NCBI GenBank assembly: GCA_041649135.1
Contig: JBAZNQ010000001.1
Location: 291,037-355,036, forward strand
Source: Patescibacteria group bacterium
GTDB lineage: Bacteria; Patescibacteriota; Kazan-3B-28
Length of the DNA: 64,000 nucleotides
Direction: 5' to 3'
Of the stretch, positions 1 to 64,000 are shown in pieces. Numbering within the stretch: the stretch's first letter is position 1; each line of letters opens with the position of its first letter. Position numbers and translations under genes: made by a program. Below the pieces are notes generated by a model, which did not search any database, was not told the DNA's origin, and saw only the letters and a list, made by a program, of their open reading frames with translations.

Positions 1-421
1 CCGTTTCTGGTCGCAGATACACCACATTCGATTCATCATCCACCGGCCCAGCATGAGTCTTAAACATCAAATTAAAATTCCGCGCTTCCGTCAGCTCTCC
101 ACCACAGTTTGGACATTTTTTGTCTTGAAGATGGTCTGCCCGAAATCTCTGCTTACATTCCTTACAATCGACCAGCGGGTCAGTAAATTCGGCGATGTGT
201 CCGCTTGCCTCCCAGACTTTTGGGTTCATCAAAATAGCTGAATCCAAGCCGACAATATCCGTCCGCTTCATCACCAAATCCTGCCACCACACTTGCTTAA
301 CATTGTTTTTTAATAACACTCCGTATGGGCCATAATCCCATGCGTTAGCTAATCCACCATAAATTTCCGAACTCGGATAAATAAAGCCACGCCGTTTGGC
401 AACATTTACGATTTCATCCAT
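1..421 (-). CDS. glyQS: glycine--tRNA ligase, N-terminal part (gene runs off window start)
   Basis: Minus-strand translation from the ATG at 419-421 gives [49 protein letters not shown]..., a typical class II GlyRS N-terminus. Not in the ORF track because it is truncated by the window edge. Confidence 0.75.
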
Positions 422-482
422 ACTAACCAGTTTTTTCCCCGATCCATTATTCATAATTCATGATTCACCATTCATCTCCCCC

Positions 483-929
483 CTATTGTCCATCAACAAT
501 CACATTAAATTCCACCGTCTTGTCCGGTGCTACTTGATATTTCACCATATGACCGCCCGCATGCTTAATTGGTTCAGGAATAATAATTAACCCAGCCTGT
601 ACTTTCAGCCCCAACTGTTCTTGTACCGCTCTGGCAATCTGTTCTTCATTGATCGCCGCGAACAGTCCGCCAGTCGGGTTAGTTTTAGCACCAATCCGAA
701 TTTGCTGACCAGCCAAACTCTCCGCCTGCTGTTCCAGCTCTACTACTTCCTTCGTCTGTTGATCTGTCCGTTGTGACTTTTCCAACTCGACAGACGTTTT
801 AGCCCCTCTAGTGGCTAATTTTGCCAATCCCAAAGCTATCAGGTAGTTTCGGCCATATCCGTCAGCTACCCGTTTTACTTCGCCTTTCCGGCCCACCCCG
901 CGGACATCTTTTAAGAGAATAACTTCCAT
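483..929 (-). CDS. rplI: 50S ribosomal protein L9
   Basis: [31 protein letters not shown]... is a classic L9 N-terminus. The start was moved to the internal ATG at 927-929. Confidence 0.85.
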
Positions 930-959
930 ACCTCTGAATTTTAGGGTAAAAACCCTAAA

Positions 960-1375
960 ATTCAAACTCCAAGCACTAAATATCAATCATCCAACAAATC
1001 CTCAACCCTCCTGAAAATCCTAAACTCGAAATTCTAAATCCTAAACAAATCCCAAATTCTAATGCTTCAAACGTTTCCTGTGTCATTCCCACCCTCTTCT
1101 TCGTCATTCCCACCCTCTTCTTTGTCATTCCCGCGCCCGCCTGCAACGATGCCCACCAGAAACGCTGTATCTACTGCGGACTGGTAGCACTTCGGGCAGG
1201 TAGGCGGGAATCCAGCCAAGAACAAAAACATTTTTTCTTTTTTCTGTCTGGATTCCGGATCAAGTCCGGAATGACGAATTGTTTATTTTAATCATTGGTA
1301 TTTCGTGCTTCGTGCTTGCCTGCCCGCCTTTGGAGGGTTTAGTATTTCGAATTTCGGATTTAGGATTTCCCCAAA
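960..1375. repeat. composite intergenic repeat: (CTAAATC)n-like arms, GTCATTCC-palindrome-GGAATGAC core and a nested 75-bp insert
   Basis: Near-identical to 40320-40430. The core motif recurs more than 12 times in the window. The nested insert at 1135-1215 matches 8615-8695 in inverted orientation. Confidence 0.6.
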
Positions 1376-2577
1376 AGCTTCTTTGCTTCTTCCAGCTGAA
1401 CATCCGTAGTGTCTGCCTCCGTCAATTTCACTTCCCTATCTGGTTTTATGCCCGCATCACTAATCGATTTACCATTCGGGGTATACCATTTTGCCACCGT
1501 TACTCGCAAAGCCGAACCGTCTGGAAATTCTTCCACTTCCTGCACACTCCCCTTACCAAATGTCGTCTCACCGATAATCTTAGCTCGTCCATGATCTTGT
1601 AATGCTCCTGCCACGATCTCTGCCGCGCTAGCGCTGCCCTGATTTACCAACACCATTAACGGAATATCTGTCAATCGACCATCACCATCTGCCGAAAACA
1701 AAGTCTTCTCTCCGGTTTTCATCCGCTCTTCCACGATCACACCCTCTTTCAAAAATTCATTTGCGACTTTTACACCCGAGTCTAAGAACCCACCCGGATT
1801 ATTTCGCAAATCCAACACCACCCCCTTCACCCCTTCCGCAATAATTTTATTTACCGATGTTTTAAACAACGCATCCGTATCACTCGCAAACCGTGAAATT
1901 TTGATAGTCGCAATTTTACTATCATCGATCTCCACCGACACGCTCTCACGTGAAATCTTTTGGCGTGTGATCTTTAATGTCATTGGTTCTTTTACGCCTT
2001 GACGATTGATCACCAAAGTTACTTGTGTTCCAGACGGTCCTTTGATCTTTTCCAGCACCTCACCAAATGTCATCCCCACTACTGGCTGTCCATCGATCGA
2101 TACGACCTCGTCCAGAGTCTTCATCCCCGCCGTCTCTGCCGGTGAGCCCTTCAATGGCGCCACCACCACTAATGCGCCATCCACCACATCCAACTCCACC
2201 CCAATCCCTTCATAACTGCCATTTAACGCTTCAAAAAATTGTTTATTCTCTGTCGGATCGGCAAAAATCGTGTACGGATCACCAAGCGCCGCCACTAATC
2301 CTTTAATACTGCCATACAACATATCCTGTGCGTTTACTTCGCCAAAATAATTGTTCTGTAATCTATCGGCCACCTCCCAGAACAAACTAAAATCCGTTTT
2401 ACCTAAAGTTTTGTGTTGAAGTTCCTGCCGAAATACCGCCGCATAGTTATTGGCGGTAATTTTTCCGTAATATCCTTGCGTCACACCCAAAAAATAAACT
2501 GCCACCAGCAGAATTATCCCCCCGACGGTAATCGACAATCTCTTAGTCATCCAAGATGAGTCTTTTAGTTTTCGCAT
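1360..2577 (-). CDS. ctpA: C-terminal processing peptidase (S41 family, PDZ domain)
   Basis: Carries the NPGGF and PDZ-region motifs, the S41 catalytic region GSASAAEI and an N-terminal TM helix. Confidence 0.8.
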   Translation of the reverse strand: MRKLKDSSWMTKRLSITVGGIILLVAVYFLGVTQGYYGKITANNYAAVFRQELQHKTLGKTDFSLFWEVADRLQNNYFGEVNAQDMLYGSIKGLVAALGDPYTIFADPTENKQFFEALNGSYEGIGVELDVVDGALVVVAPLKGSPAETAGMKTLDEVVSIDGQPVVGMTFGEVLEKIKGPSGTQVTLVINRQGVKEPMTLKITRQKISRESVSVEIDDSKIATIKISRFASDTDALFKTSVNKIIAEGVKGVVLDLRNNPGGFLDSGVKVANEFLKEGVIVEERMKTGEKTLFSADGDGRLTDIPLMVLVNQGSASAAEIVAGALQDHGRAKIIGETTFGKGSVQEVEEFPDGSALRVTVAKWYTPNGKSISDAGIKPDREVKLTEADTTDVQLEEAKKLLGKS

Positions 2578-2919
2578 TATCTAGTGTTCGTGTCCCAATC
2601 CAAAACCTTTCACCTGAAAGTATTTTACCACGAACCCAGCGAGTCGCGAGTTACGAGTAGCGAGTTGCGAGCGAGAGGTACCTCCCCGTTTCGGCCTTTC
2701 GGTATAGAGTCGTCCTCCTTACCATTAGATGAACGGCCGTTCATTATTTGGTACTTCTTTATCTTCGCCATTGGAACTTGAGCGTACGAGCTTTTAATCT
2801 CACCGATCTGATCAATCCAAACAATCTCCACCAATTATGTCTCTATACTGGTTAGATTGGAGGAAATTGGATAAATTGGTTAGATTTCAACAATGAACGC
2901 TAGCTTGCGTTCATTGTAA

Positions 2920-4083
2920 TTAGCCCGCCAGATATGCCAACGGATTTCTCGCCTCCCCATTCAACCAAACTTCAAAATGAAGATGTGGCCCTGTTGTTAG
3001 CCAACCAGCGCCTGTTGTCATCGGTGTTCCACCAGTTGAACCAATCACCATCCCGACCGGCACAAATTGTCCGGTTGCTACCGATACTCCGCTCACATGG
3101 CCATACACCGTCACCATTCCATTGCCATGGTCTAGCATGATGTAGGAATACGCATTACTACCATCAAATTTTACCTTCAACACATACGCATCAGCCGGTG
3201 CTTTGATCGGTGTCCCCTGTGGTGTCGCAATATCAATCGCGTTATGTACCAATTTGAACCGACTTTGATAATCACCATCTCTGAAAGTAGCCGTTACTAG
3301 TCTTGATGGGATCGGCCACAACAATGAATACTTACCTTCATTTAATACCCCTCGCCGGGAGCTTTTCGCCAACGCAGCAATTTGATTTTCCAACTTCTGC
3401 TGCTCGATTACTGCCGACTCCAATTTGTTTTGATATTCCGCTTCAGTCAGTTTAGCGTCCTGTAACAATGATGCTTTACCTTGAACCTGCGCATTCAAAT
3501 TATTCTGTTCCAACTGCTTCGATGACTGCAGTTCCTTCAATTGTTTGTCAGCCGCCTCTAATTCTCCCTTCTTGCTTGTCAATTCGTCATTTAAAGTTTG
3601 CAGTACCGAAATACTGTTCGTAATTCTCCCCTCAATGGTAGTAATGTATTCAATCTGACTGATAAAATCCGACAAATCACTCGAGCCCATCATTACTTCT
3701 AACAAACCCGACCGGTTGCGAACATACGCCTCTTTAATCGCCTCTCGCAACACTCGTTTCTTTTCATAAATCTCCACCTCTGCCGACACCAGATCACCGT
3801 TAATCTGGCTCATATTTAAATTGACAGTATCAATTTGCCCTGACAACGCTTGTAGCTGCAGTTCGCTCAACTTCACCTGCCCGTCCAAAATATCTAACTG
3901 ATTTTGTAATGTTGTCTTCCGTTTCCGAATACTATCAAGTTGTTTTTGTTGTGCTTCAATTTGATCGCGCAATTTACTTAGCTCCTCCGTCTTCTCCCCT
4001 AAAAGATCAGCACTAGCCGGCAACACAACACTTAGCGCCAGAATGAAAGCAAAAACTAATTTTGTTACTCTGCGAAATTTCAT
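2920..4083 (-). CDS. coiled-coil M23 peptidase (EnvC-like murein hydrolase activator)
   Basis: Signal peptide, long coiled coil and a C-terminal M23 region (HNAIDIA...HLHFEV). It lies next to ftsX/ftsE. Confidence 0.75.
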   Translation of the reverse strand: MKFRRVTKLVFAFILALSVVLPASADLLGEKTEELSKLRDQIEAQQKQLDSIRKRKTTLQNQLDILDGQVKLSELQLQALSGQIDTVNLNMSQINGDLVSAEVEIYEKKRVLREAIKEAYVRNRSGLLEVMMGSSDLSDFISQIEYITTIEGRITNSISVLQTLNDELTSKKGELEAADKQLKELQSSKQLEQNNLNAQVQGKASLLQDAKLTEAEYQNKLESAVIEQQKLENQIAALAKSSRRGVLNEGKYSLLWPIPSRLVTATFRDGDYQSRFKLVHNAIDIATPQGTPIKAPADAYVLKVKFDGSNAYSYIMLDHGNGMVTVYGHVSGVSVATGQFVPVGMVIGSTGGTPMTTGAGWLTTGPHLHFEVWLNGEARNPLAYLAG

Positions 4084-4084
4084 A

Positions 4085-4260
4085 ACCCTTTTTTATTTGT
4101 CATTCTGACTTCTCTCCCCTGTGTCATTCCGGATTTAGTCCGGAATCTAGAAAATAAAAGCAAACATTTTTCCGTTTCTGTCTGGATCCTGAATCAAGCT
4201 TGCCCGCGGGTGCGGGACGCAGCCAGGGTTCAGGATGACGGCTTTCTCTATTCGTCTATA
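4085..4260. repeat. GTCATTCC-palindrome-GGAAT intergenic repeat copy
   Basis: gtcattccggatttagtccggaatctag...aaacattttt...tctggatcctgaatcaagc...ttcaggatgac. Confidence 0.55.
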
Positions 4261-4282
4261 AGTCTATTGATCTATCATCTCT

Positions 4283-5194
4283 CTATATTGCGAGATGTTT
4301 TCTAGTCGCCCAGTAACTCGACAAACCACCCACCACTAAACCTACTCCCAGTTGTAACCCAACCAAAAATGCTATAAATCCGCCGGAAAATAGTGGGTTT
4401 CCCGCTGTCGAGATCAAATAATTAGTCATCAACGGTCTAATAATCGCACCATACCCTAATGCCAACAATGAACTTGTCAGCACCGACGCAATTACCCCAT
4501 ACATCATTCCCTCAATAATAAATGGCCAGCGAATATACCAGTCAGTCGCCCCCACCAGTTTCATAATTTCGATCTCCTGCCGACGAGTGAAAATTGTAAT
4601 TCGAATCGTGTTAAAGATGATCATCAACGAAACCCCCACCAGCACGATCGCCAAAATCAAGCTTGAGCGTTGGATAAAACTACTGACATTCCGCAATTTC
4701 TCAATTATTTTCTGATTGTCTTCTAAACTAGTTTCCGAGATTACTTTAGCATACTGACCATTGCGAATCTGTTCAACGATCCCCTCGATTTTATACGGGT
4801 CACTTGCCTTAATCTCTAAACTAGCCGGCAAAAAATTCTCCTCCTCCGGAATAATACTGCGAATAATTGTTCGATTACGATTCTCTGTCAGGAACTTATC
4901 CATCGCCTCTTGCGATGACACATATGTTACTCCTCGCACATCCTCCCAGCTCTCCACTTGGCTCTTCAACTCCAAAATGTCTTTTTCCAGAGCGGTTTCC
5001 TTGAAGAAAACCGCTACATCAATTCGCTCATTGATTGACGTTATCGTTGTCCCAATTACTACGTTCAAAGATGCCAGAATACTAATGATCAACAACGCTT
5101 GCGCCATAATAAATACCGCCACCAAACTCAACCAGCCGTTTCGTCTGAAACTCTGCCATGCCGATTTAAAAATCCGATGCCAGAATATATACAT
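4283..5194 (-). CDS. ftsX: cell division permease FtsX
   Basis: Four TM helices with an extracellular loop domain, immediately downstream of ftsE. Confidence 0.8.
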   Translation of the reverse strand: MYIFWHRIFKSAWQSFRRNGWLSLVAVFIMAQALLIISILASLNVVIGTTITSINERIDVAVFFKETALEKDILELKSQVESWEDVRGVTYVSSQEAMDKFLTENRNRTIIRSIIPEEENFLPASLEIKASDPYKIEGIVEQIRNGQYAKVISETSLEDNQKIIEKLRNVSSFIQRSSLILAIVLVGVSLMIIFNTIRITIFTRRQEIEIMKLVGATDWYIRWPFIIEGMMYGVIASVLTSSLLALGYGAIIRPLMTNYLISTAGNPLFSGGFIAFLVGLQLGVGLVVGGLSSYWATRKHLAI

Positions 5195-5199
5195 AGTAA

Positions 5200-5535
5200 G
5201 AAAACTCTAAATTCTAATCTCTAAATCCTAAACAAATTATAAATTACAATGTCTTAAACCTTTCCTTCGTCGTCCTCGAGCCGGAATTCTGCTGGACAGC
5301 AGAAGCTCCGACATCGGAGATCCAGACCGAAACAAAAACATTTTTATTTTTCCTTTCTGGATCCTCTGGTTCCATCCTTCGCTCGTTGAGCTTCCTCCGT
5401 CGCCAAGGCTATGAAGGACTCTGACGGAGGACTGACGCAAGCCAGAGGATGACAGTTTTTTTGTTTTATTAGTATTTCTAATTTCGTGCTTCGTGCTTGT
5501 TTAGTATTTCGGATTTCGTGCTTCGTATTTATTTC
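5200..5535. repeat. composite intergenic repeat copy ((CTAAATC)n arms plus GTC...GAC core)
   Basis: ctctaaattctaatctctaaatcctaaacaaatt ... ttagtatttcggatttcgtgcttcg. Confidence 0.5.
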
Positions 5536-5538
5536 TTA

Positions 5539-6231
5539 TTATTTATAGTTATAATTATCATCATATTTACTCTTGCGTTTATCACGCATCACTTTCCCAT
5601 CTTCCAAACTAATCACCCGCCGGTTAATCGTATCAACAACATCCCGATTATGAGTTGCCAACAGTACTGTTGTACCGAGTGAATTAATTTTTAATAACAA
5701 TTTAGCAATCTCACCAGCATTTTTCGGATCTAAATTCCCAGTCGGCTCATCTGCGATCAAAAACTTTGGTTTAAATACCAAAGCTCTGGCAATCGCTACC
5801 CGCTGGGCTTCTCCACCTGACATTTCTCGAGGGAAACTGTCACCCCTCCCCTTCAGCCCTACCAATTCCAGAATCTTCTCCACCTCGGAATCAATCTCAT
5901 TATCCGGCAAACCAGATACTTCTAGGGCAAACGCCACATTCTCCGCTACTGTTTTATTTGGCAATAGTTTGAAATCTTGGAACACCACTCCGATTTGCCG
6001 CCGATAATACGGAATATACTTGTCCTTCAACAAATGAATATCTTTACCGTCAATCGTAATCCGGCCAAAAGTTGGCTTCTCCTCGCACAACAACAACTTA
6101 ATTAAAGTTGATTTTCCAGCACCTGATGGCCCAACTAACGTTACAAACTCCTGTGGGTGAATTGTAAAACTCACCCCGTCCAGAACTTTGTGCGCACCAT
6201 AGTGCTTAGTTACTTTTTCGAATTCAATCAT
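5539..6231 (-). CDS. ftsE: cell division ATP-binding protein FtsE
   Basis: Walker A GPSGAGKST, ABC signature LSGGEAQRVAIARAL, Walker B FLIADEP. Confidence 0.85.
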   Translation of the reverse strand: MIEFEKVTKHYGAHKVLDGVSFTIHPQEFVTLVGPSGAGKSTLIKLLLCEEKPTFGRITIDGKDIHLLKDKYIPYYRRQIGVVFQDFKLLPNKTVAENVAFALEVSGLPDNEIDSEVEKILELVGLKGRGDSFPREMSGGEAQRVAIARALVFKPKFLIADEPTGNLDPKNAGEIAKLLLKINSLGTTVLLATHNRDVVDTINRRVISLEDGKVMRDKRKSKYDDNYNYK

Positions 6232-6311
6232 AGGAGACAGCTACAAAAATCCTAAAACCTAAATTCTAAACCCTAAACAAATTCTAAATCCCAATGTCCC
6301 AAATCACAAAC

Positions 6312-6683
6312 TTAACCTCCTATGGTTTTTGTTAAGATTGCACCCAAAATCTTCATCAATTGAGTACATTCATCAATTAGCCCATTTCTCAAAGCTATAT
6401 CGGTATCATTTGGTTGGGTCAGCAAGAGCCAGAAACGTGCTTCCTTGGCTTCTTTTTTCGATATTCTAATCCGCATGGCAAAATCTCGTTTACCCAATGC
6501 TTCGTTGGCCTCAATATAGTTGGCGCCTACCGAACCACCAGCTCGAACCAATTGTTTTGCATTTTCAATATTCGCCACATCACGTGGCAAAGCCCGCGCA
6601 TATTCATTAATCCGACGGGCAAAGTCCAACGTCCTGTTCTCCAAATCATATAAAGTTTTAACCCGATCAGCCGTTTGTATCAT
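6312..6683 (-). CDS. four-helix-bundle protein (23S rRNA intervening-sequence protein / Avd superfamily)
   Basis: Length about 120 aa, with motifs typical of the TIGR02436 family (...SVGANYIEA...EARFWL). Confidence 0.75.
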   Translation of the reverse strand: MIQTADRVKTLYDLENRTLDFARRINEYARALPRDVANIENAKQLVRAGGSVGANYIEANEALGKRDFAMRIRISKKEAKEARFWLLLTQPNDTDIALRNGLIDECTQLMKILGAILTKTIGG

Positions 6684-6714
6684 TGTGATTTGTTTAGAAT
6701 TTCGATATTCGGAT

Positions 6715-7833
6715 TTAGGATTTGTCCTGTTTTCTATAAGAAAGCAGGACGCTACTTATTAATTCATCCAAATCACCTTCTTTCAGAACTTTTTCTGTTT
6801 GCGAGGTTTCAAAATCACTCCGATGGTCCTTCACTTGTTGATAAGGATGGAGGGTAAAAGTCCTGATCTGACGTCCAAAATCTCCCGAAACATTGGATGC
6901 CTTTAGCTTCCGATTTTCCGCATCCCGTTGTTCTTGTTCCAGTAAATACAATCGGTTTTTCAGAATCTTCATCGCCACTTCCTTGTTTTGAGTTTGCGAC
7001 CTTTCGGTTTGAATTGACACCACCAGATTAGTCGGAATATGTGTAATCCGTACCGCCGAATCAGTTGTGTTGACACTCTGCCCACCGCAACCCGATGACT
7101 TGAAGGTTTCGATCTTCAAATCTTCATCTTTTATTTTCACATCTACATCACCTAAATCTGGCAGCACTTCGATCAGTGCAAATGATGTTTGTCTTAACCC
7201 CTGCGCATTAAACGGACTAATTCGAATCAGCCGGTGTACACCAGCTTCCGACTTTAACCAACCATACGCTCTAAACCCAGTAATTTTTAAAGTTGCGTTT
7301 TTAACTCCCGCCTCGCCTCCTTCAGTAATATCCATTATTTCTGTCTTCCACTCTTTCCGTTTGGCGTAAGCAAGATACATATTCAACAACATCCCGTTCC
7401 AGTCTGCCGCATCCACCCCACCTGTTCCGACATGAAACATCACATAGGCGTTTTTGTCATCATAAGTTCCCGAGAACAGCGTCTGCGCCTCCAGCCAAGT
7501 AATCAGCTCACCAGCTTTAGCCAAATCCTCTTTCATTAACTTTTCACTTTTCACTTTTAACTCTTCACTTAAATCCGTCGTCGGATTTACTGCCTCTCCT
7601 ACTCTCGCCAAAATCTCTCCGATCTCTGCCTCGGCTTCGATGATTTTCTTATTCATCTCAAATTTTGCCCCCTTCGCCGCCGCCGTCTGCTGATCTTTCC
7701 AAAAATCTGGCTGGCTCATCTCTGTTGCCAACTCCTCATTTTCCTTGGTTAACTTATCCCTATCTAAAAACCCCTGCAGTTGATCCAACTGCATCCGCAT
7801 AGATTCATATAGTTCTTTTACCCCATCAGACAT
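6715..7833 (-). CDS. prfB: peptide chain release factor 2
   Basis: Contains GGQ in SGCGGQSVNTTDSAVRITHIPT and SPF in ISPFNAQG. The start was moved to the ATG at 7831-7833. The ORF is continuous, with no +1 frameshift site. Confidence 0.85.
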   Translation of the reverse strand: MSDGVKELYESMRMQLDQLQGFLDRDKLTKENEELATEMSQPDFWKDQQTAAAKGAKFEMNKKIIEAEAEIGEILARVGEAVNPTTDLSEELKVKSEKLMKEDLAKAGELITWLEAQTLFSGTYDDKNAYVMFHVGTGGVDAADWNGMLLNMYLAYAKRKEWKTEIMDITEGGEAGVKNATLKITGFRAYGWLKSEAGVHRLIRISPFNAQGLRQTSFALIEVLPDLGDVDVKIKDEDLKIETFKSSGCGGQSVNTTDSAVRITHIPTNLVVSIQTERSQTQNKEVAMKILKNRLYLLEQEQRDAENRKLKASNVSGDFGRQIRTFTLHPYQQVKDHRSDFETSQTEKVLKEGDLDELISSVLLSYRKQDKS

Positions 7834-7969
7834 AATTTTCTGATTACCAAATTTAAGCCATACCCGAATTATAACAGACAAAAAATGGCTCTAACCGCAA
7901 AAGCGAATCAGAGCCATTAAATTTAGTTGTCAGGCAAATCCACCCATAATGGACACACCTGTTTCTCTA

Positions 7970-8374
7970 CTAGACTCTATCATCCCCCTTGTAGTCTGTT
8001 GACAGCAGACCCCCGCCGACAGCGATTAGCCCCTGCTGGTTAGCCTCCTGTTCCGCCTTCACAGCCTTATACGCAGTTGCTTGAGCCGTTAGCTCATGTG
8101 CAACGACTTCCGCCGCCTTAAACATAACTGGGCTGATAACGTTGTCCCGAGCCGTAGATATCGAACGGCAAACGCGGTTCCTCGCCCGCAACACTGCATC
8201 AGCCACTATCCCAGCATGCTGATCAGGTATCTTCGTTGTTTGCAACAATTCGCAAACAACATCCAAGGCGATAGGGGTCGTAACCGTTTGAAGAAAATCC
8301 ACGATTGCCTCGTGGAACGGCCTCTTTTCTACAACGATATCTTCCGGCATCTCCACCATCTCCTCAACCATCAA
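7970..8374 (-). CDS. hypothetical protein
   Basis: A 134-aa ORF with no recognisable motifs; supported only by being an ORF in intergenic space. Confidence 0.35.
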   Translation of the reverse strand: MMVEEMVEMPEDIVVEKRPFHEAIVDFLQTVTTPIALDVVCELLQTTKIPDQHAGIVADAVLRARNRVCRSISTARDNVISPVMFKAAEVVAHELTAQATAYKAVKAEQEANQQGLIAVGGGLLSTDYKGDDRV

Positions 8375-8479
8375 ATTTCTGAAGGAACAATCCCCCCAGA
8401 TGTGGTCATCCTAGCAAAAACCTCGCCCCCAGTCAACAAAAATCCCACAAATCGCTATGCGATAATCACCAATCATCAA

Positions 8480-8710
8480 ATCACAAATTCCAAAAGTTCC
8501 TCATTTGTCATTCTAACTGTTCTCTTCGTCGTCCTCGAGTTGGTAGCGAAGCGCCACAACGTCGGGGATCCAGAAAAGAACAACAAACAAAATCATTTTT
8601 CTGTTTCTTGTCTAGATTCCCGCCTACCTGCCCGAAGTGCTACCAGTCCGCAGTAGATACAGCGTTTCTGGCGGGCATCGTTGCAGGCGGGCGCGGGAAT
8701 GACAAGGATT
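8480..8710. repeat. composite intergenic repeat copy carrying the same nested 75-bp insert as 1135-1215, in inverted orientation
   Basis: gattcccgcctacctgcccgaagtgctaccagtccgcagtagatacagcgtttctggcgggcatcgttgcaggcgggcgcgggaatgac. Confidence 0.55.
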
Positions 8711-8928
8711 TTTGCTTTGGTCTTTGTTATTTGTAGTTTGTTTGATTATTGGACATTGGATATTGGATATTACAAAAGGGCGCCCAAAGCGCTACCATAA
8801 CTATTCATCGAAGATCACCCGAAGCTTTATGCGAAGGGTGACTACTCTCACTTATCACTATTCACTTTTAACTATTAACTATAAAGGAGCTTCTTCCGAA
8901 GCTCCTTTATTCTGCTTATTCCTTTAAT

Positions 8929-11085
8929 TTAGACCGAGTAATTCATCCCTCGGCGAGCAATCCAGCGATAAGTCAGAGTCGACAGACCCAGAGAAATCAC
9001 CGCTAGAATACTCAACCAAACTACTTCCATACCAGTCGGAGGCAATGGTTCGGTCGGAGTGATCGGCGTAGTACCGCACACAACCTTCAAACTGTTGGAG
9101 TAGACATAGAATCCATTTGGCTTTTCGGTACTTCTGACCAAGGCACTCACTTTCAAGTCAGTCCCCCGACGAATACCTTCATCTACTTGTACCTTCACGA
9201 CCATGGTTACTGTTTGACCTTCAGCCATTGTTCCGGGATTCCAGATAATTGTTCGACCAGTAATTTGCGGATCGTCCACCGCTGAAGTCGCGGACATGAA
9301 TGAGACATTATTTGGCAACGGCATCGACAAACTTACATTATGTGAAGTCGCATACCGATTAGTCAGCCGTACTGTGTAAACCACAATTGAATCATCACAA
9401 ACCGGCAAACCATTCTCGGTCGTGGCGGTAATGTAGCCATCAATATAGTAATTTGTTACCACACTACAATCACGCAGCGAAATTGTCATTTCGTTACTTA
9501 CTGAACGATTATCCCATGTTGCAGTTACTCGCACTCGGGCCGTTCCGACTGCACCATTAGCCGCCAATCTCGCACCATACTGGCTGTAGCGATTGCCGGT
9601 TAAATTACCGACACCGCTCACCCATTCCCAGTAATAACTAGCGCCGTCAATTTCAGCACCATGATTGTTTCTGGCTTGTGCCGAAAGATTAGCTACATCA
9701 GTCGAACACAACGGATTGCGGTCAGAATTGATATCAACATCAGCTAAGTAATCTTCTTGGATCTGAAAATCGCTGACATGGATCGACACACTATCTCTCA
9801 CCGCCGAATTACTTCCGCACCGTAGTGACAAAGTAAAGTCGCCAGTTTGAGTCGCGTAATAGCGATGAGTTGTCAGATTAAACGAACCACCGTCCCAACT
9901 CCACACCAAATTGCTGGTTGAAATTGGATTGTCCAAATTAGTCAACGTTGTATAAGTAATTTCGCGACTATCATTGCGATACAGATTCAGAGAAGACTGA
10001 TCAATATTGATCGCTGAACAGAATTCAGTTTGTGGGTTATCCAACACCGTCAGAGTTGCCGAAGCATCTTGCCAAGCCTGAACACCATTGTAAGTACCCT
10101 TCACTTTAATTGTGTAAGTACCTGCTGTGTCTGGGTAAAACTTCCAAGTTATGCCAGCCGATTGACCCACTTTTTGATTATTTCTCCAAGCCTCCCACGC
10201 AAAGCTAGTTAAGCTCGAGGTCGTAACCTCCGTAGTGCCGTTGAAAGCCTGCGCAGTATAAGTCTTGTAGTTGCCAACATAAATTGGGTTGCTGGCAGTC
10301 GGATACAACGAGACTGTCAGATGCACGCTTGGTTGTGGTGGAGTCACTGGATCAACAATCAAAGTCTGCTCGTTACTCCAAGCCGTCTTAGTAATTCCAT
10401 TAATCGTATAAATCCCGCGTGTTCGCACAACATAAGTGCCACTAGTAGTCGGAGTAAAAGTATAAGTAGTACCTGTGCCGTTACTCGCAACCGTTTGGCT
10501 ATTTTTAGTCACTACCCAGCCGAAAGTACTTTGACCAGTTACTGGCTGACCACCATAAGTCGCGTTCACACTATAAGTCTTAGATTCACCGACATTAATC
10601 GTATTTCCAGAAGTCAGTGCGCTAATCGACACGCCATATTCGCGATTGTCTTCAGTACTATTCACGATCAACGTCGCCCGAGCATCAGCCCAGACCACAT
10701 CGCCGCCAACATTAGCATTAGCGTTAATCGTATAAGTTCCAGCCGTGTTTGGACGGAACACCCAGCTAGCGCCACTACCGGTCGTCACCGTCTGATTGTT
10801 CAGACTAGCAAACCAAGTTACCTGCGCATTCGCTGTTATGTTAGTAATACCATTGAAGACTTGTGCTGTATAAACCTTATCACTACCCAACGTAACCGTT
10901 GAGTTAGTTGGATAAATTGCCATCGTCAAACTACCAGTCGCGCTTACCAAACTCGGCAATAAACTAGAAGCAATAAACAACGACCCAAATATAACCACGC
11001 CGAATCTCTTCCAGTTTTTAAACGCTTTAGAAATTCGTCGCACTCTGTAATACATCCCCAACCCCAAAGTTTTTAGAACACTCAT
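8929..11085 (-). CDS. large secreted surface protein with repeated Ig-like/DUF11-like domains and a C-terminal LPPTG sorting signal
   Basis: N-terminal signal peptide and T/S/N/G-rich repeated beta domains. The C-terminus is LPPTG, then a hydrophobic stretch, then RWIARRG. Confidence 0.7.
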   Translation of the reverse strand: MSVLKTLGLGMYYRVRRISKAFKNWKRFGVVIFGSLFIASSLLPSLVSATGSLTMAIYPTNSTVTLGSDKVYTAQVFNGITNITANAQVTWFASLNNQTVTTGSGASWVFRPNTAGTYTINANANVGGDVVWADARATLIVNSTEDNREYGVSISALTSGNTINVGESKTYSVNATYGGQPVTGQSTFGWVVTKNSQTVASNGTGTTYTFTPTTSGTYVVRTRGIYTINGITKTAWSNEQTLIVDPVTPPQPSVHLTVSLYPTASNPIYVGNYKTYTAQAFNGTTEVTTSSLTSFAWEAWRNNQKVGQSAGITWKFYPDTAGTYTIKVKGTYNGVQAWQDASATLTVLDNPQTEFCSAINIDQSSLNLYRNDSREITYTTLTNLDNPISTSNLVWSWDGGSFNLTTHRYYATQTGDFTLSLRCGSNSAVRDSVSIHVSDFQIQEDYLADVDINSDRNPLCSTDVANLSAQARNNHGAEIDGASYYWEWVSGVGNLTGNRYSQYGARLAANGAVGTARVRVTATWDNRSVSNEMTISLRDCSVVTNYYIDGYITATTENGLPVCDDSIVVYTVRLTNRYATSHNVSLSMPLPNNVSFMSATSAVDDPQITGRTIIWNPGTMAEGQTVTMVVKVQVDEGIRRGTDLKVSALVRSTEKPNGFYVYSNSLKVVCGTTPITPTEPLPPTGMEVVWLSILAVISLGLSTLTYRWIARRGMNYSV

Positions 11086-11300
11086 TTCACCTCCAGAATT
11101 AATATAATTCTTTTTTGCCCCTTATGTATATCGATTCCCGAGGAACCGAGGGACTTCATTGTTATAATTCCTTCCCCCTACCCCTCTACCCGTTAATCGA
11201 TACTCTGGGGGGAAATATCGAGACGAGGTAGAGAGGTAGGAAGAACGAACACTGTTCCTTATCGTCATCCTGAATTTAGTTCAGGATCTAATTATTAAAA

Positions 11301-11336
11301 GAGTTTTTGGGTGGGAGCGTCGAAACGCTCCCACCC
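11301..11336 (-). terminator. intrinsic terminator downstream of the PKD lipoprotein gene
   Basis: gggtgggagcgtcgaaacgctcccaccc hairpin followed by a T-run on the minus strand. Confidence 0.5.
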
Positions 11337-11347
11337 CAAGTTGCTAG

Positions 11348-13333
11348 TTAATTCTCAACGACCACATGCCAGCGATGTCCGCCGATTCCGCTGACGCCCT
11401 TACCATCATCTACAAAGTAGACGGTAACTTGCTTTGTCAGCTGATGACTTACGTCCCAGCCGACATTGCAAGTAACGGGAACGGAAGCGTACAACAGATT
11501 CCCCTCTCCGTCCAGCGCAAATGCGCTATAAAAGATGGAACGCATTCTATTCTCCGGCAGCTGGTACACGAATCCATTCGGGTCAGACGACCAGCCAACC
11601 GTTGCCTGCGTCGGCACAGTCAGCTCCGTCAACCCATCAGCCGCATACATGCGGCTGACGAGGGTGATCTCATCACCCACATATGGGTCCGCAAACGGAT
11701 CCAGCGGCGTAATGGAAAGCTGCGCCCCAGCGTATGGGTCAACCGGCTCTTCCGTCACTACGATGCTGGTTTGAGCCGCAGCGATGGATGTCGCTCCATC
11801 ATCATCCGTCACTCGGACGTTGGGAATCCAAGTGCCAACATGATAGACGTGCTCCGTTACCGTCGCACCAATCGCCCAACTACCGTTGCCTTCAAAGTCC
11901 CACTCGTACGTTACGATGTTGCCATCAGTATCGTACGAGTTAGACGCATCCAGCGACACTGCCATAGGCGAGTAGCCACTGGTCGGATCTGCAACCAACA
12001 CCGCATGTGGCGGCAGATTAACCGGCGGAGCAACCGTCACCACAATGCTCGATTGAGCAATCGCAATGTCCGTCGCCCCATCGTTATCGGTAACGCGAAC
12101 TTTCGGAGTCCGCGTACCGGCGGCGTACGTATGGGTTGTACTGGCAACGGTCGTCGTGGTATCCCACGTACCATCGCCACCAAAATCCCATTCATACGTC
12201 ACGATGGTGCCGTCAGTGTCGTAACTGGCCGATGCATCAAGCGTTACCGTCAGTGGCGAATAGCCACTGGTCGGTGAAACTTGAAGATCAGCCACCGGCG
12301 GCTTGTTAGCCGGCGGCGGGGTCACAATTAGCTGGACTGTATGAGAATCTGTGTTCCCACACCCGTCCTTGATTGTAACCGTCAAGTTAGAGTCGGGCAT
12401 CGTCAACGAGAATGTTCCGTTGCCATGTCCACTCTGACCGTGGCCAGACCATCCCTCCGGACAGTCTGACCAAACATTGAATGTCACCACCGTTTCAACT
12501 CGCGCTGAAATCGTACCAGTAACATCCAACGTTGCCGTTGTAACGTTGTTACCGCCTATATCGCGGAAGATGATCCAAGAGTTGTTTTCCTCTCCCGGGC
12601 AAACCACCGGTGCTACCACCATCGCTGCCTCCACAATGACACCAGCTATCGCCACTATCCCCGCCATGAGCCAGTTGTCTGACTTTTCATGGATGGTGAT
12701 AGTCCGCTCGATAAATCCGCCAGACAAAACGATATTCAGCAGACGAACTGCTACCTCGCCTAATCCAGCCGGTGTCGCATCGACACGATTCCGGAATGGA
12801 ATCTTCGTGTCGAAAGGCAGCTGGGGAATCCAGCTCACCGTTGCTCCAGTTAGCTCTTCGCTCCCGTTGTAACTGTACGTTACCGCGTCAGCGAAAGTTC
12901 CAACCTCAGTGATGTATGCCAGAACTGGCCGTTGAGCCGCTTGTTCACGGTCCAACTGCACCCAGCGAATGGCACCTAATGTATCACGAAGTGCCATGTC
13001 GGTATAGTAACCGACCGTCAGTTCGCCCACTCGGTTCTTCACTGGAATTTCAAACACCTTGCCTTGATCGGCAGGGAGATTGGTGATCAGCGTACCACCG
13101 ACATTCCACGTTGGACGCAGACGATGCGATGACGAATCATCAATCGTGCTGCGGTCACCAGCCGGCTTGTAACCGGCCACTACGTCATAGTAGACCGTGT
13201 CCGCCGTCACCGACGGAGTCACAGTTTCGTCAACATCCACCGACGATCCACCGACACACCCGACAATCGCCGCCAAGGCAGCGAGGACGGCCACAATGAG
13301 TGCCGAGCGAAGCCCGGCGTACAGGTTGCGCAT
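11348..13333 (-). CDS. lipoprotein with two PKD domains (GC-rich, probably acquired)
   Basis: Lipobox AAIVGC. Two repeats of ...VTYEWDFGGDGTWD...HTY...VRVTDNDGAT... About 55% GC against a background of about 42%. Confidence 0.7.
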   Translation of the reverse strand: MRNLYAGLRSALIVAVLAALAAIVGCVGGSSVDVDETVTPSVTADTVYYDVVAGYKPAGDRSTIDDSSSHRLRPTWNVGGTLITNLPADQGKVFEIPVKNRVGELTVGYYTDMALRDTLGAIRWVQLDREQAAQRPVLAYITEVGTFADAVTYSYNGSEELTGATVSWIPQLPFDTKIPFRNRVDATPAGLGEVAVRLLNIVLSGGFIERTITIHEKSDNWLMAGIVAIAGVIVEAAMVVAPVVCPGEENNSWIIFRDIGGNNVTTATLDVTGTISARVETVVTFNVWSDCPEGWSGHGQSGHGNGTFSLTMPDSNLTVTIKDGCGNTDSHTVQLIVTPPPANKPPVADLQVSPTSGYSPLTVTLDASASYDTDGTIVTYEWDFGGDGTWDTTTTVASTTHTYAAGTRTPKVRVTDNDGATDIAIAQSSIVVTVAPPVNLPPHAVLVADPTSGYSPMAVSLDASNSYDTDGNIVTYEWDFEGNGSWAIGATVTEHVYHVGTWIPNVRVTDDDGATSIAAAQTSIVVTEEPVDPYAGAQLSITPLDPFADPYVGDEITLVSRMYAADGLTELTVPTQATVGWSSDPNGFVYQLPENRMRSIFYSAFALDGEGNLLYASVPVTCNVGWDVSHQLTKQVTVYFVDDGKGVSGIGGHRWHVVVEN

Positions 13334-13539
13334 TCTGCTTTCCTCCGGGCTTCCGCCCAGCTTAGATTACTTTGCGCAAATCCTTAGCTAGAAGACTCGC
13401 GCACAGCACTCCAGTGAAGAGAAGGTGTCGATCCTTAAATTGAAATCCTTAAAGATTAGTCCAAGAACTTCCAGACCTTAACCTCTGCATCACCAGAGTG
13501 CTATGCACAAATACTTCCGCAGTAATTTACAATTGTTTG

Positions 13540-13650
13540 CCATTCATTTTCTTCGTCATCCTCAACTTGATTGGGGATCCAGACAGAAACAAAAACATTT
13601 CTTGTTCTTTTCTAGATTCCCGCCTTCGCGGGAATGACGGGGAAAGGGCT
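13540..13650. repeat. GTCATCC...GGGAATGAC palindromic repeat copy
   Basis: ttcgtcatcctcaacttgattggggatccagacagaaacaaaaacatttcttgttcttttctagattcccgccttcgcgggaatgacg. Confidence 0.55.
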
Positions 13651-13929
13651 CAACTCAAAACCCACCACGCCCCCTGCGTGTTGGTTTATTTGTTTTAATA
13701 GATTGTAAATTTTCACATCGTCGCTGTCGCTGACCATATTTAGTCAACTAGCAATTTGTCGATGTGCAATGAGCCGCTTGGCTCGCTATACCTAGACTAT
13801 AGTAGTCAAAGTATTTTGTCAAGCAAAAAGTGGCTCTGGAAGTACAAAAAGCCGCTTTTGCCAACCATTTCTGAAGTATACCTGATATCCCCTTGACAAC
13901 TACCAATAAAAATGTCCTAATCTGGGAAA

Positions 13930-14574
13930 CTATGCCCGAACATCCTGCGCCTTTTCTGCCTCCAGCATCGCCATATCTGTAGCTGACAGCGGTGTTTTAA
14001 ACAGCTCATTCACCAACCACAGCCCACTCTCCCGAATTTTCTGTTTTGGGGACCACTGACCAAACCAGTTTTGTGACGGTCGACACTCCGAACAAGCCGC
14101 AATCGTACTAATCATTCTAGATTCCAGCCTCAATCGCCTATCTTTATTCTCCACCTCAATTACCACAAAGCTAAAATTGGTCTGGATGTACTGCGACACA
14201 CATTTTTCAGTACCTTGCAGCTTTCCCTTGTCCACTCCATCTCCGTGTCTCCCCCTAGCTGCCGCTGATGTTAAATCTAACTCCCACTTCTCCAAAAATT
14301 CATCGTCAGCTTGATTTAAAAATGCCCGCCCGATGTTCTTTCGGAAGATACTTCTATCTTTGTTCTCCGTCAGAAAATGCTGACGCAACCGCGACCGTAA
14401 TTGATCTTTGCCCGTATGTGTACCAATCCTGACAATCCGCCGACCACCATGAGCCTTCTCCCCCTTCTCAAACAAAAGATAAATCCCATTCGCTGGAATT
14501 CTTGTTTCGTCAAACGGAAATGTAAACACCGCCAGACTATTTGCCCACTTGTGCAGGTTCTCGCACTGATTCAT
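13930..14574 (-). CDS. GIY-YIG / T5orf172-like domain protein with an uncharacterised C-terminal domain
   Basis: NGIYLLFEKGE...RIVRIGTHTG..LRSRLRQH resembles the GIY-(10-15 aa)-(Y/R)IG core. Overlaps the upstream gene by 38 nt. Confidence 0.5.
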   Translation of the reverse strand: MNQCENLHKWANSLAVFTFPFDETRIPANGIYLLFEKGEKAHGGRRIVRIGTHTGKDQLRSRLRQHFLTENKDRSIFRKNIGRAFLNQADDEFLEKWELDLTSAAARGRHGDGVDKGKLQGTEKCVSQYIQTNFSFVVIEVENKDRRLRLESRMISTIAACSECRPSQNWFGQWSPKQKIRESGLWLVNELFKTPLSATDMAMLEAEKAQDVRA

Positions 14575-14995
14575 TATTTAGGTTCACCTTTAACCAATGT
14601 AACTGTTTCCCAATTCCCAAATTCTTCAACGGCACTATGCTGTATCGTAAAGATGAGACCAAGTGCCTACGATACTTTTCCCCCGCCAACACCACTACTT
14701 CCAAATTATCTATATCCGCTTTCGCCCGTAAATGTTTTAACACCCGTTCCGCCCACACTCGGACTTGTTGATCCGACATTGTCTTCAGAGTCAGATTGTA
14801 CGGCACAAGCCTCCGATCCAATTCAACTAGCCCATATTTCGCTGACAAAATAAATATCGCATCAGGCCGTAACGAATGCGCATACGCCAAATTTGCTCGA
14901 AACAACGGGCTAATATAAAAATCCTCGGCCGGAGCCGCCCGATTCGCCTTCTTACTCGCACAGGCAATTAAGACGATCTTCTTCATCACCAACAA
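14537..14995 (-). CDS. small alpha/beta hypothetical protein (DUF6884-like from memory, unverified)
   Basis: MKKIVLIACASKK...ILSAKYGLVELD...PYNLTL. Sits between the NUDIX gene and the GIY-YIG-like gene, with near-zero spacing to the former and overlap with the latter. Confidence 0.5.
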   Translation of the reverse strand: MLVMKKIVLIACASKKANRAAPAEDFYISPLFRANLAYAHSLRPDAIFILSAKYGLVELDRRLVPYNLTLKTMSDQQVRVWAERVLKHLRAKADIDNLEVVVLAGEKYRRHLVSSLRYSIVPLKNLGIGKQLHWLKVNLNNESVREPAQVGK

Positions 14996-14997
14996 CC

Positions 14998-15477
14998 CTA
15001 ATTGTCGTAAAAATATCTTCCATTACGATATGCCTCGATGTAGCTGGGAATAGTCTCAAACACCGGCCTCGGCAAATTGTCTAAATCATACCAATCCCAC
15101 CCATCGTTTTTCTCTGGTTCCATCACCTTCGGCTCACCACTCTTCCAATCCGCCACCAATCCAATATCAACATAATGCTTGGGAGCATAGGCCTTTAGAT
15201 TCATTAACCGCAAAAACCTAATATTCGTAATCTCAATATCAGCTTCTTCTCTAGTTTCTCGCTTAGCACAGTCTTCAAACGATTCCATGTACTCCATGTG
15301 ACCGCCCGGCCAAGCATAAGTGTTCTCGCCGTGAGCCCCTTTGCGTTTATGCATCAACACTTTGCCGTCTTTCATAACCATCACCCCAATACCAACTTTT
15401 ATGCCAAGCCCTTGCTCTGGTTCATTTTGCGCCACCATCACCCCAATACCTGCCTCTGATTTTGATTCGTCATTCAT
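14998..15477 (-). CDS. NUDIX hydrolase
   Basis: Nudix box GGHMEYMESFEDCAKRETREEADI (GX5EX7REUXEEXGU). Confidence 0.8.
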   Translation of the reverse strand: MNDESKSEAGIGVMVAQNEPEQGLGIKVGIGVMVMKDGKVLMHKRKGAHGENTYAWPGGHMEYMESFEDCAKRETREEADIEITNIRFLRLMNLKAYAPKHYVDIGLVADWKSGEPKVMEPEKNDGWDWYDLDNLPRPVFETIPSYIEAYRNGRYFYDN

Positions 15478-15592
15478 AGTTCCATCCTCGGCTATTAAAT
15501 GATCTAATAATTATTTCCCGCAACACTTCTTGAACCCCAGTGGTAGAAACTTCGTTTCACTACAGGGCAAGCTTTTTCCCTCTATAGTATGG

Positions 15593-18412
15593 CTATGCGC
15601 CATGACATTTTTTATATTTCTTACCAGAACCACACGGACACGGATCATTCCGCCCAACTTTGTCTTTATGCTCCTGTGGATCGCGTACCGCCCGTAGGTC
15701 CCCCGTAGCTTCACGCGAAGGGGGATCCCCCACCTCCGTTTGGTGATTGGTTATTGATGATTGGCTATTAGTCGCTGGTGATTGGTCATTGGTTATTGGT
15801 GCTTGCGATTCAGCGATTTCCTTCTCTTCGTCGCTGAAATCGCCCTTCGGTTCCGCACCACCTTGTAAATCTAATTTTGCGTCCGGCGTAGCTTTCTTGT
15901 CCGACGTAGCCTTGGTGAAGTTGGAAGCGAAGGAGGACTCACCACCCCGCAACGCCAACTTCTTTTTCTCTTCCAGCTCGTCTTTACCCTGTTGGTCATT
16001 GGTTATTGGAGATTGGATATTATCGTCAGCTTTGCTGACGATTTTAACTTTAAAAATCAATCTCGCCACATCAAACGCTATCGCACTTTGCAATCTCTGA
16101 AACATCGCATACGCCTGCTGTTTGTATTCCACTAATGGATCTCTCTGCCCATACCCCTGCAAACCAATTGCTTCACGCATTTTCATCATCGCGTCAATGT
16201 GCTCCATCCATAAAATATCCATCACTCGCAATAAAACTGCCCGTTCCGCCTGACGAAAATTCCCAATTTCTTCTCCATCCACCATCTGGCTGCCGGCTTC
16301 TTTTTCTTTAGTCTCATATTGTTTCTTTGCTTCCTCTACCAAAATCTCACCCCAGCGTTCTGCACCCGTTTCTTCCAGTTGTTTCTTCAAATCACTCCCG
16401 ACTGGGAAAATATTATTCACATTTTCGATTACCGTCTTAAGATCAGTCGAATAATTATTTGCCAGCAGTCTCAATTCATCAAAAATATAACCCTGTACCA
16501 TCGTTCTGATATCATCCCCTTCCCCCGATTCATGATTCATAATTCGTGATTCTTGATTCAAAATCGCCTGCCTCTGTCTGTACGTCGTTGCTCGATGACG
16601 ATTCATTACATCGTCGTATTCCACGACGCGTTTGCGAATATCAAAGTTATGGCCCTCCACTCGTTTCTGGGCTGACTCAATGCTCGAAGTGATCCACCGA
16701 TGTTCCAACGGCTGATCCTCCGGCATTTTCAGCGTCTTCATCATCGACTTCAGCCGTTCACTACCGAACAACCGCATCAAATCATCTTCCAATGATACAA
16801 AAAATTGCGTGCTCCCCGGATCACCTTGCCGACCAGCTCGACCACGCAGCTGGTTATCAATTCGACGAGACTCGTGCCGCTCGGTACCGATAATATGTAA
16901 ACCACCCAATTCTTTTACGCCTTCACCTAATTTAATGTCCGTTCCTCGACCAGCCATGTTGGTCGCGATCGTTACCATTCCCTTTTGTCCGGCATCTTTG
17001 ACTATCTCGGCTTCTTTTTCGTGATGCTTCGCATTCAAAACACTATGCGGCACTCCTTCCACTTTTAGCATTTCTGACAGCAATTCTGATTTTTCGATTG
17101 CGATCGTACCAACCAAAACCGGCTGACCAGTTTCATATCGGCGTTGAATTTCCTTCACCACCGCCTGAAACTTCATTCGTTCATTGACATAGATCAAATC
17201 ATTCAAATCTTGCCGCACCATTGGCCGATTAGTTGGAACTACTACCACTTCCAAACCATAAATTTTCCAAAACTCTTCTTCTTCAGTCTTGGCCGTACCA
17301 GTCATCCCACCTAACTTGTCGAACAAACGAAAATAGTTCTGGAAAGTGATCGTCGCTAACGTTTTGCTTTCCCGTTTAACTTCAACATTCTCCTTAGCTT
17401 CGATCGCTTGATGTAATCCTTCGGAATATCGACGCCCCTGCATCAACCGACCGGTAAATTCATCGACAATTAACACCTCTCCGTCTTTCACTACATAATC
17501 AACGTCTCTTTTATACATTGCCTGCGCCCGCAGAGCTTGTTCAATGTGATGCGCTAGTAAAATATTACCTGATTCATAAATATCACCGATCCCCAATAGC
17601 TTTTCTATTTTCTCAATTCCCGCTTCCGTCAAAATCGCCGACTTTTGTTTTTCATCAGTCGTGTAATCAACCTCTTTTGTTAGCTGTGGCACGATCGCCG
17701 CAAATTGTTTGTAATGCTGTGTCGATTCCTCATCCGGCGCCGAAATGATCAAAGGCGTTCTGGCCTCATCCACTAAAATCGAGTCAACTTCATCAACGAT
17801 CGCATAATACAATCCCCGTTGAACTTGTTCCTCACGGCTTCCCGCCATATTGTCGCGCAGATAATCAAACCCAAATTCATTATTCGTCCCGTAAGTAATA
17901 TCCGCCGCGTATGCCTGCTTGCGTTCTTCCGGTGAAGTATCGTGAGTAATTGCTCCAACTGTTAATCCCAAAAATTCATACACTTGACCCATCCATTCCG
18001 AGTCACGTTTTGCCAGATAATCGTTTACCGTTACGATGTGCACTCCCTTACCCGCTAATGCGTTCAAATATGCTGGTAGAGTTGAAACCAAAGTTTTACC
18101 CTCACCTGTTCTCATTTCCGAAATCTTGCCTTGATGTAACACAATGCCACCCATTAACTGCACATCAAAATGCCGCTCACCCAGCGTCCTCTTGGCGGCT
18201 TCGCGCACAACCGCAAATGCCTCCGGTAAAATATCATCCAAAGTCTGACCCTTGGCCAATAACTCCTTGAAATATTCCGTCTTTGCCCTTAATTCACTAT
18301 CCGCTAGTGGCTGTACACTAGCCTCTAGCCCATTGATCCGATCAACGATCGGCTGGAGCTTTTTAATTGCCTGTTTGTTTGGATCCCCCAAAATCCTCTC
18401 GAGAAACTTCAT
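15593..18412 (-). CDS. secA: preprotein translocase ATPase SecA
   Basis: A 939-aa protein with DEAD-like motor motifs and a C-terminal zinc finger [15 protein letters not shown]. The C-terminal extension contains PITNDQ-type repeats. Confidence 0.9.
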
Positions 18413-18480
18413 AACCTCTCCATTCTAACCTTAAACCCCGCCACTATACCACATACCCCTCCTACCTACCCCCTCCTACA

Positions 18481-18521
18481 CATCCTCATCCTCATCCTCA
18501 TCCTCATCCTCATCCTCATCC
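18481..18521. repeat. (CATCCT)~7 microsatellite
   Basis: catcctcatcctcatcctcatcctcatcctcatcctcatcc. Confidence 0.9.
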
Positions 18522-18585
18522 CACCGCCCCCTCCTTCCTCCAATTACTTCTCCTTCCCCCCAACCACTCCCCCTCCTATATCCAA

Positions 18586-18623
18586 GCACGTTGAGTTGAT
18601 GCGGCCGCCTGAACTCAACGTGC
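18586..18623. repeat. 38-nt palindrome, copy 1 (contains GCGGCCGC in the loop)
   Basis: gcacgttgagttgatgcggccgcctgaactcaacgtgc, identical except for 1 nt to 19603-19638. Confidence 0.85.
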
Positions 18624-18850
18624 TTACCTGATCGCCTTAGTTCAACATGTCTAACCAATCGCTTGAGCTGACTACCCCCAACCATTCTTTTCTGATTATG
18701 CCCAGTTACAACGACCTTTGTAACTGGGCATATTATTTCCCTTACCTCTTTCTTGCTGCATCAAGTAAAAACTCCGTCTAGGATTGACCTTCGACCCAAT
18801 CAGCCATAAGCTGTAGCCAGCAATCTTAACAACAAGGGGACAGATGACCA

Positions 18851-29165: not shown

Positions 29166-29711
29166 TCACACTGTTTTAATCTCGGTTTCTTTTTGCTTCA
29201 ATAGATCATCAATTTGAGCAACTACGGCATCAATTTTTTCTTGCACTTGTTTCTCTAATCTGGCCTGCTCATCTTCACCAATTAATTTTTCTTTTACCTG
29301 TCCGGCAATCTTGTCCATCACATCCCGTCGTAGATTCCGTACTGACACCTTCGCATTTTCTGCCTTGCCGGAAGCGATCTTCGCTAGTTCACTCCGTCGT
29401 TCTTCTGACAATGGCGGAACATTAATTCTCACCATTGTTCCGTCATTCATGGGATTCAAACCTAAATCAGATTCTTGGATCGCCTTTTCGATCCCCGCCA
29501 AACTGCTCTTGTCCCACGGCTGAATAGCAATTGAACGCGCATCCGGTATCATCACGCTAGCGATTTGCTTAATTGTCATCTTGCTGCCATAGACATCCAC
29601 CGACAGATTTTCTACTAGTCCAGCGCTTGCCCGACCAGTTCGAACACTATTCAGATCCTCCCGAAATATTTCCAGACTTTGATCTAATTTATTTTTTAGT
29701 TCCTCTAACAT
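29166..29711 (-). CDS. frr: ribosome recycling factor
   Basis: A 181-aa protein with a typical RRF sequence throughout. Confidence 0.9.
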   Translation of the reverse strand: MLEELKNKLDQSLEIFREDLNSVRTGRASAGLVENLSVDVYGSKMTIKQIASVMIPDARSIAIQPWDKSSLAGIEKAIQESDLGLNPMNDGTMVRINVPPLSEERRSELAKIASGKAENAKVSVRNLRRDVMDKIAGQVKEKLIGEDEQARLEKQVQEKIDAVVAQIDDLLKQKETEIKTV

Positions 29712-29810
29712 AGTCTTTTTGCTCTTCTTTATAGATCCTCCATAGTTCTGCTGCCCAGCAGAACGAAGGAGGACTACCTTAACTTTTCACTTTTAACTTT
29801 TAACTTTTCA

Positions 29811-30341
29811 CTATCCTACACTGCCCAGCTCCATCCGCACAAACCGACCGATCTTAATGTTTTCCTTAAAGAAAGCAATTTGCTCATTCAGCAAATCTTC
29901 TACCGTCTTGCTGGAATCTTTGACGAACGACTGATTTAACAACACCGCTTCTTTCAAATAGGTCTGTTTATCATCTTGAGCTGATAGTTCATCTGCTGGC
30001 ACATCTGCCTCCAAAACATATTTCGGGTTCATACCGGCAATATGTACCGCTAAATCTCTGGCAAACGCCACAAACCTTTCATCTCTTGCCACAAAATCGG
30101 TTTCCACCATCACTTCTACCAATACCCCAATTTTGCTGCCAGCATGAATATAAGACGCCACCACTCCATTGGCGGCTACCCTCTCGGCTTTCTTGGCGGC
30201 AATCGAAGCCCCACGCGCTTTTAAGATCTCTACCGCTTTATCATAGTCTCCACTAGCCTCCACCAACGCCTGCTTCGCCTCCATCATGCCGGAACCAGTT
30301 AAGTCTCTTAATTGTTTAACTAAATCAGCTTTAATTTCCAT
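29811..30341 (-). CDS. tsf: elongation factor Ts (short form)
   Basis: LVKQLRDLTGSGMMEAKQAL and an N-terminal UBA-like region. The rpsB-tsf-frr-uppS order is conserved. Confidence 0.8.
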   Translation of the reverse strand: MEIKADLVKQLRDLTGSGMMEAKQALVEASGDYDKAVEILKARGASIAAKKAERVAANGVVASYIHAGSKIGVLVEVMVETDFVARDERFVAFARDLAVHIAGMNPKYVLEADVPADELSAQDDKQTYLKEAVLLNQSFVKDSSKTVEDLLNEQIAFFKENIKIGRFVRMELGSVG

Positions 30342-31110
30342 TTGTCCCCTCCTCTACTTTAACTGCTAGTTCTTCTTCCCCGCCAGCCTTTTCACTATCG
30401 TCTGTTGGCTGATCGCCGGTGGCTAGCGGCCGATCGCTCACCATACAAGCTTCCGCCACTAATTCAGCCACATAACTAATCGCTTTTTTCGCATCATCAT
30501 TAGACGGGATCGGATAATCAATCAAGCTAGGATCAGAATTAGTATCCACCATTGCGATTACCGGCAGCTTCAGTTTTTTTGCCTCCCGTACCGCAATGGC
30601 ATCCTGTAATGTACTCACTACAAAGATTGCCGCTGGCAAATTGCGCATTTCTCTCAAACCGCCCAAGCTGAACTGCAAAGTCTTGTAAACTTTGTCCAAT
30701 TCTGCCCGTTCTTTTTTGGTCATGTCATCAAAATTATTTTTGGCAAAGCGGTCATCAATTTCCCGCATATATTTCAATCGCTTCTTCAGCGTATCGAAAT
30801 TGGTTAATAGCCCGCCCATCCACCGCTCGTCAACGTATGGCATCCCACAAGCTTCTGCCGCCTGCTTAATAATCGGACCAGCTTGTTTCTTTGTCCCAAC
30901 AAAAATAATCTGCTTACCCTCTGTCGCCAGCTCATGCGCAAATTCCAGCGCCGATGTCAGTAGTGGCAAAGTTTTTGTCAGATCAATTAAATGAATGCCA
31001 TCTCTGGCCTCAAAAATATACGAATCCATCTTCGGGTTACGCCGAAAAGTCTGATGCCCAAAGTGCATCCCCGCTTCCATCATCGCTTCGATCGAAATCT
31101 TCTGCTTCAT
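30331..31110 (-). CDS. rpsB: 30S ribosomal protein S2
   Basis: MMEAGMHFGHQTFRRNPKM... The start was moved to the ATG at 31108-31110. Confidence 0.9.
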   Translation of the reverse strand: MKQKISIEAMMEAGMHFGHQTFRRNPKMDSYIFEARDGIHLIDLTKTLPLLTSALEFAHELATEGKQIIFVGTKKQAGPIIKQAAEACGMPYVDERWMGGLLTNFDTLKKRLKYMREIDDRFAKNNFDDMTKKERAELDKVYKTLQFSLGGLREMRNLPAAIFVVSTLQDAIAVREAKKLKLPVIAMVDTNSDPSLIDYPIPSNDDAKKAISYVAELVAEACMVSDRPLATGDQPTDDSEKAGGEEELAVKVEEGTNGN

Positions 31111-31300
31111 ACCTAATTCTCCTTTTATTCCTCCCCGCGCCATTTTAATGTCTCGTCTTGAGCTGATTAGCTAGTGATCAGCAGGAGCAGACGATTTTTA
31201 CTCGCACCTAAACTGGCAAGAGTAAAAACGGCGGGGTGTGTTGATATACAGTCGGCATCTTAACCGACTCCGGACCATAAGTCAACACCGTCCACATCAT

Positions 31301-32431
31301 TTATAACCCCCTAATCTGGTCTTGTAAGCGGTGGCTATTGACGTGAGTCAGATACCCCAGATACGACTGATACCTATTTTCAAGATTGTCATCCTCTCTA
31401 TCAATAGATCTTTGGAGATTCTTGAACATCCGCTTCACCGTCTTTTTTCTAGGCAAACTATAGTGTGGTAACGCCACATACCCGACATAATCTATACCCC
31501 AATTGAGCTTTCTCAAGGAAATCTTGTCTGGATGAAGAATGAGCTTGAGACGAGTTTTAAGGAACTGGTTTACCTCAACTAGATAACCCATCAGCTCGTC
31601 TGGGTTATTAGCCAAGAAAACGAAATCATCGGCATACCGCAAATAATGTTCGGCTTTCAATCGATGCTTCACGAACTTGTCCAATGGGTCCATATAGATA
31701 TTAGCGAATAGTTGAGAAGTTAAGTTGCCCAGCGGCATTCCTTTGCCATGAGAGTGTTCAAAGCTGTGGATAATATTCTCTAACAAACTAAATAGCTTCT
31801 CGTCGGTGATTCTTTCCCGGAGCAAACCGATCAGAATATCATGGTCGATGCTATCGAAAAACTTGCGAATATCGCACTTGAGAGCGAAGCACGGTCGGAT
31901 GCAATTTTTACTAATTGAACGAGTCATCTGACATAGCCGAGCGAATGCTTTATGTGTCCCTTTCTCATTCCGACAAGAATAGCTGTCAAAACTAAAACTC
32001 ATATCCCATTTAGGATACAAGACCCGATAGATAGCCCTGTGTAACAACCTATCCCTAACAGCCGCCTTACTGATTGTTCTTATTTTAGGATCAACGATCT
32101 GAAATTGACGGTATCTGGTATGCTTATATGTTCCACTCGTCAGATCTCGTTGTAACTGAAATAGGTTATTTTCTAATGTATATTCAAATATTCGCAGGTC
32201 TGTCTTGTTTCGCTTGCCTTTTCGAAACTCATGCCAAGCTGCCAACAGGTTGTCGATGCGGATAACTTCATCAAAAACTCTCTCATGGAAAAAAATTCTT
32301 TTAACGCCCCCCCCCGCACGGATTTGACGAAATCCTGATTGTTTCTCGGTTGTACGGATTTTACAAAGCTTTGCATGATGCTTTGCTGAAATTCCCGAAG
32401 GTTGAACGATATAGTTTGGGACAAACTGCAC
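31301..32431 (-). CDS. diversity-generating retroelement reverse transcriptase (5' end uncertain)
   Basis: Motif 0 is IDNLLAAWHEF. The DGR-type RT4 motif is LGNLTSQ (SQ in place of the group-II intron SP). The YADDFVF catalytic box is present. The first ~55 codons overlap antisense avd, are low-complexity, and contain C9 (32308-32316) and A7 homopolymer runs. Confidence 0.8.
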   Translation of the reverse strand: MQFVPNYIVQPSGISAKHHAKLCKIRTTEKQSGFRQIRAGGGVKRIFFHERVFDEVIRIDNLLAAWHEFRKGKRNKTDLRIFEYTLENNLFQLQRDLTSGTYKHTRYRQFQIVDPKIRTISKAAVRDRLLHRAIYRVLYPKWDMSFSFDSYSCRNEKGTHKAFARLCQMTRSISKNCIRPCFALKCDIRKFFDSIDHDILIGLLRERITDEKLFSLLENIIHSFEHSHGKGMPLGNLTSQLFANIYMDPLDKFVKHRLKAEHYLRYADDFVFLANNPDELMGYLVEVNQFLKTRLKLILHPDKISLRKLNWGIDYVGYVALPHYSLPRKKTVKRMFKNLQRSIDREDDNLENRYQSYLGYLTHVNSHRLQDQIRGL

Positions 32432-32667
32432 AGAATGCCACTCTCGGATTGATCGAATTGTTGATTTCCGCTAGTAAAACAAGTCAACCACAACGAAAAT
32501 CCGACTGTTTGACATTAGCCAACACAAAACTAGAAATGATCAAACTGTTCTTGCGCTTGTCCAAAGACGTGAACGCGCTAACAGATAGAAGATATCTTGA
32601 GCTCCAATCCATCCTCCAAGAGGTCGGCAAAATGCTCGGAGGATGGATCAGATCTGTTAAGCGGTAG
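32350..32667 (+). CDS. avd: DGR accessory variability determinant (Avd, four-helix bundle), on the strand opposite to RT/TR/VR
   Basis: The C-terminus QSILQEVGKMLGGWIRSVKR closely resembles Bordetella phage bAvd (...EVGRILGSWIARVNRK). An FPKVERYSLGQ motif is present. Likely TTG start. The stop lies 12 nt before the TR. Confidence 0.65.
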   Translation: MYGFYKALHDALLKFPKVERYSLGQTAQNATLGLIELLISASKTSQPQRKSDCLTLANTKLEMIKLFLRLSKDVNALTDRRYLELQSILQEVGKMLGGWIRSVKR

Positions 32668-32679
32668 CAGAGGGTACTA

Positions 32680-32795
32680 CCGGGCAACGGCGCCATAGTT
32701 CCAATTGCGATTCGAGCGGTTGTCGTAGTTGACGTTCAGACCATCGTCAGTATTGAATTCGACATTCAGCGAGTTGTCAGCGTCGTGCGATATAG
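32680..32795 (-). repeat. DGR template repeat (TR)
   Basis: A 110-bp alignment with 33116-33225. All 18 mismatches are at minus-strand adenines of this copy (AAC/AAT codons). This copy does not lie in the target ORF. Confidence 0.8.
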
Positions 32796-33022
32796 CCCCT
32801 GTCTCATCCGTGTCACCGCCGAGGATATAGTATCTATCGGCTGTATTTTATTTGCGTCTTGTATAAACGCGTCGAAGACGGAGCAAGAAGTTCTCTCTGC
32901 TAGTTAGCTCTCCCAACCGCTCAAATTAAACGGTTGGCTCTGGCTGTCCAGATGAGAGGAAACGATGAACAGAGACAGAGCGTCTCTGCTGCACTACCAT
33001 TTCATCAATATTATACAAAAAT

Positions 33023-33048
33023 GCCCTGCTTCCCGTGAGAAGCAGGGC
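33023..33048 (-). promoter_or_regulatory. GC-rich 10-bp-stem hairpin downstream of the VR (candidate DGR homing-assisting cruciform)
   Basis: gccctgcttc-ccgtga-gaagcagggc, about 67 nt 3' of the VR on the coding strand. Confidence 0.45.
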
Positions 33049-33091
33049 AGGCCCAAGGGCCAAATCACAAATTGATAAAAGGTCCAGGGGT

Positions 33092-33868
33092 TCAAGGCAC
33101 GAGGGGCTTGAACTTCCGGGCAACGGCGCCATAGCCCCAATAGCGATCCGAGCGGTCGCCGTAGCCGACGCGCAGACCACCGTCAGTACTGAATCCGACA
33201 CTCAGCGAGTCGGCAGCGCCGCGCGCATACGAGTTGCGACACCTGATCCAGCCACCCATAAAGAGGACCCGACCGAAGGCCATAAAGTGACGGATCATCA
33301 GGTAAAGGGCTTCCTCCGCTGATGTTAGACCATCGCCGCCTTGCTCGATCGCCCACGTATTATGTTCGTCGGCGTTGAGGTTGAAGGGCCGATGTTCTGC
33401 ATCCGTCGAGTTCATGATCGCCGAGAGGTCGCACTCGATCGTGCCCGCTTCGGTGACCAGCTCTTCGCCATCGCAGTTCGGTGACGAATTAATCTTCATC
33501 CCAATCTTACGCGCCAGCCCGATGAGATGGGTGCGGTTCAGCCCACCCGGAATAAAGTAGTGATTTATGCCAGAGTCGCCTCGCAGAGCGCGGCGCACTT
33601 CATCCGGTATGCCACCATCTTCTTCGGCGAGCCCGAGCCGGATTAAGGCCTGGGCTTCGCGCTCGAGCCACTCCTGCGGGGTAATCTCGTTAACCACCAA
33701 CTTACCGGTCATAGCGAGCCACACTTGGTGACGGTAGACCGGGTCGTCGATGATCCGCTGGAAACAGCGGAGGACAGTTTCGAGGTTATCGCCAGATAGT
33801 GTCACTAGACGCTTGACGGCCTCCCCGAGGATAAACAGCGAATTCATGATGAAGTTCACGGATGACAT
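33092..33868 (-). CDS. DGR target protein with a C-terminal variable region (CLec/FGE-like tail)
   Basis: The VR encodes ...GGWIRCRNSYARGAADSLSVGFSTDGGLRVGYGDRSDRYWGYGAVARKF-COOH. GC-rich. Confidence 0.7.
   Translation of the reverse strand: MSSVNFIMNSLFILGEAVKRLVTLSGDNLETVLRCFQRIIDDPVYRHQVWLAMTGKLVVNEITPQEWLEREAQALIRLGLAEEDGGIPDEVRRALRGDSGINHYFIPGGLNRTHLIGLARKIGMKINSSPNCDGEELVTEAGTIECDLSAIMNSTDAEHRPFNLNADEHNTWAIEQGGDGLTSAEEALYLMIRHFMAFGRVLFMGGWIRCRNSYARGAADSLSVGFSTDGGLRVGYGDRSDRYWGYGAVARKFKPLVP
33116..33231 (-). repeat. DGR variable repeat (VR) at the 3' end of the target gene
   Basis: TR AAC becomes GGC/GAC/CGC and TR AAT becomes TAT/GAT/AGT. The shared GC-rich 3' end (ctatggcgccgttgcccgg) is a candidate initiation-of-mutagenic-homing (IMH) site. 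Confidence 0.8.
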
Positions 33869-34034
33869 ATCCGTACACCTCGCTCATTGTAAAGTTGCTG
33901 GTGGGTGTCGTCAACTAGGGTTAACGCCTGAAAATCACAGGTCCACCATACACCGCCAAGATAACAGAAAAAACCACCTGAAGTCAAGTGATTTTCTACT
34001 CTGGAAGCAACTTTTTCTACATACCCAAGACCCC

Positions 34035-37000
34035 CTAATTATCCAAACCCGACTGATCAGATTGTTGGGGTTGGTTAGACCCGCCTCCCCATTGGTCAGA
34101 TTGTCGAGATTGATTAGATTGGTGCAGATTGGTTAGATTGTCTGGCAATTCTCCCCACAACCCAACCCCAGGTTCTACTAGCGGCCGGTTTTCCGAAGTC
34201 ATCGGTATAGCTTGCATCGGATTGACTGGCCAGACTGCCTGCCCACTTTGGTTATTGGTCATTGGATATTGGATATTATCCCGCCGGCGGCGGGATCCAA
34301 ACCACTTTCCCATCGCATCAAACCAAACATACAGGATCGGAGTGGTCACAAATGACAAGAAACCAGACACGATAATCCCAAAGACAATGACCGTCGCCAA
34401 CCCTCTCCAGAATGGCGAGAATAGTGCCAACGGCATTAATCCGGCAAAGATAGTCATCTTAGTTAGCAAGATCGGTTTAAACCGAACTGTGATCGAAGTG
34501 GCAATTGCCTCTTGTGCGCTCATCCCCTTCGCTCGCATTTGATTCGCAAAATCAATGATCAGAATTGTAACGTTTACTACGATCCCCGCCATCGCTACCA
34601 CCCCCAATAATTCCAAGAAGCCTAATTGACCAGTCGCAATTGCTACGGCTGGGAATACTCCAATAAAACCTAATGGCACAGCAAATAAAATAATTATTGG
34701 CGACAAGATTGATCTAAAGAAGCCAACCAGAATTATGTAAATCAGGAATAAGGCAATAATTAACGCAATGAACAGCTGGCCGAATGATTCCGTTATTGCC
34801 CCCGCTACCCCTTCCGTTTCCGTTGCGCTTTCGGCATCCAGCCCTAAAGCGTCTAATTTATCATCATCCAAATATTTGGTTAGCTCCGACTGTACCTTTA
34901 ATGGGTCAGTCTCACTATCTACTTTTGCTCTGATCGTCACATATCGTTTGCCATCCAATCTTTCAATGCTCTGCGCTGCTTGTGCTTCAGTTCCGGTAAT
35001 TAAATTATCAACCGTTGGGACACTAATTACTCCGGTCATGGTACTACCGACCGCAGTTGATACCGGCAATTGTTTAATTTCATCCAGACTATCGATCGTC
35101 TTATCCATCTTGGTGATGACCTTATACACCTCGTCATCTAGTTTCAGATTTATCACCTCCGTCTCGTCTAGCTGATTCTTAACCACATTCGCCAAAGCTA
35201 ACGGATTCAAGTTCATTAAATTATTAGTGTCCAAGACTAATGCCGTTCCGCTACTCTTGTCATCAACCTTCAATGAGTTTTCTGTTTTGGTCACACCATC
35301 TTGAGTTTTCAAAAATTCCTCCACATCATTGGCTGCTTTTTGTAGTTTGTCTAAATCTTGATCAAACAACCGGATGCTCACCGGATACGCCTCCTGTGGT
35401 GGAGCTGATTCGTCCATCGTCGCTACTACTTCTGCGCCCTGTAACCCACCAAAGTAATCATTCGCATCCTCCACTAATTTAGCGGCCGTTCTTAAATCTT
35501 CGTCCTGACGTTCTACCATTGGGAACAGTTCCGCCACCATCACGAAGGAATTCCCCGTCTGTTCATAAACCGCAAATTTACTTACTTCTTTCTGCTTTGA
35601 CAAATACTGCTGGACCGGGTCAATAACTTTTATCGCTTTATCAAATGCCCACCGGTCGCTCAACGTACCAGTTATCATCACCATGTCGGCATCGCCAGTC
35701 GAAGCAAACTGCACAACCTTAACTTGCTCTGTGGCGATAAATGCTCCCCCAATTGCTATTGGCGCAATAATTGCCGCCAGAATGATCAAGCCTCTCGCTA
35801 CTTGTTTGCCAACCCCATTCCCCAACAAATTGGTTACTAATCGCCCAATCCATTTTGAGACTGCCCAAACCCCAACCAATTCCGACTTACCATCTGCCTG
35901 CGATTGAACTTTTTTGCTTGGCTTCAACCAATTAGCGCCAACCGGCAAGAAAAATAAAGTCGGTACGATAAAGGACGACACCACTGCCGGAATAACTGTC
36001 TGGGGAATATATTGGATGATTTGTCCAAAAAATCCCGACACCACTCCGAATGGAATAAATACCACAAAATTAGCGATAGCTGACAAGAGCACCCCCAATC
36101 CTACTGCGTTAAAAGTTTTGATTGCCGCCTCTTTACCGGAATAGCCTTGTTCCCGATATCGTTGCATCGCCTCCAAAAACACGATCGTCGGGTCAACTAC
36201 CAGCCCGACCACCAAGATCATTGAAAACAATACGATCGTATTAATTGAAATCCCCGCTAGCTTCAAATAAGCAGTCGTCATCCCGAGCGCTAACGGGATC
36301 GATAATCCAGCCAAGACTGCTACTCGCCAGTTCACAAAGATCAGCAAGAACAGCACCACCAAAGTAATCCCGCCGAACAGATAACCGATCACCCCCAACG
36401 ATCCTAATGCCTCTATATTGCCGCCGATAATACTCTTCTTGATCTCCGATAATTGATCACCAGTATATTTGGCTACGTCATACACTTTGATGATCCTGAC
36501 ATTGCCAGACAATCGCGAATCGTCTTCCAGTTCCGCATATTTATCGTCCAACCGTTCGCCTAAAGCTAACACGTCTTCGTTGGTCTCTGCCATTACCCAA
36601 AGCACAACCGCTCGGTCAATCCGCATCCCGCCCGCATCTTCGATTGCTTCATCACCATCATTCTCTCTGGAACCAACTCGATTGTAGTAATCGTTGTTAT
36701 TAATCGTCTGTTTAATCGTCGCAATATCTTTCAATCTGACATTTGGGCCGATCAACATATTCTCTAACTCACTTATTTCGGTCAGCGGCCGTTTGACGCT
36801 TAGAGAGTACTTATCTTGTTGTTCATCATAAAAAGATCCCAACGGCATCTCAAATTGAGCCGCTTTCAGTAGCGCCTCAACCTGTGTCCGCTGGATTCCC
36901 ATTTGGGAGAGCTTCGCACTATCAAACGTAATTTCGATCTCTGGCGTTAACGGATTGCTGATCTTAACTTCTTTTACCCCCTTAACTGTCTCCAGCTCAT

Positions 37001-37505
37001 CAACGATAATTTTTGCTTTTTCATACAATTCCCAATCCGCTCCACTATTTGAGTTATCCAAAGTTACCGCCAACATGACTGTCGGGCCCATCACATCAAT
37101 TTCTTTTGCTTTTGGTTTATCAACGCCTTCTGGCAATTCCACACCGGCTAACTTCCCTTCCAAGTCCTGCATCGCACTTGTCATCTCGGTCTTGTCATCA
37201 AATGTCACCGTCATTACCGCAAATGAATCGTTGGCTGCTGCCGTATACTCATCTACCGATTTAACTTCGGCAATTGCCCGCTCAATCGGTTTGACGATCT
37301 TGTCTTCCACTTGCAAGGCCGATGCTCCCGGATACGTTGCCGTGATCACCGCCATATTCAAATTCATACTGGGGAAACCCTGTGGCTGGAAGAAATAAAA
37401 CGATACCGAACCAGCGATCACCACAAATACAAACAACAAAGCCACGATCTGCCCGTTGTTGAAAATCAGATTTATGAATTTTCGCCCAAAACTTCTATCG
37501 CCCAT
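34035..37505 (-). CDS. RND-superfamily exporter (AcrB/MMPL-like, 12 TM) with a Q/N-rich C-terminal tail
   Basis: Two large periplasmic loops and TM bundles typical of the RND family. Start placed at MGDRSFGRKF (ATG at 37503-37505). A PMTNNQ repeat lies near the C-terminus. Confidence 0.7.
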   Translation of the reverse strand: MGDRSFGRKFINLIFNNGQIVALLFVFVVIAGSVSFYFFQPQGFPSMNLNMAVITATYPGASALQVEDKIVKPIERAIAEVKSVDEYTAAANDSFAVMTVTFDDKTEMTSAMQDLEGKLAGVELPEGVDKPKAKEIDVMGPTVMLAVTLDNSNSGADWELYEKAKIIVDELETVKGVKEVKISNPLTPEIEITFDSAKLSQMGIQRTQVEALLKAAQFEMPLGSFYDEQQDKYSLSVKRPLTEISELENMLIGPNVRLKDIATIKQTINNNDYYNRVGSRENDGDEAIEDAGGMRIDRAVVLWVMAETNEDVLALGERLDDKYAELEDDSRLSGNVRIIKVYDVAKYTGDQLSEIKKSIIGGNIEALGSLGVIGYLFGGITLVVLFLLIFVNWRVAVLAGLSIPLALGMTTAYLKLAGISINTIVLFSMILVVGLVVDPTIVFLEAMQRYREQGYSGKEAAIKTFNAVGLGVLLSAIANFVVFIPFGVVSGFFGQIIQYIPQTVIPAVVSSFIVPTLFFLPVGANWLKPSKKVQSQADGKSELVGVWAVSKWIGRLVTNLLGNGVGKQVARGLIILAAIIAPIAIGGAFIATEQVKVVQFASTGDADMVMITGTLSDRWAFDKAIKVIDPVQQYLSKQKEVSKFAVYEQTGNSFVMVAELFPMVERQDEDLRTAAKLVEDANDYFGGLQGAEVVATMDESAPPQEAYPVSIRLFDQDLDKLQKAANDVEEFLKTQDGVTKTENSLKVDDKSSGTALVLDTNNLMNLNPLALANVVKNQLDETEVINLKLDDEVYKVITKMDKTIDSLDEIKQLPVSTAVGSTMTGVISVPTVDNLITGTEAQAAQSIERLDGKRYVTIRAKVDSETDPLKVQSELTKYLDDDKLDALGLDAESATETEGVAGAITESFGQLFIALIIALFLIYIILVGFFRSILSPIIILFAVPLGFIGVFPAVAIATGQLGFLELLGVVAMAGIVVNVTILIIDFANQMRAKGMSAQEAIATSITVRFKPILLTKMTIFAGLMPLALFSPFWRGLATVIVFGIIVSGFLSFVTTPILYVWFDAMGKWFGSRRRRDNIQYPMTNNQSGQAVWPVNPMQAIPMTSENRPLVEPGVGLWGELPDNLTNLHQSNQSRQSDQWGGGSNQPQQSDQSGLDN

Positions 37506-37901
37506 CGAATTTGTCCCGTTAGAGTCAGTATGCTCGGCTACCAAGCCGCTTAACCACCCACAAGACCATTCTCCCCCGAGAACCATGCCCCATTAGGAGT
37601 AAAAACTCCAACGGGATACTCTCGTTAGAGTACCCAAAAACTCGCCTCCAGTCAAGGAAAGCCCAACCGCTTGGTTATTGGTTATTGGATACCGTAGGTC
37701 CTTCCGTAGCTTTAGCGGAGAAAGAGGGAGAATTGGATATTACGGCACAGTCGCCTTTAAAAACCCAACTGCCTTGGTGATCGGATATTGATTATTGAAT
37801 ATTACGGCAAAGGTCCATGCTTCGCTCTTCAAGCTTCGCAGGACAGTCTTCGCTTTTTATAGTTGGCAAAACCAGGCGTAGCTACTAAAGATAGCGAAGA
37901 C

Positions 37902-37976
37902 TGGTGGACCCGGGTGGGATCGAACCACCGACCTTTCCGATGTGAACGGAACGCTCTACCACTGAGCCACGAGTCC
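37902..37976 (-). tRNA. tRNA-Val (anticodon CAC)
   Basis: Reverse complement GGACTCGTGGCTCAGTGGTAGAGCGTTCCGTTCACATCGGAAAGGTCGGTGGTTCGATCCCACCCGGGTCCACCA. Cloverleaf with D-loop AGTGGTAGAGC, anticodon loop TTCACAT, T-loop GGTTCGATCC and an encoded CCA. Confidence 0.85.
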
Positions 37977-38228
37977 TTACTTTTATCATAACCAACTGCG
38001 TAGTCCGCCAAAGCGATATCTATACGCCAAGAGGCTAATGACCTATTTGGCGTGAGATCGAGCGATCGCGATCCTTCCATAGCTTTAGCGAAGGAGGACG
38101 GCGGAAGCTAATCGCCCACAAAATAATTTTACCCTTCCTAGCCCCTAACCCCCAAACCCTAAATGCTAGATACTAGATGCTAGATACTAGCCAGTACTAT
38201 ATAATGAAAAGGAATTTTGTAAATCTCT

Positions 38229-38885
38229 ATGGTTGAAGATATGTTTGACTCCGTTGAAGACGGAGGCCATAAATCATCTGGTCGTTCATCACGCCAACGT
38301 ATTCCCCAACGGAGTATGTGGTTGACTGTCGTAGTCGCTGGAGCGCTGTTTATTTATGATGTTTTCAAAACCGTTGCCACCGTCTTGGGTGTAGCGTTTA
38401 TGATTCGGTTCTTCTTAATTCAGCCTTTCTACGTTTCCGGCCCATCAATGGAACCAAATTTCCATAATAACGAATACATCATCGTTGATCAGGTTACTTA
38501 TCGTTTCCGCCAACCACATCGCGGTGATGTGATCGTTTTCAAGTGGCCGCAAAACATTTCCGTCTCTTTCATTAAGCGAGTCATCGCCACACCCGGCGAA
38601 ACCGTCGAAGTCCGCGATGGTCAAATCTACATTTACAACAAAACCTATCCCAATGGCGTTCTGCTTCAAGAACCCTACATCGACGTTAGTACCTCTACTG
38701 ATGTCAAACGTACTCTAAGCGAAGATGAGTACTTTGTCATGGGCGACAATCGCAGCAATAGTTCCGACTCACGCATGTGGGGCCCTGTACCCCGTCACCT
38801 CATTACCGGTAAAGTCTGGGTAGTCATTTACCCATTCGAAGATTTTCACACCATCCCGCATCCCGCCTACAGTAAGGGACTATAA
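38229..38885 (+). CDS. lepB: signal peptidase I
   Basis: SPSMEPN (catalytic Ser box), GDVIVFKWP and GDNRSNSSDSR boxes of the S26 family. Confidence 0.85.
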   Translation: MVEDMFDSVEDGGHKSSGRSSRQRIPQRSMWLTVVVAGALFIYDVFKTVATVLGVAFMIRFFLIQPFYVSGPSMEPNFHNNEYIIVDQVTYRFRQPHRGDVIVFKWPQNISVSFIKRVIATPGETVEVRDGQIYIYNKTYPNGVLLQEPYIDVSTSTDVKRTLSEDEYFVMGDNRSNSSDSRMWGPVPRHLITGKVWVVIYPFEDFHTIPHPAYSKGL

Positions 38886-38917
38886 AACAGTTAAAAGTTA
38901 ATAATTAATAGTTAAAA

Positions 38918-39283
38918 ATGGCAATTGACGATAACCCCATCTACAACCGTAGCTGTGACTTTGCAAAAGCAACCATTGCCATATTACGAACAATCCATCA
39001 GGACCCGATTACTCGACCGCTTATTAGTCAACTCGTTAGATCATCTACCTCGATTGGCGCAAATTTGAGTGAAGCTACCTTTGGAACAAGTCGAAAAGAC
39101 TTTATTAGCAAAGTCACCATTGCCCTCAAAGAAGCGCACGAAAGTCTATACTGGTTAGACTTGCTGGAATCCTCCAATTACATAGACACGTCGCAGGCTA
39201 ACCAGTTGAAGAATGAAGCACGAGAGATTAGAAAAATCTTGGCTACTATCAAATTAAAAACTGCCGAAAAGGCAGTTCCCTAA
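38918..39283 (+). CDS. four-helix-bundle protein (23S-IVS / Avd superfamily)
   Basis: ...SIGANLSEA...EAHESLYWLDLL..., a third paralog. Confidence 0.75.
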   Translation: MAIDDNPIYNRSCDFAKATIAILRTIHQDPITRPLISQLVRSSTSIGANLSEATFGTSRKDFISKVTIALKEAHESLYWLDLLESSNYIDTSQANQLKNEAREIRKILATIKLKTAEKAVP

Positions 39284-39308
39284 ATTTTTCACTTTTCACT
39301 CTTAACTT

Positions 39309-39620
39309 TTAACTTAGAATTCGTGTAATACGAATTCTTAATTTATTCTGCCGATGACCTTGAGTCTTATGGTATCTTTTGCGACGCTTCATCTTAAATA
39401 CGATCACCTTCGGGTCTCTGGTCTCGGCCATTACTTCAGCTTCCACGGTTGCCTTCTCTAATACCGGCATCCCGACTTGGGTCGTTTTACCATCATCTAC
39501 CAGTAATACTTCCTCAAACTTCAAGGGCGTTTTGGCACCCTCAATTCGCTCAATATCCAAAGTATCGCCTTCGGAGACGAGATACTGCTTTCCACCAGTT
39601 TTGATTACTGCTTGAACCAT
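39309..39620 (-). CDS. rplU: 50S ribosomal protein L21
   Basis: MVQAVIKTGGKQYLVSEGDTLDIE... The start was moved to the ATG at 39618-39620. Confidence 0.85.
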   Translation of the reverse strand: MVQAVIKTGGKQYLVSEGDTLDIERIEGAKTPLKFEEVLLVDDGKTTQVGMPVLEKATVEAEVMAETRDPKVIVFKMKRRKRYHKTQGHRQNKLRIRITRILS

Positions 39621-39649
39621 AGCTTGAAAACTAACATATACCAACCAAT

Positions 39650-39760
39650 TTAGTCAATTATTTACCTCGTCATTCTGGGGAGCAAGACGACGCCAGAATC
39701 GTAGAAAATAATGTCCATAAGATTCCGGACAAGCCAGAATGACGCAAAATAGGGATGGCT
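39650..39760. repeat. GTCATTCTGG...CCAGAATGAC palindromic repeat copy (x2)
   Basis: cgtcattctggggagcaagacgacgccagaatcg ... ccggacaagccagaatgacgc. Confidence 0.5.
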
Positions 39761-39761
39761 C

Positions 39762-40277
39762 TTACGATAAGGTCAGATGAACACCTTCCTTGATCCCAGC
39801 CATTTCCGCTTCACCAGCCGCCAGTTCCAACACATATCTTGCCGGCTCATCATTCACATAAGTCGACAATTCAGCTTGGTCATCTTTTGGCGGCTGAACT
39901 TGAGTAGCCAGATAGACTACCTTGCCCTGTTCGTCCAACCAGACTATGTCCAATGGGATTTGCATCCCCTTCATCCACATTGAATGATTTCCCGATTGAT
40001 CAAATACAAACAACATTCCAGAACCACTATTGATCTGTTCCACTCCCGCTAAGCCCTGATTGCGCTGGGCTTCGGTTTCCGCCACCTGTACTGCCAAGGT
40101 TGTACCATTCGGTAAAACTACTCGCCGAGTGTTTTCGGTTGTTGTCGTTGTTAAAATTTGCTGATTTGAAGTTTTCGTCATCAAGCTATAAACCGTCGGC
40201 TGTTTTGCAAAACCATATACTGCCATCAGCGTTAATGCAAAAAATCCTAAAATAAAATTTGATACAAGACGGTTCAT
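39762..40277 (-). CDS. DUF192 (COG1430) family secreted protein
   Basis: Signal peptide and MWMKGMQIPLDIVWLD. Confidence 0.6.
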   Translation of the reverse strand: MNRLVSNFILGFFALTLMAVYGFAKQPTVYSLMTKTSNQQILTTTTTENTRRVVLPNGTTLAVQVAETEAQRNQGLAGVEQINSGSGMLFVFDQSGNHSMWMKGMQIPLDIVWLDEQGKVVYLATQVQPPKDDQAELSTYVNDEPARYVLELAAGEAEMAGIKEGVHLTLS

Positions 40278-40279
40278 TC

Positions 40280-40660
40280 CAAAAATTCTAAATTCTAATC
40301 TCTAAATCCTAAACAAATCCCAAATTCCTCTGAAAATTCTAAACTCGAAACTCTAAATTCTAAACAAATTCTAAATTCTAATGCTTCAAACGTTTCCTGT
40401 GTCATTCCCACCCTCTTCTTTGTCATTCCCGCGTAGGCGGGAATCCAGCCAAGAACAAAAACATTTTTTCTTTTTTCTGTCCCTGGCCGCGACCGCAGGC
40501 AGGCTGGATGCGGTCGCCACGGCGACCTTACCAGAATGACGGTCTTTTGTTTCGGTAATTGTTATTTCGAGCTTGTTTAGTATTTCTGATTTCGGATTTC
40601 GTGTTTTTATTTCTGGATACTAGATGCTAGATACTAGATACTGAATTGTGTTTCGGATTT
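40280..40660. repeat. composite intergenic repeat, near-identical to 1000-1260 over more than 110 bp
   Basis: ctgaaaattctaaactcgaaactctaaattctaaacaaattctaaattctaatgcttcaaacgtttcctgtgtcattcccaccctcttctttgtcattcccgcgtaggcgggaatccagccaagaacaaaaacattttttcttttttctgtc. Confidence 0.65.
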
Positions 40661-40665
40661 TGTGC

Positions 40666-43600
40666 TTATGGTTTGTCACTTAGTGCTACTCTCAACTCTA
40701 CCACAAACCCATTGATCTTGTGTTCTTCGCCGTCCTCCTCAAGCATCACATCTGCCAATACTTCAGTTTTTATATAATCGCCAAACTGTTCAAAAGTCTG
40801 TTTGATTTCTGGCGCATCAGATTTCCAAGTCAATTTGATCCTGTCAGTAATCTCCAACCCGCCATTCTTACGTAATACTTGCACCGCTCGCACGATCTCA
40901 CGAGCATTACCTTCTAATGCCAATTCTGGAGTAATTGTCGCATCAAGCTTATCTTCTACCCCGCCCAATTCAATTTTCTTCACATTCAATTCCTCCTTCA
41001 GAATCTCCAGCACTTCTGCCGATAAATCTTTAGCTTTAACTGTAAAACTAGCCAACGGCTGACGTACTTTAACCCCCGCTTGTTCGCGTTGATTTAAACC
41101 AACTTCAATTAGCTCCCGCACTATCTTCATACCCTCTAATACCTTTTGATCGGCTTGGGCAGAGCCCTGCGTAGCCTTGGCGAAGAAGGGCCAATCGGCT
41201 AAATGCACCGACGCCACATCGGCCTCGGTCTTTAAGTTCAAATAAATTGCTTCACTCAAGAACGGCATAAATGGTGCCAACATTTTTACAAAGTCTTTCA
41301 ACACGGTATACAACACAACATAAGCTTGGTTTTTATCGATGTCATTCTCCCCCTTTCCGCCGTCGCCAAGACTATGGCGGACTGTCCGCCAGAACCGCCG
41401 CCGACTCCGCCTAACATACCAGTTGGACAGATCATCCATGAAGCTCTCCATCGCAAGACACGCCTGCATGGCATCATATTCGTCCAAAGCTTTCGATACC
41501 GTTTCTACCAGCTGGTTTCGTCTTGCCCAAATCCACTGATCCAACACATTCTTTGGTTCTAGCTTCATTTTTTCATCCGGCACAAACCCATCAATATTCG
41601 CATAAGTTACAAAGAACGAATAAGTGTTCCATAAAGTCAGCATCAGCCGTCGGATAACTTGTTTCACCCCCTCTTCGTCAAAGTTTTTCGGCAAACCGAT
41701 CTGGTTAATTGTCATCAAATACCACCTCACCGCATCGGAACCATAATTTTCAAACAAAGACTGCGGCTCTACCACATTACCTTTGGATTTGCTCATCTTT
41801 TTGCCGTTTTTATCCAAGACATGACCATTCACTACCACATTTTTGTACGGCGCTGCTTTACCAAGCAAAGTTGCTATTGCTAACAAGGTATAAAACCACC
41901 CGCGAGTTTGATCAACTCCCTCGGCAATAAAATCGGCTGGGAAGGATAGTTCCTTATCGATTCTCTCCTTATTTTCAAATGGATAATGCCATTGGGCATA
42001 TGGCATCGCACCAGAATCAAACCACACATCCAACACTTCTGAAACTCTGTGATATTCTTTGCCATCTTTTACCAAAACAATTTCATCCACAAACGGCTTA
42101 TGCGGATCCCATGTTGTTTTGCTGTCATTGCGAGAAGACGCAGCCGACGAAGCAATCTTTGTCGGATCTTTCGCCAACTTCCTTAATTCTTCAAACGAGC
42201 CAATACAAATCGGCTTTTCTCCTTCTGCCACCCAAAACGGCAACGGCGTCCCCCAATATCGCTCTCTAGAAATCCCCCAATCTTTAATATCTTTTAACCA
42301 TTCTCCAAATCGGCCATCCTTCAAATGCGACGGCACCCAATTTACGGATTTGTTATTAGCCAACAATTCTTCTTGAACTGCTGTTACTTTGATAAACCAA
42401 GAATCCGCTGCGTAATACATCAATGGTGTATCGCACCGCCAGCAGAATGGATAATCATGCGTATACTTCTCTTCTTTAAAGAAACCCCCCTTACCCTCCG
42501 ACGCGCCCTCCTTCAGCACCGCAATAATCTCCTGTTCCAGCTCTTTATCTTTCTCACCTACCTTCATAATTGAGCGCCCCGCCCACGGTTTTACACTCGG
42601 AGCAAAAACGCCATTTGGTAACACCGTATGGACCATTGGTAAATCAAATTTTTTGCCTAGCTGGTAGTCATCTTCTCCATACATCGGCGCAATATGCACC
42701 ACTCCCGTCCCATCCTCCGTTGTCACAAAATCGGCTGGATAAACTTTAAACGCATTCTGATAGTTCTTAGCATCTTTCGGAATTGCCTCTGGGAAAAGCG
42801 GTTCATACTCTAAACCGACCAAATCTTTGCCTTTGTATCTTTCAACAACCTCAACATCTTCGTCACCAAAAATTTTATTAATCAATTCCTCCGCCAAAAT
42901 ATATAAATCCCCTTCCTGAACTTTTAACTTTTCACTTTTAACTTTTAACTTACAGTAGGAAATTTCATTTCCTACTGCTAATACCACATTCCCCGGCAAA
43001 GTCCACGGTGTTGTCGTCCAAACCAAGATATATGTATTGTCGCTTGCGACACCATCACTTTTCACTTTTAACTTTTCACTTTTAACTCGAAACTTCACGA
43101 ATAGTGAAGTTTCGTTTACTTCTTTATACCCCTGTGCCACTTCATGACTCGCCAGCGCCGTTTCACACCGAGGACATCTTGGCCCCACCCGATAGCCTTG
43201 ATAAATCAAACCCTTATCCCAAATCTGCTTTAATGCCCACCAGACTGATTCAATGTATTTTGAATCATAAGTAATATACGGGTCATTCATGTCCAACCAA
43301 TACCCACTCCGACGGGTGAATTGCTCCCACAGTTCTTTGTACTCCCAAACACTTTCCCGTGCTTGTGCATTAAACTTTTCCACTCCGTATTTTTCAATAT
43401 CAGCCTTATTGGTCAGTCCCAGTTTTTTCTCGACGGCAATTTCCACCGGCAACCCATGCGTATCCCAACCCGCTTTCCGTTCCACTAAAAACCCTCGCAT
43501 CGTTTTGTAACGCGCATAAATATCTTTTACATACCGACTAACGGCATGATGTAACCCCGGCTTACCATTCGCACTCGGCGGTCCTTCAAAGAATATAAAC

Positions 43601-43722
43601 CTTTCGCTCTTAGCTCTAAGCTCTAAGCTCTTCTGAAATATCTTTTCTTTATCCCAAAACGAAAGAATTTCTTCTTCCTGTTTGGAGAAGTTTACTTTTG
43701 GATCAACTTTTTTAAATTTCAT
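40666..43722 (-). CDS. ileS: isoleucine--tRNA ligase
   Basis: HIGH-region variant PSANGKPGLHHA and KMSKS. A 1018-aa protein with an editing domain and two in-frame LKVKSEKLKV insertions. Confidence 0.9.
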   Translation of the reverse strand: MKFKKVDPKVNFSKQEEEILSFWDKEKIFQKSLELRAKSERFIFFEGPPSANGKPGLHHAVSRYVKDIYARYKTMRGFLVERKAGWDTHGLPVEIAVEKKLGLTNKADIEKYGVEKFNAQARESVWEYKELWEQFTRRSGYWLDMNDPYITYDSKYIESVWWALKQIWDKGLIYQGYRVGPRCPRCETALASHEVAQGYKEVNETSLFVKFRVKSEKLKVKSDGVASDNTYILVWTTTPWTLPGNVVLAVGNEISYCKLKVKSEKLKVQEGDLYILAEELINKIFGDEDVEVVERYKGKDLVGLEYEPLFPEAIPKDAKNYQNAFKVYPADFVTTEDGTGVVHIAPMYGEDDYQLGKKFDLPMVHTVLPNGVFAPSVKPWAGRSIMKVGEKDKELEQEIIAVLKEGASEGKGGFFKEEKYTHDYPFCWRCDTPLMYYAADSWFIKVTAVQEELLANNKSVNWVPSHLKDGRFGEWLKDIKDWGISRERYWGTPLPFWVAEGEKPICIGSFEELRKLAKDPTKIASSAASSRNDSKTTWDPHKPFVDEIVLVKDGKEYHRVSEVLDVWFDSGAMPYAQWHYPFENKERIDKELSFPADFIAEGVDQTRGWFYTLLAIATLLGKAAPYKNVVVNGHVLDKNGKKMSKSKGNVVEPQSLFENYGSDAVRWYLMTINQIGLPKNFDEEGVKQVIRRLMLTLWNTYSFFVTYANIDGFVPDEKMKLEPKNVLDQWIWARRNQLVETVSKALDEYDAMQACLAMESFMDDLSNWYVRRSRRRFWRTVRHSLGDGGKGENDIDKNQAYVVLYTVLKDFVKMLAPFMPFLSEAIYLNLKTEADVASVHLADWPFFAKATQGSAQADQKVLEGMKIVRELIEVGLNQREQAGVKVRQPLASFTVKAKDLSAEVLEILKEELNVKKIELGGVEDKLDATITPELALEGNAREIVRAVQVLRKNGGLEITDRIKLTWKSDAPEIKQTFEQFGDYIKTEVLADVMLEEDGEEHKINGFVVELRVALSDKP

Positions 43723-44260
43723 CCTTTTTCTCGCTTGCTTTTCTAATTAACGGCCGCCGCCGATCTTCAATCAGATACTTCTTCGTATCCTGATCTAGGT
43801 CCACAAATCGATCAGCCGCTGTTTGTAATTTTCCGGAAGCACTTCGCCCAAACGCCACCACTTCCACCTTTTGACCCAAACTCTGCAAATATTCAACTAA
43901 TGGAACAAAATCGCCATCACCCGACACTATCACTACCACATCCACTTTGGGTGCCAGCTTAATCGTATCCATCGCAATCCCGACATCCCAATCGCCCTTC
44001 TTATTCCCGCCGTAAAAAATCTGAAGTTCCTTGGCTTTAACCTCAAAGCCAATATGCTCCAGCGCCTCAAAGAAGTTGCCTTCTTCTGGAATATCTGCAG
44101 CAATTACATAAGCAATTGCTCTAATTAAATTCCGATCACCTACCGCCGTTTCGAGTACCGCCTTAAAATTAACCTTCTTTTGGTACATCGCCTTGGCCGA
44201 ATAGTACATATTCGACACATCAACAAACACCCCTACCCGTTGTTCTCCATATTGGCTCAT
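43712..44260 (-). CDS. NYN-domain (LabA/DUF88-like, PIN-like) protein
   Basis: VFVDVSNMYY ... VVIVSGDGDF acidic-residue pattern. Confidence 0.65.
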   Translation of the reverse strand: MSQYGEQRVGVFVDVSNMYYSAKAMYQKKVNFKAVLETAVGDRNLIRAIAYVIAADIPEEGNFFEALEHIGFEVKAKELQIFYGGNKKGDWDVGIAMDTIKLAPKVDVVVIVSGDGDFVPLVEYLQSLGQKVEVVAFGRSASGKLQTAADRFVDLDQDTKKYLIEDRRRPLIRKASEKKDEI

Positions 44261-44383
44261 AAAATATTCAAATCAACTGATATATCCAAATCCCTCCTAT
44301 TATACCTATCCGCCGGCTTCAGACAAAAAAACAAGCCCACCTTCCCCCAAGGTGGGCTCACATGTTCAGCCGATAGTCCGCAA

Positions 44384-44770
44384 TCAGGAAGCGAGAAGAT
44401 GCAGCCGCAAGTTCCTCTCGACGGGCAAATGGAACTGCTGAGCCTGACGCTCCGCATCCTCGGCGCCAACAGCTTTTATCGTGCCAAGTACTATCATCAT
44501 CGCCTTGCGGCGACGGCGACGATGACCAGCCCGACCACTCCGGTGGTGACGATATCGAGTCACCCGCACCTCAAAGAGCTGCGGAGCCACCTCGCTCACG
44601 ACGACACCATCGTCATAGGCCGTCATCAGGCTCGAGTCGTTGCAGTTCTCCTGCGACGATACCCGCCCCGCCGCCGACAGCTGCCGTCTGCTCCGATTCC
44701 TCTGCCAGATCGCCCAAGCGACCATCAGCAGGAGCACGAAAACAACGTAGTAGATGACGTTCAGGTCCAT
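44384..44770 (-). CDS. hypothetical small membrane-anchored protein (GC-rich patch)
   Basis: MDLNVIYYVVFVLLLMVAWAIW... plus a basic stretch. Competing ORFs on both strands make this a weak call. Confidence 0.25.
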   Translation of the reverse strand: MDLNVIYYVVFVLLLMVAWAIWQRNRSRRQLSAAGRVSSQENCNDSSLMTAYDDGVVVSEVAPQLFEVRVTRYRHHRSGRAGHRRRRRKAMMIVLGTIKAVGAEDAERQAQQFHLPVERNLRLHLLAS

Positions 44771-45092
44771 CACAGACCCCCTCCCTCTATGAGATACCTT
44801 TACCCTACCAAAAAACCCGCTCCTAGTCAAGACTTTCCTATTTCTGCCCCCTATTCCCATTGAGCAAATTGCGTCCGCCAATAGCAAAATTAACCGGTAT
44901 GGATAGCGTCTGTTTGAGCCCCGACTTGTTGGGGCGAGTATAGCGTATAGTCCAGAAAGGTTAATTTTGGTTAATTGGCTAGCTATTTGTAATTGGGCGT
45001 CCTTTCGGTGCTACCGCGCAAGGACTAAGCAAAGCGGTAGCGAAAAAGAACGGCCGACGTCAGTCGGCCAAAGGTCGTCTGCAAGATAAAAA

Positions 45093-45311
45093 CTAATCTA
45101 TTTCAAATACCTTTTCACTGGAAGTAGCTCCCGACGTCAGTCGAACCAAAGATCTAGGTACCTCGAATTCCAAAGCCAACAACTCTATGACTGCCTGATT
45201 GGCCTTCCCCTTTTCCGGCGCTACCGTCACCCACACCTTAAAACTCCCCTCCCGCAATTTTTCAATTGCATTTCGGGACGCTCTCGTAATCACTTTTACC
45301 TTAATTCTCAT
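45093..45311 (-). CDS. DUF167 (YggU-like) family protein
   Basis: A 72-aa protein: IKVKVITRASRNAI...KGKANQAVIELLA. Confidence 0.6.
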   Translation of the reverse strand: MRIKVKVITRASRNAIEKLREGSFKVWVTVAPEKGKANQAVIELLALEFEVPRSLVRLTSGATSSEKVFEID

Positions 45312-45348
45312 TTGGTGATTGGGATTTGGTTATTGGTTATTAAATCCC

Positions 45349-46092
45349 TTACGCCGCCTTTAAACTTGCCCGTGCCAGTTCTATCTCACCCCAATCAATC
45401 TCCTGTATTAACTCTCGGTATTCTCCAGAAAAATTCAGAACCACACCGACACTATTTAACAGCCCCCGCGCCGCACTAAAATTATTTTTCACCATATATT
45501 GCCTAACTCTATTCAACGCTTCGCGTACATCCGGCGTCACCACTTCCAGCCGCTCCTTCTCTTCTGTCCGTTCGCTCAATTCGTCAATCAGACGTTTAGC
45601 TTCCGCCAAACCAGCATCAGCAAACTTTTGTTCAAACTGCTTACGTAGTGAACCAATTTGAATCTTCAATAACAACCGACTGAACATCGCATACCGCCGT
45701 TTCTTTTCCTCAATTTCTCTTTTTTTTGCCTTAATAATTTCTTTCCGATCCGACACACTAGCTGTTTCAATTTCATGCGCTACTGCTCGTCGTTGTGCTA
45801 CTGACAAATATGGCGAGGTGACTACTTCTTCAGACTCATCCGCCTGTTCCTCACCAGACGGCAAACACTTCTCCGCCATAATCCTCACCAAGTTTTCTTT
45901 GTATTCAATCTTTTCGCAATCATCAAAGGCAACCATCCAGTCATTTACATCCCCTTCCGTACACCAACCATTATTCCGCGCATAATTCAACATACGCTCC
46001 ATCTCTGCTCGCAACTCGCGTTCATATTCCAGTAACTCCGAGTCAGTCTCTTCCTGACTAACCGCAACTAATTCCAGTTTTTTATTTTCCAT
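45349..46092 (-). CDS. hypothetical acidic/coiled-coil protein
   Basis: A 247-aa ORF with no recognisable motifs. Confidence 0.4.
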   Translation of the reverse strand: MENKKLELVAVSQEETDSELLEYERELRAEMERMLNYARNNGWCTEGDVNDWMVAFDDCEKIEYKENLVRIMAEKCLPSGEEQADESEEVVTSPYLSVAQRRAVAHEIETASVSDRKEIIKAKKREIEEKKRRYAMFSRLLLKIQIGSLRKQFEQKFADAGLAEAKRLIDELSERTEEKERLEVVTPDVREALNRVRQYMVKNNFSAARGLLNSVGVVLNFSGEYRELIQEIDWGEIELARASLKAA

Positions 46093-46138
46093 CCTCTTTG
46101 TGGTAATTGGTTATTGGATATTGGATATTACCGGTTGC

Positions 46139-48979
46139 TTACGAGCAACCGGTTGTCGTCCCACATTCCCGACAGGAATAACATGTTCCGTTCCGAATCA
46201 TGAACGCTCCACAAGTCGGACACGGCGGTGCCGAACTTTCTCTGACATCCCCGTTAGTTTCCATTTTTATTTCTAATGAAGTTTGGACTGGCAACGGTTC
46301 TGGCGTCTCCATTTCCTGTTCACTTTTCACACTCTCTGCTCCATCCACATTCGTGATGTCGCTTTGTTCTAACGACCTCGCCACATCCTCACCGATGATC
46401 CCCATCATGACTTGTTTTTCGACTGGCAAATAATGCCGACCTATCCATCTAGCAATATAATCCGGAATTGATTTCGCAAACGGAATGTCCATATCATCAG
46501 TCGCTCCCCACGGCTCAAATCGCATATTGATCAACGAATCAACTAATGATTCTACCGATTCACCACGTTGTAGCGCTTTCGACAACAATCGCGCTAGTGT
46601 ATCCATTAACCCCGAGAAAGCGGAACCTTCTCGCGCTGTTTTTAGAAAAATCTCACCCAATCGCCCATCATCATAAAGATTTGCTGTTACATACACCTTA
46701 TGATCACCCACAATAAAACTATGAGTCAGCCCGTGACGAGTTTTAGGCATATCCCGTTCCTGTAATTTTGGCAATTGCTGAACTTCTGGCAATTTTTCCT
46801 CGTCTTTTTTCTTTACCGTCAAAGGCTGTGACGCTTTACAATTGTCCCGATACAACGCCAACGCTTTGATGCCCTTTTTCCATGATTCAACATAAACTTG
46901 CTCCACTTCCTCCACCGTCACTTCTTCCGGCATATTCACCGTCTTGCTGATCGCACCCGACAAAAACGGCTGAACCGCCGCCATCATATCGACATGCGCC
47001 ATTGGTCGGATAAATCTAGTCCCGTTACCGACTTTATTGGCACAATCAAATACCGGCAAATGTTCCGCCCGAACATGTGGTGCTCCCTCAATCGTGCCAT
47101 TCTCCAAAATATAATCATTAATTTCTTTAGTCTCGGTTGGATTGTATCCCAATTGTTCTAGCGCTGACACCACCGACTGGTTCACAATTGCATATCCGCC
47201 GCCGCCAGCCAATTTTTTGTATTTCACCAAAGCAAAGTCCGGTTCAATCCCAGTCGTATCCGCGTCCATCAATGGTCCGATCGTTCCAGTTGGCGCCAGT
47301 ACCGTTGCCTGCGCATTGCGATAACCGTTTTTCTCACCCATCACCAACGCTTCGTCCCAATCCTGCTTTGCCGCTGCGAATAATTCCGCTGTCAGATTCC
47401 GACTATCAATTTGATACGCCGCGTTGCGATGCATTTTAATCACTTCCAACATTGATTCACGATTTTTCAAAAAACCGGAGAATGTCCCAACTCGCCCAGC
47501 CATCCGTGCTGATTGAGCGTAAGCTCGGCCGGTCATGATCGCCGTCGCCGCCGCCGCCAATGCCCGACCGCCATCAGAATCATATGGCAAACCCACTCGC
47601 ATCAAATACGCGCCTAAATTAGCGTAACCCATCCCCAATGGTCGATATTCATGCGAATTTTGAGCGATGGTTCGCCCCGGAAAAGACGAGAAATCAACTA
47701 AAATTTCTTGAGCGGCAATCATCACATCAACAGTATGCCGATAAGCTTCAATATCCAGTTGACCGTCCTCGGTCAGATATTTGACCAAATTAATCGAAGC
47801 TAAATTACACGCCGAATCATCCAAAAACATGTATTCGCTACATGGATTACTGGCGTTAATTCTGCCGGTTACTTTGCAGGTATGCCATTTATTAATCGTC
47901 GTATCATATTGCATCCCCGGATCAGCACACCGCCAAGCTGCTTGAGCGATTTCCCGCATCACTTGTCGCGCCGGTAACGTCCGAATTACTTCACCAGTAG
48001 TTACCGCTCGCAAATCCCAATTGCCACCATCCAGATAAGCTTGCATAAACTCATCTGTCACTCTGATAGAATTATTCGAATTCTGTCCACCAACTGTTTG
48101 ATACGCTTCACCATTGAAATCAGCCGGTAATCCACCCTCAATCAAAATTTTTGCCTTTTCCTCCTCTCGTTCCTTCCAGTGAATGAATTCCATAATTTCC
48201 GGATGATCCACATTCATGATCACCATCTTGGCCGCTCGCCGAGTTGTTCCACCTGATTTAGTCGCCCCAGCTCCGGTGTCATAGACTTTCAAAAATGACA
48301 ACACCCCAGAAGACATCCCTCCCCCTGACAACTTTTCATATTTTGACCTCAACGTCGAAAAGTTAGTACCAGAACCACTGCCATATTTAAACAATTGTGA
48401 TTCTTTTTTTAACAGATCAAAAATGTCCGACAAATCATCTCTTACCGATTGGATAAAACACGCTGACGCCTGCGGATGTTCATAAGCATTAATCGCCACT
48501 TCGATATCATTACTCTCTGGGTTCCAAAACCAATTTTGTGAACTGCCAGTAATTCCATATTCATGGAACAATCCTACGTTAAACCAGACTGGTGAATTAA
48601 AGGCCGCTCTTTGTGTTACTAAAATAAACTTCAATTCATCTTCAAAAATATCTGCTTCGTCTGTTGACACCAGATGACCGAGCTTCTCACCAGCCATCCG
48701 AATCGTATGCGCCACTCGATGTACCAGCTGGCGGATCGAGGTCTCCATCCCCTCTGGACTGTTCACTCCCCGCTTTCTCAAATATTTATACGCTGCTATC
48801 GTCGCCGCAGTCTCCGACCACGATAATGGTACTTCGATCTCCCTGTCTAACAGCATCGAACCATCAGTATCCTTCAGACTGACATGCCGCATCCCCCAAT
48901 CGATTAATTTAAATACATCGTCCCCTTCCCGTGTAAAATGCCGACTAACCAAACCCTGTGTTGCAACTTTTCCCTCCAT
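46139..48979 (-). CDS. nrdJ: class II (adenosylcobalamin-dependent) ribonucleotide reductase with a C-terminal zinc ribbon
   Basis: A 946-aa protein with an RNR barrel containing the NPCSE motif and the tail CPTCGAFMIRNGTCYSCRECG. Confidence 0.85.
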   Translation of the reverse strand: MEGKVATQGLVSRHFTREGDDVFKLIDWGMRHVSLKDTDGSMLLDREIEVPLSWSETAATIAAYKYLRKRGVNSPEGMETSIRQLVHRVAHTIRMAGEKLGHLVSTDEADIFEDELKFILVTQRAAFNSPVWFNVGLFHEYGITGSSQNWFWNPESNDIEVAINAYEHPQASACFIQSVRDDLSDIFDLLKKESQLFKYGSGSGTNFSTLRSKYEKLSGGGMSSGVLSFLKVYDTGAGATKSGGTTRRAAKMVIMNVDHPEIMEFIHWKEREEEKAKILIEGGLPADFNGEAYQTVGGQNSNNSIRVTDEFMQAYLDGGNWDLRAVTTGEVIRTLPARQVMREIAQAAWRCADPGMQYDTTINKWHTCKVTGRINASNPCSEYMFLDDSACNLASINLVKYLTEDGQLDIEAYRHTVDVMIAAQEILVDFSSFPGRTIAQNSHEYRPLGMGYANLGAYLMRVGLPYDSDGGRALAAAATAIMTGRAYAQSARMAGRVGTFSGFLKNRESMLEVIKMHRNAAYQIDSRNLTAELFAAAKQDWDEALVMGEKNGYRNAQATVLAPTGTIGPLMDADTTGIEPDFALVKYKKLAGGGGYAIVNQSVVSALEQLGYNPTETKEINDYILENGTIEGAPHVRAEHLPVFDCANKVGNGTRFIRPMAHVDMMAAVQPFLSGAISKTVNMPEEVTVEEVEQVYVESWKKGIKALALYRDNCKASQPLTVKKKDEEKLPEVQQLPKLQERDMPKTRHGLTHSFIVGDHKVYVTANLYDDGRLGEIFLKTAREGSAFSGLMDTLARLLSKALQRGESVESLVDSLINMRFEPWGATDDMDIPFAKSIPDYIARWIGRHYLPVEKQVMMGIIGEDVARSLEQSDITNVDGAESVKSEQEMETPEPLPVQTSLEIKMETNGDVRESSAPPCPTCGAFMIRNGTCYSCRECGTTTGCS

Positions 48980-49059
48980 AAAGACCTCGCTCCGATTAAG
49001 ACAATATATATTTGTCGCTCGCTAATCATCAATCACCAAATCACAATATCCAAACAAAT

Positions 49060-49380
49060 TACAATTCTAAACCCCAATTTGTCTTTCTGCTCCTCCCTCC
49101 GTCATTCCCGCGAAGGCGGGAATCCATTTCTTCCTGTCATTCTGAACCCTTCAATTCTTCAGGACAGGCTCCGCGAAGAATCTAGTTCCGGTTTACCGGA
49201 ACGACTATCGTCTAGATCCTTCATTTCATTCAGGATGACAGCACGACTGTTTATTTTGTTTATTGATAATTGACCATTGCTTCTGTTTATTGTGATTTTT
49301 TTGTTGATTGGTTATTGGATATTGATTATTACCTCTGTTTATTGGTTATTACTTCTGGTCATTGATTATTGGATATTGGA
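49060..49380. repeat. composite intergenic repeat (GTCATTC palindromes plus a (TTGGATA)n-like array) between nrdR and nrdJ
   Basis: gtcattcccgcgaaggcgggaatcc; gtcattctgaaccc...ttcaggatgac; ttggttattggatattggatatta. Confidence 0.55.
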
Positions 49381-49382
49381 TA

Positions 49383-49850
49383 TTACTTATTGGTCGCTTT
49401 GCGACCAATAAGTTTCTGTATTTCCTTTTCAAAAGTCTCCAAATCAGTAAATTTTCGATATACTGCCGCAAACCGAATATATGCCACACTATCTACCTGT
49501 TCCAATTTACTGATTACGATTTCGCCGATCTCCGCCGAATTAACTTCTTCACGATTCAATTCGTAAACTGCTCGTTCAATATCATCAATTACTTTTTCAA
49601 TATCCGCCGCCGACAAAGGCCGTTTGTAAAACGCTTTATAAATTCCGGCTGACAATTTGTCTCTCTCGAACAACTCTCGCGAACTATCTTTTTTTATTAC
49701 CATCAATCTCGGCTGTTCTGCCCGCTCATAAGTCGTGAATCTAAAATTACACTTCACGCATTCCCGTCGCCGCCGAACACTTGCATGATCCTCCGCAATT
49801 CGAGAATCAATTACCGCGCTTTCTAATTCACCACATTGTGGACAACGCAT
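49383..49850 (-). CDS. nrdR: transcriptional repressor NrdR
   Basis: MRCPQCG...CVKCNFRFTTYE zinc ribbon plus an ATP-cone. Confidence 0.85.
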   Translation of the reverse strand: MRCPQCGELESAVIDSRIAEDHASVRRRRECVKCNFRFTTYERAEQPRLMVIKKDSSRELFERDKLSAGIYKAFYKRPLSAADIEKVIDDIERAVYELNREEVNSAEIGEIVISKLEQVDSVAYIRFAAVYRKFTDLETFEKEIQKLIGRKATNK

Positions 49851-50278
49851 CGGACTAGTTAAAAGTTAAAAGTTATAAGTGATAAGTTATGGTGGTTCTG
49901 CTTTTGCAGCAGAACTATGATCATTGCTAATTATTAATTTGACCTTCCTTCACTTATCACCTGTCACCTATCACTTGTCACTCCCCACCGTATCTTGTAT
50001 TCGCAAGACTAATCGTACCCCTATATCTAGTATTCCCCGAAACCCGCTCTGCCACGTGGATACCCTTGCTTTTATCCCCACCCCTAAACAAAATCTCACC
50101 AATTTATCCAATCTTCACCAATCTCACCAATTTAACCTAGTCATTCTGGCAAGCGAAGCGCGACCAGAATCTTATGTCATTGCGAGGAGTCCCGAGATAC
50201 CGAGGGATGACGAAGCAATCTCCCCTCCCAAAATCTCTGCTATACTAAACCCAGCAAAACTTGTACCCGAGGTGTCAG

Positions 50279-50458
50279 ATGGCAACAAACGGTCGCCCCA
50301 ATGAGGAGGAGATCACATCGGCCCAACGCGAAGAAATCGTGCGACTGTTGGAAAAATACACGGGCAGAGGGCTTCTGCACCCCCAAGAACTAGATGGGGT
50401 TGGAAAAGACTGCGCCGAGAGAATGCTCAAACACCTTCGAATGATTGACGCATTGTAA
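50279..50458 (+). CDS. small hypothetical protein (59 aa) in a GC-rich cassette array
   Basis: ATG at 50279 after a tatact box, followed by a hairpin and T-run. Confidence 0.35.
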   Translation: MATNGRPNEEEITSAQREEIVRLLEKYTGRGLLHPQELDGVGKDCAERMLKHLRMIDAL

Positions 50459-50588
50459 GCCACAGCCACCGCCACTCCATCATCCGCCCGTGCGTTCTTA
50501 TCCGCTCGGGCTTTTTCTTGTCCAGATTGACTTTTTCTCTGCCTAGCCTAGAATGCCAATGAATAAACTTGTACCAAGGAGTCTCGTT

Positions 50589-50873
50589 ATGGCAATAGTC
50601 GACATATCCAACCCAGACGGGGATCCGATGATAGCTCTGCAAATCCTGTTCCAACACACCATTGCGGACACAATTACTCATCCGGGGTTTAGCTGGGAAA
50701 AGCAACTCGGCCTTGTGATAGAGCACTTCCGCAAGCAGTCGGAAACAATAACCCAGCTCACCACACAAATCCAAGAGCTCCGACGCGATCTCGGTGCGAT
50801 GGGTCAGCACTGCCAAAACCATAAACCTGAAGTTTATGGTCCGCTATCCCCCCTCGATGACAGCGGCATCTAG
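50589..50873 (+). CDS. small hypothetical protein (94 aa) in a GC-rich cassette array
   Basis: aggag RBS 7 nt upstream; own TTGACT-N16-TAGAAT promoter and terminator. Confidence 0.35.
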   Translation: MAIVDISNPDGDPMIALQILFQHTIADTITHPGFSWEKQLGLVIEHFRKQSETITQLTTQIQELRRDLGAMGQHCQNHKPEVYGPLSPLDDSGI

Positions 50874-50972
50874 CCACCAACAAGAGCACCTCATGCCCGC
50901 GCGCTCCATCCGCCCGGGCTTTTTCTTTGATGCTACAATAGAGCCATCAATCTTGTACCCAATGGAGCATAC

Positions 50973-51233
50973 ATGGGAGACGCCAACACTCCACCTCGTC
51001 TCACGAAGAAGGAAAAACAAGCCAGATATCTGGCTTGGCTCAATCGGTCTGCGGAAGCCAAAGAGCTAAGACGCAGACTGCGCAAAACGGTTGCGTCATG
51101 GCTAGCCGAATTGCCTTCGGATGAGCAACGCAAAGAAGCTGCCGTTCTCATTCAAGCAAGGTACAACTTCGACGAGCTTCCGGAGTCCCACCTTTACCCA
51201 TTAGCCGATCTCGAGCACAGCCTCTCGGCGTAG
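50973..51233 (+). CDS. small hypothetical basic protein (86 aa) in a GC-rich cassette array
   Basis: ggag RBS, preceded and followed by the conserved hairpin-T-run module. Confidence 0.35.
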   Translation: MGDANTPPRLTKKEKQARYLAWLNRSAEAKELRRRLRKTVASWLAELPSDEQRKEAAVLIQARYNFDELPESHLYPLADLEHSLSA

Positions 51234-51360
51234 AGAAGGGATACATCATCGCACAAGCCCGCGCGCTTCCCGCTCGGGCTTTTTCTTTTCCAGATTGACT
51301 TTCTCTCTGCCCCATCCTACATTACCAGTAAGTAGAAAATCGTACCCAGAGGAAAACCTA

Positions 51361-51477
51361 TGAACAAATGCTTTGCTGATTGGCTGTTGTTGGCGGGAGG
51401 CATTGCGTTAGTAATAGTCATGCTCCTCGCCGACACCTCACAATGGCCATCATGGGGGCTGACACCACCCATGTAGA
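51361..51477 (+). CDS. putative 38-aa membrane peptide
   Basis: MNKCFADWLLLAGGIALVIVMLLADTSQWPSWGLTPPM, own promoter-like box and terminator module. Confidence 0.2.
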
Positions 51478-51530
51478 ACAGTCACCCAGTTGGTCACCCA
51501 TCCCGCCCGACTCTCGTCGGGCTTTTTCTT

Positions 51531-51720
51531 GTCCCCATTCCCCCTCCGCCATTGGAGCTTGAGCGTCCTGAATCAGTAAAATCCCTCCAATCAGCGTGCC
51601 CATGTTTGAGGAGCTTTAGCTCCGAGTTTGGCGATAAGCAGATGGGGAGGATTTTACTAGATTCAGAGTCGAAAGCGACTGGCGGGAACTTTTGCGTTAC
51701 TTTTCTAGAAAAGTAACCGC
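51531..51720. ncRNA. conserved ~185-nt structured element, copy 1 (candidate ncRNA or mobile-element end)
   Basis: More than 90% identical to 58441-58625 and 63166-63345. Long-range helix cctgaatcagtaaaatccctcc / ggaggattttactagattcag and a perfect local hairpin gttacttttctagaaaagtaac. Confidence 0.4.
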
Positions 51721-51966
51721 CATGCCAAGCGCGGCGAGAGTGCTTGAAAAGAAACATAAAAATGGATTCCCGCCTACGCGGGAATGACAAAAAAGAATAA
51801 GAAAAAATAAACAATGCCCCGCCATTACTGGCGGGGCATCGCTTGGTTTATTTATTTTAGAGGTGGAGATGGGAGCAGGTCAGCTTGGTTTCAATTTATT
51901 GAAACTCGGGCTTCCCGACTGACCGTTGAGGGAAGAACACACCTCCGTTCTTCCCTCAAGAGCTAG

Positions 51967-53076
51967 TTATTTCATTTTTTTCCGTATAAACGCCGGCACA
52001 TCCAATTCATCTTTTTCATCTTCTCGGCTGTCTTGCCGTGTTGTTGTTGCCGCTGGTTTCTCTGCCATCTTCCGACGCTGAATGTAGGATTCATCAAATC
52101 CGGTAGCAATTACCGTAATTTTAATTTCACCCTGCATCGCCTCATCCACTACCGCACCAAAGATGATGTTAGAATCCGGATCAGATGCTTCGGTAATTAC
52201 CCGAGCCGCTTCGTCAATTTCATACATCGACATATCCGGTCCACCAGTAATGTTAAACAGAATTCCTTTGGCTCCGTCAATTGACAGCTCCAATAGCGGT
52301 GAATCGATTGCCATCTTCGCCGCTTCCAGCGCCCGATTATCACCCGTACCGCGTCCAATTCCCATCAAAGCGCTTCCGGCATTCTGCATGATCGTTTTAA
52401 CGTCAGCAAAGTCGACGTTAATCATTCCATGCATGGTGATCAAATCGGAGATACCCTGCACACCTTGGCGCAGAATATCATCAACTACCGAGAAAGCATC
52501 ATAGAGTGATGTTTTCTTATCGATTACTTGAAGTAAACGGTCATTAGGAATTGTGATTAAGGTATCCACTCTGCTCTGTAACTCCGAGATACCTTCTTCA
52601 CCGACCTTTTTGCGCCGCATACCCTCGAACGAGAACGGTTTCGTCACTACCGCGACTGTTAACGCGCCTAACTCTCTGGCAATTTCTGCCACAATTGGTG
52701 CCGCACCAGTTCCGGTGCCACCACCCATGCCGCAGGTAACAAATACCATGTCGGCATCTTTCAGCGCTGTATAAATCGCTTCCTTATCTTCCTCCGCTGA
52801 TTTCCGCCCCAGCTCAGGGTCCGAGCCGGCGCCAAGGCCACGTGTTGTGGTCTGGCCAATCTGAACCCTAACAGGCGCATCATTGTGATGCAAATCCTGC
52901 GCGTCTGTGTTGATCGCGACGAACTCCACCCCTTTGATCCTAGATTGGATCATTCGGTTCACCGCGTGGCAGCCGGAGCCGCCCACACCGACAACCTTAA
53001 TGCGCGCAAACACATCCTCCTCGTCAAACGAGTCGGAAGTAAGTCCTGCGCTCATGGTTCTTTTTTTGGTTGCCAT
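51967..53076 (-). CDS. ftsZ: cell division GTPase FtsZ
   Basis: GVGGGGCNA-like GGGTGTG tubulin signature ([12 protein letters not shown]). Confidence 0.9.
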
Positions 53077-53289
53077 TATCCTCCTAAATCGACCTCCTTT
53101 AACCCAAACTAATATATGTGCTAGTAAACATCAGCTTACAGCCTAATATTGTAGAAACCGCGAGTCGACTATGTCAAACTCCCGGAACTCTTCCCCACCC
53201 CTCGCAGATCCCCCGACTCCGTCCTTCGTAGCTTTAGCGAAGTAGGAAGCTTTAGCGTAGGGGGACAAATTCCGCTCCCAGAGCAGAAC

Positions 53290-54510
53290 TTATTTGGTGA
53301 AGATGTTTTTTATCCGAGACACGATTGCCGAAAAATCCAATGTCGGAAAATTCGTTCGGCTATCCTCCTCGTCCATTCCCCACAGCATCAACCCAACCGC
53401 GGTCGCGTACCGAGGGTCATCCAGCTTGTCAACCATCCCCTTTAATTCGACTGGGAAACCCAGCTGTGCTGGCAGACCCAAGTGATCCTTAGCGGCTTCC
53501 ACAATGCCGTCAAGTTTCGCTCCTCCGCCTACTAACACCGCTCCGGCTGGTAACATGCCGTCGCGACCGACTTTACGCAATTCCGACTTAACCATCAAAA
53601 ATAATTCCGCTAATCTTGCTTCAATAATTTCCGCAATGTATCGTCTGGAAACTACCTGTTCTTCATCCCGATCAAATTTTGATAAATCAATTGTGTCTTT
53701 ATCCGATAACATTACCGGACTGGCTACTCCGTATTCCAATTTAATTTTTTCCGCTACATCTAAAGACGCTCTTAAACCTATCGCGATATCAGAAGTAATA
53801 TGATCCGAACCAATCGGTAAAACCGCCGAATGATAAATTTCGCCTTCTTCAAATACCACCATGCCGGTCGTACCGGCTCCAATGTCGATCAAAACCACCC
53901 CCAATTCTTTTTGCTTCTTTGATAACACCGCCTTGGCTGCTGCCAATGGCGCTAATACAAAACCCGCCACAGCTACTCCTGCCTGTTCAGCTGTTTTCCG
54001 CAAATTTTTAATAAATGGAGTTGAGCCAGTGATGACATGAGCGTCCACTTCCAGTCTGGCGCCGGCCATCCCGATCGGATCTTTAATCCCTTCCTGACCA
54101 TCAACCATAAACATCTTCGGGATCACATGTAAAATTTCTCGGTTCACTCCCACCGGTACTGATTGCGCAGTTTCGATCACTCGCACCACATCTTCATGTA
54201 CGATTTCTTCACGGCCTCTGGGGATGGCGATCAAACCTTTATTATTAGTCGCGTTCACATGTTCACCAGCGATCGACAAAAATACTGCTTCAGCTGGAAG
54301 CCCCGCCATCCGTTCCGCTTCTTCTACTGAACCGGCAATTGCTGACACCGCTTCTTCCACATCCGTTACCACCCCGCGACGCATTCCGGAACCACTCCGA
54401 ATACTCACTCCCACGACACTGGGGTGCGTTTCACCTTCGGCGCGATGGCCAATTACTGTCACTACCTTTGAATCGCCGATGTCTATACCAACAGAAATCT
54501 TTTCTTTCAC
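53290..54510 (-). CDS. ftsA: cell division protein FtsA
   Basis: Actin-like ATPase motifs (DIGDSKV..., GGGAKL); lies upstream of ftsZ. Confidence 0.85.
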   Translation of the reverse strand: MKEKISVGIDIGDSKVVTVIGHRAEGETHPSVVGVSIRSGSGMRRGVVTDVEEAVSAIAGSVEEAERMAGLPAEAVFLSIAGEHVNATNNKGLIAIPRGREEIVHEDVVRVIETAQSVPVGVNREILHVIPKMFMVDGQEGIKDPIGMAGARLEVDAHVITGSTPFIKNLRKTAEQAGVAVAGFVLAPLAAAKAVLSKKQKELGVVLIDIGAGTTGMVVFEEGEIYHSAVLPIGSDHITSDIAIGLRASLDVAEKIKLEYGVASPVMLSDKDTIDLSKFDRDEEQVVSRRYIAEIIEARLAELFLMVKSELRKVGRDGMLPAGAVLVGGGAKLDGIVEAAKDHLGLPAQLGFPVELKGMVDKLDDPRYATAVGLMLWGMDEEDSRTNFPTLDFSAIVSRIKNIFTK

Positions 54511-54717
54511 CTGACTGTTATCCCCTTTAAAATTCTAAATTTCATAAATTGGTTAGATTCTTGTGGTGGATTTTACTCCTAAACCAGACTGATCTGGCAA
54601 TGAAACTCACCACAAGTCTGTCCCCATTCTAGCTCAAACCTGTTGCTTGGGAAACCAAAATATCAGACCCCAAGATACCGAAGGGAACGTCTCAACCAAT
54701 AAACCGCACCCAGTCAG

Positions 54718-55185
54718 CTATTCTGACAATACCAGCTCGATTACTTTGTCCTCCAGCCCCTCCATCCTCACTGTTTGGCTTTTGGTCTTGTGATGTATCC
54801 CCGCCAAATGCAATAACCCGTGAGTCAGCAGGTGTACGAATTTCTCTTTATCGGACACTTTTTCAGCTTTGGCATCTTTCTTTAATTGAGCACGTGAGAT
54901 AAAAATATCTCCGATATAATTTTTGTCATCGGCAGTTTGAAATTCTTTTGGCGTAGTTTCGTTATAGGCAAATGACAAAATATTCGTCGACTTATCTATA
55001 CCACGATGTTTTTTATTCAAATCCCGCATCTGTGCATCAGTTGTCATCACCAATCCCGCTTCACTCTCGGGATCTAATTTTGTCAGACTGACCACTATCT
55101 CAAATACAAATTGGATGAGCTCGTCATCCACTCCTTCCAAACCGTAGTCACCATAACCAACATAAACGTGGGCCATTTTAGCCAA
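54718..55185 (-). CDS. ybeY: rRNA maturation endoribonuclease YbeY
   Basis: HGLLHLAGIHH zinc-binding motif. Confidence 0.85.
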   Translation of the reverse strand: MAKMAHVYVGYGDYGLEGVDDELIQFVFEIVVSLTKLDPESEAGLVMTTDAQMRDLNKKHRGIDKSTNILSFAYNETTPKEFQTADDKNYIGDIFISRAQLKKDAKAEKVSDKEKFVHLLTHGLLHLAGIHHKTKSQTVRMEGLEDKVIELVLSE

Positions 55186-55621
55186 TCTTCTCCTTAACTA
55201 ATTTGGCGATCAACCCACCATCCGCCTTGCCATCTGACCGCTTCTTTACTTCACCGATAATCGCCCCCATATTTGCCGTTCCCATCTCGCTCACTACTGC
55301 GTCCACGATCACTTTTACCTCCGCCTCACCCATTTCTTCTGGCAAATATGTCGACAGTAATTTCAGCTCCTGTTCCTCCTTTTCTTGCAGTTCAGCCCGA
55401 CCAGCTGTTTTGTAAATTTCGATCGCCTCCTGACGTTTTTTCACTTCCCGTTTTACTACTGCCTGATAATCTTTGTCTTCTAATTGCGTTTGCCCAGCCC
55501 CCCGCTTTTCAATCTCCATATTGCCAAAAGCCGCCAACAGCATTCGCAAAGTTGAAAGCCGTTCGGTATCACCCGCCTTCATCGCTTCCTTAATTTCAGT
55601 TGTAATTTGATCCTTCAGCAT
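55178..55621 (-). CDS. GatB/YqeY domain protein
   Basis: MLKDQITTEIKEAMKAGD...LSTLRMLLAA, typical YqeY. Confidence 0.75.
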   Translation of the reverse strand: MLKDQITTEIKEAMKAGDTERLSTLRMLLAAFGNMEIEKRGAGQTQLEDKDYQAVVKREVKKRQEAIEIYKTAGRAELQEKEEQELKLLSTYLPEEMGEAEVKVIVDAVVSEMGTANMGAIIGEVKKRSDGKADGGLIAKLVKEKIG

Positions 55622-55624
55622 AAA

Positions 55625-56040
55625 ATTCTAAATTCGAAACTCTAAATCCCAAACAAATTATAAATTACAATGTTCCAAACTTCTTCTTTCGTCATTCTGG
55701 GAATTCTGCCGTATGGCAGAAGACGCCAGAATCTTATTCGATTAGTCATTCTTTTCCCCTTCGTCATTCTGGGGGGGATGAGATGACTCCAGCATCTTAT
55801 CAAATAATCCTTCCCGCTCCTTCCTTTGTCATTCCCGCGTAGGCGGGAATCCATTTTTGTCCAGTCATTCTGGCTTGACCAGAATCTTATTAATAATTAT
55901 TTCCTACGATTCTGGATGCGGTTGCCACGGCGACCTTACCAGAATGACGGTCTTTTTGTTTTTGTCTTTACCCCTAGATACTAGATACTGAATACTAGAT
56001 ACTGACTTATGTTTCGGATTTCGGGTTTCGGATTTGATGC
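55625..56040. repeat. composite intergenic repeat (several GTCATTC...GAATGAC palindromes, a TTCTGCC-N4-GGCAGAA hairpin and a (TTTCGGA)n arm)
   Basis: Shares the ggatgcggt(c/t)gccacggcgaccttaccagaatgacggtc sub-module with 40500-40550. Confidence 0.6.
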
Positions 56041-56243
56041 TAATACAATTCTTTCTGTTTCTGAACACGAATTTTTTCGCGTCTAAGCGCTGAATCCTTC
56101 AAATCCCGCTTTGAAGTTGGTTTGGCAAAAAAACGACGTTCCTTATACTCAACCAAAACTTTGCTGGACATCACCATCCGATTGAACCGCCGCAGCATGG
56201 CGTCGAAGCTCTCCCGTTCTTTACGTTTAACGAATGTAGACAT
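56040..56243 (-). CDS. rpsU: 30S ribosomal protein S21
   Basis: MSTFVKRKERESFDAMLRRFNR... The start was moved to the ATG at 56241-56243. Confidence 0.8.
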   Translation of the reverse strand: MSTFVKRKERESFDAMLRRFNRMVMSSKVLVEYKERRFFAKPTSKRDLKDSALRREKIRVQKQKELY

Positions 56244-56535
56244 AAATAAATACCTGCCTTCCCTTGTCTCGTCATTCTGGGGAGTTCTGCTGGACAGCAG
56301 AATGACTCCAGAATCTTTCTCCTTTGTCATTGCGAGGAACTTGTGACGAAGCAATCTCCTATGCTAGCCCCTAAATGCTAGACGCTAAAATGTTACCTGC
56401 TTTTATCAGATTAGGCAAGAGCGTTAAAAACTATGAGGGAAGACCGGAGTGTGTTCTCCCCTCATCGAACCGTCGGCAAAAGCCGACCCATAAAGGGCTA
56501 GCGGTTCTGCTCCCCTCTCCACTTTTTAGACAGGA

Positions 56536-56901
56536 TTACTCCCCGTGACTAAAGTGTTCAATATCCTCATTTAACGGCTGCCCGCCTAACAGATGAATAT
56601 GGAGATACGGCATCGCCTGACCGCCCCACTTCCCCACATTGATTGTCAGCCGATAACCATTCTCCGCGATTCCCGCTTCTTCAGCCAATAGTTTCGCCCG
56701 ATAAACCATTCTGCCTATCAGCTCCGCATCCCCCACCTCCATGTGAGCCACGCTCTGGATCGGCTTTTTCGGCAGTATCAAAATGTGGGTAGGGGCAGAG
56801 GGGTTGATATCATCAAACGCCAGTATCTCACTATCTTCATACCGAACCATATTTGGCCGAATCTCTCCCTTCGCAAACTTGTAAAAAATATTATCTTCCA
56901 T
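56536..56901 (-). CDS. HIT-family (histidine triad) hydrolase
   Basis: HIHLLGG histidine triad. Confidence 0.8.
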   Translation of the reverse strand: MEDNIFYKFAKGEIRPNMVRYEDSEILAFDDINPSAPTHILILPKKPIQSVAHMEVGDAELIGRMVYRAKLLAEEAGIAENGYRLTINVGKWGGQAMPYLHIHLLGGQPLNEDIEHFSHGE

Positions 56902-57022
56902 ATCGATATCATATCAAACTCATTTGCTCTATCGGTAAACTCTAGCAATAAAAATGCTCTGGTCGTCTGCTGTAAACAACAGCCGCCAGAGCATTACACA
57001 TCACATCAGTACGTCAATCAGT

Positions 57023-57676
57023 CTAAACTAAGAGCTCCATTGCCCTATCCTCTATCGCTAGCCTTTCGGCTAACTCCACCAGCCGATCTTTTTCAGCCTG
57101 CAACGTCTGACCAATCAGCTGCTCCGGTTGAGCAATGAGTTGCTGCAGTTCTTTTGCCCAACTCGGTGTTTCATCAACCCCCGGTTCATCTCCATCACCA
57201 TCAAAGGTGGTAACTTTCGCAATTTCACCCATGGGATTTGCCTCAAAACCCTCCAGCACCGGCAAGGCTGGTTTATAGCGATATACCAAAACTGGATCAT
57301 CGTCCGGAACGCTGCACTCGACCTCGTCGTCGTCTTCGTGATCAACTGCCCAGTCCTCCCAGTACCAAACTCGGACCTCTCTACCCTCCGGCCGCTCTCC
57401 GGTGTCGTAGAAAGAGAAACCACGAAAACCAAAGAGAAACCAACCAGCTGTCTCACCGAGACGCTCTACGGGTCGCTTCGTAAGATCGCGACCCAGATGA
57501 CGAGTAAACACTTCCACGGCGATGCCCACCTGAAGCAGAAACTCAATCCGTGTCCGAATGAGTTCCTTCAGACCGTCCACTGTCAAATCGCGATACCTTG
57601 CGTAGCGATCCACATCCAAACTCCTTTGCGTACTATAATCAGGGTACGCCCCCAAGATGCCGACAGCATAACCCAA
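57023..57676 (-). CDS. hypothetical protein (GC-rich patch)
   Basis: A 217-aa acidic protein with no recognisable motifs. Confidence 0.4.
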   Translation of the reverse strand: MGYAVGILGAYPDYSTQRSLDVDRYARYRDLTVDGLKELIRTRIEFLLQVGIAVEVFTRHLGRDLTKRPVERLGETAGWFLFGFRGFSFYDTGERPEGREVRVWYWEDWAVDHEDDDEVECSVPDDDPVLVYRYKPALPVLEGFEANPMGEIAKVTTFDGDGDEPGVDETPSWAKELQQLIAQPEQLIGQTLQAEKDRLVELAERLAIEDRAMELLV

Positions 57677-57704
57677 TCACCAACAAATCGCAACTTCGAC
57701 TGAC

Positions 57705-58367
57705 TTAGTCCTCCAAGTTATTCATTGCATTTGCCCAAGCACAAAACGAACAAGTCTTCGCTGCCTCCGGCATTTCATCACTCCTCAATAAATTCACCGC
57801 ATCCTTAAATTTCTGATACGCGTGTTCCGGATTCGTCTTCACCGGTTTTATCGCCACTTCAAACGGAAAGTTTTCATGTAGTTGTCCCGGTGTTGGATAA
57901 TAATAAACCAAATACGCCATATGTTTCGTTGGATATTTATTTTTATCCATCAGAAAATCGTATGTATCCATCTGTAATTGATACATCCATAAAATATCTT
58001 CCTTCGGCGCCGAACCTCTGGTTTTGTGATCTACTGGCGCGTAAGTCCCATCTCCAAAATCCAACGCATCATCCAACTTGCCGCTCAAAATCGCTCGCAA
58101 ATCGTCATCTACATAAGTTAAAGTTTTCGGCAGGGGATTCAACAACACCCCTTCCAGCCTGCCCTCGACAATCGGCGGCAAACTTTCCGTTCCGCGATAT
58201 TCATCAAAATAAACTTTTAACACTCGGTCCATCCCTCCCGGCAATGATGGGAAAATCGAATCCGGCCTCCCGATGCCCTTATTGTGCTTCAGCCAAAAGC
58301 ACCGTGGACACTCCACGAACAAATTCAAGCTTGATGGTGATAACTTAATTCCCTTTTCTTCTGTCAT
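57705..58367 (-). CDS. PD-(D/E)XK nuclease with a four-Cys cluster (Cas4/RecB-like, DUF83-type)
   Basis: N-terminal ECPRCFWL and C-terminal CSFCAWANA cysteines flank a PD-(D/E)XK-like core. No CRISPR array or cas genes lie nearby. Confidence 0.55.
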   Translation of the reverse strand: MTEEKGIKLSPSSLNLFVECPRCFWLKHNKGIGRPDSIFPSLPGGMDRVLKVYFDEYRGTESLPPIVEGRLEGVLLNPLPKTLTYVDDDLRAILSGKLDDALDFGDGTYAPVDHKTRGSAPKEDILWMYQLQMDTYDFLMDKNKYPTKHMAYLVYYYPTPGQLHENFPFEVAIKPVKTNPEHAYQKFKDAVNLLRSDEMPEAAKTCSFCAWANAMNNLED

Positions 58368-58440
58368 ACCGCTATCATACCACTCCGCCCCCTCCCTCCG
58401 GCCATTAGGTGTAGCGTCGTCCTGAAAATGTCCGCCTCCG

Positions 58441-58625
58441 CCGCCATTGGAGCTTGAGCGTCCTGAATCAGTAAAATCCCTCCAATCAGCGTGCCCATGT
58501 TTGAGGAGCGTAGCGACGAGTTTGGTGATAAGCAGATGGGGAGGATTTTACTAGATTCAGAGTCGAAAGCGACTGGCGGAAACTTTTGTGTTACTTTTCT
58601 AGAAAAGTAACCATCGATGAAGCGG
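58441..58625. ncRNA. conserved ~185-nt structured element, copy 2
   Basis: Nucleotide-level conservation with the copies at 51531 and 63166. No conserved reading frame. A partial tandem duplicate of its 5' 30 nt lies immediately upstream (58405-58440). Confidence 0.4.
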
Positions 58626-58712
58626 GATGTGCCGCTTCAACAAAAACAAATTAAAGAAAATGAACCCGTCAGCTGACGAATGACAAACAAATTTAAAAAA
58701 CCTTAAGAAAAA

Positions 58713-59033
58713 CTAAACCAAACTAGAAGCATCAATCTCTTCCCAATCTCCATCATTGTCTTTGTAGACTTTTATCGTCTTCACCATTTCATCGGATGAA
58801 TAAATCTTTTCTATCCCGCTACCGGTTCCGTACTTGCTTCCACCAAAACTTTTCTCACCTATTACTTTTGGCCTAGTCATACGTTCTAACATCATGGTTC
58901 CAATTGGTCCCTCAAATATCACAAACTCCCGTCGCCCATTTGGTACATCTTTTATCTCCTCATCACCTTGTTCCAAGACTCCGAATTGTTCCTGAATTCG
59001 GTCTAACAATATTCCCCACTTATCATCATTCAT
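58713..59033 (-). CDS. hypothetical protein
   Basis: A 106-aa ORF with no recognisable motifs. Confidence 0.4.
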   Translation of the reverse strand: MNDDKWGILLDRIQEQFGVLEQGDEEIKDVPNGRREFVIFEGPIGTMMLERMTRPKVIGEKSFGGSKYGTGSGIEKIYSSDEMVKTIKVYKDNDGDWEEIDASSLV

Positions 59034-59034
59034 T

Positions 59035-59140
59035 TTGCCCTCCGTACTCTGTCATTCCGGACTCGATCCGGAATCTAGACATAAAAAATAAAAATGTTTG
59101 TTTTCTCTTCTAGATCCTGAATCAAGTTCAGGATAACAAA
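59035..59140. repeat. GTCATTCC-palindrome-GGAATC...TTCAGGATAAC repeat copy
   Basis: ctctgtcattccggactcgatccggaatctagacataaaaaataaaaatgtttgttttctcttctagatcctgaatcaagttcaggataac. Confidence 0.55.
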
Positions 59141-59148
59141 TGAAAAAA

Positions 59149-60417
59149 TCACTTCCGCTCTTTTAATTTTCGTTGAATTGCTTTTAATAAATCCCTATCC
59201 ATTACCGATTCTTGAGTTCCATCAGCCAAATCACGAATAATCACCGAACCGTCATGCACTTCTTGTTCGCCAACAATAATCGCCAACTTGGTTTTCAATC
59301 TATCCGCAACTCGCAATTGGCTCTTGATACTTTCTCTCCCCAAAGCGTGTGCCACTCTGAAGCCGGCATCTTGTACTTGAGTAATTACCTTAATCGCCTT
59401 TTTCTTAGCTTCATCACCCAATTGCGCCACAAAAATGTCACTCATGACAGGTTCCGGTATCACCACCCCTTGTTGTTTCATCACGTCAATTGTCCGTTCA
59501 ACTCCTAATGCAAACCCAACTGCCGGTGTATCTGGTCCACCCAGCAATTTCATCAGTCCGTCATACCGACCACCGCCACCAAGCGAATCTCGACTCTCTT
59601 TATTCACCACCTCAAATACAGTATGGCTATAATAATCCAACCCCCGTACCAATCGCGGGGTTAATTCATAGTTCACTCCCATATCATCCAAATATTCCAA
59701 AACTTTATGGAAAAAGTTACGCGAATCTGGTGTCAGGTTGTCCAACACTACACTCCCCGCTTCTTCCATAATCGGTTGACAGCCGCGTTCCTTACAATCC
59801 AAAGTCCTCAACGGATTCTTCACCATTCGGTTTTTACAATCATTACACAGCTGTCTCCGATGGGCTGACAAAAAATCTACCAATGCTTTGTTAATTTTCA
59901 CTCGGCTTTTGGCGTCCCCGATACTATTTACCTTAACCACCAAATCTTTCAGCCCAAGTTTTTCATAAAACTTCATCATGACAGCAATCATCTGCGCATC
60001 CGTAGTCGGATCCAGCTCACCAAACAATTCTGCCCCCACTTGGTAAAACTCCCGAAATCTTCCGGCCTGCGGTCGATCGTATCGGAACATCGGACCAAAA
60101 TAAAACAATTTCACCGGCTGTGGTTCTTTATGCATCCCATGTTCAATGTAAGCTCGCGCCACACCCGCTGTCCCTTCTGGCCGCAACGTGATCGAATTCC
60201 CGCCTCGGTCTTTGAAGGTATACATTTCCTTACTCACCATATCAGTCGCTTCGCCCACCCCACGCGTGAACAAATTTGTATCTTCAAAAGTCGGCAATAT
60301 CATCCGACCAAAACCCGCCGACAACATCATGTCGCGGAAAGTATCCTCCACAAACATCCAGTACTTTTGCTCACTCGGCAAAATGTCCTGCGTTCCCCTT
60401 GGCTTTTGATATTTCAT
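59149..60417 (-). CDS. hisS: histidine--tRNA ligase
   Basis: Class II motifs (...FRYDRPQAGRFREF...) and the HisRS-specific GGRYD-like region GGGGRYDGL. Confidence 0.9.
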   Translation of the reverse strand: MKYQKPRGTQDILPSEQKYWMFVEDTFRDMMLSAGFGRMILPTFEDTNLFTRGVGEATDMVSKEMYTFKDRGGNSITLRPEGTAGVARAYIEHGMHKEPQPVKLFYFGPMFRYDRPQAGRFREFYQVGAELFGELDPTTDAQMIAVMMKFYEKLGLKDLVVKVNSIGDAKSRVKINKALVDFLSAHRRQLCNDCKNRMVKNPLRTLDCKERGCQPIMEEAGSVVLDNLTPDSRNFFHKVLEYLDDMGVNYELTPRLVRGLDYYSHTVFEVVNKESRDSLGGGGRYDGLMKLLGGPDTPAVGFALGVERTIDVMKQQGVVIPEPVMSDIFVAQLGDEAKKKAIKVITQVQDAGFRVAHALGRESIKSQLRVADRLKTKLAIIVGEQEVHDGSVIIRDLADGTQESVMDRDLLKAIQRKLKERK

Positions 60418-60521
60418 AACTCTGTCTATTATAGCTATCTCGGTCCTGCTCCGCCAGCTAATCAGGATAATAAAAAGGGGCGAATTGGATTGTCTCCAAC
60501 CGCCCTCTTTGGTGTGTTCCC

Positions 60522-60989
60522 TTAGATATCGCTGTTCTCCACTGGCTTGGCAACTGTCGACGGTATCGCAGTCCCACCGTCGAGCAAGAATGTCACCAGA
60601 CGTCTAGACACTGGATTGAACAACAGATATCCGTTTACCGAAGATATCCGACCGTCTAGCCCCGGATATTCCGTGGGCGCTTCCTTGAAGCGTCGCCCCT
60701 GCCGGTAAACCCAAATCGTCATCTTTCCGTTCTCGGTTTCTGGCTTAATCTCGTCACCCTCTAGTCCTTCATAGCTGACAAGGATCATTTGGCGCACCGT
60801 AGCCACTTCACCGGCCGGATTCGTTATCACCAAGTCTCGCACCACCGGTTCAGACCAGAATGGCATTTTTTCACTTACTGCCGTTCCACACAGCACTATC
60901 ACTCCCAGCAAGATGACAACCATCATTATCGCCAACCCGCCGCCGATGATGTTGGACCAATAAGACTTTCTCCTCACCACACACCTCAA
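60522..60989 (-). CDS. hypothetical membrane-anchored protein
   Basis: An N-terminal TM helix followed by a soluble domain; no recognisable motifs. Confidence 0.4.
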   Translation of the reverse strand: MRCVVRRKSYWSNIIGGGLAIMMVVILLGVIVLCGTAVSEKMPFWSEPVVRDLVITNPAGEVATVRQMILVSYEGLEGDEIKPETENGKMTIWVYRQGRRFKEAPTEYPGLDGRISSVNGYLLFNPVSRRLVTFLLDGGTAIPSTVAKPVENSDI

Positions 60990-61130
60990 TGTTCAAATTA
61001 ACATCATCTGATGTCGGCTCCAGTCTACTATTTTCCCCCTCCCAGTCAAGATAATCTATTCAATCTCACCAATCTAAATAATCTGCACCAATATTCTTTT
61101 GGTTAGATTGGAATAAATTGGATAAATTGG

Positions 61131-62834
61131 TTAGATTTGGCCCGCTATCGCAGGTCTTATCCCCGCTAGTTTATTCTGTGGGAAACTTCTCCCCTGCCAA
61201 GTCGAGATCCCCATCGTAAATGCCACATCATACATTCTGTCTGTTTTCAGATCGAATGTTAGTTCCCAACCATCCCACGCCACCACTTGCAGTTGATTTC
61301 CGGCTTCATCCATAAATGTCAACCGCAAATGTCGGCTACTCGGTCCAAACAATTCGTAGGCAAATAATCTTGCTTTGCTCACCCCCAAAATTGGCAAACT
61401 ATTCCCAAACCCAAATGGTGCAAACCGATGAATTGTTTCCAAAAGTTGTGGCGTTACCAAACTCATCTCCAACCACACCGCAATATTTAAATTCGGCCTC
61501 AAATCTTCATCGCTAATTTCTCGCAATGCTATCTTTTCCAATTCAGTTTGGAATATCTCAAACTTATCTGCTGCTACCGTCAACCCCGCCGCTTTAGCAT
61601 GCCCACCGTAATGGGCGATATGCTGCTCAACTTTTTTCAACAATTCTACGATCTGTACTCCATCCACACTCCGACATGAGCCCCGACATACTTCGTTTTG
61701 AAATTCAAATACCAACGCTGGTCGACTGTATTGTTCCACTAATCGACTCGCTACAATTCCCGCTACTCCGATCGACCATTCCCTATCTCCCACGACAATG
61801 ATTTTTTTATCAAGAAACTCACGCTCTCGTCCAGTCGCGGTTTTCAGCATCTGGTCAGTCATTTCCTGTCGCCGAGCATTTAGATCATTCAATTCTCTTG
61901 CCAAATTCACCGCCGTTTCTCGGTCAGTCGCGTTCAGCAGATCAAATGCCAATTTTGCGTGATCCAATCTGCCCGCCGCATTCAATCGCGGCCCGATTTG
62001 AAATCCTACATGATAAACATCTAGTTCTTGTCCTTTCAATCCTGCCGTTTCGATCAACGCTTGCAGCCCGAGGTTGTTTGTCCGATTTAATAATTTCAAT
62101 CCCTCTACCGCCAACACCCGATTATCACCCGTCAATGGCACTACATCCGCGATCGTCCCCAAGCCCACTAAATCTAAGTACTGTCTCGCCTTGGTCTCTC
62201 CAATTAACTTGCGTACCAAATGATATGTTACTCCTACTGCCGCTAATTCTTTAAATGGATATTGACTATCTGGTAATTTGGGATTGATCAACGCATCGGC
62301 TCGCGGTAGTCCCGTTGGCACCTGATGATGATCCACCACGATCACATCCAGCCCTAAACTTTTTGCTAACGCAATATCATCTACACTCGTTGTCCCGTTA
62401 TCAACAGTAATTAATAGATCAGCACCGTCAGTTTTCAACTGCCGCACCGCTTCTGCGTTCAGACCATAGCCTTCTTTTAATCGCTCCGGCAAATAAACAT
62501 CGATCTTGGCTCCCAAGCTTTTTAACGCCGAACCCAACACCGTCGCCGATGTCACCCCATCAACATCATAATCGCCATACACCACTATCCACTCCCTTTG
62601 CTCAATTGCCTGCCGAATTCGCTCCACCGCCTTATCCAAATCTTTCAGCAAACTCGGATCGTCTAGATTGTCTAGATCTGGGTGTAAAAATCTCTCCGCC
62701 TCTGTCTTGGTAAGTATCCCCCGCTGTATCAAAAGTTGAGCTGTTACAAAGTCGTAATCGCTCAAATCGGCTGGGATTTCTCCCAACTCCGGAGCCGTCC
62801 ATCTAGTTTTCTCACCCGTTAGTATCCCTCTCAT
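61131..62834 (-). CDS. recJ: single-stranded-DNA-specific exonuclease RecJ
   Basis: DHH and DHHA1 motifs (VVDHH..., GGGH) in a 567-aa protein. Confidence 0.85.
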   Translation of the reverse strand: MRGILTGEKTRWTAPELGEIPADLSDYDFVTAQLLIQRGILTKTEAERFLHPDLDNLDDPSLLKDLDKAVERIRQAIEQREWIVVYGDYDVDGVTSATVLGSALKSLGAKIDVYLPERLKEGYGLNAEAVRQLKTDGADLLITVDNGTTSVDDIALAKSLGLDVIVVDHHQVPTGLPRADALINPKLPDSQYPFKELAAVGVTYHLVRKLIGETKARQYLDLVGLGTIADVVPLTGDNRVLAVEGLKLLNRTNNLGLQALIETAGLKGQELDVYHVGFQIGPRLNAAGRLDHAKLAFDLLNATDRETAVNLARELNDLNARRQEMTDQMLKTATGREREFLDKKIIVVGDREWSIGVAGIVASRLVEQYSRPALVFEFQNEVCRGSCRSVDGVQIVELLKKVEQHIAHYGGHAKAAGLTVAADKFEIFQTELEKIALREISDEDLRPNLNIAVWLEMSLVTPQLLETIHRFAPFGFGNSLPILGVSKARLFAYELFGPSSRHLRLTFMDEAGNQLQVVAWDGWELTFDLKTDRMYDVAFTMGISTWQGRSFPQNKLAGIRPAIAGQI

Positions 62835-63118
62835 CGTATCGCTATTGTACTCTATTGACCCACCCGACCCATCTTGCTAGGATAATCTCGCTGGCGTGCA
62901 TTGGCAAATAGCTGAATATCGTAGACTTGGCCCAAAGCGACACTGGCGCTATTCGCCAGTACACGCCAGCGACCAACTCTGGATTAACCGCACCCGACAG
63001 GTGGGATGCGAGCCTTCTTCTCACGCATGCCGAGAAAGGGCTCGCATCCCTTCACTCCTTCTTGTACCTTCGGGGACACCATCAAGTATTACTCTTGATA
63101 ACCATCATCCCCCTTATG

Positions 63119-63156
63119 CCCCCGCATACTCATCTGTGCGGGGGTTTCTTTTTGTA
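63119..63156 (+). terminator. canonical intrinsic terminator on the plus strand (no annotated plus-strand gene upstream)
   Basis: cccccgcatactcatctgtgcggggg followed by tttctttttg. Confidence 0.5.
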
Positions 63157-63165
63157 TTCCCATCC

Positions 63166-63345
63166 GCCATTGGAGCTTGAGCGTCCTGAATCAATAAAAT
63201 CCCTCCAATCAGCGTGCCCGCTGTTTGACGACCGTAGGGAGGAGTTCGGTGATAAGCAGATGGAGAGGATTTTGTTAGATTCAGAGCGAAAGCGACTGGC
63301 GGAAACTTTTGTGTTACTTTTCTAGAAAAGTAACCGCCACCTTCA
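63166..63345. ncRNA. conserved ~185-nt structured element, copy 3
   Basis: Relative to copy 1 it carries a compensatory pair change in the long helix (cagtaaaat/attttactag becomes caataaaat/attttgttag). Confidence 0.4.
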
Positions 63346-63354
63346 GTACGGCGT

Positions 63355-63460
63355 GAGTACTGGAAAAGAAAAATAAACAAAAACATTTTCTGTTTCTGTC
63401 TGGATTCCCGCCGGAGTTTATCCCGACTAGTCGGGGCGGGAATGACAAAAAAGAAAAACG
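63355..63460. repeat. GATTCCCGCC-palindrome-GGCGGGAATGAC repeat copy
   Basis: aaaacattttctgtttctgtctggattcccgccggagtttatcccgactagtcggggcgggaatgac. Confidence 0.55.
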
Positions 63461-63538
63461 GACAAGCAAAAAGAGACGCTGGATCAAACACCAGCTTGCG
63501 TTTGGTCTCTGCTCGATGGCAATCGGCAAAAAGAAAAA

Positions 63539-64000
63539 CTATTGAATCGGTTTTTGCCGATCAACCGCATTCTGCCACATCAGCAGCAGTGGCGAAGCCA
63601 CAAAAATTGATGAGTAAGTGCCTAAAATTACACCGATCAATAGTGATAGTGTAAAGAAGAACGTTGTCCGTCCGCCCATCAAAGTCATCGCCAACAATAC
63701 CAACACCAAAGTAAAAGTAGTGTTAATTGAACGAGTAATAGTCTCCACGATACTATCATTGACTGTCTGCTCAAAGTTAGCCGCTCCTTTACGGATCAAG
63801 TTCTCCCGCAGACGGTCGTAGGTTACGATCGTGTCGTGCACCGAGAATCCAAGCAGAGTCAGTAAAGCCGTGATGAACATCCCGTCAATCTCCGCACCAA
63901 AGAAATGGCTCAACAAAGAATACACACCCAGCAGAATTACCACATCATGTGCCAATAGAGCCACTACCGCTGTCGCGCCAAATCGCCATGAGTTCGTTGG
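63539..64000 (-). CDS. secF: protein-export membrane protein SecF (C-terminal part; gene runs off window end)
   Basis: Six-TM SecF-like C-terminal region (...ITALLTLLGFSVHDTIVTYDRLREN...). Confidence 0.7.
   Translation of the reverse strand, partial: PTNSWRFGATAVVALLAHDVVILLGVYSLLSHFFGAEIDGMFITALLTLLGFSVHDTIVTYDRLRENLIRKGAANFEQTVNDSIVETITRSINTTFTLVLVLLAMTLMGGRTTFFFTLSLLIGVILGTYSSIFVASPLLLMWQNAVDRQKPIQ

Follow-up and report, generated by a model that had tools for sequence, protein, structure and literature searches.

Within the window, by which we mean the whole 64,000-nt stretch of Patescibacteria DNA analyzed here, we identified four full copies of a structured element that we interpret, with a probability of roughly one half, as a new family of dispersed, non-coding hairpin repeats of the REPIN/ERIC type. 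The element behaves like a small selfish or domesticated repeat, from which an RNA is possibly produced as well; what is repeated is the entire element rather than the terminal repeat of a larger IS. A preliminary description of the window had recognized a structured, non-coding, multi-copy element carrying compensatory changes, all of which stands; among the identities proposed there, a multi-copy sRNA and a non-autonomous mobile element are the two live readings, while a leader of nuclease genes is refuted and a TnpB/IscB remnant found no support.

Three of the four copies belong to one subfamily (type A') and lie on the + strand at 51546–51722 (copy 1), 58441–58616 (copy 2) and 63164–63339 (copy 3, in the secF-recJ intergenic site), all within about 15 nt of the positions first given for them. 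Their mean column identity is 95% over the 176–177 nt of a trimmed alignment, which agrees with the more than 90% identity reported earlier outside a variable centre, and the differences cluster in an apical segment of about 14 nt. A covariance model built exclusively from 13 copies outside the window (R2) gives the three type A' copies 175–180 bits (175.7, 179.7 and 180.4, respectively). Covariance-model E-values for the window copies range from 1e-34 to 1e-48; E-values of such home-built models are rough, and the bit scores are large. For a 20-nt probe from the 5' part of the element, no chance match is expected in the window. The earlier count of three was, however, incomplete. A divergent fourth copy of 'type B' (TTCCCATTGAGCAAATTG...) occupies 44854–45045 (+ strand; 54.6 bits with R2, E ~1e-9); it has the same architecture as the others, most closely resembles the copies on the related contig L005 and is flanked by a minus-strand gene on either side. 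In addition, there are two 5' stubs on the + strand, a degenerate one (CCGGCCATTAGGTGTAGCGTCGTCCTGAAAATGTCC) at 58398–58433, directly 5' of copy 2, and an isolated one (TCGCCATTGGAACTTGAGCG) at 2765–2784 with no rod behind it. With R2 and filters switched off, the number of full copies in the window is exactly four, types A' and B both being present. An independent repeat, the GGATTCCCGCC...GGGAATGAC palindrome, occurs at least 10 times in the window; it had been placed within about 30 nt after copies 1 and 3 but actually follows them at 42 nt and 63 nt.

Overall, the element consists of an irregular rod of about 65 bp (HP1) followed by one to three short hairpins, the unit measuring about 180–250 nt. 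For copy 1, the minimum free energy is -72.3 kcal/mol (z = -5.3 relative to dinucleotide shuffles), and the predicted fold comprises a long rod closed by CCGCCA/TGGCGG and a perfect GTTAC...GTAAC hairpin; the long helix of about 22 bp and the perfect GTTACTTTTCTAGAAAAGTAAC hairpin described previously are thus both predicted. HP1 of this copy spans 51546–51685, with the variable apical stem GGAGCTTTAGCTCC at 51610–51623; HP2 (GTTAC...GTAAC) spans 51696–51717, and HP3 (AAGCGC-ggcgaga-GTGCTT), after which an A-rich tract follows, spans 51727–51745. In copy 2, the corresponding hairpins, likewise on the + strand, are found at 58441–58579 (with the apical GGAGC-GTA-GCGAC at 58505–58517), 58590–58611 and 58619–58638 (GAAGCGG-gatgtg-CCGCTTC), and in copy 3, again on the + strand, at 63164–63302, 63313–63334 and 63344–63362 (CAGTAC-ggcgtga-GTACTG). 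Relative to the unit of about 185 nt that had been delimited before, the conserved part continues 3' into HP3, the stems of which covary both between copies and between genomes. Many copies have an HP3 with the consensus GAAGCGC-gattcg-GCGCTTC and covarying stems, usually with A-runs after it. HP2 has the core ACTTTG-CCAAGA-CAAAGT with covarying outer pairs, and the spacer between it and the rod contains a TTTG motif.

The rod itself is interrupted by small internal loops, namely a loop of about 3x6 nt and three recurrent tandem G.A motifs: basal GGAGC/GCGAC, middle UGAA/UGAA and apical UUGA-(stem)-GAGUU, the middle one being replaced by Watson-Crick pairs in the window and L025 subfamily. The sub-apical region, GCGTGCCCA(C)TGTTTGA ... 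GAGTTTGGTGATAAGC, is conserved in sequence. The apical stem is free in sequence and length (the L018 copy has an insertion of about 70 nt there) and changes fast, yet it is always paired. That the centre keeps hairpin potential, as suggested previously, is borne out by a 5-pair apical stem, read by hand, in all three type A' copies. In copy 1 this stem is entirely Watson-Crick (GGAGC-UUUA-GCUCC); copies 2 and 3 (GGAGC-GUA-GCGAC versus CGACC-GUA-GGGAG) both keep a tandem G.A, around which two base pairs are flipped. The compensatory change noticed earlier in copy 3 holds as one true G-C to A-U replacement; the neighboring change, U-A to U.G, keeps pairing on the + strand only.

Two lineages differ in what precedes the rod. 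In the lineage of L012, L015, L028, L004 and L018, the unit begins about 35–40 nt earlier with an extra 5' module, whose parts are a TAATAT/TATAAA box, a tract reading CTTCC/CCTCC and the small hairpin TTGGCG-nnA-GCCAA. This module is missing from the lineage of the window, L005, L008 and L025, where a terminator-like hairpin with TTTTTCTTGT lies 10–45 nt upstream instead. In the window, such a hairpin with TTTTTCTTGT lies at 51505–51532 (+), 14 nt 5' of copy 1, and one with TTTCTTTTTGT lies at 63119–63155 (+), 5' of copy 3; at copy 3 and at the L005, L008 and L025 copies the stem differs from that at copy 1 and the T-run is the same. Beyond a pyrimidine-rich tract, the 5' flanks are not conserved. 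At the other end, the ftsZ stop codon lies only 3 nt after HP2 of the copy at L012 20057, which defines a minimal 3' boundary for the unit.

Covariation in a larger alignment, the check suggested in the preliminary description, gave strong support for the fold. In alignment A4, 89.1% of the cells are standard pairs, as compared with 33.7–44.2% when the partners are slid by 1–3 columns; both sides change in 58 of the 59 pairs, and none of 500 shuffles reaches the observed values. As A4 had been fitted to the model, the test was repeated with a structure-blind MAFFT alignment of 13 copies, for which RNAalifold predicted 35 pairs; double changes occur in 27 of these. Compensatory change has preserved the fold among relatives whose RecJ identity is as low as about 53%.

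The two strands are not equivalent in this respect. The element strand, which is the + strand in the window, folds better than its complement in all 16 copies tested, by 2.4–21.8 kcal/mol, although the complement still folds strongly (-45 to -80 kcal/mol). In each of these 16 copies G also exceeds C on the element strand, despite the high C content of the local + strand. There are 51 G.U pairs as against 18 A.C pairs, and close copies (copy 1 versus copy 3; L005 versus L007) differ by changes that are wobble-paired on the element strand only. Because of this better fold, the excess of G over C, the G.U excess and the strand-specific wobble changes, we conclude that a single-stranded + strand form, be it RNA or ssDNA, is what selection acted on. 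Covariation alone, however, does not make the element an RNA gene, since REPINs, which are vertically persistent extragenic hairpin repeats, also show frequent compensatory changes (PMC3116915).

Relatives of the window were found through their PD-(D/E)XK and RecJ proteins and are labelled Patescibacteria or candidate division Kazan; the window DNA itself also occurs on L001, a 420-kb metagenome contig in ENA, and on L002, a JGI contig. A covariance model made from the three window copies (R1) detected diverged copies in the relatives, including one in L004 that occupies the site of copy 3, just upstream of recJ and in antisense orientation to it, while a degenerate pattern of the most conserved 5' arm revealed more copies in JGI metagenome contigs. 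Altogether, 26 distinct copies from 14 related stretches of DNA were recovered and aligned. The exact pattern GCGTCCTGAATCANTAAAATCC, which is too specific to the window subfamily, had no match in GTDB species genomes or in the scanned JGI metagenome contigs; it is carried by L002, which lies outside the scanned JGI collection. As far as sampled, the family is confined to the Kazan-related clade of Patescibacteria.

Neither databases nor literature offered a known counterpart. Searching Rfam, another check proposed earlier, returned no family match for the elements at any threshold tried, the 6S, SRP, HEARO/omega-RNA-type and ribozyme families included: at gathering score, Rfam 15 recognized only a tRNA at 37905–37976 in the whole window, and nothing credible covered any copy at E <= 10 (copy 1) or E <= 1 (L012, L015 and L004), the best overlap, RF02590, scoring 23.5 bits against a gathering score of 208. 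The conserved 5' pattern had no matches in IMG/VR; three viral matches to the 18-nt HP2 core are attributed to chance, as R2 finds no element there, and blastn against phage records retrieved only the separate ATTCCC-N8-GGGAAT palindrome. The literature searched for repeats, MITEs, structured RNAs and sRNAs of CPR/Patescibacteria contained nothing relevant, and with no CPR report found there we regard the family as previously undescribed.

All copies are intergenic, at a density of about one per 6–16 kb in the DNA sampled: L012, L014 and L015 have 3–4 copies per ~21 kb each, and the window has 4 in 64 kb. The window has 42–49% G+C, a very strong + strand GC skew of about -0.25, and genes almost all on the minus strand. 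Around its copies lie genes for a class II RNR, nrdR, ftsZ, ftsA, a PD-(D/E)XK protein (an exact-product look-up of this ORF gave no record), hisS and recJ, and the order secD-secF-recJ-hisS-...-PDDEXK-HIT-...-ftsA-ftsZ-nrdR-RNR is common to the relatives. Across copies, the neighbors are unrelated housekeeping genes (secF, recJ, hisS, PDDEXK, HIT, ftsZ, nrdR, dnaJ and pgi, as well as genes for a class II aminoacyl-tRNA synthetase and an ABC transporter ATPase). The better-folding strand is antisense to the surrounding genes, which are co-oriented with replication; this orientation relative to the flanking genes holds for roughly 24 of the 27 distinct copies, often at 1–60 nt past a stop codon, and copy 1 is situated between convergent genes, past the terminator of ftsZ. 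That the element might be a leader or riboregulator shared by nuclease genes, as had been envisaged, is refuted by strand and by the functionally unrelated neighbors: all four window copies are on the strand opposite to the PD-(D/E)XK, recJ and ftsZ genes.

Sites are gained, lost or re-occupied by other subfamilies between related genomes. The secF-recJ site is filled in the window (copy 3), L004, L005, L008 and L014, and is occupied across relatives down to 53% RecJ identity; in L009 the gap measures only 66 nt, and in L003 a tRNA-Tyr is found there. The PDDEXK-HIT site, filled in L009, L012, L014 and L015, is empty in the window and in L005, in which PDDEXK and HIT adjoin directly. Downstream of ftsZ, the window carries type A', L012 type A and L005 type B, and L015 has no copy at this site. 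In L003 and L013, no copy was detected in 32 kb of syntenic DNA with filters off, and the element is thus not essential. Moreover, element similarity does not track host relatedness: with R1, copies from relatives with 54–60% RecJ identity score 42–82 bits (six of seven at 67–82), whereas those from relatives with 76–80% identity score 21–42 bits. Within one genome copies can be about 95% alike, while divergence between genomes is deep. Stubs of the 5' part also occur upstream of copies in L008 and L012, and stubs of one type precede full copies of another. Filled and empty intergenic sites were compared for insertion ends, and no sharp ends could be defined because the intergenic DNA at these sites is too diverged to align; no target-site duplication or other direct repeat was seen in the flanks of 27 copies. 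The orthologous copies at L012 15561 and L015 14562 show compensatory double changes in place.

It is the density, the coexisting subfamilies, the turnover of sites, the stubs, the near-identity within and divergence between genomes, and the absence from some relatives that favor the dispersed-repeat interpretation. On this interpretation, the family would multiply and turn over inside genomes as a non-autonomous REPIN/ERIC-like element whose one-strand hairpins may be the recognition target of a trans-acting enzyme. A single-strand transposase of the HUH/Y1 type could be such an enzyme, although this is only a guess, and recombination might serve instead. In the host, only copies oriented such that the stronger hairpin stays outside the mRNAs would be tolerated, and the element's own strand may be transcribed as well. 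Neither a transposase nor a RAYT or any other candidate mobilizing gene adjoins a copy or is present among the window ORFs scanned (64 kb of window and pieces of about 20 kb of the relatives), and ten further window ORFs have no transposase or reverse-transcriptase domain. An IS110-type gene was noticed in L014, where it is not beside a copy. Some observations fit less easily with a repeat. The persistence at secF-recJ and the in-place double changes between L012 15561 and L015 14562 fit a host-selected function equally well. In one lineage, a -10-like box (TAATAT/TATAAA) located some 30 nt upstream opens the repeated unit, suggesting a gene that has its own promoter. The better-folding strand, moreover, is on the leading-strand template, the reverse of the arrangement in IS200/IS605-type elements.

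Among known systems, the closest parallel is provided by REPIN/RAYT (Bertels & Rainey 2011, PMC3116915). Like REPINs, the element is extragenic, non-coding and multi-copy; its unit, an imperfect inverted repeat, can form a hairpin as ssDNA or RNA; and it shows common compensatory changes, within-genome subfamilies, persistence in a lineage and no transposase inside the unit. Many extragenic copies with compensatory changes across the hairpin, as in REPINs, were found here as well. It differs from them in being about twice as long and in its conserved tandem G.A motifs. The unit is a long imperfect inverted repeat with a variable centre, in which no discrete REP palindromes of ~16–25 nt were identified and no short one is recognizable at either end. 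It is also asymmetric, with a strong orientation bias and extra 3' hairpins, which give the unit an orientation. Furthermore, the ORFs scanned in the window and beside copies include no RAYT (Y1/HUH) gene (the genomes being sampled in part), and the host is a CPR bacterium.

Other small dispersed repeats, such as ERIC/IRU, Correia (CREE), BOX and RUP of enterobacteria, Neisseria and pneumococci, are non-coding intergenic imperfect palindromes of 100–200 nt that form long hairpins and vary in site occupancy. The element has all of these traits in common with them and no sequence similarity. Correia and RUP elements have the terminal inverted repeats and target duplications typical of MITEs, neither of which was seen here, and a classical DDE-derived MITE was rejected because the 27 copies have no flanking direct repeats and the HP2/HP3 third has no inverted 5' counterpart. 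ERIC and BOX are found in either orientation and are considered to function as parts of mRNAs, whereas the stronger fold of this element is on the strand opposite to the mRNAs. With TnpB/IscB omega-RNAs and IS200/IS605 miniatures (PATEs), the element shares structured non-coding DNA of about 150–200 nt, terminal hairpins and a replication-related orientation bias. Its better-folding strand is, however, the leading-strand template, the orientation opposite to that of IS200/IS605-type elements; neither matched left- and right-end hairpins nor a conserved target tetranucleotide were identified, and no tnpA, tnpB or iscB is near. The idea of a TnpB/IscB guide-RNA remnant found no support, there being no Rfam match and no IS200/605, TnpB or IscB gene beside the 26 copies or in the window ORFs scanned; the neighborhood check proposed with it likewise showed no IS200/605-family or other transposase gene adjoining any copy.

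A multi-copy family of small structured RNA genes is a possible alternative, to which we assign a clearly lower probability than one half. Each copy would then encode, from its own promoter, a + strand transcript antisense to its neighbors, a rod-shaped RNA of about 200–250 nt with a pyrimidine-rich (CCUCC/CUUCC) 5' tail, tandem G.A motifs that bind protein, and 3' hairpins. Such an RNA could act in trans, for instance by protein titration or by pairing with Shine-Dalgarno sequences, or in cis as an antisense to the converging gene, and the family would have spread by duplication followed by homogenization through gene conversion. The strand-asymmetric folding and the G excess of the element strand speak for an RNA, as do the syntenic secF-recJ locus, the compensatory change between orthologues, and the non-Watson-Crick motifs and loops (GCGTGCCCA..TGTTTGA / GAGTTTGG..TAAGC) conserved across subfamilies. 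The non-orthologous copies at L012 20057, L015 8432 and L028 7862 share the -10-like TAATAT/TATAAA, CTTCC and the small 5' hairpin inside the unit, and the L004 copy has a canonical hairpin plus T-run terminator directly after HP2. A scan for -10 boxes was, however, suggestive in the L012/L015/L028/L004/L018 lineage only and not strand-exclusive, the promoter matches being weak and about equally frequent on the other strand; at the window, L005, L008 and L025 copies no -10-like box was seen, and the terminator-like hairpin 10–45 nt upstream takes its place. In most copies, A-runs rather than T-runs follow the 3' hairpins. A density of about one per 6–16 kb with coexisting subfamilies, stubs and variable occupancy would be unusual for sRNA genes, and the element is missing from the 32 kb of L003 and L013. 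Within the window, no targets of the variable apical segments were found at <=2 mismatches. The size of about 180 nt, the mostly double-stranded rod with internal loops and the existence of paralogues in some genomes recall 6S RNA and other rod-shaped sRNAs, but 6S RNA was rejected (no large central bubble, no Rfam 6S match at E <= 10, many dispersed copies and two relatives without it). Readings as 6S, SRP, retron msr/msd, integron attC, box C/D-like K-turn and group II intron were set aside for want of defining features, for example the large central bubble, a helix 8 with a GNRA cap, an RT next to the element, cassette arrays or a 3-nt bulge.

Should the element instead act in the mRNA, on the minus (gene) strand, it would be a hairpin between cistrons or in the 3'-UTR that serves as an RNase III cleavage site or as a block to exonucleases and thereby uncouples or stabilizes parts of long operons, a role suggested for ERIC, BOX and Correia elements. 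In its favor are the position of copies between co-oriented genes of probable operons, often 1–60 nt after a stop codon, the strong orientation bias (~24 of 27 distinct copies) and a complement that still folds at -45 to -80 kcal/mol. We nevertheless consider it unlikely: the gene strand folds less well in all 16 copies, the G.U pairs of the element strand correspond to A.C mismatches on it, it forms no terminator-like hairpin followed by a T-run, and copy 1 lies beyond the ftsZ terminator between convergent genes. Least probable by far is a decaying family of small-protein genes, exemplified by the 54-aa + strand ORF of copy 1. By hand count, seven of about nine non-apical substitutions between the window copies fall on third positions of this frame (p ~0.02, also by hand), and the complement contains no stop in many copies. 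However, 1-nt indels disrupt the frame in copies 2 and 3, L004 and most homologues have stops in it (the longest open + strand stretches reach 20–47 aa), the open complement frames shift register between copies, and no protein among 5.8 billion shares words with the 54-aa peptide. A protein-coding role is effectively refuted and, for practical purposes, excluded; the earlier view that conservation is at the RNA/DNA level is upheld by ORFs that are frame-broken between copies and interrupted in homologues.

Patescibacteria genomes are among the smallest and most gene-dense, yet a structured element of about 200 nt recurs every 6–16 kb of the DNA sampled, which, extrapolated genome-wide rather than counted, would amount to about 1–3% of the genome. 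In practice, metagenome assemblies break at the element and spurious ORFs are called in it; contig L034, for instance, ends about 130 nt past a 106-aa gene, approximately where copy 2 would begin, as judged from position and not from sequence. A bolder proposal, which we offer tentatively and regard as rather doubtful in its entirety, concerns organisms whose streamlined genomes ought not to put up with 2–3% of functionless repeat DNA: the element might represent a new, abundant class of rod-shaped structured RNA, specific to one CPR lineage and expressed antisense between housekeeping operons, in which a tandem-G.A platform binds protein and the apical stem or 5' tail gives each paralogue its specificity, as part of a regulatory or RNA-guided system, or else an undescribed replicator mobilized through RNA or ssDNA. 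If the element is an RNA, it would be a new large structured ncRNA class in a lineage for which the literature searched describes no sRNA regulators. If it is a persistent REPIN-like replicator, in a longer, asymmetric and orientation-biased form with no known mobilizing enzyme, it would extend that phenomenon to the CPR.

Apart from complete copies, the element occurs as short 5' stubs (beginning CCGCCATTGGAGCTTG or CCCCATTGAGCAAAT), which we detected at positions 58398–58433 and 2765–2784 of the window and in the 5' flanks of the related stretches L008 and L012. These stubs are either solitary or stacked 5' of full copies, and the subfamily of the stub sometimes differs; no matching 3' remnants were seen.

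A separate palindromic repeat, GTCATTCCCGCG(A/T)AGGCGGGAATCC, is distinct from the element and has the form ATTCCC-N8-GGGAAT, as does the neisserial dRS3 repeat. It occurs at least 10 times in the window, on both strands, with sites including 1103–1135, 23350–23378, 40420–40450, 49100–49129, 51764–51788, 55827–55856 and 63402–63446, and a AAAACATTTTT spacer often sits between two paired palindromes. The palindrome also follows element copies in the related stretches L008, L012 and L015, where its stems covary, and the match of our query to a phage record was restricted to the palindrome. Many intergenic regions of the window are additionally occupied by tandem heptamers (TTGGTTA/TTGGATA, AAATTCT/AAATCCT, ACTTTTC/ACTTTTA and TTCGTGC), for example at 1014–1080, 5201–5267, 8741–8782, 15739–15822, 28290–28390, 34247–34288, 40282–40399, 46099–46140 and 49248–49395; analogous heptamers lie 5' of genes in relatives (L012, L014 and L025 flanks).

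At the secF–recJ intergenic site, the relative L003 (64% RecJ identity) carries, in place of the element, a gene for tRNA-Tyr that shares the element's antisense orientation (L003 5856–5940, minus strand); behind it come approximately 270 nt of unassigned sequence ending in a terminator. In the window, a long perfect hairpin (gggatgcgagcc...ggctcgcatccc; 63003–63050, plus strand) separates the start of recJ from the terminator-like hairpin that precedes copy 3. The preliminary description read this long hairpin as a structured recJ leader; it is not conserved in an alignment with L005, L008 and L014. Just 5' of copy 1 lies a hydrophobic 38-amino-acid ORF (MNKCFADWLLLAGGIALVIVMLLADTSQWPSWGLTPPM; 51361–51477, plus strand) with its own terminator, the final member of a small plus-strand cluster of short ORFs converging on ftsZ. 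It is called as a gene in the annotation of L001, a metagenome contig containing the same DNA, and a 38-amino-acid gene is also called, at a different locus, in L005 and L007. In one relative, L014, an IS110-family transposase gene (PF02371; 16842–17876, plus strand) is inserted between HIT and yqeY and adjoins no element copy.

The plus strand of the window shows an extremely strong GC skew (−0.12 to −0.30 over all 64 kb), and nearly all genes are carried by the minus strand; the element copies locally reverse this skew (G > C, plus strand). Finally, a 2544-nt Logan contig from the same species (SRR8542065) ends about 130 nt past the 106-amino-acid gene. Since this end roughly coincides with the expected start of copy 2, the element repeat may break short-read assemblies.
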